Below are positions 1 through 64,000 of a stretch of 64,000 bases of DNA, in pieces (the first letter of the stretch is position 1; each line of letters starts with the position of its first letter). The notes under the pieces were generated by a model. The model had not been told where the DNA came from. It did no database searches and worked only from the letters and a program-made list of their open reading frames with translations. Origin of the DNA: an uncultured Caulobacterales bacterium (GTDB taxonomy: Bacteria; Pseudomonadota; Alphaproteobacteria; Caulobacterales; Maricaulaceae); contig CAZGLY010000009.1 in the NCBI GenBank assembly GCA_964526675.1, positions 5,004 through 69,003 on the forward strand, given 5' to 3'. The position numbers were made by a program, and so were the translations under genes.

Positions 1-853
1 CGCCGCGCTCGTCGGGGCCGCAAGCGATCAGGAGGGCGTCATCCAACGCCGCGCCGGCGACCGCGCCGGCGCGAGGCGCGTCGGGCTCCACTCGGCAGTG
101 GAGCGCCTTCACCCGCCCCTGACACCGTTCGACGTCGAGTTCGAACCACGCGCCCGGAAACGGCGACAAACCGCGGATGTGGCGGTCGACCTCCCGCGCG
201 GGGCGGGTCCAGTCGATGCGCGCTTCGGCTTTGTCGATTTTCCGGGCGTAGGTCACGCCCTCGGCGCTCTGCGGCGTCGGCTCCAGGCTCCCGCGTTCGA
301 GCGCCGCCAGCGCGCGCGGCAGCAGCTGCGCGCCGATCGCCGCGAGGCGATCGTGCAGGCTTCCCGCCGTGTCATCGTCGTGGATCGGGGTCGCTTCGCT
401 GAGCAAAACGGGGCCGGTGTCGAGGCCGGCCTCCATCTGCATAATTTGCACGCCCGTGCGCGGGTCGCCGGCCATGATCGCGCGGTGAATGGGCGCGGCG
501 CCGCGCCACCGCGGCAGCAGCGAAGCGTGGAGGTTCACGCAGCCAAGCCGCGGCGCATCCAGGGTGTCCTGGGTCAGAATCTGTCCGTAGGCGACCACGA
601 CGGCGAGATCGAGGTCGAGGGCCGCAAACGCCGCCCGTTCAGCCTCCGCTTTCATGCTCGACGGCGTGCGCACCGGCAAACCCAGCGCGTCCGCTTGCTG
701 GTGCACCGGGCTTTTGCGGTCGGCTTGACCACGCCCGGCCGGCCGCGGCGGCTGGGTGTAGACGGCGGCGACGGTGTGGCCGGCCGCCGCGATTTCCGTG
801 AGCGCGGCCACCGCGAAATCCGGCGTGCCCATGAACGCAAGGCGGAGAGTCAT
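1..853 (-). CDS. fmt: methionyl-tRNA formyltransferase (C-terminus cut by window edge)
   Basis: Absent from the ORF track because it runs off the edge. Hand translation of the minus strand from ATG 853..851 gives [26 protein letters not shown]. Positions 540..481 encode [19 protein letters not shown], the formyltransferase core motif. It lies directly downstream of def, as in the conserved def-fmt operon. Confidence 0.9.
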
Positions 854-908
854 GGGCGGTCCTCGTGGCGGGCGATCGGCTGTGGGCGGCGCTCGGCGCG
901 CCGGCCGT

Positions 909-1427
909 TTAGGCTTTTTCTTTTTCCGCTTTGGTCTTTTGGACGCGCTTGACCGCGCGGTCGCGCTTCAGGCGCGACAGATAGTCGATGAACAGCACGC
1001 CCTCGAGATGATCCATCTCATGCTGGATGCAGACCGCATACAAACCCTCAGCCCACTCCACGACCTCCTCGCCCTCATAGTTGAGGTAACGGATTTTGGC
1101 GCGCAGCGGCCGATCCACGGCCTCATAGACATCCGGCACCGACAAACACCCCTCTTCGTAGGGGGCGGTGTCTTCATTGGTCTCAAGGATCTCGGGATTG
1201 ACGAAAAAGCGAGGCTCGGGCTCGTCGCCCTTGCCCGCGAGATCCATCACAATCACCCGCTTCGGCACCCCAATCTGGATCGCCGCCAGCCCGATGCCCG
1301 GCGCGGCGTACATCGTCTCCAGCATGTCGTCCATCAGCGCGCGGATCTCGTCGTCCACGCGCTCAACCGGCTGTGAGACTTGCTTCAGCCGCGGGTCCGG
1401 CACGGTGAGAATGGGTCGTATGGCCAT
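909..1427 (-). CDS. def: peptide deformylase
   Basis: 172-aa ORF with the three PDF motifs [17 protein letters not shown] and HEMDHLEG. Confidence 0.95.
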
Positions 1428-1574
1428 GGCGAGAAATTAAGAACCGTTCTAAGGGTGATCAAGCGGCCGCGCGGGCGTCCTGCTGCATCGCAACATTCTG
1501 GCGGCGCGCCCTCTCCAGAACGTTAGCACAGAGACCCGCACGGATCAGCGGCGCGCGGCGCGAGCCGATCCGCG

Positions 1575-3071
1575 TCAGCGTCCCGCCCGCGCACGACCGC
1601 GCGTTGCGGGGTCGGACGGCGCGGGGGTCACGTCCCGCACCACCGCCGCCTCTCGCTCTCCATCGACGTCGGCGGCCGAGGAGCCAAGCCGCAGATCCCG
1701 CCCCGGAGCGGGCAAGCGCGCCGCCAGCTCGATCTGCGGCAGCTCCGGCGCTGGCGCGGCCGTCTCGAAGACCTCCAACTCCTGAAACTTCCGGGCGCTC
1801 GGCATCACCTTCGCCTCCAGCGACCCCACCGCCTGGTTGTAGCTCTTCACGCCGCTTTCCAGCGCTTTGCCGAGCTTCGCCATGTGGGAGCCGAACGTCG
1901 CGAGACGGTCGTAGAGCGTCTTGCCCAGCTGGGCGACGTCCTGGGCGCGCTTGGCCGCCTCCTCCTGGCGCCAGCCGAACGCGGCCGCCTTCGCCAGCGC
2001 CACCAGCGTGGCGGGCGTGACGATGATGACGCGGTTCTCCACCGCTTTCTGGAACAGGTCGGGATCGCGTTCCGCGGCGGCCGCGTAGAAGTTTTCGCCC
2101 GGGATGAACATGGCCACAAAGTCAGGGCTGTTCTCCAGCTTATCCCAATAGCTCTTCTTGGCCAGAGCCCGCGCGTGCTCGCGCACTTGCTTGGCGTGAC
2201 GCACGAGGGCGGCCTCCCGCGCCGCGTCGTCCGGCGCGTCGACGGCGTCGAGATACGCCTCCATCGGCGCTTTGGCGTCGATCACGAGGACCGCCCCGCC
2301 CGGCAGCCGCACGGTCACATCCGGACGATGGAGCCGGTCCTCATCGTCCCGCACGCCGACCTCCGTGTGAAAGTCGCAGTGCGCGGACATGCCCGCCAGC
2401 TCCAAAATGTTGCGCAGCTGCTCCTCGCCCCAACGGCCCCGCGTCTTGGGTTGAGCCCGCAAAGCGGTGGCGAGCTTGCCCGTCTCGGTGCGCGTCGCCT
2501 CCAAGCTTTCGCCGATTTTGCGGATTTGCTCGCCCAGCACGCTGTGGTCGCGCAAACGCGTCTCTTCCAACGACTTCACCTGGCTCTTGAACGCGGTGAA
2601 GCTTTCGTGGATCGGCGTGAGCAGCGCGCGCATCGCCTCCTCACGCGCTTTCAGGCCCCCCTCGGCGGTCGATTGCTGCTTCGCGAGCGTCTCGCCGGCA
2701 AGCTTCAAAAACGCTTCATTGCTCTTAGCCAACGCGTCCTGCGCCAGAGCGGCGAACTTCGTCTCCACCTCCGCGCGCAAACGGGTCAGATCCTCGCGCT
2801 CGCGGGCGAAAGCCGCCTCGCGTTCCCGCGCGCCGGCGAGCGCGGCGTCCGCCTCGGACACGCGGGCTCGCGCCTCCGACAGCTCCCGCGCCAGGTCATC
2901 CGCGCGCGCCGCGGCGACCTTCGCCCCCAGGGCGTCGGCGGCCGCTTGCTCCGCCTTGGCCTCCGCCGCGCGACGACGCTCCATCTCCTCGCGCAGACGC
3001 CACAGCGCAAACCCCAGCGCCGGCAGAGCCAGCAGCATCAAGGCGTAGCCGAGCTCCATCATCCCCTCCAC
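1575..3071 (-). CDS. rmuC: DNA recombination protein RmuC
   Basis: 498-aa ORF. It has an N-terminal TM helix, a long Ala/Glu/Arg coiled coil and an RmuC-type C-terminal region (RPDVTVRLPGGAVLVIDAK ... DFVAMFIPGENFYAAA ... VIIVTPATLVALAK). Confidence 0.85.
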   Translation of the reverse strand: MEGMMELGYALMLLALPALGFALWRLREEMERRRAAEAKAEQAAADALGAKVAAARADDLARELSEARARVSEADAALAGAREREAAFAREREDLTRLRAEVETKFAALAQDALAKSNEAFLKLAGETLAKQQSTAEGGLKAREEAMRALLTPIHESFTAFKSQVKSLEETRLRDHSVLGEQIRKIGESLEATRTETGKLATALRAQPKTRGRWGEEQLRNILELAGMSAHCDFHTEVGVRDDEDRLHRPDVTVRLPGGAVLVIDAKAPMEAYLDAVDAPDDAAREAALVRHAKQVREHARALAKKSYWDKLENSPDFVAMFIPGENFYAAAAERDPDLFQKAVENRVIIVTPATLVALAKAAAFGWRQEEAAKRAQDVAQLGKTLYDRLATFGSHMAKLGKALESGVKSYNQAVGSLEAKVMPSARKFQELEVFETAAPAPELPQIELAARLPAPGRDLRLGSSAADVDGEREAAVVRDVTPAPSDPATRGRARAGR

Positions 3072-3189
3072 GGATCGCCGAATCAGAACAAAACAGAAAC
3101 ACGAAGCGTCGGCTCAGGTCAAGGGCGCGCCCCGCCATCCTTGGGGACGATTGAGGAACGGCGGTGCGCGCGACGGCTCGATGACCGTG

Positions 3190-3792
3190 CTAGACCGCGC
3201 GCCGGCTCGCCAACGCCGCGGACAGCGTGCCGTCGTCGAGATAGTCCAGCTCCCCGCCCACGGGCACGCCGCGCGCGATGTTGGAGATTGTGACGTCGGC
3301 GTCCTTCAGCATGTCGGCGATGTAATGGGCCGTGGCCGCGCCGTCGACGGTGGCGTTGAGCGCCAGCACGACCTCCCGCACCGCAGGATGGCGCGCGCGC
3401 TCCGCGAGCGCGCCCAGCCGCAAATCCTCCGGTCGGACGCCGTCGAGCGCCGACAACACGCCGCCCAGAACGTGATAACGGCCCGGAAAAGCGCCCGCGC
3501 GCTCGAGGGCCCAGAGGTCGCCGACCTCCTCCACCACACACAAGGTTGTGGGATCGCGGTCGGGCGCCGCGCAGATGGAGCACGGATCCGTCACATCGAC
3601 TGAGCCGCATTGGGAACAGGTGCGCACCCGCTCAGCGGCCAACGCCAACGCGTCGGCCAACGGCGTCATCACCGCGTCGCGCCGCTTCAGCATGTGCAAG
3701 GCCGCCCGCCGCGCCGAACGGGGACCAAGCCCCGGCAGCTTCGCCAGAAGCTCGATCACGCGTTGCAGCTCGGGTCCCACAACATTTGTCAT
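3190..3792 (-). CDS. recR: recombination protein RecR
   Basis: Internal ATG at 3792..3790 of ORF 3190..4098 gives 200 aa. Motifs are the Hh[12 protein letters not shown], the C4 zinc finger [16 protein letters not shown] and Toprim [12 protein letters not shown]. The upstream 102 codons are Arg/Gly-rich junk. Confidence 0.93.
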
Positions 3793-3881
3793 CACGCGAC
3801 TCGCTCCGCCCAACCTCCCATCATAGGGGATCGGGCGGAGCGTGGCGCAAGGGCCGAGCGCGGCGCGCCGGAGCGCCGACG

Positions 3882-5609
3882 TCAGCCGCGGTCGCGAAGT
3901 TCGCGACGCAAGATCTTGCCGACCGTGGATTTCGGCAGTTCGTCCAAGAACACCACGATCCGCGGCACCTTGTAGGCCGCGAGGCGCTCGCGGCAGAACG
4001 CGATCACAGCGTCCTCCGTCAGCGCGGGGTCGGATTTCACGACGTACAGTTTGACGGCCTCGCCCGTGCGTTCGTCCGGCACGCCCACGCAGGCGCATTC
4101 GCCCACGCCCGCCAGCTCGACGACCACGGCCTCCACCTCGTTCGGATAGACGTTGAAGCCGGACACGATGACCATGTCCTTCTTGCGGTCTTCGATGCGG
4201 ATGAAGCCGTCGTCATCCATCACGCCGATGTCGCCCGTGCGGAAAAAGCCGTCGGCGGTGAACACCTCGGCGTTGGTCTCCGGCCGGTTCCAATAGCCCC
4301 GCATGACTTGCGGCCCGCGCACGCAGATCTCCCCCGCCTCGCCGAGGGGAAGGATGTTCCCGGAATCATCGCGCATGGTCACCTCAGTCGACGGGACCGG
4401 CATGCCGACATTGCCGCTGAAGTGGTCCATGGGCGGGTTGAACGTAACCACTGGCGAGGTTTCGCTCAGGCCGTAGCCTTCTTTGATGTGCATGCCCGTG
4501 CGGCCATGCCAGCGCTCAGAGACCGCCGCCTGCACCGCGGCGCCGCCGCCCAGGGCCACGCGGACGTTGCTGAGATCGATATCGGCGAACTGCGGCAGAG
4601 ACACCAGCATGTTGAACAAGGTGTTCACGCCGGTGATCGCGGTGGGCTTATGCTCTTTGAAGGTTTCGACCAAACCGTCCAAATCACGTGGGTTGGCCAC
4701 CAATATGTTTTTGGAGCCAACGACCATGCCCAAGAACATATTCACGGTAAACGCAAAGACATGATAGAGCGGAAGAATGGTGATCAAGGTCGGCTTGTCC
4801 GCGAAACCAGACGCGCCAAGCAACGGCTCACATTGCCGGATGTTCGCCACCAAGTTCTTATGGGTCAGCATTGCGCCTTTTGACAGACCGGTCGTGCCGC
4901 CCGTGTATTGGAGCAGCGCCAGGTCGTCGCCCTTCGGGCTGGGAAGCGGCGTCTCCAGGCCCGCGCCGCCGCCGATGGCGTCCAGGAAGCCCAGTGTCTT
5001 GGCCGCGCCGAAATCCACCTCCGGCCCCATGCCGGAGGGGATGACGATCACCGACTTCACCGGGGTGTCTGCGATTACCGCCGCCAATGTCGGCGCAACG
5101 ACGTCGAACACGAAGACCGTCTCTGCGCCGGAGTCCGTCAGCTGATGGCGCAGCTCCCGCTCCGTATAAAGCGGGTTGACGTTCACCAAGACCGCGCCGG
5201 CGCGCAGGGCGGCCGCGGTCGCCAGCGGATAGGCGACCGTGTTCGGCGACATCAGCGCGATCCGATCGCCCGGAGCCACGCCCAGTTCGCTGATGAGATA
5301 GCGCGCCAGGGCGATCGAGTGGGCCTTCACATCATTGTAGGTGAGGCTCATCCCGTTGGGGCCGCTTTGGACAAACGCGGTCTCCGGCCCAAACTGCGCG
5401 ACGATGTCGTCCAGCACGTCCACCAAGGACGTATCGCCGGTGTCGGCGATCTCCGCCGGCACGCCCTCGGGGTAGGAGTGCAGCCACGGGCGCGCGATTT
5501 CGGCGGGAGCGGCGCGCTCCGCGACATCCACGCCGCCCGCGGCGGCGTCTTCAGGGACGGCGGGAGCGTCGCTCGCTTCCTTGGAACGGCCGAACAACTT
5601 GGCGAACAT
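3882..5609 (-). CDS. fadD: long-chain fatty acid--CoA ligase (AMP-binding family)
   Basis: 575-aa ORF with the AMP-binding signature [18 protein letters not shown], then [14 protein letters not shown] and the C-terminal GKILRRELR. It carries an N-terminal extension of about 40 aa relative to the usual LHSYPEGVP start. Confidence 0.8.
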
Positions 5610-5757
5610 GGCAATCCTCCAGCCTCACCCGCGGCGGCGGGCGTCTCTCATTGCGGATATTAAAGTGACTTTGACGCGCAATGTCGACGTTGTCAGGCGT
5701 CTGCCCGACCATCGTCGCGCGCGTCGGCGGCCCGCGTCACATGCCGTCAGGACCGGC

Positions 5758-7233
5758 TCAGCGGGTGGGATCGAACCAGCTGCGGTTGTCGCGCTCCAGC
5801 AGCAGAGACGCGGCGGTGGGCCCGTCCGTGCCGGCCGCGTAGTCATGGAGCCCGGTGGGATCTCCGGCCCACGCCTCCAAAATGCCGTCCGTCCAGCGCC
5901 ACGCCTCCTCAACCTCGTCGCGGCGCATAAACAATCCCAAATTGCCCCGCACCACAGCGAGAAGCAGGCGCTCATACGCGTCCGGATAGCGCTCCTTGAA
6001 GGTGTCGGCATACGAAAGGTTCAACGGCACATAGCGCAAATGCAGACCGCCCGGCCCCGGCTCCTTCGTCATCAGATGCAGCTTCACCCCCTCGTCCGGC
6101 TGCAAACGCAGCACCAAACGGTTCGGCTGCAGCAGCCCGGCCTCGGGCGCGGTCACGCGGTGGGGCACCGGTTTGAACTGGATGACGATCTCAGACCGCC
6201 GCGCCGTCATCCGCTTGCCGGTGCGCAGATAAAAGGGCGTGCCGGCCCAGCGCCAATTCTCCACCTGGGCTTTGATGGCAACGAAGGTCTCCGCGCGGCT
6301 GTCGCCGCCGAGCTCCTCCACGTAGGCGGGCGCCCGTTCGCCATCGACCACGCCAGCGGCGTATTGGCCGCGCACCGTTTGCTTGGCGGCGTTGACGGAG
6401 GTGATGGGGCACAACGAGCGCAGGATCTTGAGCTTTTCATCGCGCACCGAGTCCGCGTCGAGGTCCTGCGGCGGCTCCATCGCCACGAGACACATCAGCT
6501 GCAGCATGTGGTTCTGCACCATGTCCCGCAACGCGCCGGCGCGATCGTAGTAGCTCGCCCGCCCGCCCGCGCCGATCGATTCCGCGACCGTGATTTGCAC
6601 ATGATCAACGCCGTTCGCGTTCCAGATCGGTTCGAACAACGAGTTCGCGAAGCGGAGGATCAACAGGTTCTGAACCGTCTCCTTGCCCAGATAATGGTCG
6701 ATGCGGAAGATCGACTCCTCGGGAAAGACGGCGCCAACCGCGTCGTTGATTTCACCCGCCGATTTCAAATCATAGCCAATGGGCTTTTCCAGAACCACAC
6801 GCGCGCGGGGCGTGAGCAACCCAGCCGATTTTAAATTCTGGCAGATTGCGCCATAGAGCGATGGGGGCGTCGCCAAATAAAACAGACGCACCTTGTCAGG
6901 ATCGGGGTCGAGTTTCTCGCGCAAACCCGCCCAGTCGCCGCCGGGATCGGTCGCGTCCAGGAACTGGTAGGCGACGCGCGCGGCCATCGCCGCCCACGCG
7001 GTTTCATCCACCGTGTCGGCCGGATGGAACTGCGCCAACGCCCCGCGCGCGGCCTCCAAATACGCCGGCGTGTCCATCTGCGTGCGCGCCGCCGCGACAA
7101 TGCGCGACGTCTCAGGAATTTGGCCGTCGCGCCAACGGTGCAGCAGCGCCGGCAAGAGCTTGCGCAGGGCCAAATCCCCCGTTCCGCCGAAAACGACGAT
7201 GTCAAAGGGGTCGACGGGCAGCAGCTTGGCCAT
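5758..7233 (-). CDS. zwf: glucose-6-phosphate 1-dehydrogenase
   Basis: Internal ATG 7233..7231 gives MAKLLPVDPFDIVVFGGTGDLALRKLLPAL (NADP-binding GxxGDLA). The active-site motif RIDHYLGKE is present. Confidence 0.93.
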   Translation of the reverse strand: MAKLLPVDPFDIVVFGGTGDLALRKLLPALLHRWRDGQIPETSRIVAAARTQMDTPAYLEAARGALAQFHPADTVDETAWAAMAARVAYQFLDATDPGGDWAGLREKLDPDPDKVRLFYLATPPSLYGAICQNLKSAGLLTPRARVVLEKPIGYDLKSAGEINDAVGAVFPEESIFRIDHYLGKETVQNLLILRFANSLFEPIWNANGVDHVQITVAESIGAGGRASYYDRAGALRDMVQNHMLQLMCLVAMEPPQDLDADSVRDEKLKILRSLCPITSVNAAKQTVRGQYAAGVVDGERAPAYVEELGGDSRAETFVAIKAQVENWRWAGTPFYLRTGKRMTARRSEIVIQFKPVPHRVTAPEAGLLQPNRLVLRLQPDEGVKLHLMTKEPGPGGLHLRYVPLNLSYADTFKERYPDAYERLLLAVVRGNLGLFMRRDEVEEAWRWTDGILEAWAGDPTGLHDYAAGTDGPTAASLLLERDNRSWFDPTR

Positions 7234-7318
7234 GATCACTTCCCAAAGAACACGCGCGCTGCGTGGGTAGACTGACGCACGCCGCCCGGAGACGCCGCGC
7301 GTTAACGGGGCGGCGCGG

Positions 7319-8698
7319 CTAGGCTGCGCCGGCCGGCTCCGCAGGCGCGGGACGACGCCCGCCCCCAAGCAACACAAAGGCCCACGCCGCCGCGACCGCC
7401 AAGACTTGCAATCCCAGACGCGCCGCAAGCGCGCCCACGAGCCCGTAAGAGACCGCGCCGAACGAGACCACCGGCACCGTCAACACCGCGGATGTGAGAA
7501 TGATCGCCACGCGTATGTGCTGGCGATCGGTGGCCCGAAGGATGTCCAAGCCGATAAAGGTTAACGCGATCAAAAGCGGATACGGCGCCAACAACCGCAC
7601 ATAGCCCGTCGCCTCCGGGAAATCCGGGAAGACCAAGGGCACCAGCCCAGCCACAACGACAATCCCCACCGCGATCACCGCCGACATCGCGATGGCCACC
7701 GGCACAACGCGCAACCCGAACGCCACGCCACTGGCCGGGCCCTCTGCGGCGGTCTTAAAGAACCGCGTGGCGACCGCGTAGAGCAAGGCGCGGATCGGCG
7801 TGGTCGCGGCTTCCGCCAACCGAAACGACAACGTGTAGGCGCCGCCCAACGCCGGGCCGACGGCTTGCACGACCGACGGCTTGTCGAGGTCGCGAAAACC
7901 CGCCTGGGCCGCCTGGTCGACCATGAACTGGAAGCCCAACGGCCAATCGCGAAACCGCAGACGCAACACCGGCGCGCCGCGCAACGCGGTCACAAGGCCC
8001 AGCGAGAACACGCCCCAGATCGCCGTCGCCCCAAAATACCAAACCGCGAGGTGATCCAGCGTCACCGCGTCGGTGGTCAAATAAGCGCCGACCACGGCCA
8101 ACACGCGCGCCCCCGCGTAGCCGAGGCTCAAAAACAGCTGCGAGGCGACCTCGTCCAACGCCAAGAAGGCGAAGGTCGCGATGTTGAACATCTTGGTGAA
8201 GGCGATGTCCGCCACCACGATCAGCGCGATCGCCCACAACGCCATGTGCGGGCTGTAGAGCGGCATGGCGATCACAAAGCACGCCGCCCCCACAAAAGGC
8301 GCCGTCACGAGCGCGCTCATCATCGCGTGGCCCACGCATTCGCGCAGACGGCCGTGATCTTCCGCCACCCGTTTGAGCGTCAACAGCTCGCCGCCCAGAC
8401 CCGTGACGATCCCGCCGAGCACGGTGATGGCCGTCAAGCTGGAGAAGACGCCGTAGCCCGCCTTCCCGAGCGCGTTCGTGATCACGAACAGAAACACGAA
8501 CTGCATGACGATCTGTGACGAGAAGTTCGCCAACTGCACCGCAAAATTCCGCACAAGAACGGAGTTACGGGCTCGGGCCAGCAGCGTCCCTGCGCGCGCG
8601 CCACCATCCGAGGAAGTTGTCATCACGCCCCGCCGTCTCATACCGGTCGCGCCGGGATAGCTTTTGGCCGCACGCGGCGCAAGCGCCGCCGTCGCCAA
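7319..8698 (-). CDS. polysaccharide/O-antigen flippase-like membrane protein (MOP/PST-type)
   Basis: 459-aa ORF that is hydrophobic throughout (about 12+ helices). It has a PST-like N-terminus (LVRNFAVQLANFSSQIVMQFVFLFVITNALGKAGYGVF). The start is uncertain; alternative ATGs lie at 8641 and 8623. Confidence 0.6.
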   Translation of the reverse strand: MATAALAPRAAKSYPGATGMRRRGVMTTSSDGGARAGTLLARARNSVLVRNFAVQLANFSSQIVMQFVFLFVITNALGKAGYGVFSSLTAITVLGGIVTGLGGELLTLKRVAEDHGRLRECVGHAMMSALVTAPFVGAACFVIAMPLYSPHMALWAIALIVVADIAFTKMFNIATFAFLALDEVASQLFLSLGYAGARVLAVVGAYLTTDAVTLDHLAVWYFGATAIWGVFSLGLVTALRGAPVLRLRFRDWPLGFQFMVDQAAQAGFRDLDKPSVVQAVGPALGGAYTLSFRLAEAATTPIRALLYAVATRFFKTAAEGPASGVAFGLRVVPVAIAMSAVIAVGIVVVAGLVPLVFPDFPEATGYVRLLAPYPLLIALTFIGLDILRATDRQHIRVAIILTSAVLTVPVVSFGAVSYGLVGALAARLGLQVLAVAAAWAFVLLGGGRRPAPAEPAGAA

Positions 8699-8713
8699 AG
8701 GCGCCCGCGCGGC

Positions 8714-10045
8714 TCACTCCTCCCAGTCGCGCCGCAGCGCGGGCGCGGCCAGGAACAGCAGGAGGGACGCAAGAAGGTAAAAGACCGTGCAGCTCAGCAG
8801 CGCATAGCGCAGCGATTCCGCTCCAAACGGCCCGCGCATCAGATCGGACATGCCGCCGATGACGAGGTTGCCGAACCCAATGCCGGCGAGGTTGTTGATC
8901 AGCAAGAACACGGACGAGCCCGTCGCCCGCATCGATGACGGCACGATGTGCTGAAAGGCCGCCAGCACTGGTCCGAGCCACGCCAAGGCAAGGCCGGTGG
9001 GAACAATCAACACGAAGAAGGTCACAGCCAAACTCTGCGACAGCATCGCGGTCGCGAAGAGCGGCGTGAGCAGCGCAAACGCGATCGCCGGCACGCGGGC
9101 GTAGGCCGCGCGATCGCGCGCGCCGAGGCGGTCCGCGATCACGCCGCCGGCCCAAATGCCAAGCAACCCGCCGACCAACACCACCGCACCGTAGAAGTAA
9201 GCCGCGTAGAGCACGGTCGGAGGCGACGGCGGAAACAGCGCGTCCGGCATCCACGCGAGGAACTGCGGCAGCTCGGTCGCATAACTGCGCACCAGGAAGG
9301 CCGGGATCCAAAAGAACAGGCCATAGCCCATCATCGAGGAACTCGCCGCGCCGAACGACAAAAGCCAAAAGCTGCGCTTGCGCGCGAGCGTCGCAAACAC
9401 CTCCGGCAGCGACACCGGCGCCGCCGGCGGGCCGGCGTCATGCGCGCCCCGCACGGGATCGCGCACCGTCAGCCGGAACAGCGGCGCGAAGAGGATGCCG
9501 GCCAAGCCCACAATGAAGAACGCCCAGCGCCAATCGAGAAAGCTCGTCAGCACGCCGCCCAGCACGATGCCAATCGCGCTGCCGATGGGGATGGCCAACG
9601 AATAGCCCGCCAACGCCCGAGCCCGTGACGACGGCGGATAATAGTCCGCGATCAAGGAGTAAGCCGGCGCCACGCCGCCGGCTTCGCCGACCCCCACGCC
9701 CACGCGCGCCAAAAACAACTGCCAGAAATTCACCGTGAGCCCGCACACCGCGGTCATGGCGCTCCACACCGTCAGCGCGCCGGTCATGATCCACACCCGG
9801 CTAAAACGGTCCGCCAGCCACGCGATCGGCACGCCAAGCGTCGAGTAGAGGATGGCGAAGGCCAAGCCGCCCATCAGACTCAGCTGGGTGTCGGTGAGAT
9901 TCAAATCCTGTTGGATCGGAACCGCCAGAATCCCAATGATCTGCCGATCGAGAAAGTTGAACGTGTACACCACGATCAGCATGACCAGCACATAAGCGCG
10001 GTACGTCGCGCCCGAACGGGCGGTCTGGGCGGCGGCGACGGTCAT
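8714..10045 (-). CDS. MFS transporter
   Basis: 443-aa ORF with 12-TM-like hydrophobicity and the MFS loop motif GVPIAWLADRFSRVWIM (G-x3-D-R-x-x-R-like). Confidence 0.85.
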   Translation of the reverse strand: MTVAAAQTARSGATYRAYVLVMLIVVYTFNFLDRQIIGILAVPIQQDLNLTDTQLSLMGGLAFAILYSTLGVPIAWLADRFSRVWIMTGALTVWSAMTAVCGLTVNFWQLFLARVGVGVGEAGGVAPAYSLIADYYPPSSRARALAGYSLAIPIGSAIGIVLGGVLTSFLDWRWAFFIVGLAGILFAPLFRLTVRDPVRGAHDAGPPAAPVSLPEVFATLARKRSFWLLSFGAASSSMMGYGLFFWIPAFLVRSYATELPQFLAWMPDALFPPSPPTVLYAAYFYGAVVLVGGLLGIWAGGVIADRLGARDRAAYARVPAIAFALLTPLFATAMLSQSLAVTFFVLIVPTGLALAWLGPVLAAFQHIVPSSMRATGSSVFLLINNLAGIGFGNLVIGGMSDLMRGPFGAESLRYALLSCTVFYLLASLLLFLAAPALRRDWEE

Positions 10046-10488
10046 GGGGCCTCCTGGTCGATGTCCAGCGCGACACGCGCGACGGGCGCGAGCCGACCAC
10101 GCGCAAGCGCCGTCGTGGTGGTCCGCCCCGCAGCTGGTGGTGCGACGATGCCAGGCCGCGGGGTTGCTGCCCAGGCCCGCCTCTGCAATTCGCGGCGCCG
10201 GTCACGCCGACGCCATCTGTCGCCTGCGCCGCCGCCGCCGACAATTGCTCCGATGGTGTGGCGCCGGCGCCGCGCTTGGCCCCAAGGGGCCGTGGATGCT
10301 GCACAAATTGATTGAGGTTCGCGTCGTGTTCGGGGGCTGATATCGGTGCGCTGAAAGCAACGCAGACGGACGAACACACCAGCGCCACAAAATAAGCCGT
10401 AGTCTGCCTGGAATACGCCGCACGCGTCAGGCGTTGTGTGCGGGCTGACCAAGTGACGGCGAACACGCCCGGAAGGTGGGAGAACTGA

Positions 10489-11592
10489 ATGATGCATCTC
10501 GCTCTGGACTCGGTGAGACGCGCGAACGCGAAGCGGGCGTTCACGACCCGCAATGTCGAGGAGGGCGCGTTGGCTCGTCTCGGTGGCCGTGGCATGACGC
10601 CTCGGCCTGGCGACCTGGTCTTGGCGCGTGTGGTCGAGATCAATCATCACAAGCGTTTGGAGTTGCCGAACGGCCGCAAAGCCAGCCTTTTTCTCGGCGA
10701 CAAGGTGATTGTCGCCTACGGCAACCGATACGCCCCGGACCAATTCGAAGCAGAGATCCCAAAGGACTTGGGAGCGTGCGATTTGGTCGCCGCCGGCGGC
10801 CTGGCCGGCGTGATGCTGAGCAAGTTCGCCGAAATCGACGAGCCAAGCCGTATTGAACCGGAAGGCCTGTTCGTCAATGAAGACGGCGCGCCGGTGAACA
10901 TCGCGCAATTCGCTCTGCCTGAGCGGCCGATCAAGGATCGCCCGCCCGTCATCGCCGTCGTCGGCGGCTCCATGAACGCGGGCAAAACAACAACCGTGGC
11001 CTGCTTGGCGCGCGCGTTCAGCACCGCCGGCTTGCGGGTCGGCGCGGCGAAGCTGACCGGCACGGGCTCCGGCGGGGACTTGTGGTCGTTCCGCGACGCC
11101 GGCGCGTTGCAAGCGTACGACTTCACGGACGCGGGCCTCGCTTCGACCTACAAGGCGTCGGCCAGCCAGATCGAGCGCGTGGCCCGGACGTTGGTGGGGC
11201 AGCTGATCGCCGATCAAAGCGAGATCATTCTCCTGGAAATCGCCGACGGCGTCCTGCAGCCGGAGACGGCGCGGCTGATCCGCTCCGACCTGATGACCAA
11301 CCTCGTGGACGGTTATGTCTACGCCGCGGAAAGCGCCACATCGGCCCTGGCCGGCGTGCAATGGCTCCAGAACGCGGGCGTCTCGGTGTTGGGCTTGGGC
11401 GGGCGCGTGTCCGCCTCGCCTTTGGCCGCGGGCGAAGCCGCCCGGGCCGCGGGCATGGCGTGCCGCGATTTGGAAGCGCTCCAAGACCCGACTTTGGCGA
11501 CGACCTGGTTGCAAGCGGCTGTGGCGGCGCGTCAGGCCCGATCCACGGGCGCGCAGCCCGGCGAGAGCGCGCGGGAAGTCGTGGCGGCGTGA
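10489..11592 (+). CDS. P-loop NTPase of unrecognised family
   Basis: 367-aa ORF. A GGGAGAA Shine-Dalgarno-like sequence precedes the ATGATG start. It has a single Walker-A-like motif, VIAVVGGSMNAGKTTTVACL, followed by LTGTGSGGD and a hhhhE/D strand (IILLEIADG). The stop TGA 11590..11592 overlaps the GTG start of the next gene. Confidence 0.6.
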   Translation: MMHLALDSVRRANAKRAFTTRNVEEGALARLGGRGMTPRPGDLVLARVVEINHHKRLELPNGRKASLFLGDKVIVAYGNRYAPDQFEAEIPKDLGACDLVAAGGLAGVMLSKFAEIDEPSRIEPEGLFVNEDGAPVNIAQFALPERPIKDRPPVIAVVGGSMNAGKTTTVACLARAFSTAGLRVGAAKLTGTGSGGDLWSFRDAGALQAYDFTDAGLASTYKASASQIERVARTLVGQLIADQSEIILLEIADGVLQPETARLIRSDLMTNLVDGYVYAAESATSALAGVQWLQNAGVSVLGLGGRVSASPLAAGEAARAAGMACRDLEALQDPTLATTWLQAAVAARQARSTGAQPGESAREVVAA

Positions 11593-13205
11593 TCCCGCCC
11601 GTCTTCGCGCGCGACTGGCGGGCGGGCTTCGCCGGTTTGTTGGTGCTGGCGGCCACCGAGGCCGCGGCCTTGGTGGCCGCGGCCCTTTTGCTGCGCGCTC
11701 TTTCCCGAAACGCGGCCGGCGACGGCGACCCGGCGTGGCTGGCGGGCGCGCTGGCCGGCGCTGGACTTGCCGCGGGCCTGCTGGCTTGGATGCGGGGGGT
11801 CGCCGCCGAGGCCTTTGGCATGCGGTTGGCGGCGCATTTGCGCCGGCGTCTCGCCGCGCACGCTGTCGATGTGGCCGGCGCCGGCGCGCCACGGCGGTTG
11901 GGCGTGATCGCCGCCCGCATGGGCGCGGACGTGAACGCCGTTCGCGATTGGGTCGCCGTGGGCCTCTGCGACGCCGCCGCTGGAGTGGCTTTTGTGGCTG
12001 GCGGTTTGGGCGCGCTGGCGCTGATCGGCGGGCCCCGCGTGGCCGCCGTCGGCCTTGCGGTGGCGGGGCTCAGCTTTGTGATTATGGGCGTGGCCGCGCC
12101 GGCCCTCTACGCCGCGACCGAGACGCTTCGCCGGGAGCGCGGGCGGGTGTCGGGCCTGGCGGGCGACATTGCGGTGGCCGCCGGCGCGCTCGCCCGCTTC
12201 GATCCGAAAGCGCGGGAGGCCAAGCGGTTAGACGCGCGCAGCGCCCGGCTCAGCGAGGCGGCGGTGCGGCGGCGCAGTTGGGCGGGCGGCGCGCTCATCG
12301 TCCCCGCCGCGGCCACAGCGCTCGGCGTGGGCTTGGTGAGCGTCACCTTGACCGCCTCCGGCGACGGACCGCGCGCCGCGGCGGACTGGACCGGGATTGT
12401 GTTCGCGTTTGTGCTGCTCGGCGGTGGACTGGCGGCGTTGGCGAAGGGTGTTGACGCCCACGCCGGCTTCTCGGCCGCGCGTCGACGGTTTCAGCGTCTT
12501 GAGGCGGAGGCGGAAGCGGCGCGTCCCACCGGACCAAGCGACCGGGGATGGCCCAGCGGACCGGTCACGGTTGCGCTTCATCCCTCATCACCCAGCCGCC
12601 CCGCCGCCGGACCGGGCGACGTGGTGCGTGTGCATGCAGGAGCGCCGGGCGCGAGTTGCGCCGTCGTCGAAGCCCTCGCGACGGCGGACACGACGCTCCA
12701 TCTCAACGACCGCCCCTTGGGCGCGTTGCGCCCCAACGTCCGCGCGCGCCGGGTGGCGCTCAGCGCGCCGTCCGCCCCCCTGCTGCGGGCGAGCGTGCGC
12801 CGCAATCTCACGCTGGCGCGCGGGCGGGACGATCGCGGCCCGTCCCTGGAGGACGCCTTGCGCTGGTGCGGGCTCGAGCCCGACGACTACCCGCCCGATC
12901 AACGGATCGAACCGGTTCGCGCCGCGCCGGACGCCTTTGCAGACGCCCGCTTGCGGTTGGCGCGGGCGGTGGCGGGCGGCGCACGCGTCATTTTGGTGGC
13001 GGAGCCGGCGCTCTATGGGCTTGACGACACGCCGGCACTGCTGGCGCGCATCGCGGCGCAGTCCGGCGCGACCGTCATCGCCGCCGCGCCGGCGGGCGTC
13101 CCCAACGACGCGGGGCCTTGGACGCAGACCTGGGATCTCACCGACGTGCAACCGTTCGCCGCTGTGACGCCAGCGTCGGTTTGCGTTGATGAAGACGCCG
13201 CATAG
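11589..13205 (+). CDS. ABC type-I-exporter-like protein with fully degenerate nucleotide-binding domain
   Basis: GTG at 11589 in the frame of ORF 11082..13205 (GTGA overlap with the upstream stop). The N-terminal about 330 aa has a 6-helix exporter-like hydrophobic pattern. The C-terminal about 190 aa is colinear with an ABC NBD, but its motifs are replaced (see findings). Confidence 0.6.
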   Translation: MIPPVFARDWRAGFAGLLVLAATEAAALVAAALLLRALSRNAAGDGDPAWLAGALAGAGLAAGLLAWMRGVAAEAFGMRLAAHLRRRLAAHAVDVAGAGAPRRLGVIAARMGADVNAVRDWVAVGLCDAAAGVAFVAGGLGALALIGGPRVAAVGLAVAGLSFVIMGVAAPALYAATETLRRERGRVSGLAGDIAVAAGALARFDPKAREAKRLDARSARLSEAAVRRRSWAGGALIVPAAATALGVGLVSVTLTASGDGPRAAADWTGIVFAFVLLGGGLAALAKGVDAHAGFSAARRRFQRLEAEAEAARPTGPSDRGWPSGPVTVALHPSSPSRPAAGPGDVVRVHAGAPGASCAVVEALATADTTLHLNDRPLGALRPNVRARRVALSAPSAPLLRASVRRNLTLARGRDDRGPSLEDALRWCGLEPDDYPPDQRIEPVRAAPDAFADARLRLARAVAGGARVILVAEPALYGLDDTPALLARIAAQSGATVIAAAPAGVPNDAGPWTQTWDLTDVQPFAAVTPASVCVDEDAA

Positions 13206-13307
13206 CCGCACAAAAGCCACACCCGCTGAAGCGCCCCCGCGGCGTGGTGAAAGGGGCAGACCCGCGCGCCGCGGTTGGTTATCGTGGGCGGGGTTTTGGG
13301 GGAGCTT

Positions 13308-14429
13308 ATGGCGGACACGAGCACGCGGCCGGATCTGAGCACGGCCTTGGACTACTTTGCCAAACGTCCGACGCCGGAGTTCGACGACGTCGTGCTGCGG
13401 GCGGATTACGCCGTGCGCGCGTATCTGAGTCTTTATCGGTTTCGCCGCACGGGCGGGGCGGAACCGCCGCGCGGCAAGCCGATCCGCAGTGATCAGCGCC
13501 TGCACATGGGCGTCCATTATGTGACCGACCATCCGCCGGTGCGGCTGTTCAACCTCTCGTTGATCGCGCTGCTGATCGTGTTTGAAAGCGCCGCGAACGC
13601 GTATTTTTTCGGGGTCAGCAGCGATTTCGGGATCCTCGGCGGGTTGTTCCAAGCCGCGGCGGTGTCGCTGGCGAACGTGGCGGTGAGCTATTTCATCATC
13701 GGCTTTTGGGGCTTGCGCCACATCACCGCGCCTTTGCGGTACCATTGGCCGAAGAAGATGATGGGCTTCCTCGCCATCGCGGTCGGCCTCACCGTCGTGT
13801 TCGCGATCAACTTGTCGGCCGCGCACTATCGCAATCTCATCGACCTTCAGTCCGTCGTGAACATCGACTCCATCGTGATTGAAGGCGTGCGGCCCATCCT
13901 GCCGGGTCTCGGCGAATGGTGCGCGTCGGTGCTGCAGCCGCCGCTGGGCACCGATTTGAACGCCGCTGCGGCCAACGCCGCGTGCCGGCCGCTCAATCTC
14001 TTGTCGTTGGACGCGGTGGTGTTGTTCGCTTTGGGCATGGCGATCGCGGCGTTGGCCGCCTTCGAAGGCCGGCGCTCCGACGCGCCCTTCCCCGGCCTCA
14101 GCGACGCCGCGCGCCAGCTGGAGAAGTCCCGTGAAGACCTTCGTGACGCGCTGATGGACTATTACGACAGCTACGAAGACTTGGTGGACGATCTCAATGC
14201 GTTTCTGCAGAAAGATGAAGGCGAAAATGTCCGCATCACCACCAATGAGCGGGTGAAACTCTACAAAGCGCTCGATGACAAGGTCGGCACCTATCGATAT
14301 TTGCTCGAAACGCCGCTTGAAGAATTGCTGGCGGAGTTTGCGCTTCAAGACATGGGTCCGGACTTCCGGGTTCTGGGGCCCCACGGTCCTAAAGTTGCGC
14401 CCGCTGACGACGGAGGGGGGCCGCGATGA
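13308..14429 (+). CDS. multi-pass membrane protein with acidic coiled-coil C-terminal tail (unknown family)
   Basis: ATG 13308 (MADTSTRPD) is preceded by GGGGGAG. There are four to five hydrophobic helices (e.g. LFNLSLIALLIVFESAANAYFFGV, GGLFQAAAVSLANVAVSYFIIGFWGL, MMGFLAIAVGLTVVFAINL, AVVLFALGMAIAALAAF). A charged helical tail follows (EKSREDLRDALMDYYDSYEDLVDDLNAFLQKDE). Confidence 0.55.
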   Translation: MADTSTRPDLSTALDYFAKRPTPEFDDVVLRADYAVRAYLSLYRFRRTGGAEPPRGKPIRSDQRLHMGVHYVTDHPPVRLFNLSLIALLIVFESAANAYFFGVSSDFGILGGLFQAAAVSLANVAVSYFIIGFWGLRHITAPLRYHWPKKMMGFLAIAVGLTVVFAINLSAAHYRNLIDLQSVVNIDSIVIEGVRPILPGLGEWCASVLQPPLGTDLNAAAANAACRPLNLLSLDAVVLFALGMAIAALAAFEGRRSDAPFPGLSDAARQLEKSREDLRDALMDYYDSYEDLVDDLNAFLQKDEGENVRITTNERVKLYKALDDKVGTYRYLLETPLEELLAEFALQDMGPDFRVLGPHGPKVAPADDGGGPR

Positions 14430-15241
14430 GCCGTCGCCGCGAACAACGCCTGCGCCGGCTGGCGATCATCAACATCCTGGTGGTGGCGGGCGTGATCGGC
14501 GCCATCGCCTACACGCTCCACGCGCTGCGTCCCAAGGCCTATGATGAACGGACGCTGTGCCCGATCCTCGACGTGGACGAGACGCCCCCGCCGCACACCG
14601 TCATCATCGTCGACAAAACCGACAGCTACTCCGCGCAGCAAACGCAGTTGATCTCCGACGCGATCCTGCGCGCGAAAGACCGGCTCGATTTGGGCGAGCG
14701 GATCACCATTGCGGCCCTTGACGACGCCGGCCGTTACGACCCCCGCGGCGAAATCTCTCTGTGCAATCCCGGCCGTCCCGACCAGGTGAACCCTCTCTAC
14801 ACCAACCCCCGCTTGGTCCAGGAAAAGTACGAGAGCTCGTTTGACGTTCCCCTCGAACGGGCGCTGGCCGACTTGGTCCAACCCCGCCAGGCGCCCTCCA
14901 GTCCCATTTTGGAGGCGCTGGCCCGGCAAGCCCAAACCGAGGCGTTCGCCCGCGGCGTGCCGCGCCGACGCGTCCTGCTGGTCTCCGACATGCTTCAGAA
15001 TTCCGATGTGTTTTCGGTTTACGGCGGCGGCGCCGGCGTGTTGCCGGAGGACATGCCGACGCCGGACGACGCCGCCCGCGCGTTGGAGGAGCGGTTTGGC
15101 GACACGCTGCGTGGCGTGCGCCTGGAAGTGCGCTTGATCCCCCGCGGCCGCTGGGAAGACCTCCAACGCGGCCGGCTGCGCGCCTATTGGGAGGAGCTGG
15201 CGGACGCGTTGGGCATGACGATCCGTTGGCGGGACCTCTAA
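14426..15241 (+). CDS. membrane-anchored vWA-like protein (unknown family)
   Basis: 271-aa ORF whose ATG overlaps the upstream stop (ATGA at 14426..14429). It has an N-terminal TM helix (LAIINILVVAGVIGAIAYTL). The strand VIIVDKTDSYS resembles a vWA MIDAS DxSxS, here D-x-T-x-S. A later VLLVSDMLQNS strand resembles the vWA 'TDG' strand. Confidence 0.5.
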   Translation: MSRRREQRLRRLAIINILVVAGVIGAIAYTLHALRPKAYDERTLCPILDVDETPPPHTVIIVDKTDSYSAQQTQLISDAILRAKDRLDLGERITIAALDDAGRYDPRGEISLCNPGRPDQVNPLYTNPRLVQEKYESSFDVPLERALADLVQPRQAPSSPILEALARQAQTEAFARGVPRRRVLLVSDMLQNSDVFSVYGGGAGVLPEDMPTPDDAARALEERFGDTLRGVRLEVRLIPRGRWEDLQRGRLRAYWEELADALGMTIRWRDL

Positions 15242-15263
15242 CGAGACGCCCGATCGCCTGTCC

Positions 15264-16040
15264 TCATCGGATTGTGGACTGCAGGAAACTCACGGTTTGG
15301 CCGTAAAGCCGAACCGCGGTCAGCACGCCGCTGGCGTACGCCCCGGTGTCCACGCCGATGCGCCGGAAGCTGTGAAACGGCTCCGGCTCCGGCGTGTGGC
15401 CATGCACAATCACCTTTTCGAGACGCGAATCGTCATCGAGGAATTCATCGCGGATCCACAGCAGGTCGTCCTGGGATTGCTCCGCCAGCAGCACGCCCGG
15501 CCGCACGCCCGCGTGGACGAACGCGTAATCGCCGTTCGTCGTGATGTAGGACAAGTCGCGCAAAAAGGTCACATGCGCGTCCGGGACGGCGTCGGCGAAC
15601 TCCTTACGCGCGCGCTCCCACGCCTGCCCGCCGGCCTCCGCGGCGGGCGCGGTGACGCCGTAGGACTTCATCGTCGCATCACCGCCGAAAGCGCACCACC
15701 GAGCGCCCGCGCTGGCGTCGTCGAGAAACTCCAACATGGTGTCTTCGTGGTTGCCGCGCAGGAACCGGATGTCGTCGAACTGGCTTTGAAGCGCAATCAG
15801 CTCGTCCAACACGCCGGCGGAATCCGGACCGCGGTCCACATAGTCGCCGAGGAACACCACAACACTTCGAACGTCGCCGTTTCCCTCCGCGCGGGTGGCG
15901 GCCACGTCCTGAACAACGCCGTCCAAAAGAGCGACAAGGAGCTCACGGCACCCATGAACGTCGCCGACAGCGAACACCAATTGACCAGGACCAGCAGCAG
16001 GAGCGCGCGGCCGGAATGAGCGTGCGATCGCACCGATCAT
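15264..16040 (-). CDS. PPP-family metallophosphoesterase (Ser/Thr protein phosphatase-like)
   Basis: ATG 16040..16038 is preceded by GGGGA. PPP motifs are GDVHG, GDYVDRG and GNHE, with later HAG and GHT. Confidence 0.8.
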   Translation of the reverse strand: MIGAIARSFRPRAPAAGPGQLVFAVGDVHGCRELLVALLDGVVQDVAATRAEGNGDVRSVVVFLGDYVDRGPDSAGVLDELIALQSQFDDIRFLRGNHEDTMLEFLDDASAGARWCAFGGDATMKSYGVTAPAAEAGGQAWERARKEFADAVPDAHVTFLRDLSYITTNGDYAFVHAGVRPGVLLAEQSQDDLLWIRDEFLDDDSRLEKVIVHGHTPEPEPFHSFRRIGVDTGAYASGVLTAVRLYGQTVSFLQSTIR

Positions 16041-16133
16041 CACCGTCCCCAAATTTCGAATAAGCACATGCGAAACGCTTAGCACATATTCGCAACGCCG
16101 GAACGGAAGACAAGAGAGGCGCCGCGCGGCGCG

Positions 16134-16481
16134 TCACCCGCCTTTGGGCCACGCGCCGACAAACGCTGCGATCACCGCCCACCAAAACGCGCCGCACACC
16201 ACCACCGCAAACAAAACACCCACGCCCGGCGGCCAGCGCTCCTCCTCCGCCGGCTCCTCGAGCGCGCTGACGGCGGAAGCCAGGAGCGCGTGAATCGGGG
16301 AGGTCTCCCCGTCATTGTCGCCCTCACCGCCGACGTCCGCAAAGGCGGCTTCGCGGGGCGCGGCTCCCTCAGGCGCCGCGGCGGGCGCCTCGTCAGCGAC
16401 GGCGTTCGCGTCCTCGAGCGCGTCAGGCTCCGGGATCTTGGCACGACCAGATGATGACGCTCGCACACCAGCCTCCCGCAT
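16134..16481 (-). CDS. small acidic protein with C-terminal TM anchor (hypothetical)
   Basis: 115-aa ORF with high third-position GC. It has an acidic/Ala-Pro-rich N-terminal part and one C-terminal helix (VGVLFAVVVCGAFWWAVIAAFVGAW). It lies directly upstream of the phosphatase on the same strand. No recognisable family. Confidence 0.35.
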   Translation of the reverse strand: MREAGVRASSSGRAKIPEPDALEDANAVADEAPAAAPEGAAPREAAFADVGGEGDNDGETSPIHALLASAVSALEEPAEEERWPPGVGVLFAVVVCGAFWWAVIAAFVGAWPKGG

Positions 16482-16658
16482 GAAGGACCATCGCGCGCGC
16501 GACGCGGCCCGCCCCTGCGACGAAGGGTCATCTCACCAGGGAAACTTTGACGAAGTGATCACGCAGTCGATGCAGTTTTAGCGGCGCGCGCCGTGCTGTA
16601 GTGTGCCCCACGCGTGGTGTCGCGCTGCGAGCGCGTCTGACGCGATCTGGGGGACGTT

Positions 16659-17336
16659 GTGGTTGATTTGCTGCCGCCAACGGAGGAGCGGCCCGCTGGG
16701 CTGACGCGCCGGGTGCTTGCGCGCCTGGCGGCGGCTTGTTTTTTCCTCACCGGCGTGGCGGCGCTGCTGATCGCGCACGCGGATGGGCGCGCGCTCGTTG
16801 CCGATCGCGCCATTACGGCGGCGGAGGCCGCCACCGACGAAGAGACCAAAGCGGCGTTTTTGGCGACCGCCCGTGCGCGCTTGCGCGGCGGGCTGAACAC
16901 CTCAGGGCTCAGTGTGGCGACGGCGCGCGTCACCCTGTTGGGCGCCGAGCCGGACTACGATCGCGCGGAGCGGCGTCTTGTCTCCGCGCTTCAGGGCTCG
17001 CCGGCGCGCGCGTCGGTCTGGGCGCTTTTGGCGGAAGCCCGCGCCGCGCGGGCCGGTTTCGCCGATGACTCCGCGCTGGAGGCGCTGCAGACCTCCTTCT
17101 TGGTGGCCACCTTCGGCGGGCCGGAACTGCGGCGGCGGCGTCTGGCGTTCGTCCTCGGGTATTGGGACGATTTGGATCGCAGTCTGCAGCGCGCCGGCAT
17201 GCGCCAGGTCGCCGCGCTTGGCGCGTCGCGGGAAGATGAACAGTGGGCCCGCGGCCTGCTCGCCGACACGCCGCCGGGTCCCGCGCGCGAGGCGTTCGCA
17301 CGCGCCCTCGATCGGGCCGACATTCCTTACGAGTGA
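16659..17336 (+). CDS. hypothetical membrane-anchored protein
   Basis: 225-aa ORF with a GTG start. It has one N-terminal helix (LARLAAACFFLTGVAALLIAHA) and an Ala/Arg-rich helical remainder. No recognised motif. Confidence 0.4.
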   Translation: MVDLLPPTEERPAGLTRRVLARLAAACFFLTGVAALLIAHADGRALVADRAITAAEAATDEETKAAFLATARARLRGGLNTSGLSVATARVTLLGAEPDYDRAERRLVSALQGSPARASVWALLAEARAARAGFADDSALEALQTSFLVATFGGPELRRRRLAFVLGYWDDLDRSLQRAGMRQVAALGASREDEQWARGLLADTPPGPAREAFARALDRADIPYE

Positions 17337-17361
17337 TCGCGAGCGCGAAACGCCGCAGGCG

Positions 17362-18687
17362 TCACATGCGCCGAGCGGTTGCGGTTTTGGTCACCGCCAG
17401 CCCCGCAGCCACGCCCAAAAGCACAGTCCACAGCAGCGCCACCGGCATGCCCTGAAGCCCATCGCTGGCGACCCCATCAAGCAGCGTCCACGCGCTGACC
17501 ACAACCACCGCGCGCAACCAGCTCCGCATGCGTTTGCGCCATTCCGCCGCGCGCGCCGCCAAGGTCATCAGCACGCCCACGCAGCCGCCCATCGCAAGGG
17601 TGGCCAGCACGCCCGCCTCCACCAGCCATTGCACATAAAGGCTGTGCGCGGTGAGATCGCCGTCGAGGGCCGTCCAGTTCTGCGCCGTCTCGATCAGGCT
17701 GTTTTCGACCCCAAACGCGCCAAAGCCATAGCCGAAGACAGGCGCCGCCCCGATCGCGCGCCCATGGGCCGCCAGACCCGCCAGCCGCTCAGGGTCGCTG
17801 AAGGCGGCGCTCAACAGCGCCACATGGCCGAACATCGTCGCCGCGAACGCGACGCCCGTGACGGCCATGGCGGTCACCGCCCAACCGTAACGGCCCCGCG
17901 CCGCACGGCACTCCCACGCCGTGAGCCCCAGCATGACCGCGGCCAACCCCACACGCCCCACCACATCGTCCTGCGCCACCGCCGCCGCGCCCGCCACCAG
18001 CGTCGCGACCACGCCGAGCCCCGCGGCGCGCGCGAAAGCCGTGACGCCGAGTTGTCGGTCAAACGCTTCGCGCACGGCCTGCAGCACCCGCGCATAGCCC
18101 AACACCGCAGTCACGGAGAACAGAAGCGCCGCGGCGTCCCCCGAAGACGCGACGCCTTCGCTTCCGAGCGCGCCTTGAACGAGGACCAACGCCGCAAAGG
18201 CGGTCCCGCCCCACAGCGTCAGCGTGAAAAACAGACGCGCGCGACGGTCATTGCGGCCGATCACCGTTCCGCAGAGAAACGCAGCCGCCAGGCCGAGCAG
18301 CTTCAACACCTCGCGCACCGTGGCGCCGCGGTCGAGCGTCACGGCGCCCGGCGCGTCGACCAACGCCCACAAGGGATGCGCCAAGCCGGGCCCTCCCGGC
18401 GTCAGCTGAAACAGCCCGACCAGAACAACGAACCCGAACAACCCCGCCGCGACGCCGACCTCGGTCATGGCCTGCACGGTCGCCTGGCCCTTCACCATCA
18501 GCAGCGCAACGCCCGCCAAAAAAAGCCATGCCGACGCCAGACCGGCCCCCGCCGGATCTGGGCCGCCCAAGGTCGCGTAGCCCAACACCAGAAGCGCCGC
18601 GGCCGCGGCGGACAATGGCCAATTTTGCGGCCAAGCGTAGCGCATCCGGTCACGAAACCGGGCGAGCGCGGCCAGAGCGCTGTCCAT
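17362..18687 (-). CDS. O-antigen ligase family (Wzy_C-like) membrane protein
   Basis: 441-aa polytopic ORF. A large loop is followed by the conserved-His segment TAHSLYVQWLVEAGVLATLAMGG, typical of O-antigen ligase/polymerase domains. Confidence 0.65.
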   Translation of the reverse strand: MDSALAALARFRDRMRYAWPQNWPLSAAAAALLVLGYATLGGPDPAGAGLASAWLFLAGVALLMVKGQATVQAMTEVGVAAGLFGFVVLVGLFQLTPGGPGLAHPLWALVDAPGAVTLDRGATVREVLKLLGLAAAFLCGTVIGRNDRRARLFFTLTLWGGTAFAALVLVQGALGSEGVASSGDAAALLFSVTAVLGYARVLQAVREAFDRQLGVTAFARAAGLGVVATLVAGAAAVAQDDVVGRVGLAAVMLGLTAWECRAARGRYGWAVTAMAVTGVAFAATMFGHVALLSAAFSDPERLAGLAAHGRAIGAAPVFGYGFGAFGVENSLIETAQNWTALDGDLTAHSLYVQWLVEAGVLATLAMGGCVGVLMTLAARAAEWRKRMRSWLRAVVVVSAWTLLDGVASDGLQGMPVALLWTVLLGVAAGLAVTKTATARRM

Positions 18688-18773
18688 GGGCCCCTCACTG
18701 CGCGCGGGCGCACGCCATTGATGGACGGCGGGCCCGCTGTGGCGAACCTCGACGCGACCTTAACGCCACAGCT

Positions 18774-20720
18774 CTAGCGGAGCGACCCCGCCGGCGCCAG
18801 CGTGGGCGCCTCCTCGAACGCCGCCTTCGCCGCCTCCGGCTCATCCGCCGCCGCTTGGCGCGCCCACATGCGCGCGTAAAGACCGCCGCGCGCGAGAAGA
18901 GAAGCGTGGTCGCCCTCCTCCACCACCCGCCCTTGATCGAGCACGATGATGCGGTCCGCGTTTGCAATCGTCGAGAGGCGGTGGGCCACGGCGATGGTCG
19001 TGCGTCCGCGCGCGGCCTCCGCCAACGCCGCTTGAACATCCTGCTCGGTCTTGCTGTCGAGCGACGACGTCGCTTCGTCGAGCACGAGAATGCACGGATC
19101 CTTGAGGATCGCCCGGGCCACGCCCACCCTCTGGCGTTCGCCGCCGGAGAGCTTCAACCCTCGCTCGCCCACGCGGGTGGCGAGCCCCTCAGGCAAGGAA
19201 TCAATCAGTTCGCCCAGTTGGGCGCGCCGGGCGGCGTTCATGATCGCCGCGTCGTCCGCGTCCGGGCGGCCATAGGCGATGTTGTAACGCAGCGTGTCGT
19301 TGAAGAGCACGACGTCCTGCGGCACCAGGCCCAACGCCTCGCGCAAGCTCTGCTGCGTGACGTCCCGAACATCGACGCCGTCGATCACCACCCGGCCGTC
19401 AGCCGGGTCATAGAAGCGAAACAACAGCTTCAAGAGCGTCGACTTGCCCGCCCCGCTTGGGCCGACAACGCCGGTGAACCCGCCCGCCGGCGCCTCAAAA
19501 CTCACATCGTCGAGCCCCGCGGCGCGGCCTTCATGGGCGAAGCGCACGCTCTCAAAACGCACCGAGCCGCTCTTGCGGACGAACGGGCGCGCGTCTGGGG
19601 CGTCCTCAACATCCCGCGGCACCTCGAGCAGGCCGAACAGCGTCTCCATGTCCACGACGCCCTGGCGGATCTCCCGCCACGCCCACCCCAGGATGTTCAT
19701 CGGCCGATACAAGCTCAGCAGCATCAGCATGACCGTGGTCACGTCGCCGACGCCGTCGAGCGCGCCCATCGCCACACCCGCGCCGGCCGTCAGGATCGCC
19801 GCGCCGAGGCCCGCGTGCATGATGAATTCTTGACCGACATTGAGACCCGCCAAGGAGCGGGACAGCCGCACGACCAGCGTGTTGTAGTCGCGCGTCGCCT
19901 GGTCGTAGCGCAGCGCTTCGCGGTCTTCCGCGCCAAACGCCTTCACGGTCTCGAAGTTGGTCAGCGCGTCCACCGCCCGCGCCCGCAGCTCCGTATCGGC
20001 TCGGTTGAGCACCCGCCGCTGCCGGGCGCGCCACTCCGTCACCCGGATGGTGAACGCCGCGAACACGGCCACCGTCGCGACGGCGATAAACGCGAACCGC
20101 CAACCAAACGCCGCCGTCAGCGCGATCGCCGCCAACGCCAGCTCAACCAGGGTCGGCCCGATGTTGAAGCCGAGGAAGCGCAGCAGATACTCCATCGACC
20201 CCGCGCCCCGCTCGATGATGCGTTGGAGCGCGCCGGCCCGGCGTTTCACATGGAATTGCAACGGCAGATTGTTGGCGTAAGCGAACGCGTCGACGGCGAT
20301 GACCCGCATGGCGTCTTGGGTCACGGGCGTGAAAAACGCGTCGCGGAGATAAGGCAACGCCGCTGAGGCGAAGCGTGCGGCCACGAAGACCAACGCCAGC
20401 GTCGCAAACGCGCTCAGCGCGGCGAGCCCCTCGGCCTCCAGGCGATTGATCGCCTCGCCCAGAAAAAACGGACCCGCCACCGAGAGCGCCTTCGAGATAA
20501 CGGTGATCACAATCGCCATCGCGATCCACGGCCGCCAATGCCGCAAGTCCGGACGGGCGAGGATTGCGAACAAGCGGCTGACCGCGCGCCCCAAAGTGGC
20601 GCGACCCGCGGCGACGTCCTCAAAACGCGTGTCCGCCTCGGGAGAAGGCTGCGCGGCGCCGGCCGGCGGCGCGGATCGGGGGGCGGCGGGGGCGAGCGGC
20701 GAAGCGGAAGCGTCAGTCAT
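18774..20720 (-). CDS. ABC transporter permease/ATP-binding protein (ABCB/Atm1-like exporter)
   Basis: 648-aa ORF with an exporter TMD and a canonical NBD. Motifs are Walker A GPSGAGKST, Q-loop VPQD, signature LSGGERQR, Walker B ILVLDEATS and H-loop AHRL. Confidence 0.9.
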   Translation of the reverse strand: MTDASASPLAPAAPRSAPPAGAAQPSPEADTRFEDVAAGRATLGRAVSRLFAILARPDLRHWRPWIAMAIVITVISKALSVAGPFFLGEAINRLEAEGLAALSAFATLALVFVAARFASAALPYLRDAFFTPVTQDAMRVIAVDAFAYANNLPLQFHVKRRAGALQRIIERGAGSMEYLLRFLGFNIGPTLVELALAAIALTAAFGWRFAFIAVATVAVFAAFTIRVTEWRARQRRVLNRADTELRARAVDALTNFETVKAFGAEDREALRYDQATRDYNTLVVRLSRSLAGLNVGQEFIMHAGLGAAILTAGAGVAMGALDGVGDVTTVMLMLLSLYRPMNILGWAWREIRQGVVDMETLFGLLEVPRDVEDAPDARPFVRKSGSVRFESVRFAHEGRAAGLDDVSFEAPAGGFTGVVGPSGAGKSTLLKLLFRFYDPADGRVVIDGVDVRDVTQQSLREALGLVPQDVVLFNDTLRYNIAYGRPDADDAAIMNAARRAQLGELIDSLPEGLATRVGERGLKLSGGERQRVGVARAILKDPCILVLDEATSSLDSKTEQDVQAALAEAARGRTTIAVAHRLSTIANADRIIVLDQGRVVEEGDHASLLARGGLYARMWARQAAADEPEAAKAAFEEAPTLAPAGSLR

Positions 20721-20763
20721 GTCCGGGAGATAGAGCGGCCGGACGCGCAGCGCCAGTCACGCT

Positions 20764-20841
20764 CCCCAACCGAACATCCCCGGCGCGCCAGGCGCCCAAC
20801 CGAACCCCGCGCGGGGGCGGGCCGGGCGCCCAACCGCATCC
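20764..20841. repeat. three imperfect direct repeats of GCGCCCAACCG(A/C)A(C/T)(C)CC spaced about 30-34 bp apart
   Basis: Copies start near 20764, 20794 and 20826, between the LysM stop and the ABC exporter start. The palindrome CCCCGCGCGGGG (20805..20816) lies between copies 2 and 3. Confidence 0.45.
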
Positions 20842-20857
20842 CACGCGGGGGCGCGCG

Positions 20858-21940
20858 TCAGCCGCGATCGGGGTCGCCGTCGACGTCCGGGGCTTCGAAC
20901 ACCTGGCCCGGATAAATCAGATTGGGGTCGCGGATTTGGGTCTCATTCGCGGCGTAGATCACCGTGTATTGCCAGCCGGAGCCATAGAGCCGCCGCGCGA
21001 GCCGCCACAGCGAGTTGCCGGGCTGAACAACCACCGTGCGCGGTCCGATTTCGGCCAACGCCTCCGGCGCGGCGCGCTCGAAGGGCGCGACAATCACGGC
21101 TGTCACCCGGCCCAGACCGTCAAGCTGGTCGATTTGAAGATCATAGACGCCCGGCGCCAGCGACGATCCCGCCACCAACGACCACGCGCCGTTGCCGTCC
21201 ACCCGCGCTTCGCCCAGCTGCACGCGATCGGCCAGCACCCGCACGCGCGTGTCCGGTTCCGCGCGGCCGGAAAAGATCACGCCCCCGGCGTCGTCATAAT
21301 CGATGGCCAACAGCGCCAAGGGCTGGCCGGAATCCGACAAGGGCGACTGCAAGATCCGGCTGGCTCCGCCGGGGCTCCCCAGAACGACGAGGGGTTTGCT
21401 GTCGCGGCTTTCGGGGACCGAGACGATCACCACCTGCTCGGAACGGATTTCCTGACCCGTCGGCAACCGCATCAGGAGCGACAGCTCCACCGCGCCCGCG
21501 GGCAACGGGTCCGTCAGCACCACCACCCATTCGCCGCCGGCGTCGATCCGGACCTCGGACAGGGGCTCGCCGTCGGCGAGCACAATCGCCGTCGCGCCGC
21601 TGGCGCCGCGGCCCGCGATCGTGGCGGCGCCGCTGGGATCGACGCGCACGATATCAAAACTTGGCGGCGCGATTCGCACCGGCGTCGCCGGTTCCGGCTC
21701 CACCGCCGGCGGCTCCTCGACCGCCGGGGCCTCCGGCGCGGCGTCGACACGCTCCACCGGGCGCTCTTCGATTCGCTCCACCGGGCCCAATTCGGTCACC
21801 GTGCGGGAGCTGGGCGGCCGATCCACATCGCCCCGCATCAGATACGTCGCCGCCCCGCCCGCAAGCAAAGCGACCGCGACGAAAAAGGCGATGACGAGCG
21901 CGCGGCGATCTTCCATGGCGATGCGGCCTCCCTTGGGCAT
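20858..21940 (-). CDS. LysM peptidoglycan-binding domain protein
   Basis: 360-aa ORF with an N-terminal TM/signal anchor (LVIAFFVAVALLAGGAATYL). The C-terminal LysM reads VVQPGNSLWRLARRLYGSGWQYTVIYAANETQIRDPNLIYPGQVF. Confidence 0.75.
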   Translation of the reverse strand: MPKGGRIAMEDRRALVIAFFVAVALLAGGAATYLMRGDVDRPPSSRTVTELGPVERIEERPVERVDAAPEAPAVEEPPAVEPEPATPVRIAPPSFDIVRVDPSGAATIAGRGASGATAIVLADGEPLSEVRIDAGGEWVVVLTDPLPAGAVELSLLMRLPTGQEIRSEQVVIVSVPESRDSKPLVVLGSPGGASRILQSPLSDSGQPLALLAIDYDDAGGVIFSGRAEPDTRVRVLADRVQLGEARVDGNGAWSLVAGSSLAPGVYDLQIDQLDGLGRVTAVIVAPFERAAPEALAEIGPRTVVVQPGNSLWRLARRLYGSGWQYTVIYAANETQIRDPNLIYPGQVFEAPDVDGDPDRG

Positions 21941-22030
21941 GGGTCGCCGACCAGCCCGGCTTCCGGTAATTTAAAGGCGACGCGAATCTGTGGCAACAAC
22001 CGCCCATCACCAACCAACCCTAGACACGAC

Positions 22031-22594
22031 ATGGCCGAAACCAAGACGATCGCCGTGTTCGCCGGAGCCGCCGCCGGGCGAGCGCCGCACCGCACCATAC
22101 TTGCACGCGCTTTGGGCGGCGACGTGGCGCGCGCAGGGGCCCGTTTGGTCTATGGCGGCGGGGCTGGAGGGCTGATGGCCGCAGCCGCCGAAGGCGCCCG
22201 CGACGCCGGCGGCCCGGTGCTGGGGGTCTATCCCACCTGCTTGATCGGCCGCGAGACGGTCGACCCTGCGGTTCATCTGATCGAGGTCGACGCGCTGGCC
22301 GACCGCAAAGCGGCGATGGCGCGGCTTGCGGACGCTTTTGTGGTCTTGCCCGGCGGGCTCGGCACGCTGGAGGAGGCTGTGGAGATGCTCTCTCTGGCGC
22401 GGCTGGGTTTGCTCGGGCGCACGAAACCCATCGTGTTCCTCGACGACGACGGCTATTGGGACCCGTTCTTCGCGCTTATCGCCCACATGATTGCGGAGGG
22501 ATTCGCGCCGTCGGACCTCACCGCCTTGGCGCAACGGGCGCACACGGCTGAGGACGCTCTCGCCGCGTGCGGGATGCTCCTTGAGAGCGTTTGA
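22031..22594 (+). CDS. LOG family protein (TIGR00730-type nucleotide phosphoribohydrolase)
   Basis: ATG 22031 in the frame of ORF 20936..22594. Motifs are VYGGGAGGLMAAAAEGA and PGGLGTLEE. Confidence 0.85.
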   Translation: MAETKTIAVFAGAAAGRAPHRTILARALGGDVARAGARLVYGGGAGGLMAAAAEGARDAGGPVLGVYPTCLIGRETVDPAVHLIEVDALADRKAAMARLADAFVVLPGGLGTLEEAVEMLSLARLGLLGRTKPIVFLDDDGYWDPFFALIAHMIAEGFAPSDLTALAQRAHTAEDALAACGMLLESV

Positions 22595-22655
22595 CCTTCC
22601 GCCGCTGGATGGCCGACAACTCCCCTCCGGACATGGGTGAGCCAAGGGCGAGGAT

Positions 22656-23576
22656 GTGAACGCAAACACCATCACCACAGCACTGGCGACCGCAGGGGCG
22701 GCGTGCGCGTTCGCCGCGGCGATCGTCGGCGACGCCGCCAGCGCTCAAGATGTGTGCACGGAGACGTTCGTCTCGGTGCAAACGCGCCGGGTGGACGCCG
22801 CCGTGGAGCGCGCCGACTTGGAGGAGGCCCGCCGCGCCGGCGCCCGCGTGGCCGCGGCGTGCGCGCCCGCGCCCCAGACCTTTCAGGCCTATTTCATCGC
22901 GGGCGTGGCCAGCGCGGCCCTCGGCGATCCAGCCGCCGCGGCCAGCTACCTCACCACCCTGCGCGACGCCGACCCTGGGGCGTTCGTGCCGCCGATGAGC
23001 TGGGCGCTCATGAGCGCCTACGCGGCGCTCGGGGATGAGGAGGCGTTCCTTCGGGAACGGGACGTGTTCATCGCGCGCTGGCTGCGTTGGACGAACGACA
23101 CGGGGGTGGCGGCGTTCAAAGAAACGATCAAGAGCCCCAACGGGCCGATCCTGGCCTTAGAATTCTCGGCCTTTGACCCCGAACTGCGCCAGGATGTCGT
23201 CTTCGTGCTTGTGCCGGACGCGCCGGCCTGGCCCCACACGGTGAGCCTCGGCTCTTACGCGGCGCGCGCGATGGTGGTGCGCCAGAGCACCGGCGACCCG
23301 AACGCCCAGGCCTGGCACGTCAACAGCTACAACTGCCGCGGGGAAGCGGATCTGGGCGTCTATGGCGGCGAACGGCCCAGCTATTTGGATTTGCGCACTC
23401 GGGCGCTGTTTGCGCTCTCTCAGCCGGACGCCGCGGTTCCCATCAGCGCGGCGGCGGGCGCCGCGCCGTCAGAGGGCGGCTGCGTCTCCGCGCATTTGGT
23501 CGCCCCGATGCCTGAGCCCCCGGCGCCGCCCGCGCCGGCCGTCGCGCCGCCGCCACAGGTGATCGGCCAAAACTAG
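22656..23576 (+). CDS. secreted hypothetical protein
   Basis: 306-aa ORF with a GTG start, a signal-peptide-like N-terminus (TALATAGAACAFAAAIVGDAASAQD) and a Pro/Ala-rich C-terminus. No recognised family. Confidence 0.45.
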   Translation: MNANTITTALATAGAACAFAAAIVGDAASAQDVCTETFVSVQTRRVDAAVERADLEEARRAGARVAAACAPAPQTFQAYFIAGVASAALGDPAAAASYLTTLRDADPGAFVPPMSWALMSAYAALGDEEAFLRERDVFIARWLRWTNDTGVAAFKETIKSPNGPILALEFSAFDPELRQDVVFVLVPDAPAWPHTVSLGSYAARAMVVRQSTGDPNAQAWHVNSYNCRGEADLGVYGGERPSYLDLRTRALFALSQPDAAVPISAAAGAAPSEGGCVSAHLVAPMPEPPAPPAPAVAPPPQVIGQN

Positions 23577-23615
23577 CCGCGCGCGCCGAGGCGCGTGAGA
23601 CCGCCGCGCGGGAAC

Positions 23616-24968
23616 CTAAACGGTCTCGCCTTGCAAACGCCGTTTGGCTTTGTCGGGACCGATCAGCGCGAACAGCTGATCCATTTCCGGGCCATGGCGC
23701 TGGCCCGTGAGGGCCAAGCGCAGCGGCATGAAGAGTTTCTTGCCTTTGGCGCCCGTCTCCGTTTTGACGCGTTCGATAAACACGCCCCAGCTCGCGCCGT
23801 CATAGGGCCCAGCGGGCGTCAAATCCGCCGCGGCCGCCACGAAGCCCGCGTCTTCAATCACCGGCTCGATCGGGCCGTCGACCACCCGCCACCAGGCCCG
23901 CGTGTCCGACAGCACCTCCACATTGGCGCGCACCGCGCGCCAAAACGCCTCGCCGCCGGTCACGCCCAACGCTTGGAGCCGCGGCCCCGCCTCCTCAAAC
24001 GGCATGGCGTGCAACAGCTGCGCGTTCAGGCGCTTGAGCTCCGCCTCGTCAAAGCGCGCCGGGGCGCGCCCAATCTTGGCGAAATCGAACTCCGCCGCGA
24101 GCGTCGCCCAGTCCCGCCGCGCCTCGACCGGATCAGACGTGCCAATCTTCGCAAGCAAGGACGACAGCGCCAAAGGCTCGAGCCCCTGCTCGCGGAAGTC
24201 GGCCACCGCCAGCGATCCCAGGCGCTTTGACAGCTTCTCGCCATTCGCGCCGACCAGCAGCGGCGTGTGCGCGAATTGCGGCGTCTCGCCAGCGAGGCCG
24301 GTGGCGCGCAGCGCGTCGAAGATCTCAATCTGCGCGCCAGAGTTCGTCACATGGTCCTCGCCGCGGACCACATGGGAGACGTTCATCTCCAGATCGTCGA
24401 CGCAGCTTGGCAGCGTGTAGAGGTAGGAGCCGTCATCGCGCACCAAGATCGGGTCCGACAGCGCGCTGGTTTCCACCGCGCTGTCGCCACGCACCAGGTC
24501 GCTCCAACTCACCCGTTCATGGCTGAGTTTGAAGCGCCAATGAGGCTTGCGGCCGTCCGCCTCCAGCGCGGCGATGTCGGCCTTGGAAAGGTTGAGCGCC
24601 GCGCGGTCGTACACCGGCGGCAAGCCCTGCGCGCGTTGGAGCTTGCGTTTGCGCTCAAGCTCCTCGGCCGTCTCGTAACAGGGATAAAGATGTCCCGCGT
24701 CCTTCAGCGCCGCGGCGGCGGCGTCATAGAGGGCGAACCGGTCGGACTGCTTGTGCTTCACATCCACGCGGAAGCCGAGCCACGCGAGATCCTCCTCGAT
24801 CGCGGCCTCGTACTCCGCCTTCGATCGCTCCAGATCCGTGTCGTCGACGCGCAGAACGAAGCGGCCGTTCTCCTTCAGCGCAAACAGCTGGTTCATCAAC
24901 GCCGTGCGCAGATTGCCCACGTGGAGCCGCCCCGTTGGGGACGGGGCGAAACGAACAGTGATGCTCAT
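23616..24968 (-). CDS. gltX: glutamate--tRNA ligase
   Basis: 450-aa ORF with the class I motifs PSPTGRLHVGN (HIGH-type) and KLSKR (KMSKS-type). Confidence 0.95.
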   Translation of the reverse strand: MSITVRFAPSPTGRLHVGNLRTALMNQLFALKENGRFVLRVDDTDLERSKAEYEAAIEEDLAWLGFRVDVKHKQSDRFALYDAAAAALKDAGHLYPCYETAEELERKRKLQRAQGLPPVYDRAALNLSKADIAALEADGRKPHWRFKLSHERVSWSDLVRGDSAVETSALSDPILVRDDGSYLYTLPSCVDDLEMNVSHVVRGEDHVTNSGAQIEIFDALRATGLAGETPQFAHTPLLVGANGEKLSKRLGSLAVADFREQGLEPLALSSLLAKIGTSDPVEARRDWATLAAEFDFAKIGRAPARFDEAELKRLNAQLLHAMPFEEAGPRLQALGVTGGEAFWRAVRANVEVLSDTRAWWRVVDGPIEPVIEDAGFVAAAADLTPAGPYDGASWGVFIERVKTETGAKGKKLFMPLRLALTGQRHGPEMDQLFALIGPDKAKRRLQGETV

Positions 24969-25077
24969 GACGGATCTTCGCCTGCTTCAGGGTCTCGCGG
25001 AGGGTGCGGGCAGGCGTGATGCCACACGGCGCGGCCGCGCGAAAGCGTCTCAGGTCAATGTCATGGGGATCGGACCG

Positions 25078-25551
25078 TCAGGGGGATCCCAAAACCATGC
25101 AGATCTGCGTGCGCAAGTCCTCTGGCGCGGTGGAGCCGGGGTCGTTCACGTACACCTCCCACGTCGGCATGCCGGCGTCGTGGCCGTCGCGCTTGAGCGC
25201 CGCGATCACGGCGTCATAGCTGGCGCTAAGCTGGTCGTACGGACCGATGTGGGTGAAGCACACGGCCGGCCCGCCGGGGGTGTGGCCCAAATGAACGTCG
25301 TCCGTCGCCGCGGCGGCGCCGGCGTCATCAACGAAGAACCCAACACGAAACACCATGCGCGTCGGGTCCATCACGGTGTAGAGCACCATCGGCCAGCCGA
25401 CGGGCGCGGCGCCCGCCTGCGCCAGCGCGGCTTGGACCCGGGCGAAACCCGGGCCGATCGCGGCCGCCATGGCTTCGGGGTTAAGCGGCGATTCCGCGTC
25501 GACATAGAGGTAGGCCCGGGGATCGAGGGTCTCGATGGTGTAGGCGCTCAT
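25078..25551 (-). CDS. GyrI-like small-molecule-binding domain protein
   Basis: 157-aa ORF. Its size and pattern (YVDAESPL...GPGFARV...FRVGFFV...CFTHIGPYDQLSASYDAV...WEVYVNDP) match GyrI-like/AraC effector-binding folds. Confidence 0.55.
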   Translation of the reverse strand: MSAYTIETLDPRAYLYVDAESPLNPEAMAAAIGPGFARVQAALAQAGAAPVGWPMVLYTVMDPTRMVFRVGFFVDDAGAAAATDDVHLGHTPGGPAVCFTHIGPYDQLSASYDAVIAALKRDGHDAGMPTWEVYVNDPGSTAPEDLRTQICMVLGSP

Positions 25552-25802
25552 GGGCGTCTCCTTCGACGGCGCGGGTCATCACGCTCGGGCCCTGCAGCGC
25601 GGACCGCTGGCGTGGAAGGCGTGATCTTCGGGCGATCGCGGCGGCGCGCGAAAGGCCTCGTGTCGGAGGAAATGGATCCCGCCTCCGCGATCCAAACGCG
25701 TCTGCGCGCCCTGATCGCGGAGGTCAAAGATCGGCGTCGCCATGGCGTGGTGTCCGCCGCAATCCCAAGCGGTTCAGGCGCGGCGGACGGCTGACGCGGC
25801 CG

Positions 25803-26144
25803 TTAGGCGCGGGCCAAGCGGCGCATGCGACGGGCAAACCGCCGTTGTTGACGTGGCGTCAGCTCCGCCATGTAGAGCGTCGTCAAGGTCGGCGCGTTGA
25901 TCGCGGCGACTGTGCGCGCCATGGTGTCACGCATGCACGCGCGCATGGCGCGCATGTAGACGCCGGGGCGATGCTCCGCGGCGCAGACGTCATGAACTGT
26001 GTCGTACACGTCGTTCATGAGATGGGCGGCCCCGCTTTGTGTCGTGAGCATCGCACGATCAAAGGACAACACGGCCTGTTCTTCAGCGGTCGCGGCGCAC
26101 CCGAGCGCCAAGACCGCCAGACTTGCGATCACGAATGATTTCAT
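25803..26144 (-). CDS. UrcA family protein (small secreted)
   Basis: Internal ATG 26144..26142 gives MKSFVIASLAVLALGCAATAEE, a signal peptide. The UrcA-like core SFDRAMLTTQSGAAHLMNDVYDTVHDVC follows. Confidence 0.5.
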   Translation of the reverse strand: MKSFVIASLAVLALGCAATAEEQAVLSFDRAMLTTQSGAAHLMNDVYDTVHDVCAAEHRPGVYMRAMRACMRDTMARTVAAINAPTLTTLYMAELTPRQQRRFARRMRRLARA

Positions 26145-26256
26145 TGCTGTTCCCCACACGATCCTTCTGATCGACGCGGAACTTATACCAGGCGCGCTTG
26201 ACGTAAGCGATTGAATATTTTGAAGGGCGCCAGTCGCTGCGATCAAACGCCGCGGA

Positions 26257-27945
26257 TTACACGTCAATGTGATCGCGATACCCGTTTGTGAGGGGGTAGC
26301 GCCGGTCGCGGCCAAAGTTCTTGCCGCCGATCTTTGCGCCCGGCGGGGCTTGGCGGCGCTTATACTCGGCGCGATAGAGCAGGTTTTGTATCCGCGCGAC
26401 CGTCGCGGGATCATGGCCGCGCGCCACGACGGCCTCCACCTCCTCCTCACGATCGACAAGGCCGCGGAGGATGTCGTCCAGCACGTCGTAGGGCGGCAGG
26501 CTGTCCTGATCGGTTTGATCGGCGCGCAATTCGGCCGAGGGCGCTTTGGCGATGACGCGTTCCGGGATGACGGCGCCCCCGGGGCCCTTCAGGCCGTCGG
26601 GGCGATGGGCGTTGCGCCAGCGCGCGAGGGCGAACACCTCCGTTTTATAGAGATCTTTCAGGGCGTTGTAGCCGCCATTCATATCGCCGTAGAGCGTCGC
26701 GTACCCCACCGCCATCTCGGACTTGTTGCCGGTGGTCAGGAGCATGTGCCCATGGGCGTTGGAGAGCGCCATCAGCGCCGTCCCACGGATCCGCGACTGG
26801 ATGTTCTCCTGGGCCACCGCGCCGCCGGGCGTTTGCACATGACCGTCGAGCATGCCGCCAAAGGCGCCGACCGCCGCCTCGATCGGGATGGTGTCGAGCC
26901 TGGCCCCCAAGAGCCGCGCGCAGTGCGCGGCGTCGTCCAAGCTCTCCTGGCTGGTGTAGCGGCTGGGGAGCATCACGCACCACACCCGCTCCGGCCCCAG
27001 CGCGTCCACCGCCATCGCCGCCGTCAACGCGCTGTCGATCCCGCCGGAAAGACCAAGCACGACGCCGGGGAAGCCATTCTTCTCCACGTAGTCGCGCACC
27101 GCGACGAGCGCAGCGCGGTAGACGGTCTCATCCGTCTCCAGCCGCGCGACGCGCGCCGCCTCAGCGCACGTCCACACGCCATCGCTGGCGCGCCGCCACG
27201 TCGCGACGTCGAGCTCCGTGGCGAAGGCGGGCAGCTGCTGGACCAGGCCTGTGCGATCCCAGCTGAACGACGCGCCGTCGAACACCAGTTCATCTTGACC
27301 GCCCACCTGATTGACGAAGACGAGCGGGACCTCGCCCGCCCCGAACCAAGCCCTGAAGGCGCTCTCGCGTTCTGGCTGGATCGTGCGTCGCCAAGGCGAG
27401 CCGTTGATGCAGACTAAGAGCTCAGCGCCCGCCGCCATCAACGCCCGCGGAACATCGGGAAACCAAATGTCCTCACACACGGGCAGGCCGAGCCTGAGGC
27501 CGCGCATCTCCGCCACCTCCGTCGGCGGTCCAGGACGGAACACCCGCTTTTCGTCAAACACGCCGTAGTTTGGCAGCGCGCGCTTGAAGCGCGCGGCGTG
27601 AACGCGCCCCTGGTCGAGCAGCAAAACAGCGTTGACGGGTTTGGGGTCGTCATCCCCCTCGGGCCGCCACGGACACCCGACAATCAAGGCCGGGCCGTCC
27701 GCGGTGTCGCGCGCGAGATCCTCGGCCGCGGCCATGGCGTCCGCCACAAAGGCGGGCTTGAGGACGAGATCCTCCGGCGGGTAGCCGACGATGGAGAGTT
27801 CCGGCGTCACCACCAGGTCCGCGCCCTGGGCGGCGGCGGCGGCCCGCGCGGCGCGGATCTTCTGCACATTGCCCGCGATGTCGCCCACCGTCGGGTTCAA
27901 TTGAGCGGTCGCGATGCGCAGCGTGTCCGTGATCGGCGTCGTCAT
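26257..27945 (-). CDS. nadE: glutamine-dependent NAD+ synthase
   Basis: 562-aa ORF with an N-terminal CN-hydrolase domain (ELSIVGYPPEDL; PVCEDIWFP). The C-terminal NAD synthetase domain carries the PP-loop GLSGGIDSAL. Confidence 0.92.
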   Translation of the reverse strand: MTTPITDTLRIATAQLNPTVGDIAGNVQKIRAARAAAAAQGADLVVTPELSIVGYPPEDLVLKPAFVADAMAAAEDLARDTADGPALIVGCPWRPEGDDDPKPVNAVLLLDQGRVHAARFKRALPNYGVFDEKRVFRPGPPTEVAEMRGLRLGLPVCEDIWFPDVPRALMAAGAELLVCINGSPWRRTIQPERESAFRAWFGAGEVPLVFVNQVGGQDELVFDGASFSWDRTGLVQQLPAFATELDVATWRRASDGVWTCAEAARVARLETDETVYRAALVAVRDYVEKNGFPGVVLGLSGGIDSALTAAMAVDALGPERVWCVMLPSRYTSQESLDDAAHCARLLGARLDTIPIEAAVGAFGGMLDGHVQTPGGAVAQENIQSRIRGTALMALSNAHGHMLLTTGNKSEMAVGYATLYGDMNGGYNALKDLYKTEVFALARWRNAHRPDGLKGPGGAVIPERVIAKAPSAELRADQTDQDSLPPYDVLDDILRGLVDREEEVEAVVARGHDPATVARIQNLLYRAEYKRRQAPPGAKIGGKNFGRDRRYPLTNGYRDHIDV

Positions 27946-28005
27946 AGGCCCTAGCTAGCCGCGCCGTCGCGCGCGGCCAAGCGCGGATCGGCGCTCCGTC
28001 GTCGC

Positions 28006-29208
28006 TCAGCCCACGGCCGCCGTGACGCGATCGCACACATAGTGCGCCTGGGCGTCGCTCAGATACGGATGCATGGGCAGCGACAGCACCCGGCTCGCCA
28101 GCATCTCCGCCGCCGGCAGCCCGCCGTCCGGCGCATAGGCCGCAAACGCGCCCATATGATGCAACGCCTGACGATAATAGACCGCCGTCGGCACGCCGTC
28201 GGCCTTCAACGCCGCGGCGACGCGATCGCGATGACGCACCGCGATGGTGAAAAGGCCATAGCCGCTTTCCTGGCCGGGCCGCGGGCGATGGAAATCCACC
28301 ACGCCCTCCAAGCGGTTCTCATAGATGGCCGCGATCTCCGTCCGGCGCGCCAGCTCATCGCCGAAAATGCGGAGCTTCTCCGTCACCACCGCGCAATTGA
28401 GGGAATCCAGCCGGCCGTTGAAGCCGACGCGGATCGATTCCTGCTTGCACGCGCAGGTGCCATGCCACCGGATCGACCGCAGCACGGCCGCCAGATTGGC
28501 GTCGTTCACAAACAACGCGCCGCCGTCGCCATAGGTGCCCAGCGCCTTGGCCGGATAGAAGCTCGTGGTGGTCATCGGCCCGAGGCCGCCCACGGCTTTG
28601 CCGTCGAGGCGACCGCCGAAGCTCTGGGCGCCGTCGATCAAGATGGCGAGGCCATCTGCTGCGGCTTCTATGGCCGGGATGTCCGCCGGCAAACCATAGA
28701 GGTCCACCGGAATCACCGCACGCGGCGTCAGCCGGCCTTCCGCGCGCACCGCCGCGATCCGACGCGCCAAGTCCGTCGGGTCCATATTGAACGTGTCGGG
28801 ATCGACGTCGACGAAAACCGGGGTGGCGCCGGCCAACAACACGGCGTTGGCGGTGGCGTTGTAGGTGAACGCGGGAATGAAAACCGCGTCTTCGCTCGTC
28901 TCCGCCGTGCGGCTGATCGGCTCGCGCGCCGACACCCCGACGCCCAACGCCATCAGCCCCATGATCAAAGCGTCCGTGCCAGAGCCCACGGCCACCACGT
29001 CGGCCGCGCCCGTCGCCGCGCACAAGGCCTGCTCGAGCTCTTCGACCTCAGGCCCTTGGATGTAGCGCCCATGGTCGAGAATTTGGGACCAACGCGCCTC
29101 CACACGAGCGCGAATGCGCGCCTGCTGCGCTTTCAGGTCCACGAACGGGATCGGGGCCGGCGGCGTCGACGGCAGCGGGTGCACCGGAACCGGGGCGAGA
29201 TCAACCAT
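28006..29208 (-). CDS. DegT/DnrJ/EryC1/StrS family sugar aminotransferase
   Basis: ATG 29208..29206 (alternative at 29253). It has the typical start FVDLKAQQARIRARVEARWSQILDHGRYIQGPEV, and the PLP-lysine region TSFYPAKALG. Confidence 0.85.
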   Translation of the reverse strand: MVDLAPVPVHPLPSTPPAPIPFVDLKAQQARIRARVEARWSQILDHGRYIQGPEVEELEQALCAATGAADVVAVGSGTDALIMGLMALGVGVSAREPISRTAETSEDAVFIPAFTYNATANAVLLAGATPVFVDVDPDTFNMDPTDLARRIAAVRAEGRLTPRAVIPVDLYGLPADIPAIEAAADGLAILIDGAQSFGGRLDGKAVGGLGPMTTTSFYPAKALGTYGDGGALFVNDANLAAVLRSIRWHGTCACKQESIRVGFNGRLDSLNCAVVTEKLRIFGDELARRTEIAAIYENRLEGVVDFHRPRPGQESGYGLFTIAVRHRDRVAAALKADGVPTAVYYRQALHHMGAFAAYAPDGGLPAAEMLASRVLSLPMHPYLSDAQAHYVCDRVTAAVG

Positions 29209-29268
29209 GCATACTCTCCTGCTCATCATCGCCGCCCGCTTCGCCGCGCGCAAACGTGCCTGCGTCCA

Positions 29269-30204
29269 TCAATTGTCAGCGGGTGCGGCCGCGCGCTCGG
29301 CTGCGGCGTCCGCCATCAGCGCCAAGCGCACCGCTTCCAAACCATCCGCGCCCGACACCAAAGGCGGGCCGCCGTCACGGACGGCCGCCACAAACGCTTC
29401 GACGCCCGCGCCAAGGGAGTCGCGCGCCTTGGGGTCGTCGAGAAAATCGGGGTTCAGCAGATGGCTGGTCGTGTTCGCAAACGTCTTCGCGACGAAATCA
29501 ACCTCGACCGCGCCGCTGTCGTACTCCACGCGCATCACCCGATCGCGCTCCGGCGCCAAGCGGCTCGCCTCAAGCTGGGCGCTGAAGCCGTTGACGAAAC
29601 GGATCTCCGTCGCGAGGCGGTCGTGCGTCTGCGACTGCGCGATCGTGGCCTCCGCCGTGACGGACGCCGCGTCGGCGCGTCCCGCCAACAGACGCACCAG
29701 ATCAATGTCATGGGTCATCAAATCGAGTGACACGCTGACATCCGCGCCGCGTTGACTGAAGGGCCCCATCCGGCGCGCCACCACGCGCCGCGGCCGCTCG
29801 CCCACGTCCAGCAAGCCCATCGCCGCGAACACGAAACGCTCTTGATGGCCGACCTGCAGCACCAAGCCCTCGCGCTCCGCAATGGCCACCGCCGCTTCGG
29901 CTTCCGCCACGGTGGCCGCGACCGGTTTCTCCACCAACACGTGCTTGCCCGCGAGAAGCGCCTGGCGCGCCAGCGCGCCATGGGTGCGCGCCGGGCTCGC
30001 GATGGTGACCACGTCCACCGCCTCGATCAGGGCGTCGACATCATAAAAGAGCGCCACGTCGAACCGTCCGGCGAGCGCGCGCGCGCGCTCGTCATCGGGG
30101 TCATGCACGCCCACCAGAGCGACATCGGGGTGCGCGGCGTACTTCGAGGCGTGGTGGCCGCCGAACACGCCGGCTCCGATCACACCCGCCCGCACTTGCG
30201 TCAT
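29269..30204 (-). CDS. Gfo/Idh/MocA family oxidoreductase
   Basis: Internal ATG 30204 gives MTQVRAGVIGAGVFGGHHASKY (Rossmann GxGxxG). The motif EKP is present (VLVEKPVA). Confidence 0.85.
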   Translation of the reverse strand: MTQVRAGVIGAGVFGGHHASKYAAHPDVALVGVHDPDDERARALAGRFDVALFYDVDALIEAVDVVTIASPARTHGALARQALLAGKHVLVEKPVAATVAEAEAAVAIAEREGLVLQVGHQERFVFAAMGLLDVGERPRRVVARRMGPFSQRGADVSVSLDLMTHDIDLVRLLAGRADAASVTAEATIAQSQTHDRLATEIRFVNGFSAQLEASRLAPERDRVMRVEYDSGAVEVDFVAKTFANTTSHLLNPDFLDDPKARDSLGAGVEAFVAAVRDGGPPLVSGADGLEAVRLALMADAAAERAAAPADN

Positions 30205-30340
30205 TGCTTCGCCTTTTCGCCGCGACACACACCCGCGCGCACGGCCGCCCCGCCCGCGTTGTGGGGGAAAAACGCATGTGTGCAGTGCAACACGCAAGCG
30301 CAGCGGCCATCAAGATTTGTTTCGCCAATTTTGCATCAAT

Positions 30341-30356
30341 GCGGCGGATCCGCCGC
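30341..30356. repeat. perfect 16-bp palindrome GCGGCGGATCCGCCGC
   Basis: Read directly. It lies in the 383-nt divergent region between the Gfo/Idh/MocA gene and hup. Confidence 0.5.
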
Positions 30357-30406
30357 GAATCTGAGGCGCAGGAAGCGATTTTGGGCCATTGTTCACGCTG
30401 CGTTCA

Positions 30407-30450
30407 CGGCCAAACGGACGGAGTGTGACGATTCACGGCCCGTTTGGCCG
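30407..30450. repeat. 11-bp perfect inverted repeat CGGCCAAACGG ... CCGTTTGGCCG (22-nt loop), with TTCACG(G) repeated three times around it
   Basis: The arms are at 30407..30417 and 30440..30450. TTCACG occurs at 30392, 30402 and 30432. No T-tract follows the repeat. Confidence 0.5.
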
Positions 30451-30587
30451 CCTGGCGCCGGATCGTCGGCCAAGCGACGAAAAGCTAAGCAGCGCCAATG
30501 GACTTGCGCTTTCTGGCTCGAATCGTACCAGAGACACGTCGCAGAAGCCGCCGCCAATCCAGGCGTCGGCGGAACAAGGAGGGGCTC

Positions 30588-30854
30588 ATGAACAAGTCCG
30601 AGCTCATCAAAGCCGTGGCCACGGAGGCCGGCTTGACTCAGACCCAAGCAAGCGGCGCGCTCGACGCCGTGATCAACGTTGTCACGAAGACGCTGAAGGA
30701 CGGCGACCAAGTCGCTATCGCCGGCTTCGGCACCTTCCTCGCCAAGCACCGCGAAGCGCGCGAAGGCCGCAACCCGCGTACGGGCGAGAAAGTCGCCATC
30801 GCCGCCAAGACGTCCGCGAGCTGGAAACCGTCGACGGCGCTCAAAGACCTGTAG
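30588..30854 (+). CDS. hup: HU family DNA-binding protein
   Basis: ATG 30588 is preceded by AAGGAGGGG. The 88-aa product is MNKSELIKAVA...GFGTF...RNPRTGE. Confidence 0.93.
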   Translation: MNKSELIKAVATEAGLTQTQASGALDAVINVVTKTLKDGDQVAIAGFGTFLAKHREAREGRNPRTGEKVAIAAKTSASWKPSTALKDL

Positions 30855-30928
30855 CGTTCCGCCAACCCCCGCCTCCCGACCGCGCTGGTCTCACTTCCGG
30901 CGATGCGACGGAGGCGGCGGGGCGTCGG

Positions 30929-32299
30929 CTACGCCGCAGCGCCCTGATTTTGCGCGCGATCGTCGCGCAGCAACTCGGCGACGAGAAACGCCAACTCCAA
31001 CGCCTGGTCGGCATTGAGCCGCGGATCGCAGTGGGTGTGATACCGAGAGGAGAGATCCGCCTCGGTCAGGCCGCCCACGCCGCCGACGCATTCCGTGACG
31101 TTCGTCCCGGTCATCTCAATGTGCACGCCGCCGGGGTGCGCGTCCTCGGCACGCGCGATGGCGATGAACGCCCGCACCTCGGCGAAAATCCGTTCAACGT
31201 CGCGGGTCTTAAAGCCGGTGGCGGCCTTGAACGTGTTGCCGTGCATCGGATCGGACAGCCACGCCACCGACCGGCCCTCCCGCGCGACGGCGCGCATCAA
31301 AGGCGGCAGCCCCTCGGCGACGCCGTCCGCGCCAAAGCGCGCGATAAGGGTCAAGCGTCCCGGTTCGTTGTCGGGGTTGAGGGCGTCGATCAACCGCAAA
31401 AGCTCATCGGGGGCGAGGCCCGGGCCGCATTTGAGGCCGATGGGGTTTTTCACGCCCCGCAAGAACTCCACATGCGCGTGGTCGATCTGACGCGTGCGGT
31501 GCCCGATCCACACGAAGTGCGCTGAGGTGTCGTACCAGTCGCCCGTGATTGGATCGACCCGCGTCAACGCCTCCTCAAACGGCAGCAGCAGCGCTTCATG
31601 GCTCGTGAAAAAGTCGGTCTCCGAGAGCTGCGGCGCGGTGTCGGCCGTCACGCGGCACGCCGCCATAAAGGACAGCGCCTCCGAGATCCGGTCGGCAAGT
31701 TCGCGATAGCGCGCCGCTTGATCGCTCTGGCCGACAAACTCAAGCGTCCAGCGATGCACGTTGGACAGCGCCGCGTAGCCGCCCTGCGCAAACGCGCGCA
31801 GCAAATTGAGGGTCTCCGCCGACTGGCTGTAGGCTTGGATGAGGCGCTGGGGATCGGGCGTGCGCGCCTCGGTGGTGAAGGCCATGTCGTTGATGTTGTC
31901 GCCGCGATAGCTCGGCAGCGTGACGCCGTCGCGCGTTTCGATGGGGCTCGAGCGCGGCTTGCCGAACTGGCCGGCGATGCGGCCGATCTTCACCACCGGC
32001 TTGGCCGCCGCGAAGGTGAGCACGACCGCCATCTGCATCAGCACGCGGAACGTGTCGCGGATGGAATCCGGGTGAAACTCAGCGAAGCTCTCCGCGCAAT
32101 CGCCGCCCTGCAACACAATCGCGTCGCCCCGCGCCACGGACGCCAAGTGCTTCGTGAGACGCCTCACCTCGCCGGCGAACACCAAAGGCGGGTAGCCGGA
32201 CAAACGACCGACCGCGGAGTCCAACGCGGCGGGATCAGGATAATCGTCTGGGATGTGTTTCGCCGGCTTGGCGCGCCAGCTCGTGGGGGACCAGGTCAT
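30929..32299 (-). CDS. class II 3-deoxy-7-phosphoheptulonate (DAHP) synthase
   Basis: Internal ATG 32299..32297 gives [21 protein letters not shown]... Class II hallmarks are [24 protein letters not shown] and DPMHGNT. Confidence 0.9.
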
Positions 32300-32552
32300 G
32301 AAAGCGTCTCTCGCGACGGCGCAAGCTCGTAAAGTGTCGTCGTGACCCCGGTTTGACAAGGCGCGCAGCCGAACGCGTCGCGGCGACCGCGGTATGGGAC
32401 GCCGCGGTGAGGACTCGCCACCCGTGACGTCGCCCCGTATAAACGCCAACGCGGGTGTTCGGGGGCCTAACGCCGGCAATCCAGGGGTTCACAGCGCCGC
32501 GAAGGCGAAGGTTTGGCCGGCCGGCGGCCTCATCCAACCATGGGGCGTGCGT

Positions 32553-33512
32553 ATGACATCGGCGAACGGTCTCATCCAGCGGGCGCGCCGTCGTGCGGGC
32601 CGCCCGACGCCGACGAGCGTCGGCGTGCGGACGGCTCTCGCGGCGGCCGCGGCGGCGCTCCTGTGCGCCTGCAGCCTCGGGCCCGCCACCGAGCGGGCCG
32701 GAGGGACGCCGTTTGCGATCGGGCCGCTGACGCCGCCGCCGAGCTCCTTGCCGCCGGCGGAGAGCGCGGGCGCGGACGCGTTGTTGGGCGCGGCGAGCTA
32801 CTCCATCCAAGATCCCTACGCTGATTGGGGCGTGGGCTATCTGGCGCCGATCAACGGCCGGGTGGCGAGCGCGGCGATCCCGCTCTTTCTCGATCCCGGC
32901 CGCGACCATTGGGGGTGGCTGGTGCGCGGGCGGGCGTATCTGCTCGCGAACCGGACCGCCGCGCCGCCGCGGTCGGACGCCTGGCTGCGGCTGGTGGACG
33001 GCGACGAAGCGCTCGTCGTGCTGCAGCAAGGCCCCCGCGGTTGGCTGTTGGTGCGTTGGGGCGAGCCCGATGATTTTTCCGGCGGCGTCGCGTGGACCCG
33101 CCGCGGCCTCGAGCGCGGCGAGCGTCTCGACTACGTGCCCTGGGCGACCGCGATCGAGCGCGAAGGCGGCCTCGTCTTCCGGGACCGGGAGGTCGCGTAC
33201 CGCTTGCGGGCCTCACCAAGCGAAAGCGCGCCGGTGCTCGGTTCCGTCGTCGGCGGCGACTATGATTTGGAAGTCATGAAGCGGGCTGGGGATTGGGCGC
33301 AAGTGCGGGTGTTTGAGCCGCCGAAATGCGCGCCGCCCGCCGACGGCTCCCTTGGTGGTGAAGTGCTGCTGGGCGGGCCGTCCGACGGCGGGGCGGCGCC
33401 GACGCGCCGCTACCGCACGCGCGTGGGGTGGGTGAAATGGCGCGACCCCGGCAAAGGCCCTTGGCTCACCCGCGCGTGGCCGTGTTTGCGGGGATCGCTG
33501 ACGGTTGGCTAG
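32553..33512 (+). CDS. probable lipoprotein with SH3-like C-terminal segment (hypothetical)
   Basis: ATG 32553 in ORF 32394..33512. It has a basic N-terminus, then a hydrophobic stretch ending in a lipobox-like ALLCACS. The later segment DLEVMKRAGDWAQVRV resembles bacterial SH3. Confidence 0.45.
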   Translation: MTSANGLIQRARRRAGRPTPTSVGVRTALAAAAAALLCACSLGPATERAGGTPFAIGPLTPPPSSLPPAESAGADALLGAASYSIQDPYADWGVGYLAPINGRVASAAIPLFLDPGRDHWGWLVRGRAYLLANRTAAPPRSDAWLRLVDGDEALVVLQQGPRGWLLVRWGEPDDFSGGVAWTRRGLERGERLDYVPWATAIEREGGLVFRDREVAYRLRASPSESAPVLGSVVGGDYDLEVMKRAGDWAQVRVFEPPKCAPPADGSLGGEVLLGGPSDGGAAPTRRYRTRVGWVKWRDPGKGPWLTRAWPCLRGSLTVG

Positions 33513-33518
33513 CGCGCG

Positions 33519-34421
33519 CTAGCCCGCCAGCGGCGACGGTTCGCGCGGCGACGCGCCCAAGCGGCTGTCGATGTAAGCCTCCAACGAGCCCGCCAGCTTG
33601 CGCACATCTTGCGCGAGATCGGCGTACTTGCCGCGGAGCGTGCGGGGGCGCCCGGCCTCCTCGACCTGGCTGGCGCGCATCATCGCCACCGATTGTTTGA
33701 TGGCCGGATTGAGCACCGGATAGAGTTCCCGCAGCAAATCGGCGTAGCGCATCGACACGTGATTGACCGCATACTTCGTGATGACCACCAGGCGCGGCAC
33801 CGTCTCCTCCAACGCCAAATGCTCATCAAGACCGCGCACGTCGAACGCCCGAAGGCCGTAGACCGCGACCGGATCAGCGATCGTCGGCATCACAATCGCT
33901 TCGCTGGCCAAAATGGCGCCCTGGGCGAGCGAGGCGAAGTTGGGCGCGCAATCAAACAGGAAGTAGTCATATTCCGCGCGGATCGGGTCTGTGCAGTCCC
34001 GCAGCCGCATCGCAATGTCCTCACCGGCGCGTGCGGGATCCTTGCTGATGGCCTGGGCGGCCGCCTCAAACCGCAGCTCGTCGAAGCGCATGCGCGGCGA
34101 CGCGGGGATCAGGTCCACGCGCCCGCCATAGTCGTCGATTTCGGTGACGCGCGACGCGTTCTCGACAATGGCCGCGTTGAACGATCCTTCGCGATGGTGG
34201 CTTTCGGGAAACAGCACGTCGCCCAGATTCCGGACAGCCCCGCGCTCGATCTCCTCCATCTCGTCGCTGCCGCGCAGCATGAATGAGAGGCTGCCTTGGG
34301 GATCGAGGTCGAGCACCAACACCTTGCGCCCGAGCGAAGCCAGGCCGTCGGCCAACATCATACTCGTGGTGGACTTGCCCACCCCGCCCTTCAGGTTCGC
34401 CACGCTGACCGCGACCGCCAT
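33519..34421 (-). CDS. orphan ParA/MinD-type P-loop ATPase
   Basis: 300-aa ORF. It has the deviant Walker A with signature lysine VANLKGGVGKSTT, Walker A' VLVLDLDPQGS and Walker B YDYFLFDCAPN. There is no N-terminal HTH. No parB or parS was recognised nearby. Confidence 0.85.
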   Translation of the reverse strand: MAVAVSVANLKGGVGKSTTSMMLADGLASLGRKVLVLDLDPQGSLSFMLRGSDEMEEIERGAVRNLGDVLFPESHHREGSFNAAIVENASRVTEIDDYGGRVDLIPASPRMRFDELRFEAAAQAISKDPARAGEDIAMRLRDCTDPIRAEYDYFLFDCAPNFASLAQGAILASEAIVMPTIADPVAVYGLRAFDVRGLDEHLALEETVPRLVVITKYAVNHVSMRYADLLRELYPVLNPAIKQSVAMMRASQVEEAGRPRTLRGKYADLAQDVRKLAGSLEAYIDSRLGASPREPSPLAG

Positions 34422-34644
34422 GCTTCTTCCTCATCCCATTTGCGTGCGCGCGCCGCACGGCCCAGACACGGACCCGAGCGCAAAGACGCGCCGCCGCGCG
34501 CCGGAAGCGCCCACGACCGGCGCGCGGAGAACGTTACCCCGGCGCCGCCCCGCGAGGTAGCCCCCTCCCCACACCGGATCCAGGGCCAGGATCGGCGACA
34601 GCGCACACGCCCCGGCGCCACACGCGTCCTTGGGTTGCCGTCAT

Positions 34645-34656
34645 CGAGAATTCTCG
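34645..34656. repeat. perfect 12-bp palindrome CGAGAATTCTCG flanked by direct repeats GCCGTCAT (34637..34644 and 34668..34675)
   Basis: Read directly in the divergent ParA / TIR-ParA intergenic region. It has an AT-rich centre in a GC-rich spacer. Whether it is an operator is unproven. Confidence 0.5.
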
Positions 34657-34827
34657 CGAAACGACGCGCCGTCATGCGGCACAGGCGCACGACCCTGCAC
34701 GCGCACATTGTGTCGCGCCGCCTGGTCGGTAATCCTTGTTAACTAAGGTGCGCGGCGCTCGAGCGTTGATCGCGTGCGCGCCAGGGGCGAGACCTTCAGC
34801 AGCTCTGGGCGGGCGGGGACATCAACG

Positions 34828-36216
34828 ATGCCGAGAACAGTTTTCATTTCCTACGCGCATGAAGACGACGCGCACGCTCGGGCGATCGCCCATAAGCTTG
34901 ACCAGCTCGGCATCGACTATTGGCTCGATAACGAGCAATTGCACGCGGGGGCCCACTTACTCGACAGCATTCAAGATGGCATCGCGGAGAGCTTTTGCTT
35001 CGTCGTGCTTCATTCTGAGCACTCGTATAGGAGTTCCTATGTCCGGAACGAGCTGCAGTTTGCGCTCGATCACCAGATCCCGATCATCCCAATCCATCTG
35101 GACGATCAAGAGTACACACAATGGTGGGGCCACCGTATCGGACGCCTGACATACGCGTACCGTCCGAACGAGGTTGACGATCAGATGGAGCTCTTGGTCA
35201 CTGGGATTCAAGCGCACTATCGACGCACCGCGCCGGTCATAGCGTTCACCAACTTCAAAGGTGGTGTTGGCAAAACCACGTTAGCCGCTCATCTCAGCGG
35301 CATCTTTGCGTCTGAATTTAATAAACGCGTGCTGTTGATCGATTTGGATCCGCAACACAATCTCTCTCAGTTCTTCTATGGATCGGACATGCTTGATGCG
35401 TTCGCGCGCTTGCGACGCTCATCCATGTGTCTGTTTGAACCGGGGCTCCACGAGGTCGGAGGGGCCTCAGAGGTGTCGTGGAGCACCTTTGACTACAGCC
35501 GCACAACACCTGTCTCCCGCTCCGAGATCCGCCAACAGCTGGTGACGGGCGCCGATGGGCAAGGGTCGCTGGATATCATTCCCGGGCAATTTGACCTTGC
35601 CAAGTATTGCCTCATGACGAGGGATGGCGCACGGACCGCCGCCAGCCGCAACTTCTTCACAAGCTTACAGAGCTTCCGATCCTACTACGACTACATCGTG
35701 ATGGACACGAACCCAAGTGTCTCCTTGATTTCGGAACTGGCGCTCGATCATTCGGATATGTTGGTGTCGCCGCTTCATCCTGACCGCTACGGGCTTCGCG
35801 GCGTGCGCCTTTTGCGGCGGGTGTTGCACGAACGGCAACGCAACCGGCCTGCGCCCCTCAAACGCGCGACGGTGGTCAATCGCGTCGACAATCACAATCC
35901 GCAGATGCAGCGGTTTTTCCAAAGCTTGATCAGCGGCGATTTCGATCAAGCGATTGAGGCGTTGCCCGCGGGCGTCGCCCCTCGGGATCCCGAGTCCCAC
36001 TATGTGGCGCCGACCTACGTCCAAGAGAGCAATTTTATGTTGGTGCCCGTCCTGGGCGACTCTGAGACGGGCGTTGATCGGCTGATCTCATTCAACAACA
36101 ATCAAGTGGCGAACCCGATCCGAGAATCGCTGTTTCTTGTGGCTGACGATATTAAGCGGCGATTGGAACAAGATCATGAAACCAACAACTGGCCGCATCT
36201 TGGCGACGCTGCGTAA
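34828..36216 (+). CDS. TIR domain - ParA-type ATPase fusion protein
   Basis: ATG 34828 in ORF 34774..36216 (462 aa). Residues 1 to about 130 are TIR-like: VFISYAHEDDAHARAIAHKL...GIDYWLD...SIQDGIAESFCFVVLHSEHSYRSSYVRNELQFAL. The conserved Glu is E75, codon 35050..35052. From about residue 135 it is ParA-like, with Walker A FTNFKGGVGKTTL (35257..35277), A' VLLIDLDPQHN and Walker B YDYIVMDTNPS. Confidence 0.8.
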   Translation: MPRTVFISYAHEDDAHARAIAHKLDQLGIDYWLDNEQLHAGAHLLDSIQDGIAESFCFVVLHSEHSYRSSYVRNELQFALDHQIPIIPIHLDDQEYTQWWGHRIGRLTYAYRPNEVDDQMELLVTGIQAHYRRTAPVIAFTNFKGGVGKTTLAAHLSGIFASEFNKRVLLIDLDPQHNLSQFFYGSDMLDAFARLRRSSMCLFEPGLHEVGGASEVSWSTFDYSRTTPVSRSEIRQQLVTGADGQGSLDIIPGQFDLAKYCLMTRDGARTAASRNFFTSLQSFRSYYDYIVMDTNPSVSLISELALDHSDMLVSPLHPDRYGLRGVRLLRRVLHERQRNRPAPLKRATVVNRVDNHNPQMQRFFQSLISGDFDQAIEALPAGVAPRDPESHYVAPTYVQESNFMLVPVLGDSETGVDRLISFNNNQVANPIRESLFLVADDIKRRLEQDHETNNWPHLGDAA

Positions 36217-36592
36217 GAGCAAAACGCGATACACGCCGGAGGAGCTCACGGCGTTTTTCACCGACGTGCGCGCGCTGCCGGACGCGGCGCTCATCGCCGC
36301 CTACAATGGCCCCGCAACGACGCGCACGCCCGCGACGCCCCTCCCGGCGTGGCACGCGTCCGTCGCCGAGGCCCGTCACCTCTTGGGCGCGCGCCAAAGC
36401 CGCTTTGTTGAACTGATGATGGAGCAGCTCGCGGGCGATCCGCGTCTGGCCGGCTATGCGCCCGCGGCCTCGCACCGATCCAGCCTGCCCGCCTTTCTCA
36501 ACGCGCTCGCGAAGCGTCTGCCGCAGGACGACATCGTCGCCGCGGCAAGGTCAGTCGCCCGCGCAAAAGCGCTGATCTACCAAGCCGCCTAG
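36176..36592 (+). CDS. hypothetical small protein with basic N-terminus
   Basis: ATG 36176 (or TTG 36137) overlaps the 3' end of the fusion gene by 41 nt. The 138-aa product starts MKPTTGRILATLRKSKTRYTPEE. GC is high after the overlap. No recognised family. Confidence 0.4.
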   Translation: MKPTTGRILATLRKSKTRYTPEELTAFFTDVRALPDAALIAAYNGPATTRTPATPLPAWHASVAEARHLLGARQSRFVELMMEQLAGDPRLAGYAPAASHRSSLPAFLNALAKRLPQDDIVAAARSVARAKALIYQAA

Positions 36593-36595
36593 AGG

Positions 36596-37993
36596 CTATT
36601 CCGCGGCTTTCAGCTCCGGCGGGACGTAGGGCTCGCGCATCAGCACAAGCTCTTCAGCGATGGTGGGGTGCACGGCGCAGGTCTCGTCCCATTGGGTCTT
36701 CGTGACGCCCGCCTTCACCGCGATGCCGATGGCTTGGATCAGCTCGCCCGCGTCAAGGCCGACCATGTGGCAGCCGATCACGACATCATCGGCTTTGCGC
36801 ACGACGAGCTTCATCATCACCCGCTCCTCGTCGCCGGTGAGCATGTGTTTCATCGGTCGAAAATTGGTTTTGTAGACGTCCACGCCATGGGCGCCGTATT
36901 TGCGCCGCGCCTCGCCTTCGGTGTCGCCGACAACCCCGGCTGGCGGTTGGGTGAAGACCGCGCTGGCGACGACCTCATGATCAAACGCCGTGGGTTTGCC
37001 GCCAAACACGGTGTGGGCGAAGGCTTGACCCTCGCGGATGGCCACCGGCGTGAGGTTCAACCGGTCCGTGACGTCGCCGACCGCGTAGATGCTGTCGACA
37101 CTTGTCTTGGAATACGCGTCGACGGAGACGGCGCCCTTCTTATTGACGGCGACGCCAGCCGCCTCCAAGCCAAGGCCTTCAACCTTGGGCGTCCGACCGA
37201 TGGCGAACATAATGCAATCGGCTTCGATCTTGGATCCGTCGGTGATGTGCGCGAGATAACGCCCCTCGCCCAGCTTCTCGATTTTCTCAAAGACCGCGTG
37301 GGTGATCACGCGCACGCCCTGGCGTTTCATCTCCGAATGAACCGCCATGCGCACGTCCATGTCGAAGCCGCGCAGCACCGTGTCGCCGCGGTAGAGCAAA
37401 CACGTCTCCGCCCCGACGCCGTTGAAGATGCCGGCGAACTCGCACGCGATGTAGCCGCCGCCCGCGACGATCACATGCTCGGGGCGTTTTGGCAGGTGAA
37501 ACACGTCATCGGACGTGATGCCATACTCCTGACCGTCCAGCTCGAGCGGCCGGTAGGGCGTCGCGCCGACCGCGATCAGAATGGTCCTGGCGGTGACGGT
37601 GCGGTCCTCGCGCACGAGCCGAACGGTGTGAGGGCCCTCCAGAACGGCGCGGTCTTCGATGATCTCAACGCCGGCGTTCTCCAGATTGCGCCACGAAAAC
37701 CCCGCGATGCGGTCGATCTCCGCGCTTTTGCGATCGATCAGCTTGGTCCAATCCAGCTGCACATTCTCCGCGCTCCAGCCATAGCCCTCCGCGTGGTGGA
37801 AGGCGTGCCCGTACTCGCTGGCGTAGACGAGGAACTTCTTGGGGATGCACCCGCGGATCTGGCATGTCCCGCCGACGCGATACTCCTCCGCGATCGCGAC
37901 CTTCGCGCCATAGACGGAGGAGCTGACGCGGGCCGCGCGGATGCCGCCGGAGCCCGCGCCGATGACGAACAGATCATAATCGTACTCGGCCAT
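36596..37993 (-). CDS. gor: glutathione-disulfide reductase
   Basis: Internal ATG 37993..37991 gives MAEYDYDLFVIGAGSGGIRAAR. It has the redox-active disulfide GGTCQIRGCIPKK and the C-terminal HPTIAEE. Confidence 0.9.
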   Translation of the reverse strand: MAEYDYDLFVIGAGSGGIRAARVSSSVYGAKVAIAEEYRVGGTCQIRGCIPKKFLVYASEYGHAFHHAEGYGWSAENVQLDWTKLIDRKSAEIDRIAGFSWRNLENAGVEIIEDRAVLEGPHTVRLVREDRTVTARTILIAVGATPYRPLELDGQEYGITSDDVFHLPKRPEHVIVAGGGYIACEFAGIFNGVGAETCLLYRGDTVLRGFDMDVRMAVHSEMKRQGVRVITHAVFEKIEKLGEGRYLAHITDGSKIEADCIMFAIGRTPKVEGLGLEAAGVAVNKKGAVSVDAYSKTSVDSIYAVGDVTDRLNLTPVAIREGQAFAHTVFGGKPTAFDHEVVASAVFTQPPAGVVGDTEGEARRKYGAHGVDVYKTNFRPMKHMLTGDEERVMMKLVVRKADDVVIGCHMVGLDAGELIQAIGIAVKAGVTKTQWDETCAVHPTIAEELVLMREPYVPPELKAAE

Positions 37994-38091
37994 GGGACCT
38001 CCGGGCGGTTGGGATTGTGGGGGCATGCCGTTGGCTGCGTGACGGTGTGTGTAGCACCACCGACCGCCACGCCTCAAACCACGCCGCCGCC

Positions 38092-41000
38092 CTAGGCGTC
38101 GACGGCTTCCGCGTCCTTCGGCCCCGGCGCCAGCGCCTCCGCGAGCTGTCCCAGGGCGCGTTTCAGGCCGCGCAAGCGGGCCGGCGGGTCCGGCCAATCG
38201 CCGGCGATGAACAAGGTTTGATCCGGGCGCAACCGCCAGTGCTGCGGCCGCCGGGCGACCATGGCCACCAACGGCGCGGGATCGTCCATCGCGTCGTCGC
38301 GGAAGTGGACCACCGCCCCCTTCGGCCCGGCGTCGATCTTCGCCGCGCCGACCCGCCGGCACAGCGCCTTGAGCGCGATGACGTCCATCAGGTTGGCGAC
38401 CTCCTCCGGCAAGGGCCCGAAGCGGTCAATCAGCTCCGCCGCAAAACCCTCCCGCTCGGACTGGGTCTCCAGGTTGGACAGCCGCCTATAGAGCCCCAGC
38501 CGCAAATCGAGGTCGGGCACATACTCCTCCGGGATCAGCACCGTCACGCCGAGATTGATCTGCGGGCTCCAGCGTTCTTTGGCTTCGCCGGCGTCGGGAT
38601 CCTCGCGCACCGCCGCGATCGCCTCCTCCAACATGGATTGGAAGAGCTCCACCCCGACATCCTTGATGTGGCCCGATTGCTCTTCCCCCAAGAGGTTGCC
38701 GCCGCCGCGCAGATCGAGGTCGTGGCTCGCCAGCGTGAAACCCGCGCCCAAGGTGTCGAGACTTGAGAGCACCTTGAGCCGCTTTTCCGCCGCGGGCGTG
38801 ATCGTCCAGGTCGCAGGAATGGTCAGATAGGCGTAGGCGCGGGTCTTGGAGCGGCCGACGCGCCCCCGCAGCTGATAGAGCTGGGCGAGGCCGAACATGT
38901 CCGCGCGATAGACCACCAACGTGTTGGCGGTGGGGATGTCGATGCCCGACTCCACGATGGAGGTGGAGAGCAAGACGTCGTAGCGGCCTTCATAGAAGGC
39001 GTTGACGCGCTCCTCGAGTTCGGTCGGGGCCATTTGCCCGTGCGCGACCACATACGACAGCTCCGGCGCGCGCTCCTTCAGGAACTCCTCGGCGTCGGGC
39101 AAATCCTTGATGCGCGGGCAGACGACAAAGCTCTGGCCGCCGCGATAGCGCTCCCGCAACAAGGCTTCGCGGATCGTCACCGGATCGAACGGCGCCACGT
39201 AGGTGCGCACCGCGAGGCGATCCACCGGCGGCGTCGCGATGATCGAGAGGTCGCGGATCCCCGCCAGCGACATCTGCAGCGTCCGCGGGATCGGCGTGGC
39301 CGTCAGCGTCAGGACGTTGACGCCGACCTTCAGCTCCTTCAGGCGCTCCTTATGGCGCACGCCGAAATGCTGCTCTTCGTCGATGATCAGCAAGCCGAGG
39401 TCTTTGATGGACACCGTCTTCGACAACAACGCGTGGGTGCCGATCACGACATCGACCCGCCCTTCGGCGAGGCCCTTCTTGACCGCCGTCGCCTCCTTGC
39501 CCGTCACCAAGCGCGACAGCTGCGCGATTTTGATCGGCCATCCGCGAAAGCGCTCCGTGAACGTCTTCACATGCTGGCGGCTGAGGAGCGTGGTCGGGCT
39601 GATGACCGCGACTTGGGCCCCGTTGATCGCCGCCACGAACGCCGCGCGCAGGGCGACCTCCGTCTTGCCGAACCCGACATCGCCGCAAATCAGCCGATCC
39701 ATCACCTTGTCGGACGCGAGGTCCTCCAAAGTGTCGTCGATGGCGTGGAGCTGATCGTCCGTCTCGGCGTAGGGGAAGCGCGCGGCGAACTCTTCATAAA
39801 GCCCCGACGGCGCGGTGATCGGCTCCGCCCCGCCCGCAGCGCGCTTGGCGGCCACCGCGATCAGCTGGGCGGCCATGTCGCGCAGGCGCTTCTTGGCTTT
39901 GGCCTTGCGGTGCTGCCAGCTGGCGCCGCCCAGACGATCCAAGACCGCCGCGCCGTCTTCCGAGCCGTAGCGAGACAGAAGCTCGATGTTCTCCACCGGC
40001 AGGAACAGCTTGGCGTCATCGGCGTAGTGGAGCTCCAGGCAATCCTGGCGCGCGCTTTGAACCTCCAGCGTCCGCAAGCCGCAATACCGGCCGACGCCGT
40101 GGTCCACATGGACGACCAGGTCGCCTGGGCTGAGCGAGGCGGCCTCCGCGATAAAGTTGGCGGCTTTGCGGGGGCGGCGCTGACGCGTGAGGCGATCGCC
40201 GAGCACATCCTGCTCGGAGATCACCGCCAGCGCATCGGTTTCGAAACCGCGCTCAAGCGGCAGCACCGCCCGCGCGATCGTGTTGGCCGCTAACGTTGAG
40301 ACCGCGGGCCAGTCCGCCGCGGGGGCGATCCCCTCCATGCCGTGATCGGCGAACACGCTGGCGGTGCGCTCCGAGGACCCTTCCGTCCAGCACGCGATGA
40401 CGACGCGCTTGCCGTCGGACTGCAGCGCGCGCATGTGGCCCGCGGCCACTTCAAACACGTTCGCGCCTTCGCTCTTGCGCTCGGCGGAGAACTCCCGCCC
40501 CGGCCGCGCGCCAAGATCGATCCGATCCTCATCCCGAGCGTCGTCCGCGAAGGCGGAGAAGGCGCGCGTGCGCCTGGCCGCAAGGGCGTCCGCCCATTCG
40601 CCTGGCTCGAGGTAGAGCGCGGCGGGCTCCAACGCGCGGTACGCCGGGGCGTCAAACGCGCCCTCCCCAGATCCCGCGCCAACCGCGTCCCGCCGCGCCG
40701 CGAAATAGTCCGCGATTAAATCCTGACGCTCCGCCGCCGCGCGCTCCGCCAGATGATCGAGAAACACCAGCGCTTGCGGCCCCACATACTCGAACACCGT
40801 CTCCAGGCGTTCGTGGAACAGGCTCAGCCAATGCTCCACGCCCTGGGCGCGCGCGCCGGCGGAGACGGCCTCATACACCGGATCGGAGTCGGTGACCGCG
40901 CCAAAAGCCGCCACATAGCCCCGGCGAAAGCGCGTGACGGCGTCGGCGGTCAACAACGCCTCGCTCACCGGCGCGAGATTGAGGCCCTTCAACTGCTTCG

Positions 41001-41628
41001 TCGTGCGTTGCGTGTCCGGCGCGAAGGCGCGCACGCTCTCCAGCGTGTCGCCAAAGAAATCGAGGCGCACCGGCTCATCGCGTCCAGGCGGGAAGACGTC
41101 CACCACGCCGCCGCGAATGGCGTAGTCCCCCGGCTCCGTGACCTGGCCGGCGCGGACATAGCCGTTTTCCGCGAGGTGGCGCTTGAGCGCGTCGAGATCC
41201 ACCATATCGCCGGGCTTGGCGGCGAACGCCGCGGCTTTAAGCGCCGCGCGCGGGGCGCAGCGTTGGAGCACGGCGCTGGCCGTGGCGATCACAAGGACCG
41301 GCCGCGCCCCGTCGGCATCGGCCAACCGGCGCAGCGCGGCGGTGCGCTGCGCGGCGATGGCCGGCGACGGGCTCACCCGGTCATAGGGCTGGCAGTCCCA
41401 TGCCGGCAGCCGCACGATCTCAAGACCCGGACCGAAAAACGCCGCCACCGCTGCGGCCGCGTCCGCGCGGCGATCATCCCGCGCGACAAAGAGCCCCCGG
41501 CCCCCGGCCTCCGCCAAAGCTTCGGCCATCACGAGAGCGTCAAAGCCCTCCGGCGCGCGCTCCAACACGAAGCGGCCCGGCTTGGTGATCAAACGCGTGC
41601 GCGTTAACGAATCCATGGCCGCGACCAT
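38092..41628 (-). CDS. mfd: transcription-repair coupling factor
   Basis: 1178-aa ORF. It has a UvrB-homology N-terminus, a CarD-like segment (GDLVVHVDHGVGRY) and SF2 helicase motifs GDVGFGKTEVA, DEEQHFG and QLRGRVGRS. Confidence 0.95.
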   Translation of the reverse strand: MVAAMDSLTRTRLITKPGRFVLERAPEGFDALVMAEALAEAGGRGLFVARDDRRADAAAAVAAFFGPGLEIVRLPAWDCQPYDRVSPSPAIAAQRTAALRRLADADGARPVLVIATASAVLQRCAPRAALKAAAFAAKPGDMVDLDALKRHLAENGYVRAGQVTEPGDYAIRGGVVDVFPPGRDEPVRLDFFGDTLESVRAFAPDTQRTTKQLKGLNLAPVSEALLTADAVTRFRRGYVAAFGAVTDSDPVYEAVSAGARAQGVEHWLSLFHERLETVFEYVGPQALVFLDHLAERAAAERQDLIADYFAARRDAVGAGSGEGAFDAPAYRALEPAALYLEPGEWADALAARRTRAFSAFADDARDEDRIDLGARPGREFSAERKSEGANVFEVAAGHMRALQSDGKRVVIACWTEGSSERTASVFADHGMEGIAPAADWPAVSTLAANTIARAVLPLERGFETDALAVISEQDVLGDRLTRQRRPRKAANFIAEAASLSPGDLVVHVDHGVGRYCGLRTLEVQSARQDCLELHYADDAKLFLPVENIELLSRYGSEDGAAVLDRLGGASWQHRKAKAKKRLRDMAAQLIAVAAKRAAGGAEPITAPSGLYEEFAARFPYAETDDQLHAIDDTLEDLASDKVMDRLICGDVGFGKTEVALRAAFVAAINGAQVAVISPTTLLSRQHVKTFTERFRGWPIKIAQLSRLVTGKEATAVKKGLAEGRVDVVIGTHALLSKTVSIKDLGLLIIDEEQHFGVRHKERLKELKVGVNVLTLTATPIPRTLQMSLAGIRDLSIIATPPVDRLAVRTYVAPFDPVTIREALLRERYRGGQSFVVCPRIKDLPDAEEFLKERAPELSYVVAHGQMAPTELEERVNAFYEGRYDVLLSTSIVESGIDIPTANTLVVYRADMFGLAQLYQLRGRVGRSKTRAYAYLTIPATWTITPAAEKRLKVLSSLDTLGAGFTLASHDLDLRGGGNLLGEEQSGHIKDVGVELFQSMLEEAIAAVREDPDAGEAKERWSPQINLGVTVLIPEEYVPDLDLRLGLYRRLSNLETQSEREGFAAELIDRFGPLPEEVANLMDVIALKALCRRVGAAKIDAGPKGAVVHFRDDAMDDPAPLVAMVARRPQHWRLRPDQTLFIAGDWPDPPARLRGLKRALGQLAEALAPGPKDAEAVDA

Positions 41629-41671
41629 AACGCTTCGGCCGCACGAGAGAAGCGGCTTGCGCGCGCGGCGC

Positions 41672-41965
41672 TCACCCGCCTTTGGAGACTCCCGACCAAA
41701 GGCCGTCTTTGAAGTGGGCGAGGCTCTGGATCTCCGCCATCACCGGGCCCTCAAGCTCCGGCGGCGTGGGCGCGCGGCCGATGAGGATCGGATACAAATC
41801 CTGATCCGCCCAAGCGAGAATGCGCTCGAACTCGTCCAACTCCGCCGCGCCCAACGTCGCCAGTCGCGCGTCGGCGTATCCGCCCAGGACGAGATCCGCC
41901 TCTTTGAACCCGCGCCGCCACGCGCGCCATAACAGCCGCTTGCGCCGTTCCTCGCCGTCCTGCAT
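41672..41965 (-). CDS. sdhE: succinate dehydrogenase assembly factor 2 (SdhE/DUF339)
   Basis: Internal ATG 41965 gives a 97-aa protein with RRKRLLWRAWRRGFKEADLVLGGY...ELDEFERILAWADQDLY (RGxxE-type motif). It sits between mfd and recG, the conserved alphaproteobacterial position. Confidence 0.8.
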   Translation of the reverse strand: MQDGEERRKRLLWRAWRRGFKEADLVLGGYADARLATLGAAELDEFERILAWADQDLYPILIGRAPTPPELEGPVMAEIQSLAHFKDGLWSGVSKGG

Positions 41966-42033
41966 GCCTTTGCTCCTCACATGGATCGGACGCCCGCGCG
42001 CGATGCGCGACGGCGGGCCACGCCAGACCGCCC

Positions 42034-44142
42034 GTGTTGGGATACACCACACCGATGCGTCCGGAGATTCTATTCCCGCTTTTCGCGGATCTGGCGACCC
42101 TTCCCGGCGTGGGGCCAAAGACGGCCACGCTGTTGGCGAAGCTCGTCGACGGCGCGACCGTGCGCGACCTGCTCCTCCACGCGCCCACGGGCGGGATCAC
42201 GCGCATCCCGTCACCCACGATCGCCGATGCCGAAGACGGCGCGATCGTGACGGTGCCGATCACGGTAGAGGCGCATCAACCGCCGGCGAACCCGCGGCGC
42301 CCCTACCGGGTGCGCGCCGCCGCGGCGGACGCCTTCTTGACCCTCGCGTGGTTCCATGGCCGGCGCGATTATCTCGAGCGGCTGCTGCCGGAGGGCGCGG
42401 ACCGTTTGGTGAGCGGGCGCATCGAGCGGTTTGGCGCGGAGATCCAAATGCTCCACCCGGATCACGTCGTCCCCCCTGGTCAAGCGGACGAGATCCCGGC
42501 TTTCGAGCCCACGTATCCACTGACCGCGGGCGTCACCGGCAAAACGTTGCGCAAGGCGATCGCCGCGGCCCTCGACACGCTGCCCACGCTGCCGGACTGG
42601 CTCGATCCGGCGTTGAAGAGCCGCGAAGCCTGGCCGGACTGGCGTGAGGCCTTTCACACCCTGCACCGTCCGACCGGACCGGACGACCTTAAAGGCGACG
42701 CGCCGGCGCGCGCGCGTCTGGCGTATGACGAATTGCTGTCGGACCAGCTGACGCTGGCGCTTGTCCGCAACCGCCGCCGCGCCACGCCGGGCCGTCCGCT
42801 CACGGGCGACAACGCCAAGGTGAAGCGCCTGCTGGCGTCCGCGCCCTACGAGCCGACGGGGGCGCAGAAACGCGCCGCGCGCGAGATCTATGACGACATG
42901 GCCGCGCCCAGCCGGATGGGTCGGCTGCTTCAGGGGGATGTGGGCGCCGGCAAGACCTTCGTGGCGGCGCTCGCCATCGCCAAGGCGGCGGAGGCCGGCG
43001 CACAAACCGCGCTGATGGCCCCCACGGAGATTCTCGCGCGGCAGCATGTGGGCAATCTCGCGCCCCTGCTGGAGGCGGCGGGCGTGCGCGTGGCGGGGCT
43101 GACCGCGCGCGACAAGGGCGCCGGGCGACGCGCGGTCTTGGCGGATCTCGCGACGGGCGCCATCGGGTGTCTCGCCGGCACGCACGCGCTCTTCCAGGAC
43201 GATGTGATCTATGCGGATCTGGGATTGGTGATCATCGACGAACAGCACCGCTTCGGCGTCTCCGACCGGGCGAAGCTGACGGCGAAGGGCCGCACGCCGG
43301 ATGTCCTCGCGATGACCGCGACGCCGATCCCGCGCACCGTGACCCTGGCGGCGTATGGGGATCTCGACGTCTCACGTTTGGACGAGAAGCCGCCGGGCCG
43401 CACGCCCGTGGACACGCGCGCCACGCCAACGGATCGGTTGGACGAGCTGATGGACGCCCTCGGGCGGGCGATCGATCGCGGCGAGCGCGCCTATTGGGTC
43501 TGCCCCTTAGTGGAGGAGTCCGATGTGTCGGACCTGGCCGCCGCGGAGGAGCGCTGGCGGCAGCTGGCCGGGCTGTTCGGCGAGGCGCGCGTGGGGTTGC
43601 TGCATGGCAAGCTGAGCGCCAAGGAGAAAGACGCCCGCGCCGCCGCCTTTATGGAGGGGGCGTTGTCGGTTCTGGTCGCCACGACGGTGGTGGAGGTTGG
43701 CGTCGACGCCCCGGACGCAACGATCATGATCATCGAACACGCGGAGCGGTTCGGGCTGGCGCAACTGCATCAGCTGCGTGGGCGGGTCGGGCGCGGCGCC
43801 AAAGCGTCGACGTGCATCCTGCTCTACCGTCCGCCGTTGAACGACACGGCGCGCGCGCGCCTCGACATCATGCGCCACACCGACGATGGGTTCGTCATCG
43901 CCGAAGAGGACTGGCGCCTGCGCGGACCGGGAGACGTGCTGGGCACCCGTCAGTCGGGAGAGGTGGCGTACCGGCTTGCGGACTTGGCGGCTCACGGCGA
44001 TTTGCTGGAGACCGCCGCGAAAGACGCCCAGGCGGTCATCGCCCGCGACGGCGTCTTGGAGACGCCGCGCGGCCAGGCGCTGAGGCTGTTGCTGCACCTG
44101 TTCGACCGCGACCGCGCCGTGGCGCTCCTACGCGGCGGTTGA
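42034..44142 (+). CDS. recG: ATP-dependent DNA helicase RecG
   Basis: 702-aa ORF (an alternative start at 42055 gives MRPEILFPLF). Helicase motifs are GDVGAGKT, DEQHRFG and QLRGRVGRG. Confidence 0.93.
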   Translation: MLGYTTPMRPEILFPLFADLATLPGVGPKTATLLAKLVDGATVRDLLLHAPTGGITRIPSPTIADAEDGAIVTVPITVEAHQPPANPRRPYRVRAAAADAFLTLAWFHGRRDYLERLLPEGADRLVSGRIERFGAEIQMLHPDHVVPPGQADEIPAFEPTYPLTAGVTGKTLRKAIAAALDTLPTLPDWLDPALKSREAWPDWREAFHTLHRPTGPDDLKGDAPARARLAYDELLSDQLTLALVRNRRRATPGRPLTGDNAKVKRLLASAPYEPTGAQKRAAREIYDDMAAPSRMGRLLQGDVGAGKTFVAALAIAKAAEAGAQTALMAPTEILARQHVGNLAPLLEAAGVRVAGLTARDKGAGRRAVLADLATGAIGCLAGTHALFQDDVIYADLGLVIIDEQHRFGVSDRAKLTAKGRTPDVLAMTATPIPRTVTLAAYGDLDVSRLDEKPPGRTPVDTRATPTDRLDELMDALGRAIDRGERAYWVCPLVEESDVSDLAAAEERWRQLAGLFGEARVGLLHGKLSAKEKDARAAAFMEGALSVLVATTVVEVGVDAPDATIMIIEHAERFGLAQLHQLRGRVGRGAKASTCILLYRPPLNDTARARLDIMRHTDDGFVIAEEDWRLRGPGDVLGTRQSGEVAYRLADLAAHGDLLETAAKDAQAVIARDGVLETPRGQALRLLLHLFDRDRAVALLRGG

Positions 44143-44167
44143 GCCGCAAAGCGCGCCGCCCGGCGCT

Positions 44168-45049
44168 CTAGGACTGGCCGTGAGGCGCGGGCCTGGGGCT
44201 GTCGGCGTCCGGGCCGTCATTGGCCGGCGAGGCCTCCGTTGGCGCGTCGGTCGAAGACGCGGCCGGCGCGGTCGGGCTGGAGTCGGGATCGCCGGTGGGC
44301 ACCGTCTCCGCGCCCGATTCCGCGCGGGCCTTCACCTCCTCGGCGAGGACGTCGACGGTGGATTTCTTGTCGTTGCCGTTGGGCTTGTGGGTGACGATGC
44401 CGAAGGAGATGATCGCGCGCGCGCCGTCCTCGACAGACATGTCCAAGATCTGGAGCTTCGACCGGGGCACATAGAGCAAGAAACCGGACGTCGGGTTTGG
44501 CGTGGTTGGAATGAACACCGCCACACTGTCGGCCTCGCCGGAGGCTGCGGTCATCCGTTGAGCAATCTCACCTTGAGCCGAGGCCGTGACAAAACACAGC
44601 GCCCAACTGCCCTCTTTCGGATACTCGACCAACGCAACTTCTTTGAAGGCTTCGCCTTGATCGCGAAACACGGTCTCAAGGATTTGTTTAATGGGGCCAT
44701 AGATCGAGCGCACAAACGGCAGCCGATCCACAATCGACTCGCCAAGCCCGATAAAGAACCGGCCGATGATGTTGCGCGCCAACACGCCCAAAAAGGTCAG
44801 GCCGATAACCGCGATCAGGACCCCAATGCCGGGGATCGTGAAGGGCCCGTCAATCGCGTCGTACCAATCCGCGATCGGCAAGCCGGTCCAATTGCTGATC
44901 TGCTCGATCAAGCCGCCGACGCTGCGATCGACGAAGGTCACCAACGTGTAGACCAGCCACGCGGTGGCCGCGATCGGCGTGATCACCACCACGCCGGCGA
45001 AGAAGTTGTTGCGCAACCAGCGCCCAAAACCCGGTTTGTGCTTAGCCAT
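44168..45049 (-). CDS. DUF502 domain membrane protein
   Basis: Internal ATG 45049 gives MAKHKPGFGRWLRNNFFAGVVVITPIAATAW. The DUF502 core is IPGIGVLIAVIGLTFLGVLARNIIGRFF...RLPFVRSIYGPIKQI...VEYPKEGSWALCFVT. Confidence 0.75.
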   Translation of the reverse strand: MAKHKPGFGRWLRNNFFAGVVVITPIAATAWLVYTLVTFVDRSVGGLIEQISNWTGLPIADWYDAIDGPFTIPGIGVLIAVIGLTFLGVLARNIIGRFFIGLGESIVDRLPFVRSIYGPIKQILETVFRDQGEAFKEVALVEYPKEGSWALCFVTASAQGEIAQRMTAASGEADSVAVFIPTTPNPTSGFLLYVPRSKLQILDMSVEDGARAIISFGIVTHKPNGNDKKSTVDVLAEEVKARAESGAETVPTGDPDSSPTAPAASSTDAPTEASPANDGPDADSPRPAPHGQS

Positions 45050-45119
45050 CAAGAACACATTGGTTAGGCGCGGAAAAAAACGCGCTCTGACGCCGCCCCC
45101 TTGCACGTCGAAGGTTAAT

Positions 45120-45136
45120 TCACACAGTTTGTGTGA
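45120..45136. repeat. 17-bp palindrome TCACACA-GTT-TGTGTGA
   Basis: Read directly in the divergent DUF502 / DUF3089 intergenic region. Confidence 0.45.
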
Positions 45137-45192
45137 CAGGTTCAAGCGCGGCGGCGGCGACGCCCCGGTTTTAACGACAGAAGAGCGACTGT

Positions 45193-46368
45193 TTGGTGAA
45201 GACCCAACATGTCATGCGGCGCGCGGCGATCGCCTCCCTCGGCGGCGGCGCCGCGTTGATGCTCATCATCGCTGTGAGCTTCCAAGACAATCTCTTTCGC
45301 TATTGGCACAACCCGCGTGAGCCGTTCCAGACCGCCGCGCCGCCGGCCGCGCCCAATTATGCGCAGGCGGACGCGTGGGCGGTCCGTCCCTCGAAAGCGA
45401 CGCCTGACGCCGACCCACCGGACGGCGCGGCCCCGACGCCGGCGGTCTTCTTCGTCCATCCCAGCACGTTCTGGGGCGTTTCGGCCTGGAACGCGCCGTT
45501 GGACCAACCGCACGCCGTGCGGCGGCTCGATCATTGGGCGCTGCCCACATTCGCCGGCCCGTTCTTGGAGGTCGCGCCCGTGTGGGCGCCGCGGTATCGG
45601 CAAGCCTCGCTCTATTCGTTTTTGACCCACCATTATGACGCGCGCCGCGCCCGCGCGCTGGCGTATGAAGACGTGGCGCAGGCGTTCAGGGCGTTCTTGG
45701 CGGCGATCCCCAAGGACCAGCCCATTGTCATCGCCGGCGTGGAACAAGGCGGGCTGCACGCGCTGGGACTGCTGCAGCACAGGGCGCGCTCGCGCGCGGT
45801 GCGGCGCCGCTTGGTCGCCGCTTATGTGATTGAGCAGGCCACGCCGCTGGACCTCTTCAACGGCCCGATCGCGCCCATCGCGCCGTGCGCGGAGCCGGAC
45901 GCGGTCGGTTGCGTCGTGGCGTGGGGCGCCGAACGCGAAGAGGATCCGCGCGAAATCCGTCGGTTCCGCCGCCGCTCCATGGCGTGGGACGCCGATGGGC
46001 GGCTTGAAGCGACGGCCGATCGCGCGCTCTTGTGCGTCAACCCCGTGCTCGGCGCGGCGACGGAAGACTTCGTGTCGCGCCGCAACCACCGCGGCGCCGT
46101 CAACGCCTCCGGGTTTTCGCTTGAGGCCCTGGCGCGCCACGCCGCCCCGCCGGCGGCCGCCGCCCAAACCAGCGCCCAGTGCCGCGACGGCGTGCTGTTG
46201 GTGGACGAACCGCGCGCGCCCACGCTGCGTGAGCGGTGGCGTTGGGGGGGACGCTTTAAGCCGCCGAGCACCAACCTCTTCTACGCCGACATCAAAGCGG
46301 ACGTGGCCCGCCGCATGGCGGCGTTCGCCGCCGCGCGCGAGGCTGAACGCGCCTCCGAGGCTCCCTAG
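45193..46368 (+). CDS. DUF3089-like (alpha/beta-hydrolase-like) protein
   Basis: 391-aa ORF with an N-terminal anchor. It has the segment AVFFVHPSTFWG and a later IVIAGVEQGGLHAL (nucleophile-elbow-like). The family assignment is from memory. Confidence 0.55.
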   Translation: MVKTQHVMRRAAIASLGGGAALMLIIAVSFQDNLFRYWHNPREPFQTAAPPAAPNYAQADAWAVRPSKATPDADPPDGAAPTPAVFFVHPSTFWGVSAWNAPLDQPHAVRRLDHWALPTFAGPFLEVAPVWAPRYRQASLYSFLTHHYDARRARALAYEDVAQAFRAFLAAIPKDQPIVIAGVEQGGLHALGLLQHRARSRAVRRRLVAAYVIEQATPLDLFNGPIAPIAPCAEPDAVGCVVAWGAEREEDPREIRRFRRRSMAWDADGRLEATADRALLCVNPVLGAATEDFVSRRNHRGAVNASGFSLEALARHAAPPAAAAQTSAQCRDGVLLVDEPRAPTLRERWRWGGRFKPPSTNLFYADIKADVARRMAAFAAAREAERASEAP

Positions 46369-46390
46369 ACGATGGACTGAGCGGCCGCGC

Positions 46391-47851
46391 TCAACGCGAC
46401 AAACGCTCGATGATGGCGCTGGTCGAGCGCTCCGGCGTCAGCGGCGCCAGCACCAGCTCCGCGCCCAGCGCCCGCGCGGTCTCCGCCTCGGGCACTTGGT
46501 CCGGCGTTCCGTAGTCGCCGCCTTTGACGTAGACGTCCGGCCGCACCGCCTCCAACAGCGCCGTGGCGGTGTCGTCCCCGAAAATCACCACGAGATCCAC
46601 GGCGCTCAACGCCGAGACCAACCAGGCGCGATCCGTTTGCGGCGTGACCGGGCGCCCTTCGCCCTTCAGCCGTCGCACGGAGGCGTCGTCATTGATCCCC
46701 ACCACCAACCGATCGCACAGCGACCGCGCGCGGTTGAGCATCGCGACATGGCCCGCGTGCAGCAAATCAAAGCAACCGTTGGTGACGCCGATGCGCGCCC
46801 CCTCCGCGCGCCAGCGGGCCACTTCGTCGCTCGCTCCAGGCACGTCGGTGATCGGCGCGCCCGCGATCGCGCGGCCATAGGCGTCCGCGATCAACTCCTG
46901 GGCGGTGACGCTGGCCGTGCCCATCTTGGTCACCGTGATGCCCGCCGCGCGGTTGGAGACGTTGATCGCCTGGCGCAAGGGCGCGCCGGCCGCGACCGCC
47001 AGAGCCAACGCCGCCATCGCGGTGTCGCCAGCGCCGGAAATGTCATACACGTCCCGCGGCGTGGCGCTGAAAAACGACGGCTCATGGCCGCGCCGCAAGA
47101 GCGCCATCCCCTTTGCGCCGCGCGTCGCCAGCACGACTTCGAGGTTTTGCGTGCGATCCATGACGGTGTTCATCGCCGCTGCGACCTCGGCATCCGTGTC
47201 GCACGGCGCGCCCACTTCCGCCTGCAGGTCGTGCACATTGGGCTTCAGCAGATACACGCCGTCATAACGGGCGAAATCCTCCCCCCGGGGCGAGGCGATC
47301 ACAGGCTTCACAGCCTTCGCCGCCATATCGATCACCCCGCGGATGACCCGCGGCGTCATGACGCCGCGACCATAATCCGACAGCACCACCACGTCGCAGT
47401 CGCCGACCGCGCTGGCCATGGCCGCCAGCACCTGCTCCTCCGCCTCGGCCCCAATGGACGTGTCAGGATCCCGATCGACACAGAGCACTTGCTGCGCGTC
47501 CGCGATGTAGCGCGTTTTGACCGGCGTCGCGCGGCCGCGCGCGGTGATCAGCTCCACGTCGTCAAGCGCGCCCTCGGCCAGGAGGCTCGACACCCCATGC
47601 CCCTCGGCGTCATCGCCGACAACGGCCAACAGGATCGCGCGACCGCCAAGGGCCGTGACGTTGCGCGCGACATTGCCGCACGCGCCGAGCTTCAGCTCGT
47701 CATGGCGCTGCTTGATGACCGCCACCGGCGCTTCGCGGGAGATCCGCGCGGCCTGGCCGTAGACGAAACGGTCGAGAATGAGATCGCCCACGCACAACAC
47801 GCGCTTGCCGGCGATCTGGGCGGTGAGTTCTTCAAGAACGGCTGCGGTCAT
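46391..47851 (-). CDS. hldE: bifunctional D-beta-D-heptose 7-phosphate kinase / heptose 1-phosphate adenylyltransferase
   Basis: 486-aa ORF with an N-terminal pfkB-type kinase (VLCVGDLILDRFVYG; GAGDT). The C-terminal cytidylyltransferase reads GVTNGCFDLLHAGHV. Confidence 0.92.
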   Translation of the reverse strand: MTAAVLEELTAQIAGKRVLCVGDLILDRFVYGQAARISREAPVAVIKQRHDELKLGACGNVARNVTALGGRAILLAVVGDDAEGHGVSSLLAEGALDDVELITARGRATPVKTRYIADAQQVLCVDRDPDTSIGAEAEEQVLAAMASAVGDCDVVVLSDYGRGVMTPRVIRGVIDMAAKAVKPVIASPRGEDFARYDGVYLLKPNVHDLQAEVGAPCDTDAEVAAAMNTVMDRTQNLEVVLATRGAKGMALLRRGHEPSFFSATPRDVYDISGAGDTAMAALALAVAAGAPLRQAINVSNRAAGITVTKMGTASVTAQELIADAYGRAIAGAPITDVPGASDEVARWRAEGARIGVTNGCFDLLHAGHVAMLNRARSLCDRLVVGINDDASVRRLKGEGRPVTPQTDRAWLVSALSAVDLVVIFGDDTATALLEAVRPDVYVKGGDYGTPDQVPEAETARALGAELVLAPLTPERSTSAIIERLSR

Positions 47852-48078
47852 GCGCCATCGGTATCCGGCTTATCGTCCTCGGACGCAAGACGCCACACGA
47901 TCACGCCGCTCACCAAAACCGCGACCAGGACGACCATCACGAAGGCGAGCGCGAAAGCCAAAGGCCAACCGCTCGCGACACCGAAGACGACCGCGCCGAT
48001 CGCGACCGACACCAACACGGCGTTCCAGATGACCACAGCTTTGCGTGCCGGGTTCATGCCCCGTCCCTCGTGCGTCAT
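47848..48078 (-). CDS. small two-helix membrane protein (hypothetical)
   Basis: 76-aa ORF with two hydrophobic helices. Its stop overlaps the hldE start (ATGA at 47851..47848). It is wedged between kdsA and hldE on the same strand. Confidence 0.4.
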   Translation of the reverse strand: MTHEGRGMNPARKAVVIWNAVLVSVAIGAVVFGVASGWPLAFALAFVMVVLVAVLVSGVIVWRLASEDDKPDTDGA

Positions 48079-48086
48079 GGCCCGCG

Positions 48087-48971
48087 TCAGGGCTGCGTCC
48101 GTGATTTCGCAAGCGCGTCAAACGCCATCAAGGTCGAGACCAGCGCCTCAAACTCATGCAAGGGGATCATGTTCGGCCCGTCCGAAGGCGCGTTGTCGGG
48201 ATCCGGATGGGTCTCCATGAAGATCCCCGCGACGCCGATCGCGGCCGCCGCGCGCGCCAGCGGCGCCACGAATTCGCGCTGGCCGCCGGAGACGCCGCCG
48301 CGGCCCCCCGGCTGCTGCACGGAATGGGTGGCGTCAAAGATCACCGGCGCGCCGAAGTCCGCCATGATGGGCAGGGACCGGAAGTCCGTCACGAGGGTGT
48401 TGTAGCCGAAGCTCGCCCCGCGCTCGCAGACCATGACGTTGGGGTTGCCCGCGCCGACAATCTTGTCGACGACGTTTTTCATGTCCCACGGCGCCAGGAA
48501 CTGGCCTTTTTTGACGTTGATCGCCGCGCCGGTTGCGGCCGCCGCGACCAGGAGATCCGTCTGCCGGCACAAAAACGCCGGGATCTGCAGCACATCCACC
48601 ACCTCAGCCACCGGCGCGCACTGCTCCGGCAGATGGATGTCCGTGATCACGGGCAAGCCCACGCTCTCACGGATTTCCGCAAACACCGGCAACGCCGCGT
48701 CGAGCCCGACGCCGCGGGCGCTTGTCGCGCTGGTGCGGTTGGCTTTGTCGAAGGAGGTTTTGTAGACCAACCCCACGCCGAGCCGCTCCGCAATCTCCTT
48801 CAGGGCGTGCGCCGTCTCCAGCGCGTGCGCGCGGCTTTCCATCGCGCATGGCCCCGCGATAAGCGCCAACGGCGCATCCTGGCCAAACCGCGCCGGCCGG
48901 GCGAGGTCGGCGCCGACCTCAATGACGGCGCGGGGACGGTCGAGGGCCGGCGGATCAAGCGTGAGGGTCAA
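48087..48971 (-). CDS. kdsA: 3-deoxy-8-phosphooctulonate (KDO-8-P) synthase
   Basis: 294-aa ORF with [37 protein letters not shown] and DATHSVQ. Confidence 0.93.
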
Positions 48972-49120
48972 GGAGCGCTCCTGGGTTTGAGGACATGAGG
49001 ACTGTTTTAATGCCGCGCGATCGCAAACGAAAGACGCGCCGCGTCGCCAGCCGCGGCGCCTCAGAGCACCCGCGAAGTGGACCTTTCAGCGCAGATCGGC
49101 CTTGATGACAGCGCGGATGC

Positions 49121-49147
49121 TGATCCGCAGGCGGTCGCGGCGCGTAA
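49121..49147 (+). promoter_or_regulatory. ECF sigma-E (RpoE/ChrR-type) promoter-like motif TGATCC-N16-CGTAA upstream of phrB operon
   Basis: TGATCC is at 49121..49126, the spacer is exactly 16 nt, and CGTAA is at 49143..49147. The motif ends 34 nt before the phrB ATG. Confidence 0.6.
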
Positions 49148-49180
49148 CCGGGCGGTGGATGCGATGACGAAAGAGTGTGC

Positions 49181-50653
49181 ATGAGCGCCCAACGCGTGGA
49201 GCATGACGGCCAAGCGCCCGCCCTGATCTGGCTGCGGGACGATCTGCGTTTGGCGGACAATCCGGCGCTTAACGCGGCCGTTGTCAGCGGCCGGCCGGTG
49301 GCGGGCCTCTATGTGCTCGACGACGACAATCCCGGCGAATGGACCCTCGGCGGCGCGGCGCGGTGGTGGTTGCACGGCAGCTTGGAGGCGTTCGCGAAGG
49401 CCTGGGCGGCGCGGGGCGGCGGTCCGCTTGTTTTGCGGCGCGGTCGCGCGCAGGACGTCGTCCCCGCCGTCGCGCGCGAACTCCGGGCCGCCAGCGTGTT
49501 TTGGAACCGCCGTTACGAACCCTGGGCGACGGCGGTCGACACGGCGGTCAAAGCCACGCTGAAGGCCCAAGGCGTGGCGGCGGAGAGTTTCGCGGGGCGG
49601 CTGTTGTTCGAGCCCTGGGAGATCAAGACCGGCGGGGGCGAGCCCTATCGCGTCTTCACGCCGTTTTGGCGCGCGTGTCAGACGGCCGGACTGCCCGACG
49701 AGCCCGCGCCCGCCCCGGCGCGGATCCGCGGCTGGAACGGCGATGTGGCCGGCGATGCGCTGGAGGCTTGGGCGCTGCGTCCGACGCGGCCGGATTGGGC
49801 GGGCGGTCTGCGCGCCGCCTGGACGCCCGGGGAAGACGCCGCGCGGGCGCGACTGGACGCGTTCTTGGACGCGCGGCTGGCCGCCTACGCCGAGGCGCGC
49901 GACATCCCGAGCGCGCCTGGCACCTCGCGCCTGTCGCCGCACTTGCATTGGGGCGAGATCAGTCCACGCCAGATCGTCAACGCGGCGCGACGCGCGACGG
50001 AGGCTCACGGCCTGGAGGCGGCGGCGGCGAAGTTCCTCAGCGAAATCGGGTGGCGGGAGTTCAGCGCGTCGCTGCTTTACCACAATCCCGACGTTCCCGG
50101 CCGCAACCTGCAGGCCAAATTCGACGCGTTTCCCTGGCGAACCGATGAGGGCGCGGTGGAGGCGTGGGAGCGCGGGCGCACCGGCTATCCCATTGTCGAC
50201 GCGGGGATGCGGGAGCTTTACGCCACGGGGTGGATGCACAACCGGGTGCGCATGATCGTCGGTTCGTTCTTGGTGAAGCACTTGTTGATCGATTGGCGCG
50301 CCGGCGAACGTTGGTTCTGGGACACGCTCGTGGACGCCGACCTCGCCAACAACGCCGCCGGCTGGCAGTGGATCGCGGGATGCGGCGCGGACGCCGCGCC
50401 CTATTTCCGGATCTTCAATCCCGTCGCCCAGGGCGAACGCTACGATTCCGACGGGGCCTACGTCCGGCGTTGGGTTCCTGAGCTCGCCGGCTTGCCGAAC
50501 CGGGTCATTCACAAACCCTGGGACGCCCCGGCGGCCGTGCTGGCGGAGGCGGGCGTGACGCTCGGCGACGCGTATCCCCGCCCGATCGTTGAGCACAAAG
50601 CCGCGCGCGAACGCGCGCTGGCGGCGTTCCAAACGCTCAAAGCCGCCGCCTGA
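49181..50653 (+). CDS. phrB: class I CPD deoxyribodipyrimidine photolyase
   Basis: ATG 49181 follows AAGAG (the ORF track starts at GTG 49175). It has LIWLRDDLRLADNPAL, SRLSPHLHWGEIS, TGYPIVDAGMREL..GWMHNRVRM and ANNAAGWQW. Confidence 0.9.
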   Translation: MSAQRVEHDGQAPALIWLRDDLRLADNPALNAAVVSGRPVAGLYVLDDDNPGEWTLGGAARWWLHGSLEAFAKAWAARGGGPLVLRRGRAQDVVPAVARELRAASVFWNRRYEPWATAVDTAVKATLKAQGVAAESFAGRLLFEPWEIKTGGGEPYRVFTPFWRACQTAGLPDEPAPAPARIRGWNGDVAGDALEAWALRPTRPDWAGGLRAAWTPGEDAARARLDAFLDARLAAYAEARDIPSAPGTSRLSPHLHWGEISPRQIVNAARRATEAHGLEAAAAKFLSEIGWREFSASLLYHNPDVPGRNLQAKFDAFPWRTDEGAVEAWERGRTGYPIVDAGMRELYATGWMHNRVRMIVGSFLVKHLLIDWRAGERWFWDTLVDADLANNAAGWQWIAGCGADAAPYFRIFNPVAQGERYDSDGAYVRRWVPELAGLPNRVIHKPWDAPAAVLAEAGVTLGDAYPRPIVEHKAARERALAAFQTLKAAA

Positions 50654-50678
50654 CGCCGCATCACCGAGGACGCCCGCC

Positions 50679-52010
50679 ATGGATCGAAAACGGATCGCGA
50701 TTGTCGGCGCCGGCGCGGCGGGCCTGGGGGCGGCCTACGCGCTGCAAGACGTGGCCGATGTGGAGGTGTGGGAGGCGCGCGGCCGCGCCGGCGGCCACGC
50801 CAACACTGTGGACATCACCTATGACGGCGCGCCGATCGCGGTGGACACTGGCTTCATCGTCTTCAACGACGGCAACTACCCCAACCTTGTCCAGATGTTC
50901 GACGCGCTGGGCGTCGCGTCGTTTGCGAGCGACATGAGCTTCGGCTTCGCCAATCCCGGCAAGGACGGCGGGGCGGGCCTTGAGTGGAGCTCCAACCGCG
51001 AGGGCCTGTTCGCCCAACGGCGCAATCTGGCGAACCCACAGTTTTTGGGCATGCTGCGGGAAGTGCTGCGCTTTAACCGTCTGGCGCGCGCCGACCTGCG
51101 GGGCGGACGCCTGGGCGAGGAGACGCTGGACGCCTACCTCAACCGCCATCGGTTCAGCCCAGCTTTTCGCATGCATTACCTCCTGCCGATGGGCGCGGCG
51201 ATCTGGTCCAGCACGCCGAAGGCTATGGCGGAACAGCCGGCGGCCACAGTCATCCGCTTCTTCGACAATCACCGCCTGATGCATGTGAAACGGCGACAGT
51301 GGCGCACGGTTGAGGGCGGCAGCCGCGCCTATGTCCGCGCCATCACGGACCAGTTGGGGGCGCGCCTTAAAACCGGGCGCGAGGCTGTGAACCTCTCGCG
51401 CGCCGGCGCGCGGCCCGTGCTCACGGACGCGGACGCGGAGACCGCGACCTTTGATGAGGTCATCCTTGCGTGCCACTCCGATCAAGCGCTCAAGCTCATC
51501 GCCGACCCCTCCAAGGAAGAACAGGCGCTGCTGGGCGCCATCCGATACGCCGCGAACCAGGCCGTGTTGCATCGCGACCCGGTCGTGCGGCCCAAGGCGG
51601 CGCGGGCCCAGGCGGCCTGGAACTACCGGATCGATCCCGCCGGCGGCCCCGCGCAAGTGACCTACGACATGAACCGGCTGCAAGGGATCGACGCCGCGCG
51701 ACCGCTTTATGTCACGCTGAACCCCCACCAAACGTTTGATCCGGAGCTCGTGTTCAGCGAGCACGCCTACGACCACCCACAGTTCGACAGCGCCGCCATC
51801 GCCGCACAACAGCGCTTCAACAGCGTCCAAGGCGTGCAGCGGACGTGGTTCGCCGGCGCGTGGCTCGGCTATGGCTTCCACGAGGACGCCTTGCGGTCCG
51901 GTTTGCGGGTGGCGCTGAGGCTCGGCGGGCGGATCCCGTGGGACTTCGCGGAAGGCGACGTGGATGGCGGGCCCTGGGGACCGCGGCCGGTGGAAACGGC
52001 GGCCGCGTGA
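50679..52010 (+). CDS. FAD-dependent (amine-oxidase-like) oxidoreductase
   Basis: Internal ATG 50679 gives MDRKRIAIVGAGAAGLGAAYAL, a dinucleotide-binding fold. It is the conserved partner of DUF1365 and cfa. Confidence 0.85.
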   Translation: MDRKRIAIVGAGAAGLGAAYALQDVADVEVWEARGRAGGHANTVDITYDGAPIAVDTGFIVFNDGNYPNLVQMFDALGVASFASDMSFGFANPGKDGGAGLEWSSNREGLFAQRRNLANPQFLGMLREVLRFNRLARADLRGGRLGEETLDAYLNRHRFSPAFRMHYLLPMGAAIWSSTPKAMAEQPAATVIRFFDNHRLMHVKRRQWRTVEGGSRAYVRAITDQLGARLKTGREAVNLSRAGARPVLTDADAETATFDEVILACHSDQALKLIADPSKEEQALLGAIRYAANQAVLHRDPVVRPKAARAQAAWNYRIDPAGGPAQVTYDMNRLQGIDAARPLYVTLNPHQTFDPELVFSEHAYDHPQFDSAAIAAQQRFNSVQGVQRTWFAGAWLGYGFHEDALRSGLRVALRLGGRIPWDFAEGDVDGGPWGPRPVETAAA

Positions 52011-52852
52011 TGCAAAACGGCTTATCCGAACCCGCGGCGCGGCTTTACACCGGGCGCACGACGCACGCACGCCACGAGCCCTTTGACCATCGCTTCAGCT
52101 ACCGCATCGCGTCGCTGTGGATCGACGTCGATCGCCTCCCCGAGGCTGATCGCCAAGCGCGCCTGTTTTCGATCGACCGCTTCAACGTGTTCAGCTTCCA
52201 CCGGCGCGACCACGGCGCGCGTACGGACGGGCCCCTGCGGCCCTGGGCGGAGGCGGCGTTTGCGCGTGCGGGCGTGGCCTTGGAGGGCGGACCGATCCGC
52301 TTGCTCTGCTTCCCCCGCGTTCTGGGGTATGTGTTCAATCCCTTGTCGATCTGGTTCGGCTGCGGACCCGACGGGACGCCGCGCGGCGTGATTTACGAGG
52401 TGCACAACACCTTCGGCGACCAGCACGCCTACGCCGCCGCGCTGCCGAGCGCCGCCGCGGAAGGACCCGCCGCTCACGCCGCCTCGAAGATCTTCCACGT
52501 CTCCCCGTTTTTTCCGGCTCAGGGCCAATACCGCTTTGCGCTGCGCCCGCCTGGGGAACGCTTCGCGCTGGCGATCCGTTACATCCTCGAGGGTCGCGAG
52601 GCGTTCGTCGCGACCCAGACGGCCCGGCGCGGACCGCTGACCGACGCGACGTTGGCCAAGGTGTTCGTCGGCATGCCGCTGATGACGCTGAAGGTGATCG
52701 GCGCGATTCACGGCGAAGCGCTGCGCCTGGTGATGAAGGGCGCCCGCTATCACCGCCGACCCGCGCCACCGGCGCCGGTCAGCGTGGCGGCATCGGAACC
52801 GGCGAGCGCGGGTCTGCTGGCGACGCCTGACGGCCCGTGCCGGTCGGTCTAA
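52010..52852 (+). CDS. DUF1365 family protein
   Basis: ATG 52010 shares its A with the upstream TGA. The N-terminus LYTGRTTHARHEPFDHRFSYRIASLWIDVDRL is typical of DUF1365. Confidence 0.8.
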   Translation: MQNGLSEPAARLYTGRTTHARHEPFDHRFSYRIASLWIDVDRLPEADRQARLFSIDRFNVFSFHRRDHGARTDGPLRPWAEAAFARAGVALEGGPIRLLCFPRVLGYVFNPLSIWFGCGPDGTPRGVIYEVHNTFGDQHAYAAALPSAAAEGPAAHAASKIFHVSPFFPAQGQYRFALRPPGERFALAIRYILEGREAFVATQTARRGPLTDATLAKVFVGMPLMTLKVIGAIHGEALRLVMKGARYHRRPAPPAPVSVAASEPASAGLLATPDGPCRSV

Positions 52853-52905
52853 TTGTTGAGAACGCTGCGGGGATTGTGTTGCGGCGGTGTGAAGGGGACC
52901 CCCCA

Positions 52906-54141
52906 ATGAGTGACGCGTCGACCATGATTGCAACACCCGAAAGCGTGAGCGCGCTCAGCGGCGCTCCCTTGCCGTTCAAGCTGGCCGCGCGTGCGGCGCT
53001 GCGGTTTCGCGTGGGCAGCCTGCTGGTGACGCTGCCCGATGGCCGCAAATTGCGCTTTCAAGGCGAAGAGCCCGGCGCGGAAGGGCACATGATTTTGCGG
53101 AACTGGCGGCTGGGCCGGCGGATCTTGGCGAGCGGCGCGCTCGGCTTCGCGGAAAGTTACATCGCCGGCGATTGGGACAGCGATGACTTGGCCCAGACCT
53201 TGGCGGTGTGGTCGCAGAATTTGGACGGCGCGCGCGCGGAACTCGCTGGCGACAAGCTTGTGCGCGCGTGGCACCGCCTTCAGCACCTGTTGCGCCGCAA
53301 CACGCCGGCGGGGTCGAAGCGCAACATTCTCGCCCACTATGATCTCGGCAATGACTTTTACCGGCTGTGGCTGGACGACACGATGACGTACTCGTCCGCG
53401 CTCTTTGAGGAGCCCGGCGACAGCCTTGAGCGCGCCCAAGACGCCAAATACCGCTCGATGGCGGATCAATTGGAGCTGAACGAGCGCCACAGCGTGCTGG
53501 AGATTGGCTGCGGCTGGGGCGGCTTCGCCGAGTACGCGGCGCGCGAACGCGGCGCGCGCGTGACCGGCGTCACGATCAGCCCGGCGCAGTACGACTACGC
53601 AAAAAAGCGCATCTTTGAGAAGCAGTTGGCGCACAAAGTCGACATCCAACTGATGGACTACCGTGAGGTGGAAGGACGCTTCGACAAAGTGGCGTCCATT
53701 GAAATGTTCGAAGCGGTGGGCGAACGGTATTGGTCGACCTTCTTCGAAAAAATGGTTGAATGCCTCAAACCCGGCGGCGGCGCCTCCCTGCAGGTCATCA
53801 CGGTGCGCGAAGACCTGTTCAAGTCCTACCGCCGACAAGTTGATTTCATCCAACGACACATCTTCCCCGGCGGCATGCTGCCTTCGGTGTCGCGTTTGCG
53901 GGGGGAAGCGACGAGCGCCGGCTTGACGTGGCGCGGCGCGCGCATGTTCGGCGGCGATTACGCGGGCACCTTGCGGGCGTGGGGCGAGCGTTTCCAAGCG
54001 GCGTGGAGCGATGTGCGCGCGCTCAACGCCGGCTTCGACGACCGGTTCCAGCGGCTGTGGCGCTATTACCTCGCTTATTGCGAAGCCGGTTTCGACACGG
54101 GGCGCATTGATGTGGGGCAGTTCACCCTGACGAAGGCCTAG
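52906..54141 (+). CDS. cfa: cyclopropane-fatty-acyl-phospholipid synthase family methyltransferase
   Basis: ATG 52906. It has HYDLGNDFYRLWLD, the SAM motif VLEIGCGWGGFA and SIEMFEAVG. Confidence 0.9.
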   Translation: MSDASTMIATPESVSALSGAPLPFKLAARAALRFRVGSLLVTLPDGRKLRFQGEEPGAEGHMILRNWRLGRRILASGALGFAESYIAGDWDSDDLAQTLAVWSQNLDGARAELAGDKLVRAWHRLQHLLRRNTPAGSKRNILAHYDLGNDFYRLWLDDTMTYSSALFEEPGDSLERAQDAKYRSMADQLELNERHSVLEIGCGWGGFAEYAARERGARVTGVTISPAQYDYAKKRIFEKQLAHKVDIQLMDYREVEGRFDKVASIEMFEAVGERYWSTFFEKMVECLKPGGGASLQVITVREDLFKSYRRQVDFIQRHIFPGGMLPSVSRLRGEATSAGLTWRGARMFGGDYAGTLRAWGERFQAAWSDVRALNAGFDDRFQRLWRYYLAYCEAGFDTGRIDVGQFTLTKA

Positions 54142-54931
54142 CGTTGTCGGGCAGAGGCTTCGCCCAGCCCGTCTGACGCGCCACCAGCGGCAGATACCAG
54201 TTCTTCGGCAACGCGTAGATCATCTTCAGCATCAGCGTGAATTGCTTCGGGAAGGTGATCTCGAACGTGTTGCGTTTGAGGCCGCGGTGGATGCGTTCGG
54301 CCGCTTCGTCGGCCGAAATCATGAACGGTTTGGGGAACGCGTTGTCGTCCTGGGCCGGCGTCTCCACAAAGCCGGGGGTGATCACTTGAACTTTCACGCC
54401 CCACCGGTCGAGTTCGATCTTCATGCATTCCGCCATGTTGATCAGCGCCGCCTTTGACGCGCCGTAGGCCGACGCGGTCGGCATGCCCCCAAACCCGGTC
54501 GCGGACGAGACGATGGCGATGTGGCCGCGCCGGCGCCCGGCCATCAGCGGGTTGAGCGCCGCCAGCGCCGCCGCCGTGCCCAACAGATTGACGTCGAAGG
54601 TTGTCTTGAACCGCGCGAGGTCCGGCGCCTCCGCGTTCACCGGCAGATAGACGCCCGCATTGAGCACCGCCAAGGCGATGGGGCCCAACCGCGCTTCGAT
54701 GGCGGCGACCGTCTGACCAACCGCCTCCACGTCGCCCATGTCGGCGGGAAACGACACGATGCGGCCGTCGGCCCCCGCCGCCAGAGCGTCGAGCTTGTCG
54801 CGGGAGCGCGCGGTGATCGCGACCGTCCACCCGTCGGCGACCAAGCGTTTCACGAGCTCCAGGCCGATGCCCGAGCTGGCGCCCGTGACCCAAGCCACCC
54901 CGTCGGCGGGCGTTGGCGTCTGCGGTGTCAT
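54122..54931 (-). CDS. SDR family oxidoreductase
   Basis: Internal ATG 54931. It has TGASSGIGLEL (TGxxxGxG), NAG and YGASKAA (YxxxK). Its 3' end overlaps the cfa 3' end by 20 nt (convergent). Confidence 0.85.
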   Translation of the reverse strand: MTPQTPTPADGVAWVTGASSGIGLELVKRLVADGWTVAITARSRDKLDALAAGADGRIVSFPADMGDVEAVGQTVAAIEARLGPIALAVLNAGVYLPVNAEAPDLARFKTTFDVNLLGTAAALAALNPLMAGRRRGHIAIVSSATGFGGMPTASAYGASKAALINMAECMKIELDRWGVKVQVITPGFVETPAQDDNAFPKPFMISADEAAERIHRGLKRNTFEITFPKQFTLMLKMIYALPKNWYLPLVARQTGWAKPLPDNARPSSG

Positions 54932-54956
54932 GGCGTTCTCCCAGACCAGAGGGGTG

Positions 54957-56525
54957 TCAGGCGGCGTCTTGGCGCGGCGCGCCAAGGCCGATGGATTCCA
55001 AAAATCGTTTCGCGTCGGCGCGGATTGTCGCTTTCTTCTCGGCGGTCATGCGATCCAGCGTGCCGTAGATGCGCCCGATGCGCGGGTTGGCGCGCAAGCG
55101 GTGTTCGTGGCGCATCATGAAATCCCAATAGAGATAGTTGAACGGGCAAGCCGTCGGCCCGGTTTTTGTCGCCACGCTGTAGCGGCACTCGCCGCAATAA
55201 TCCGACATCCGATCGATGTAGGCGCCAGAGGCTGCGTAAGGCTTCGAAGCCATGATCCCGCCATCGGCGAAGATCGCCATGCCATGGGTGTTCGGCAGCT
55301 CCGCCCATTCATAAGCGTCGGCGTAAACGGCCATGTACCAATCGTTGACCGCCTCCGGCGCCACGCCGGCCAAAAGCGCAAAATTGCCCGTCACCATCAG
55401 CCGTTGGATGTGGTGGGCGTAGGCGTGGCGTTTGGTCTGGCCGATCGCGTCCGCAAGGCAGGCCATCTCAGTGTCGCCGGTCCAGTAGAAGTCCGGCAGC
55501 GGCCGATCCGCCTCCAGATAGTTGAGCGCTTTGTACGCCGGCATTTTGAGCCAATAGATCCCGCGCACGTACTCGCGCCAACCGAGGATCTGGCGAATGA
55601 ACCCCTCGACGGCGTTCAGCGGCGCGTCGCCCGCTTCAAAGGCCGCTTCCGCCGCGCGGCAGACCGCCAGCGGGTCGAGCAACCCGACATTGAGATAGAG
55701 ACTGATCAGGCTGTGGCTCAGGAACGGCTCGTCCGTGGCCATCGCGTCCTGGTAGTCGCCGAAGGTGGGCAAACAGTCGGCGACGAAGTGGTCCAGCGCG
55801 GCCTCGGCGTCCGCTTGGGTCACGCCCCAATCAAAGCCGTCCAGATCGCCGAAATGATCGCCGAAGCGCGCCGCCACGAGGTCCACAACCTCTTGGGTCG
55901 TCGCGTCGGGCTCAAACCGCACGCGCTGTGGCGGCGTGTAGAGCATGTCGATGGCTTTGCGGTTGTCGGCGTCATAGTTCCACTGGCCGCCGACGGGCGC
56001 GTCACCCTCCATCAAGAGGCCGGTGTCGCGCCGCATGTCGCGGTAGAAATACTCCATGCGCAGCTGCTTGCGGCCCTCGGCCCAGCGGGCGAACGCGGCG
56101 CGCGAACAGACAAACCGATCATCCGACCGGATCTCCACGGGCGCGCCGAGGCTCTCGCCCCACCCCGCCATCGCTTCCGCCAACCGCCACTCGCCAGGCT
56201 CGGTGACGACCACGCGCTGAAACGGCCCCGCCTCGACCCAGGCGCGCCGCACCTCCCCGAAGAGATCGCCGGCGTTCTGCGGATCATCCAGACGCACATA
56301 GCGGACGGCGCGCCCGGCGGCCGCCTGTTCATCCGCGAAGTGGCGCATGGCGGCGAACACGAAGGCGAGTTTCTTCTTGTGATGGCCCACATAGGTGGCT
56401 TCGGCGTTCACCTCCGCCATCAGCAGCACGTCGCCGTCACGCCAGTCCGCCAGCGACGCCACGCCGGAGCTGAGCTGATCGCCCAAAACCAGGCGCAGCG
56501 CGCGATCGGCCGATGCGGCGGTCAT
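54957..56525 (-). CDS. Fe-S cluster-containing cryptochrome/photolyase family protein (FeS-BCP / (6-4)-photolyase-like)
   Basis: Internal ATG 56525..56523. It has the typical start LRLVLGDQL and HHKKKLAFVFAAMRHF. The four-Cys pattern is MACLADA ... YCGECRYSVATKTGPTACPF (C-x2-C-x12-C), matching the [4Fe-4S] ligands of PhrB/CryB-type proteins. Confidence 0.85.
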   Translation of the reverse strand: MTAASADRALRLVLGDQLSSGVASLADWRDGDVLLMAEVNAEATYVGHHKKKLAFVFAAMRHFADEQAAAGRAVRYVRLDDPQNAGDLFGEVRRAWVEAGPFQRVVVTEPGEWRLAEAMAGWGESLGAPVEIRSDDRFVCSRAAFARWAEGRKQLRMEYFYRDMRRDTGLLMEGDAPVGGQWNYDADNRKAIDMLYTPPQRVRFEPDATTQEVVDLVAARFGDHFGDLDGFDWGVTQADAEAALDHFVADCLPTFGDYQDAMATDEPFLSHSLISLYLNVGLLDPLAVCRAAEAAFEAGDAPLNAVEGFIRQILGWREYVRGIYWLKMPAYKALNYLEADRPLPDFYWTGDTEMACLADAIGQTKRHAYAHHIQRLMVTGNFALLAGVAPEAVNDWYMAVYADAYEWAELPNTHGMAIFADGGIMASKPYAASGAYIDRMSDYCGECRYSVATKTGPTACPFNYLYWDFMMRHEHRLRANPRIGRIYGTLDRMTAEKKATIRADAKRFLESIGLGAPRQDAA

Positions 56526-56526
56526 G

Positions 56527-57204
56527 TTAGGGCGCGTCCTGCGCGCTGACGGGCTCCGCCAACACGTACTCAATGTCGGAGCCGCGGGCGACGAACGCGC
56601 ATTTCACCCAATGGCCCTCGTCATCGTACCAGAGGTCCAAGGTCAGGGCGGCCTCCAGCCGGTAGTGCTCGGCCTCAATGGGGCGGCCGGCGGCCTGGAT
56701 CGTCTCGCGCCCCAAGGGCGTGACCGTGATGGGCATGAGCTCGCCGGTTTCGCTGTTCAACGCGACCGGATCATCCAACACTTCCGGGTTCCACCAGGTC
56801 GAGGCGATCACCTCCGCCGGCGCGGCGCCTTGGTAATCGCGCCCGTCGATTGTGACGGCCCCGTCGCCCTGACGGCTGGCCTCGAGCCGGAAGGTGTCGC
56901 CGTCCTTCAACGTCTCCGCGGACAAGCTCAGCAGCCGCCCCTCGCGCCACACTTCACGAACGTCGTGGCGATAGCGAAACGGCGTGAACGGACCGACCTT
57001 CACCTGCAGATCGACGTCCACCGTCACCACGAGGGCGTCATCGACCTCATCGAAGGTCAAGATGTGGGAGCCAAGCGGTTTGCCATTGCGCAACACATCG
57101 AACGCGATCCGCCCGGTGTCCGGCGGCGTGGCCGCCGCGCTCGCCGCGCCCGCCAAGGCCGCAGCCGCGGCGGCGATCCAGCGACCAAAACACGTCGCAT
57201 CCAT
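56527..57204 (-). CDS. periplasmic hypothetical protein (beta-rich; possibly DUF6134-like)
   Basis: 225-aa ORF preceded by GGAAGGAGAG, with a signal peptide (WIAAAAAALAGAASAAA). Its stop is 1 nt from the photolyase ATG (TAACATG). The family name is tentative. Confidence 0.6.
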   Translation of the reverse strand: MDATCFGRWIAAAAAALAGAASAAATPPDTGRIAFDVLRNGKPLGSHILTFDEVDDALVVTVDVDLQVKVGPFTPFRYRHDVREVWREGRLLSLSAETLKDGDTFRLEASRQGDGAVTIDGRDYQGAAPAEVIASTWWNPEVLDDPVALNSETGELMPITVTPLGRETIQAAGRPIEAEHYRLEAALTLDLWYDDEGHWVKCAFVARGSDIEYVLAEPVSAQDAP

Positions 57205-57296
57205 AAGCTTCTCTCCTTCCCGAGACGGCGTTCATAGCCGTTGGGTGGTGTTCAGCGCATCGGCTGTCGGATTGATCGCCACGCGCGCCCATCCCT

Positions 57297-57323
57297 CTAC
57301 GCCACCCCCGCCTTGGGGGATCA
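57297..57323 (-). promoter_or_regulatory. ECF sigma-E-type promoter-like motif TGATCC-N16-CGTAG upstream of periplasmic-protein/photolyase/SDR genes
   Basis: The minus strand reads TGATCC (57323..57318), then a 16-nt spacer, then CGTAG (57301..57297). It lies in the 147-nt gap between chrR and the next gene. Confidence 0.55.
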
Positions 57324-57351
57324 CCGCGCCGGCGAGCGACCGGCGCGCGGG

Positions 57352-57993
57352 CTAGCGCAAGAAGTAGCGCAAGAACTCGCGCACGGGATTGCGCACCGCC
57401 ACGCCGCCTTCCATGACAGTCAAGCAATAACAATCCTCGCCGGGGTGGACCCGCGGCTGATGCTCGATTTGACTGTCGGCGACGGTGATGTCGCCGGCGG
57501 TGTAGGATCCTGTCTCGTCGTCATAGCCGCCGCGGAGGATCAACGTCGTCTCGCGCCCATGATGACCATGCGGCAGCATGGTGCGTCCCGCGCCGAAGCG
57601 GATCAGCTTCACCGTCTCCGTCGCGCTCGACACCGCGTCCAGCCGGTGCTCGGCCATGCCCGGCATGACGGTGCGCCAGGACGCCGCCTCGACCGGATGA
57701 CCCAGCAAACGCTCCAGCGGACCAAAGCGGCTCGCCCCCGGTGCGGCGGCGGCGTCACGCGCGTTGGTCGCGTCGTCGGGCTGTTCGTCCAACGCCGCGA
57801 GCGTGCGCGCGAGAGCGTCCGGCGAGAGCGGCGAGCCTGGAGCCTGCTCCAGCAGCGCCGCGCCCGCGCGCTCCCAGTCCGCAACACGCGCGCGCGCGCC
57901 GCCCTGCATGCTCAGCTGGGTGGCTGTCAGCAGCGCAAGGCCGTCCGACAACGCGCCGGCGGCGTAATCAAAATACAATTCATCACGCATCAC
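57352..57993 (-). CDS. chrR: ChrR-family anti-sigma-E-like protein (cupin C-terminal domain), ZAS ligands absent
   Basis: 213-aa ORF (GTG 57993 or ATG 57990). The N-terminus YFDYAAGALSDGLALLTATQLSMQGGARARV is colinear with the ChrR anti-sigma domain. The C-terminal cupin has HGHHGRE...EH metal ligands. Confidence 0.8.
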   Translation of the reverse strand: MMRDELYFDYAAGALSDGLALLTATQLSMQGGARARVADWERAGAALLEQAPGSPLSPDALARTLAALDEQPDDATNARDAAAAPGASRFGPLERLLGHPVEAASWRTVMPGMAEHRLDAVSSATETVKLIRFGAGRTMLPHGHHGRETTLILRGGYDDETGSYTAGDITVADSQIEHQPRVHPGEDCYCLTVMEGGVAVRNPVREFLRYFLR

Positions 57994-58028
57994 GCCCGAA
58001 ACCCCGAAACTTGGTCGTTGCGTTCATG

Positions 58029-58055
58029 GTACGCGGAGCGCTGACAGTCGGATCA
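58029..58055 (-). promoter_or_regulatory. ECF sigma-E-type promoter-like motif TGATCC-N16-CGTAC upstream of chrR
   Basis: The minus strand reads TGATCC (58055..58050), then a 16-nt spacer, then CGTAC (58033..58029). The motif lies about 36 nt upstream of the chrR start. Confidence 0.6.
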
Positions 58056-58191
58056 CTGGCCGTCGAGGAGAACGCGCGATCTTTTGACACGGGCGCGCGT
58101 CAGGCGCGCATGACAGTTTTGAAGCCGTGGGAAAACGGCGCTAGGCTCGCGCCGCGTTCGGCGCTGCGCGCCGCCACACGAGGCGTCTTCC

Positions 58192-59220
58192 ATGGCGGTG
58201 GAATCTCTGTCCCCGGCTGTCCACGCGGCTCCCTCCGTGATTGATCTCATTGGCGACACGCCGCTGTTGCGTCTGAAGGCGGCGTCCGACGCGACGGGCT
58301 GCGAGATCCTCGGCAAGTGTGAGTTCCTCAATCCTGGCCAGTCGGTGAAAGACCGTGCCGCGCTGGGCATCATTCGCGACGCGGAGGCGAAGGGTCTGCT
58401 GCAGCCGGGCGGCGAAGTCGTGGAAGGCACGGCCGGGAACACCGGCATCGGCCTGGCTGTGGTCGGCAACGCGCTGGGCTACAAAACGACCATCGTTTTC
58501 CCGCGCACCCAGAGCCAGGAGAAGAAGGACGCCATCCGCCTGCTCGGCGCGGAGTTGGTGGAGGTCGACGCCGTCCCCTATTCCGACCAACGCCATTACG
58601 TGCACACGTCCCGTCGCCTGGCGGAGGAGCGCGCGGCGAGCAACCCCAAGGGCGCGATCTGGGCGAATCAGTTCGACAACATCGCCAACCGCGACGCCCA
58701 CGCGCGCACGACGGGCCCGGAGATCTGGCGCCAGACCGAGGGCAAAGTGGACGGGTTCATCTGCGCTGTGGGCTCCGGCGGGACGCTGGCCGGCGTCGGT
58801 CTCGCGTTGAAGGAGAAGAACCCCAACGTCCAGATCGGCCTGGCCGACCCCATGGGGGCGAAGCTCTTCCATTGGTACGCCCACGGCGAGCTGAAGGCGG
58901 AAGGCTCCTCCATCACGGAAGGGATCGGCCAAGGGCGCGTCACAGCAAACCTCGACGGCCTCACGATCGACCACCCGTTCATGATCCCTGACGCGGAAGC
59001 GCTGGAAATCCTGTACGGCTTGGTGATGGACGAGGGGCTGTGCCTGGGCGGGTCCGCAGGCATCAACATCGCCGGCGCGGTGCGGTTGGCCAAAGAATTG
59101 GGGCCCGGCAAAACCATCGTGACCATCCTCTGCGACTACGGCCAGCGCTATCAGTCGAAACTGTTCAACCCGACATTCCTGCGCTCAAAGGGACTGCCGA
59201 CCCCACCCTGGCTGAGCTGA
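58192..59220 (+). CDS. cysK: cysteine synthase A-like PLP enzyme
   Basis: 342-aa ORF with IGDTPLLRL, the PLP-lysine motif NPGQSVKDRAAL and GTAGNTGIG. Confidence 0.85.
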   Translation: MAVESLSPAVHAAPSVIDLIGDTPLLRLKAASDATGCEILGKCEFLNPGQSVKDRAALGIIRDAEAKGLLQPGGEVVEGTAGNTGIGLAVVGNALGYKTTIVFPRTQSQEKKDAIRLLGAELVEVDAVPYSDQRHYVHTSRRLAEERAASNPKGAIWANQFDNIANRDAHARTTGPEIWRQTEGKVDGFICAVGSGGTLAGVGLALKEKNPNVQIGLADPMGAKLFHWYAHGELKAEGSSITEGIGQGRVTANLDGLTIDHPFMIPDAEALEILYGLVMDEGLCLGGSAGINIAGAVRLAKELGPGKTIVTILCDYGQRYQSKLFNPTFLRSKGLPTPPWLS

Positions 59221-59237
59221 CGGCGGGAGACTTGGTC

Positions 59238-60110
59238 ATGACGGATCCGATCGTCAGCGTGGCTGATCTGGCGGCGGCGCTGGCGGGCCCGAACCCGCCG
59301 CGCCTGATCGACGCCACCTGGACCTTCGCCGGCGGCCCGGCCGTCGCGATGGAGGGCTCCATCGCCGGGGCGGTGCGGTTTGATATCGAGGCGTTGAGCG
59401 CGTCGAACGATCCGCGCCCGCACATGCTGCCGGCGCCGGACGCGTTTGCGGCGGCGCTGGCGCCCCTTGGGCTGCATCCGGACGCGCCCGTGGTCGTCTA
59501 TGACCGCATCGGGGTGTTCTCGGCGCCGCGGGCCTGGTGGATGCTGCGCGCCATCGGCTTTGAGGATGTGCGGGTGCTGGATGGCGGCCTGCCGGCGTGG
59601 GCGGCGGCCGGACGCCCGGTGTCCCCAGATCCTGCGGCGGAAGCGGCTCCCGCCCCGGCGGCTGCGTTCGCGCCGCGCCCGCGACCTGAACTCCTGATCG
59701 ACGCGGAGCGCATCGCCGCGGCTCTGGAGGCGGGCGACACGGGGTTGCAGCTCCTCGACGCGCGGGGTCCGGGGCGTTTCCGCGGGGATGAAGACGAGCC
59801 CCGTCCCGGCATGCGCGCGGGCCACATCCCCGGCGCGCGCAACACGCCTTACCGATCGTTTCTCGACGACGACGGGGCGGTGAAGTCCCCCGACGCCCTG
59901 CGCGCCATGTTGGCGGAGGCCGGGGTCGACCTCGCCACGGCCCGGCTGGCCACCAGCTGCGGCTCCGGCGTGACCGCCTCCCTCGCCGCCCTGGGCCTCG
60001 CGCGGGTCGGGCGCTGGGACGCGGCGGTCTATGACGGGTCCTGGGCCGAATGGGGCGGACGCGCCGACTTGCCGCTCGAGACGGGCCCGGCCAAGCCGCC
60101 CGCCCCATGA
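59238..60110 (+). CDS. sseA: 3-mercaptopyruvate sulfurtransferase (tandem rhodanese)
   Basis: ATG 59238 in ORF 59040..60110. It has two rhodanese halves, an active-site loop CGSGVTAS and GHIPGARN. Confidence 0.88.
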   Translation: MTDPIVSVADLAAALAGPNPPRLIDATWTFAGGPAVAMEGSIAGAVRFDIEALSASNDPRPHMLPAPDAFAAALAPLGLHPDAPVVVYDRIGVFSAPRAWWMLRAIGFEDVRVLDGGLPAWAAAGRPVSPDPAAEAAPAPAAAFAPRPRPELLIDAERIAAALEAGDTGLQLLDARGPGRFRGDEDEPRPGMRAGHIPGARNTPYRSFLDDDGAVKSPDALRAMLAEAGVDLATARLATSCGSGVTASLAALGLARVGRWDAAVYDGSWAEWGGRADLPLETGPAKPPAP

Positions 60111-61264
60111 GCGAGGACCGTCCCGCGTTTCGTCCGCAATCGCCCAACCTGGCCTGGGGCGACACCGTCAACCCGCCGGTCGAACGGGCCTCCACACGGC
60201 TGATGGCGCGCGCGGCGGATCTTTATCGGGGTGAAGGCGCGGCCAGCTATGGGCGTCATGGCCATCGGGTCCACCAGACGCTGCGCGCCGCGTTCACGGA
60301 CCTCGAAGGCGGCGCGGACTGCGCGCTCACGCCGTCGGGCGTCGCCGCGATGACGGCGGCGATGATGGCCGTCTGCGACGCTGGCGATCACCTGCTGGTC
60401 AGCGACAGCGTCTACGGCCCGACCCGCCGCACCGCCTTTCGGACCCTGAAACGCTTTGGCGTGGAGGCGGAGGCCTATGACCCGCGCATCGGCGCCGACA
60501 TCGCCACCTTGATGCGCGACACCACCGCGGCGGTGGTTCTGGAAAGCCCCGGCTCCCTCACCTTCGAGGTGCAAGACACGCCGGCCATCGCGAACGTGGC
60601 CGCCGCCCGCGGCGTGACGACGATCCTCGACAACACCTGGTCCGGCGGCGTGTTCCTCAAGCCGCTGTCGCTCGGCGTGGACATCAGCGTCAACGCGGCG
60701 ACCAAGTATCCGTCCGGCGCGTCGGACGTGTTCATGGGCGCGGTCGTCAGCCGCACGCGCGAAACCGCCGCGAAGGTCGGCGCGTTTGTGCGTGAGGCGG
60801 GGCTCTCCACATCGCCGGACGACGCCTATCTGGTGCTGCGCGGCATGCGGACGCTCGCGTTGCGTATGGAACGGCACGACGCCACCGCGCGGGCTCTCGC
60901 TGAGTGGCTGAGCAGACGGCCCGACGTCGCGCGCGTCGTCCATCCGGCGTTCGCCAATCACCCGGATCACGCCCTTTGGACGCGGGATTTCACCGGCGCC
61001 GGCGGTCTCTTCGGCGTTGTGCTGAAGCCGGCCCCGAAACCGGCGGTGCTCGCCTTCCTCGACGCGCTGAGCGTGTTCGGCCTCGGCTTTTCGTATGGCG
61101 GGTTTGAGAGCCTCGCGATCCATTGCGATCCGCAGCTTCTGCGCCAAGCGAGCGAACCGGCGCTTGAGGGTCCGCTCATCCGGCTCGCGGTTGGGCTGGA
61201 CCCGCTGGAGGCGCTGACGGCGGATCTGGACCGCGGTTTCGCCGCCCTCCACGCCGCGGCCTAA
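60107..61264 (+). CDS. metC: cystathionine beta-lyase
   Basis: ATG 60107 overlaps the sseA stop (ATGA). It is a Cys/Met-metabolism PLP enzyme with the PLP-lysine region NAATKYPSGASDV. Confidence 0.88.
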   Translation: MSEDRPAFRPQSPNLAWGDTVNPPVERASTRLMARAADLYRGEGAASYGRHGHRVHQTLRAAFTDLEGGADCALTPSGVAAMTAAMMAVCDAGDHLLVSDSVYGPTRRTAFRTLKRFGVEAEAYDPRIGADIATLMRDTTAAVVLESPGSLTFEVQDTPAIANVAAARGVTTILDNTWSGGVFLKPLSLGVDISVNAATKYPSGASDVFMGAVVSRTRETAAKVGAFVREAGLSTSPDDAYLVLRGMRTLALRMERHDATARALAEWLSRRPDVARVVHPAFANHPDHALWTRDFTGAGGLFGVVLKPAPKPAVLAFLDALSVFGLGFSYGGFESLAIHCDPQLLRQASEPALEGPLIRLAVGLDPLEALTADLDRGFAALHAAA

Positions 61265-61500
61265 GGCGTCGGGATCACGCCGGACGCCACGATCGCGAAC
61301 ACAATCACCCACACGCCGGCGCTGACCGCGGATGTGAGCGCCACTTTGCGCCTAAGGTCCGGACGCGCCGGCGCGCCGGGTTCGGAGCCGGGCGCGACGT
61401 CGCCGTCCTCAAGCTGGCTGCGCACGCCGAGCGGCAGGACCGCAAAAAACACGGTCCACCAAATGATCACATAGGTCACCACGCCCGTGACCGGTCCCAT
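61261..61500 (-). CDS. DUF1467 family small membrane protein
   Basis: Internal ATG 61500 gives MGPVTGVVTYVIIWWTVFFAVLPLGVRSQ...GAP, typical of DUF1467. Confidence 0.7.
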   Translation of the reverse strand: MGPVTGVVTYVIIWWTVFFAVLPLGVRSQLEDGDVAPGSEPGAPARPDLRRKVALTSAVSAGVWVIVFAIVASGVIPTP

Positions 61501-61528
61501 GCGTCCCCTCCATCCTCCGGCGGCGCCG

Positions 61529-61963
61529 TCAGAGCTGGGCGACGCGCATCGCTTCGGGCCAGAACTGATCATTGGCGGACAACAGCATCAACGCGCCGTG
61601 GGGCACGAACAACACGCCCACCAAAAGACCGCGCCGCCACGCCTTTTGCGACACGGCGATGTAGAGCGCCACAATCAGCACGATCGACGCCAACGTGATG
61701 AACACCAGCAAGTCCGACTGGAGCGCGCCGACGCCGCGCAACGCCACGCCGGCGGACGCCACCGCCACCATGCCGATGTAGGTCAGCAGCAGCGTCAAGC
61801 TCGCCCGCAACTTAAAGGGTTTGGGGAACACGCTGAGCAACAGATGAAGGCCCAACCCCGTCCAGAGGATCACGGCCAGCACCTCGGCCCCCTCTTGGGA
61901 CGACCAGGCACGCCACGCATAACCCCATGGAAACACAAGAAAATCCAACACTGTCGCCATCAC
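61529..61963 (-). CDS. hypothetical 4-helix membrane protein
   Basis: 144-aa ORF that is hydrophobic throughout. No recognised motif. Confidence 0.4.
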   Translation of the reverse strand: MMATVLDFLVFPWGYAWRAWSSQEGAEVLAVILWTGLGLHLLLSVFPKPFKLRASLTLLLTYIGMVAVASAGVALRGVGALQSDLLVFITLASIVLIVALYIAVSQKAWRRGLLVGVLFVPHGALMLLSANDQFWPEAMRVAQL

Positions 61964-62167
61964 CGCCCCATCTGCCCGTGCGCGCGCGGACTGGGCGTCC
62001 CGACCATCCGTGTGGAGCGGGACGACTCATACCGCGTGCGCTGTGTTTTGTGGGATGAGTGCAACCAAAGATTAAACACGACGCCAGATCCGCGCGGGTT
62101 CGGCCGGTGAAGAACCCCGGTCGCCCGGTCTCGCCGTCCACGCTGCGGGCGGACGGGGCTTTGCGCG

Positions 62168-63046
62168 TCAATCCGTCGCGGGCCGATCGGCCGCGAGGCT
62201 GGCGAAGTCGAACAGCGTCGGATCGGCCAAGTGCGAGGGCCGTGCGTGCATCAGAGCCCGGAACATCACCTGGCGGCGGCCCGGGCTCTTCGTCTCCCAC
62301 TCATCGAGCAGAGCCTTCATCGCCATGCGCTGCAGCCCGTCTTGGGAGCCGCAGAGCGTGCACGGGATAATCGGGAAGGCCATGAGGTCGGCGAACTTCG
62401 CCAGATCCGCCTCCGCGCAAAACAAAAGCGGGCGTACGACGAGGACGTCGCCCTCATCGTTGACGAGCTTGGGCGGCATCGCCGCCAGCCGCCCGCCATG
62501 GAAGAGGTTCATCATGAACGTCTCCAGCGCGTCGTCGCGGTGGTGGCCGAGCACGATGGCGTCGCACCCTTCCTCGCGCGCGACGCGGTAGAGGATCCCC
62601 CGCCGCAAGCGCGAGCAGAGGGCGCAATAGGTGCGGCTTTCCGGCACTTTGTCGGTCACGATGGAATACGTGTCTTCGGTGATGATGCGATGGGGAACGC
62701 CGAGCCCCGTGAGGTAGTCGGGCAAGACGTGTTTGGGAAACCCGGGCTGGCCCTGGTCGAGATTGCACGCCAGAAGCTCCACCGGCAGCGCGCCCTGATA
62801 GTGCAGGTCGAGCAGCGCGGCGAGCAGCCCGTAACTGTCCTTCCCGCCGGACAGGCAGACCAGCCATTTTGGCCGGCGTCCATCCGCACGCGGCGTGATC
62901 AGGCCGTATGTCTGGATCACCTCAAGGGTCTGGCGGACGATGCGCTTGCGCAGCTTCTTGAAGGTCACCGAGGAGGGCGCGCCGCGATAGATGGGGTGGG
63001 CGTGCTCCGTGATGACGTCGCCGTCGCCACCCGCCGGGTCAGCCAT
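62168..63046 (-). CDS. ttcA: tRNA 2-thiocytidine(32) synthetase
   Basis: 292-aa ORF with the PP-loop CLSGGKDS and the Cys motifs [10 protein letters not shown] and CTLCGSQ. Confidence 0.9.
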
Positions 63047-63455
63047 GCGCCGGCGGCTCCATCAGCTCCAGAAGGACGCCGGTGAAGTCCTTCGGGTGGA
63101 CAAACACCACCAGCGTGCCGTGGGCCCCAATACGCGGCTCGTTCAAGATGCGCGCGTCCTGCGCCTGCATGTGCGCCATGGCCGCGTGGATGTCTGGCAC
63201 TTCGAAAGCGATGTGGTGCTGGCCGCCGGCGGGGTTCTTTTCCAGGAACTTCGCGATCGGCCCCTGCCCGTTGAGCGGCTCCAGCAGCTCGATCTCGGCG
63301 TTCGGCGCGTGGACAAAGCGCACCCGCACATGCTGCGCCTCCAACTCGATGACGTCAGAGACCGGCGTGTCCGCGCCAAACAGGGCGCGGTAGCGCGCCA
63401 CGCCCGCGTCGAGCGTCGGCACCGCCACGCCCACATGATTCAACCGCCCAAGCAT
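63039..63455 (-). CDS. mce: methylmalonyl-CoA epimerase (VOC family)
   Basis: 138-aa ORF reading LNHVGVAV...IELLEPL....[10 protein letters not shown]...GVLLEL. It overlaps the ttcA start by 8 nt. Confidence 0.85.
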
Positions 63456-63502
63456 GGGCTCGTTCTACCTCGCGCGGCCCCGTTCGACCAGGCGCGACCG
63501 CG

Positions 63503-64000
63503 TCATCGCCGCCAGCGCGCCAGCCAGGTGTCCATCGCGGACGCCGCGATCTGATCCGGATCGGTCTCGCTCACCGCGGCGTCGCCCAGGATCAGCCCGT
63601 AGAGCAAAGTGCCATGTTCAATCATGCCTTGGAGCTGGCCGGCCATATGGGCGGGGTCCTCCCCCTCCTGCAGGTCGCCACGCGCCACCGCGCTCGCTAC
63701 GGCGTCGGCGAACGCCTCGGAGAGTTTCGTCTTCACGCCCGCGTAGAAGGCGTCGGCCAGTTCGCCGCCATCGCCGACGGCCGCGATCAGCATGCGCGCG
63801 ATGCTGCGCGTGCGCGGCTCCGACAACCGCCGCGCATAGGCGCACGCCAGGTCGGTTAGCCGCGCCAGCGGATCGGCCGACGACCGCGTCTCCCCTCCAT
63901 GGAACGCCTCGATGCTCTGCGCCGCGATGGCCTGAAACAGCGCCGTCTTTGATGCGAAGTGCCGGTAGAGCGTGGCCGTCGACACCTTCGCGGCCCCGGC
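63503..64000 (-). CDS. TetR family transcriptional regulator (N-terminus beyond window edge)
   Basis: The reading frame stays open to the window end. The HTH end STATLYRHFASKTALF lies at 63985, followed by a helical ligand-binding domain. Confidence 0.8.
   Translation of the reverse strand, partial: AGAAKVSTATLYRHFASKTALFQAIAAQSIEAFHGGETRSSADPLARLTDLACAYARRLSEPRTRSIARMLIAAVGDGGELADAFYAGVKTKLSEAFADAVASAVARGDLQEGEDPAHMAGQLQGMIEHGTLLYGLILGDAAVSETDPDQIAASAMDTWLARWRR

Follow-up and report, generated by a model that had tools for sequence, protein, structure and literature searches.

A two-gene TIR–ParA cassette, probably an undescribed anti-phage or conflict module, in an uncultured Caulobacterales bacterium

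The locus lies at positions 33519-36592 of a 64,000-nucleotide stretch of DNA from an uncultured Caulobacterales bacterium, which in its full length is called the window here. A stand-alone ParA gene (ParA2; 33519..34421, minus strand, 300 aa) adjoins, across a 406-bp divergent spacer (34422..34827), a plus-strand gene for a 462-aa TIR–ParA fusion protein (34828..36216), which was defined by its open reading frame, by Pfam TIR_2 and AAA_31 and by an AlphaFold2 model. The ATG at 34828 is backed as the start of the fusion by the N-termini of 33 homologues. On the same strand follows a partner gene (36176..36592) that encodes 138 aa from its ATG and overlaps the last 41 nt of the fusion gene, and this overlap suggests translational coupling. 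All of these ORF coordinates were as given in the original prediction, which had also correctly described housekeeping flanks with DAHP synthase and a lipoprotein on one side and gor and mfd on the other. The full set on the first flank is DegT, GFO, HU, DAHP synthase and an SH3-like lipoprotein. No tRNA and no tandem or iteron (centromere-like) repeats were found in searches around the locus.

Positions 34584..36599 are a discrete accessory cassette of ~2 kb with two genes. When the window was compared by blastn with the sister genome L215 (~81% nucleotide identity), gor and ParA2 were adjacent in L215 and 34584..36599 was missing, with 36 bp in its place. The two flanking alignments, L215 2173-9802 with window 44166-36600 and L215 9839-13451 with window 34583-30927, were both ~80-82% identical, and no direct or inverted repeats flanking the indel were found. 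The indel carries the fusion and partner genes, both on the plus strand, together with 244 bp of their own upstream DNA (34584..34827). This module-specific non-coding region, also on the plus strand, is absent from L215 and presumably provides the fusion gene with its promoter and 5′ UTR; a consensus scan of 34584..34827, which is uninformative about the presence of a promoter, returned no sigma-70-like site. In the relative L092, this slot is occupied by another type of ParA cassette. The window contains neither a recombinase nor an island, and the two genes are the only ones in the indel. The fusion gene is compositionally foreign to its host, with a GC content of 0.563 and a GC3 of 0.687 compared to ~0.68 and 0.84-0.87 for host genes. 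The GC3 of the partner gene (0.81) differs from that of the fusion (0.69), an observation that runs contrary to a defence reading.

The N-terminal part of the fusion is a TIR domain (aa 5-97; 34840..35118, plus strand), as the original prediction had proposed from the letters. Pfam TIR_2 (clan STIR) matched aa 5-97 with an E-value of 1e-21 and 78.1 bits against a cut-off of 28, ThsB_TIR scored 31 bits against a cut-off of 21.2, and the Pfam TIR model also matched. The TIR half aligned with PdTIR (3h16, 4e-7) and with the NADase AbTIR (7uwg/8g83), and in the model it showed the alternating strands and helices of a flavodoxin-like domain. In the alignment, Y71-V-R-N-E75 superposed on the W-T-N-Y-E motif of AbTIR, giving YxxxE here where AbTIR has WxxxE. 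E75 (codon 35050..35052, plus strand) was thereby confirmed to occupy the position of the catalytic Glu in TIR NADases, and it also aligned with the Glu of the K-E-L motif in PdTIR. Judged from these alignments, the TIR domain is apparently a catalytically competent, immune-type NAD-cleaving domain.

The remainder of the protein is a ParA/Soj-type ATPase (aa ~135-452; 35230..36183, plus strand), delimited by invariant motifs, Foldseek and phrog_164. Pfam AAA_31 (5e-28) and CbiA (5e-17) matched aa 137-367, and the PHROGs search gave the ParA-like family phrog_164 at 3e-36. The deviant Walker A motif NFKGGVGKT (35251..35277, plus strand) is accompanied by an A′ motif, IDLDPQ, and a Walker B motif, DTNPS (D293). 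N142, K144, G145-G148, K149, T150, D172, D174-P-Q and D293 were invariant in 34 family members, and the same family alignment showed a TIR that is only loosely conserved. In the AlphaFold2 model (pLDDT 84), the ATPase half had Soj 1wcv, ParA 8ray and pNOB8 ParA as its top Foldseek matches; 1wcv, 8ray and 2bek were matched with E ~1e-12 and a TM-score on target of 0.80. Fold matches of the fusion also included 3fkq, a receiver + MinD-like protein. Thus, the earlier claim of a complete ParA-type ATPase with signature-lysine motifs held in both HMM searches and structure comparison.

The composition of the unit in the original prediction, which mentioned the 138-aa ORF only in passing, was not supported. 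The functional unit is the fusion together with this overlapping ORF, which is its true conserved partner. The partner protein is all-helical in an AlphaFold2 model (pLDDT 84) and has a basic N-terminus, with a net charge of +4 across the first 25 residues; across all partner N-termini, the same 25 residues carried +1 to +7. It had no fold match in PDB or BFVD, no match in Pfam, PADLOC, NCBIfam or PHROGs, and no ParB, RHH or HTH signal by sequence or fold. Together with the empty repeat scans, this bore out the earlier statement that the locus lacks parB-like genes and centromere repeats. An exhaustive phmmer search with the partner found only five relatives, of 131-141 aa. An iterated partner HMM, which screened 6733 ORFs with zero false positives, detected the ORF 3′ of the fusion in L001, L005, L008, L094, L108, L109, L123, L146, L149 and others.

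The fusion family is small and taxonomically narrow, being found mainly in Hyphomonadaceae-like Alphaproteobacteria. No alternative N-terminal effector domains were found in place of the TIR. The narrow range, the lack of alternative effectors and the lack of a PADLOC system match are contrary to a defence reading. Among the 42 loci examined, 32 share one conserved chromosomal site beside DAHP synthase with housekeeping genes around it, namely 23 loci of the Asp/Gln type, seven L008-like loci of the Glu type, L001 and the window; such a fixed site is unusual for defence genes. Homologues were never located in parB/parS or replication loci. The original prediction had set partition loci against variable islands, and the outcome was mixed: parB/parS loci are never the setting, but 32/42 loci sit at the fixed housekeeping site and not in variable islands.

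In four unrelated islands bearing integrases or recombinases, the module lies beside defence genes, a count that comes from sampled loci and is neither exhaustive nor phylogeny-corrected. The L088 island has full-length ThsA (2e-119) and ThsB (2e-73), an integrase and a HEPN gene; the L093/L121 island has PDC-S41 (1e-291), a UvrD/GajB-like helicase and an SNase; the L094 island has AbiTii (9e-34), a TIR-Toprim protein, SIR2_2 and an integrase; and the L108 island has the DRT RT_UG13a (6e-197), an HNH endonuclease, a C5-methylase and a serine recombinase. At L216, the module comes after a RelB/ParE toxin-antitoxin pair. TIR-less relatives of the same ATPase subfamily form operons of a ParA with a ~160-aa and a ~232-aa protein, and these adjoin PDC-S06, a type III R-M system and a mad3-like gene. 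At L198, the TIR is encoded as a separate upstream gene. A defence-like role, as originally suggested, is plausible because modules adjoin known defence genes in four independent recombinase-bearing islands and because the copy in the window is an accessory 2-kb indel.

The position of E75 is Glu in 18/42 loci and Asp or Gln in 24/42. The partner is present at 17/18 Glu loci compared to 1/24 Asp/Gln loci; wherever a subclade has kept the catalytic Glu, partner and fusion occur together, and the Glu is kept in every partner-bearing lineage except L123. This correlation rests on essentially one clade and therefore reflects very few independent events. Both the Glu and the partner were lost in a large Hyphomonas-like clade, where the fusion is under strong purifying selection (omega ~0.14 for the TIR and 0.085 for the ATPase). 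Thus, the fusion can function without TIR catalysis or the partner, and this speaks against a simple defence reading.

We conclude that the two genes probably form an anti-phage or conflict module not described before. Our main reading, to which we give a rough probability of 0.45, is that 34584..36599 encodes a conflict module of two genes that is complete in itself and can be exchanged horizontally, most likely one of the abortive-infection or anti-phage kind, which works through a ParA switch and has nothing to do with ParA2. TIR NADases must oligomerise to be active. ParA ATPases form dimers with ATP, and basic peptides at the N-termini of their partner proteins stimulate them. The ParA half would accordingly be a nucleotide switch in the proposed mechanism. 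With ATP bound, the protein would form a sandwich dimer through its signature lysine (K144), probably while on DNA like Soj/ParA, and dimerisation would join the TIR domains into composite NADase active sites around E75. Depletion of NAD+ would follow, with the production of a signal nucleotide being less likely. The partner may resemble the ParB/MinE/ParG/PomX class of ParA regulators, and its basic N-terminal peptide would stimulate ATP hydrolysis and so hold the fusion monomeric and off. Infection may then remove or overwhelm this brake, or the variable C-terminal domain of the partner may sense a phage component.

ParA-class ATPases are otherwise known for positioning DNA and protein cargo. 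We suggest, tentatively and with some doubt, that one was recruited here as a switch through which ATP and DNA control the assembly of a TIR NADase, with a ParB/MinE-like partner as the brake, and that it was domesticated in Hyphomonas-like bacteria as a core gene without TIR catalysis or partner. If true, the protein would belong to a new class of immune sensors in bacteria, which read the nucleoid state or foreign DNA. The known activators of TIR effectors are cyclic-nucleotide sensors, Argonautes and STAND NTPases. A dimerising ATPase of the ParA/MinD type, paired with a small regulator of its own, would be a further trigger with a different mechanism, and one that could be studied with existing tools: mutants in Walker A and in hydrolysis, assays of DNA binding, and stimulatory peptides. 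The accessory, island-borne form with Glu and partner and the fixed form without both, still under purifying selection, offer a natural contrast and a tractable case for the co-option of an immune enzyme to a cellular role, or the reverse. The TIR-less three-gene cassettes in defence islands suggest that systems built from a ParA and a small partner form a larger group that has so far gone unrecognised.

The module could instead encode a cellular, non-immune ATPase of the ParA type that serves positioning or regulation in Hyphomonadaceae-like bacteria, with the TIR as an interaction or regulatory module (compare the receiver-like N-domain of TadZ/CpaE), the small protein as a cargo adaptor and the window copy as one allele. 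We consider this unlikely. The shared site beside DAHP synthase fits a cellular gene, but the module is dispensable in the window's own genus, being absent from L215 and replaced in L092, and its island-borne copies lie amid defence genes. Within the Hyphomonas-like clade, the fusion (59-69% identical) does follow its flanks (DAHPS 79-88%), yet L008 differs from the Hyphomonas-like trio with DAHPS at 73-75% identity and the fusion at only ~30%, a divergence untied to the flanks, and the fusion in the window is compositionally foreign. Purifying selection on both halves despite the lost Glu and partner, invariant ATPase motifs beside a loosely conserved TIR, and 3fkq among the fold matches are all consistent with a cellular ATPase; against it, no candidate cargo genes are linked, and the Glu is retained in each partner-bearing lineage bar L123.

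Less likely still is a maintenance or addiction module of integrative elements, either a partition-like ParA with an adaptor or a TA-like pair of a toxic TIR–ParA and a small protein as its antidote, which would keep the host island stable; the window copy would then be a stranded remnant. The order of the two genes, with the ATPase first and a small basic protein overlapping it, is that of type Ib parAB, but there were no centromere-like repeats, no ParB, RHH or HTH signal in the partner and no full-length fusion on 72,556 plasmids or 50,697 phages, and on the ParA partition equivalog, whose cut-off is 180 bits, the fusion scored 81. The pairs in L094, L108 and L088 directly adjoin an integrase or serine recombinase at the island edge, and that in L216 adjoins RelB/ParE, whereas the window has neither recombinase nor island around its two-gene indel. 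Loss of the partner along with the Glu is what would be expected if its sole role were to neutralise a toxic enzyme, though TA-like action is compatible with a role in defence.

ParA2 (Pfam AAA_31, 5e-27) is 28% identical to the fusion ATPase. It persists in relatives that lack the fusion, with 98% aa identity in L215 and 81% in L092, where it is part of a different type of cassette made of a ParA and a ~118-aa ORF; the window has no such cognate small ORF for ParA2. Nearly all other fusion loci are without a second ParA. As ParA2 is kept without the module in relatives and is missing at other module loci, it is a resident neighbour gene and not a component of the conserved module. The three-gene system of the original prediction, with the divergent ParA2 as regulator or decoy for the TIR–ParA, is thus largely refuted by the comparative data and highly improbable: ParA2 and the fusion do adjoin across a shared spacer, and the fusion of L001 likewise has a separate ParA gene no more than 1.4 kb away, but the spacer is composite (162/406 bp are the conserved upstream region of ParA2 and 244/406 bp came with the module) and the L001 ParA, found on the opposite side of the module, shares only 32% identity with ParA2.

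The two-gene module matched no named defence system, in line with the original prediction. It matched no paper in the literature searched, and PADLOC v2 gave only domain matches (Aga_TIR, SAVED_TIR, PDC-S66 and ThsB), with a PDC-M28B match confined to a ~40-residue P-loop stretch of the fusion. With Thoeris, the module shares a TIR that scores on ThsB_TIR, and the homologous module in L088 adjoins a complete Thoeris. Unlike in Thoeris, the TIR is fused to an ATPase, and no ThsA-type effector (SIR2/SLOG or Macro) is present in the module, its flanks or the window; Thoeris was rejected as an assignment, the ThsB_TIR match being at the domain level only. TadZ/CpaE resembles the module in having a flavodoxin-like N-domain before a ParA/MinD ATPase, with 3fkq among the fold matches, and the chromosomal clade without the Glu may be analogous to it. 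However, the N-domain here is a bona fide TIR by HMM and no tad/cpa genes are nearby. A pilus-localisation ATPase of the TadZ/CpaE type was also rejected, with CpaE_hom at 18 bits against a cut-off of 154 and no pilus genes in the flanks.

Type Ib ParA–ParB/ParG cassettes, McdAB, PomXYZ and MinDE share with the module a signature-lysine deviant Walker A motif, a Soj-like fold and an overlapping downstream gene whose small product is basic at its N-terminus. Unlike them, the module has an N-terminal TIR and a Walker B of DxNPS where DxPPS is usual, it lacks centromere repeats and a ParB_N or RHH partner, and no full-length copies were found on plasmids or phages. ParABS or plasmid partition was rejected on the missed cut-off of the equivalog (NF041546), the lack of a ParB-type partner and of repeats, and the lack of plasmid, phage or origin residence; the RepA, SopA and PrgP models scored far under their cut-offs.

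In its logic, the module resembles SIR2–HerA and STAND NTPases of the TIR-NLR/Avs type, where an NAD-consuming effector is likewise tied to a sensor or switch that hydrolyses nucleotides. HerA is an FtsK/RecA-like hexamer, whereas the ATPase here is a deviant-Walker-A dimeriser with a small partner of the stimulatory type. NLR/Avs proteins are STAND oligomerisers, whereas the NTPase of the module is ParA/CbiA/AAA_31 by HMM and fold; no STAND (NACHT/NB-ARC) NTPase was found in the fusion, and the TIR-NLR model covered the TIR only (E=0.004). Like TIR-STING, TIR-SAVED, SPARTA TIR-APAZ/short pAgo, Cat1 and AbTir-type NADases, the module has a TIR_2 domain with a WxxxE-like Glu that is fused to a part expected to control the oligomeric state, and the TIR is probably itself the effector because there is no separate downstream effector gene. 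In place of the cyclic-nucleotide sensor or Argonaute partner of the TIR-STING, TIR-SAVED and SPARTA group, the controller here is a dimerising ATPase of the ParA/Soj class (SIMIBI).

All three open reading frames of the original prediction were found in place, namely the fusion gene (34828..36216, plus strand), a small ORF overlapping its end (36176..36592, plus strand; the partner) and a stand-alone ParA gene (33519..34421, minus strand; ParA2). The proposed fusion of a TIR domain to a ParA-type ATPase proved to be real. In the 462-aa product, residues 5-97 matched Pfam TIR_2 (E=1e-21) and residues 137-367 matched AAA_31 (5e-28) and CbiA (5e-17). AlphaFold2 gave a confident model (pLDDT 84, pTM 0.77), whose ATPase half has Soj/ParA proteins as its closest structures (1wcv, 8ray and pNOB8 ParA; TM-score on the target ~0.8). 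The TIR half could also be aligned to bacterial TIRs of known structure, PdTIR (3h16, 4e-7) and AbTIR (7uwg, 8g83). In the alignment, Y71-V-R-N-E75 superposed on W-T-N-Y-E of AbTIR, the WxxxE motif that holds the catalytic glutamate of TIR NADases, in agreement with the conserved glutamate noted earlier. The ATPase motifs read from the sequence also stood: the deviant Walker A with its signature lysine (K144-GGVG-K149-T), the A' motif (D172, D174-P-Q) and the Walker B aspartate (D293) were invariant across 34 homologues. Promoter and terminator scans returned matches at chance level only.

The 138-aa partner ORF shares 41 nt with the 3' end of the fusion gene. It had no match in Pfam, PADLOC, NCBIfam or PHROGs, and a word-based search found nothing besides the partner itself. 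An exhaustive phmmer/HMMER search of 1.84 billion representatives yielded only five relatives, one of which (locus L090) lies between a preceding AAA_31 gene and a following gor. Directly 3' of the fusion in nearly all homologous loci, there is an ORF of ~131-154 aa that either overlaps the fusion stop by 4-101 nt or follows it after a gap of a few nucleotides. A partner HMM, built from the partner relatives and then iterated on the fetched loci, detected the ORFs 3' of the fusions in L001, L005, L008, L094, L108, L109, L123, L146, L149 and other loci, which span very different fusion subclades, with 0 false positives among 6733 background ORFs. For the partners of the L088/L093 subclade, the likeness was weak and confined to the N-terminal ~45 residues (hhalign P=0.008 vs 0.32 for an unrelated control). 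An AF2 model (pLDDT 84) predicts an all-helical partner, and fold searches found no relative in the PDB (best E 1.3) or the viral BFVD (best E 0.75). The N-terminus was basic in all members, with a net charge of +1 to +7 over 25 residues, and a conserved [KR]-[SA]-[KR] motif falls around residues 14-17.

The family of fusion homologues is small, with ~60 clusters at 90% identity and named members in Hyphomonas, Hyphomonadaceae and Rhodomicrobium, and the nearest homologue is only 37% identical. This closest homologue is on a TARA marine contig (L005:1-4212, GC 46%) away from the DAHP synthase (DAHPS) site, with a PilZ–DUF1631 protein encoded upstream and a protein with a Pretoxin-HINT domain of the polymorphic-toxin type encoded 3' of the partner. 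A scan of genome contigs with the fusion alignment picked up generic ParA motifs, and L007 and L008 were the useful loci among the matches listed. A degenerate DNA pattern, designed by hand for the Walker B region peculiar to the family (D-x-[IV]-x-x-D-x-N-P, 18 codons, P-x3-[DE]-x-[YF]-x3-G), recovered about 33 further fusions from metagenome contigs; it matched once in the window and 0 times in shuffled sequences.

A fixed chromosomal site emerged from these loci. All members with Asp or Gln at the position equivalent to E75 (23/23) lie between DAHP synthase and either gor or a BCCT transporter; these partner-less, Hyphomonas-like fusions are L003:8001-9299, L087:8001-9308, L007:9866-11149 and 20 metagenome loci (L100-L212). 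Seven Glu-type members (the L008-like clade), L001 and the window copy adjoin DAHP synthase as well. Within the Hyphomonas-like clade the gene tracks its flanks, with DAHPS 79-88% and the fusion 59-69% identical, and the median dN/dS of ~0.14 for the TIR and ~0.085 for the ATPase indicates strong purifying selection on both halves. In this clade, the TIR–ParA gene seems to have been domesticated as a non-canonical core gene. Between clades the divergence was discordant: L008 and the Hyphomonas-like trio share 73-75% identity in DAHPS, but only ~30% in the fusion. The contig of L007 (CAMEDD010000006.1) bears the name Candidatus Sulfopaludibacter (Acidobacteriota). It shares DAHP synthase, HU, GFO, gor and rpiA with Hyphomonas pacifica in full synteny and at 74-87% identity, and was probably mis-binned.

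In the window, the fusion gene stands out as foreign in composition (GC 0.563; GC3 0.687 vs 0.84-0.87 in ParA2, gor, mfd and DAHP synthase). The two overlapping genes (34828-36592) also differ from each other inside what is a single 2-kb indel, the partner having a GC3 of 0.81 vs ~0.69 in the fusion. The sister genome L215, with flanks of ~80-82% DNA identity to the window, has the order mfd–gor–ParA2–lipoprotein–DAHP synthase–HU–GFO–DegT, and 36 bp between gor and the ParA2 upstream region replace window positions 34584..36599. Exactly the fusion gene, the partner gene and 244 bp upstream of them make up the insert in the window, and a search of the indel borders found neither att-like direct repeats nor terminal inverted repeats. 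In a second relative, L092, another ParA2-type gene occupies the same slot. Since the module is absent from L215 and replaced in L092, relatives differ in what the slot between ParA2 and gor contains. The two tandem ParA2-type genes of L092 (5336-8042) are 48% identical to each other, and each is followed by an overlapping ORF of ~118 aa from a family different from the partner, the two ORFs sharing 37% identity. This pair is situated between gor and convergent bcsC and bcsA-B-like cellulose synthase genes.

ParA2 itself is, as proposed, a bona fide ParA-type ATPase (AAA_31, 5e-27). It is 28% identical to the fusion ATPase and has few close relatives (98%, 81%, 80% and 50% identity), the 98% copy being that of L215 and the 81% copy that of L092. 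A search of the window for a remnant of its ~118-aa partner found nothing. ParA2 is outside the conserved unit. The ParA2-proximal spacer contains a perfect 11-nt inverted repeat (34494-34527; CCGCGCGCCGG, 12 nt, CCGGCGCGCGG), which may be due to chance in 68% GC DNA or may be a ParA2 operator. Between DAHP synthase and ParA2, a 372-aa ORF (32394-33512) with a weak SH3_3 match is conserved in L001 (41% identity) and present in L215; in its longest form it overlaps the extended upstream frame of the DAHP synthase ORF, so both true starts are probably located further downstream.

The partner was present in 17 of 18 loci with Glu at the catalytic position and in one (L123) of 24 loci with Asp or Gln, among 42 loci in total, a correlation that reflects very few independent events because the Asp/Gln set is essentially one clade. 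The direction of the correlation fits a partner role tied to an active TIR.

The survey of neighbouring genes gave a divided answer. The variable surroundings expected of a defence-like module were found for some copies, in mobile or defence islands, but many others were at the fixed DAHPS site. The L088 island carries an integrase, HTH_17, DUF736, HEPN and a full-length Thoeris pair (ThsA 2e-119, ThsB 2e-73), and L093/L121 have PDC-S41 (1e-291), a UvrD/GajB-like helicase, SNase and a ParB_N-methylase. L094 has AbiTii (9e-34), a TIR-Toprim protein, SIR2_2 and an integrase immediately 3' of the partner. In L108, a large serine recombinase is immediately 3' of the partner, together with an HNH endonuclease, DRT RT_UG13a (6e-197) and a C5-methylase. 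The Rhodomicrobium-type pairs in L216 and L109 are placed after a RelB/ParE module.

ParAs that share the DxNPS Walker B of the fusion but have no TIR occur in conserved operons of three genes, which encode a ~290-aa ParA, a ~160-aa ORF and a ~232-aa ORF (L105:1428-3492, L160:437-2515, L126:4375-6421, L174:8233-10276, L166:6066-8151 and L125:7203-9474). Two of the ~160-aa ORFs scored on the partner HMM (1.7e-8 and 3.6e-5 in a 13-ORF database), and the operons adjoin PDC-S06 (2e-290), a type III R-M system or a mad3-like gene. They may be another uncharacterised defence-island system. The ~232-aa third protein has invariant WIYFKDH and Rx4H-like motifs, and no homologue was detectable in Pfam, PADLOC, NCBIfam or the PDB; profile searches of these databases did not support the HEPN RNase assignment considered from the Rx4H motif. 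At L198:1148-4095 (minus strand), a separate 254-aa TIR with the catalytic Glu, a 122-aa ORF, a TIR-less ParA of the same subfamily and a 162-aa ORF lie on one strand, with the TIR gene upstream of the ParA pair. Family members with another effector domain instead of the TIR were looked for and not found; the long fusion relatives had weak or degenerate TIRs or C-terminal extensions. As leads, these relatives suggest that the TIR fusion belongs to a larger defence-island-associated family in which a ParA is combined with a small partner.

Induced self-association is what switches TIR NADases on. With ATP, ParA/Soj ATPases assemble on DNA into sandwich dimers, which return to monomers when the basic N-terminal peptide of a partner stimulates hydrolysis. 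Given the anatomy of the module, a three-part model is the most economical: the ATPase half would gate TIR–TIR association, the partner would act as a hydrolysis-stimulating brake and/or a sensor, and the output would be NAD+ depletion, as the module is without an accompanying receptor or effector gene. The dominant chromosomal context makes a cellular, non-immune positioning or regulatory role for the fusion a real possibility, which the fixed site and the selection on the Glu-less clade favor; however, in the window's own genus the module is dispensable and of foreign composition, and other copies are found in islands. A role in mobile-element maintenance or a toxin–antitoxin-like role would be compatible with defence and would agree with the par-like gene order and the adjacent recombinases, but it is weakened by the absence of centromere repeats and ParB-like features and of any full-length fusion on 72,556 plasmids or 50,697 phages. 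A three-component system that includes ParA2, as first envisaged, is essentially refuted by the comparison with L215 and L092.

By the membership tests applied, the fusion and its partner do not belong to the ParABS partition systems, Thoeris or TadZ/CpaE. The view that they match no named defence system held up, as a TIR–ParA system was absent from PADLOC v2 and the searchable literature. We rate the pair as a putative TIR-effector conflict module whose controlling NTPase is of a new class and whose partner represents a new family. In its working it may be likened to assembly-activated TIR effectors (TIR-STING, SPARTA and Cat1) and to pairs of an NADase and an ATPase (SIR2–HerA and TIR-NLR/Avs), while being a member of none of them.
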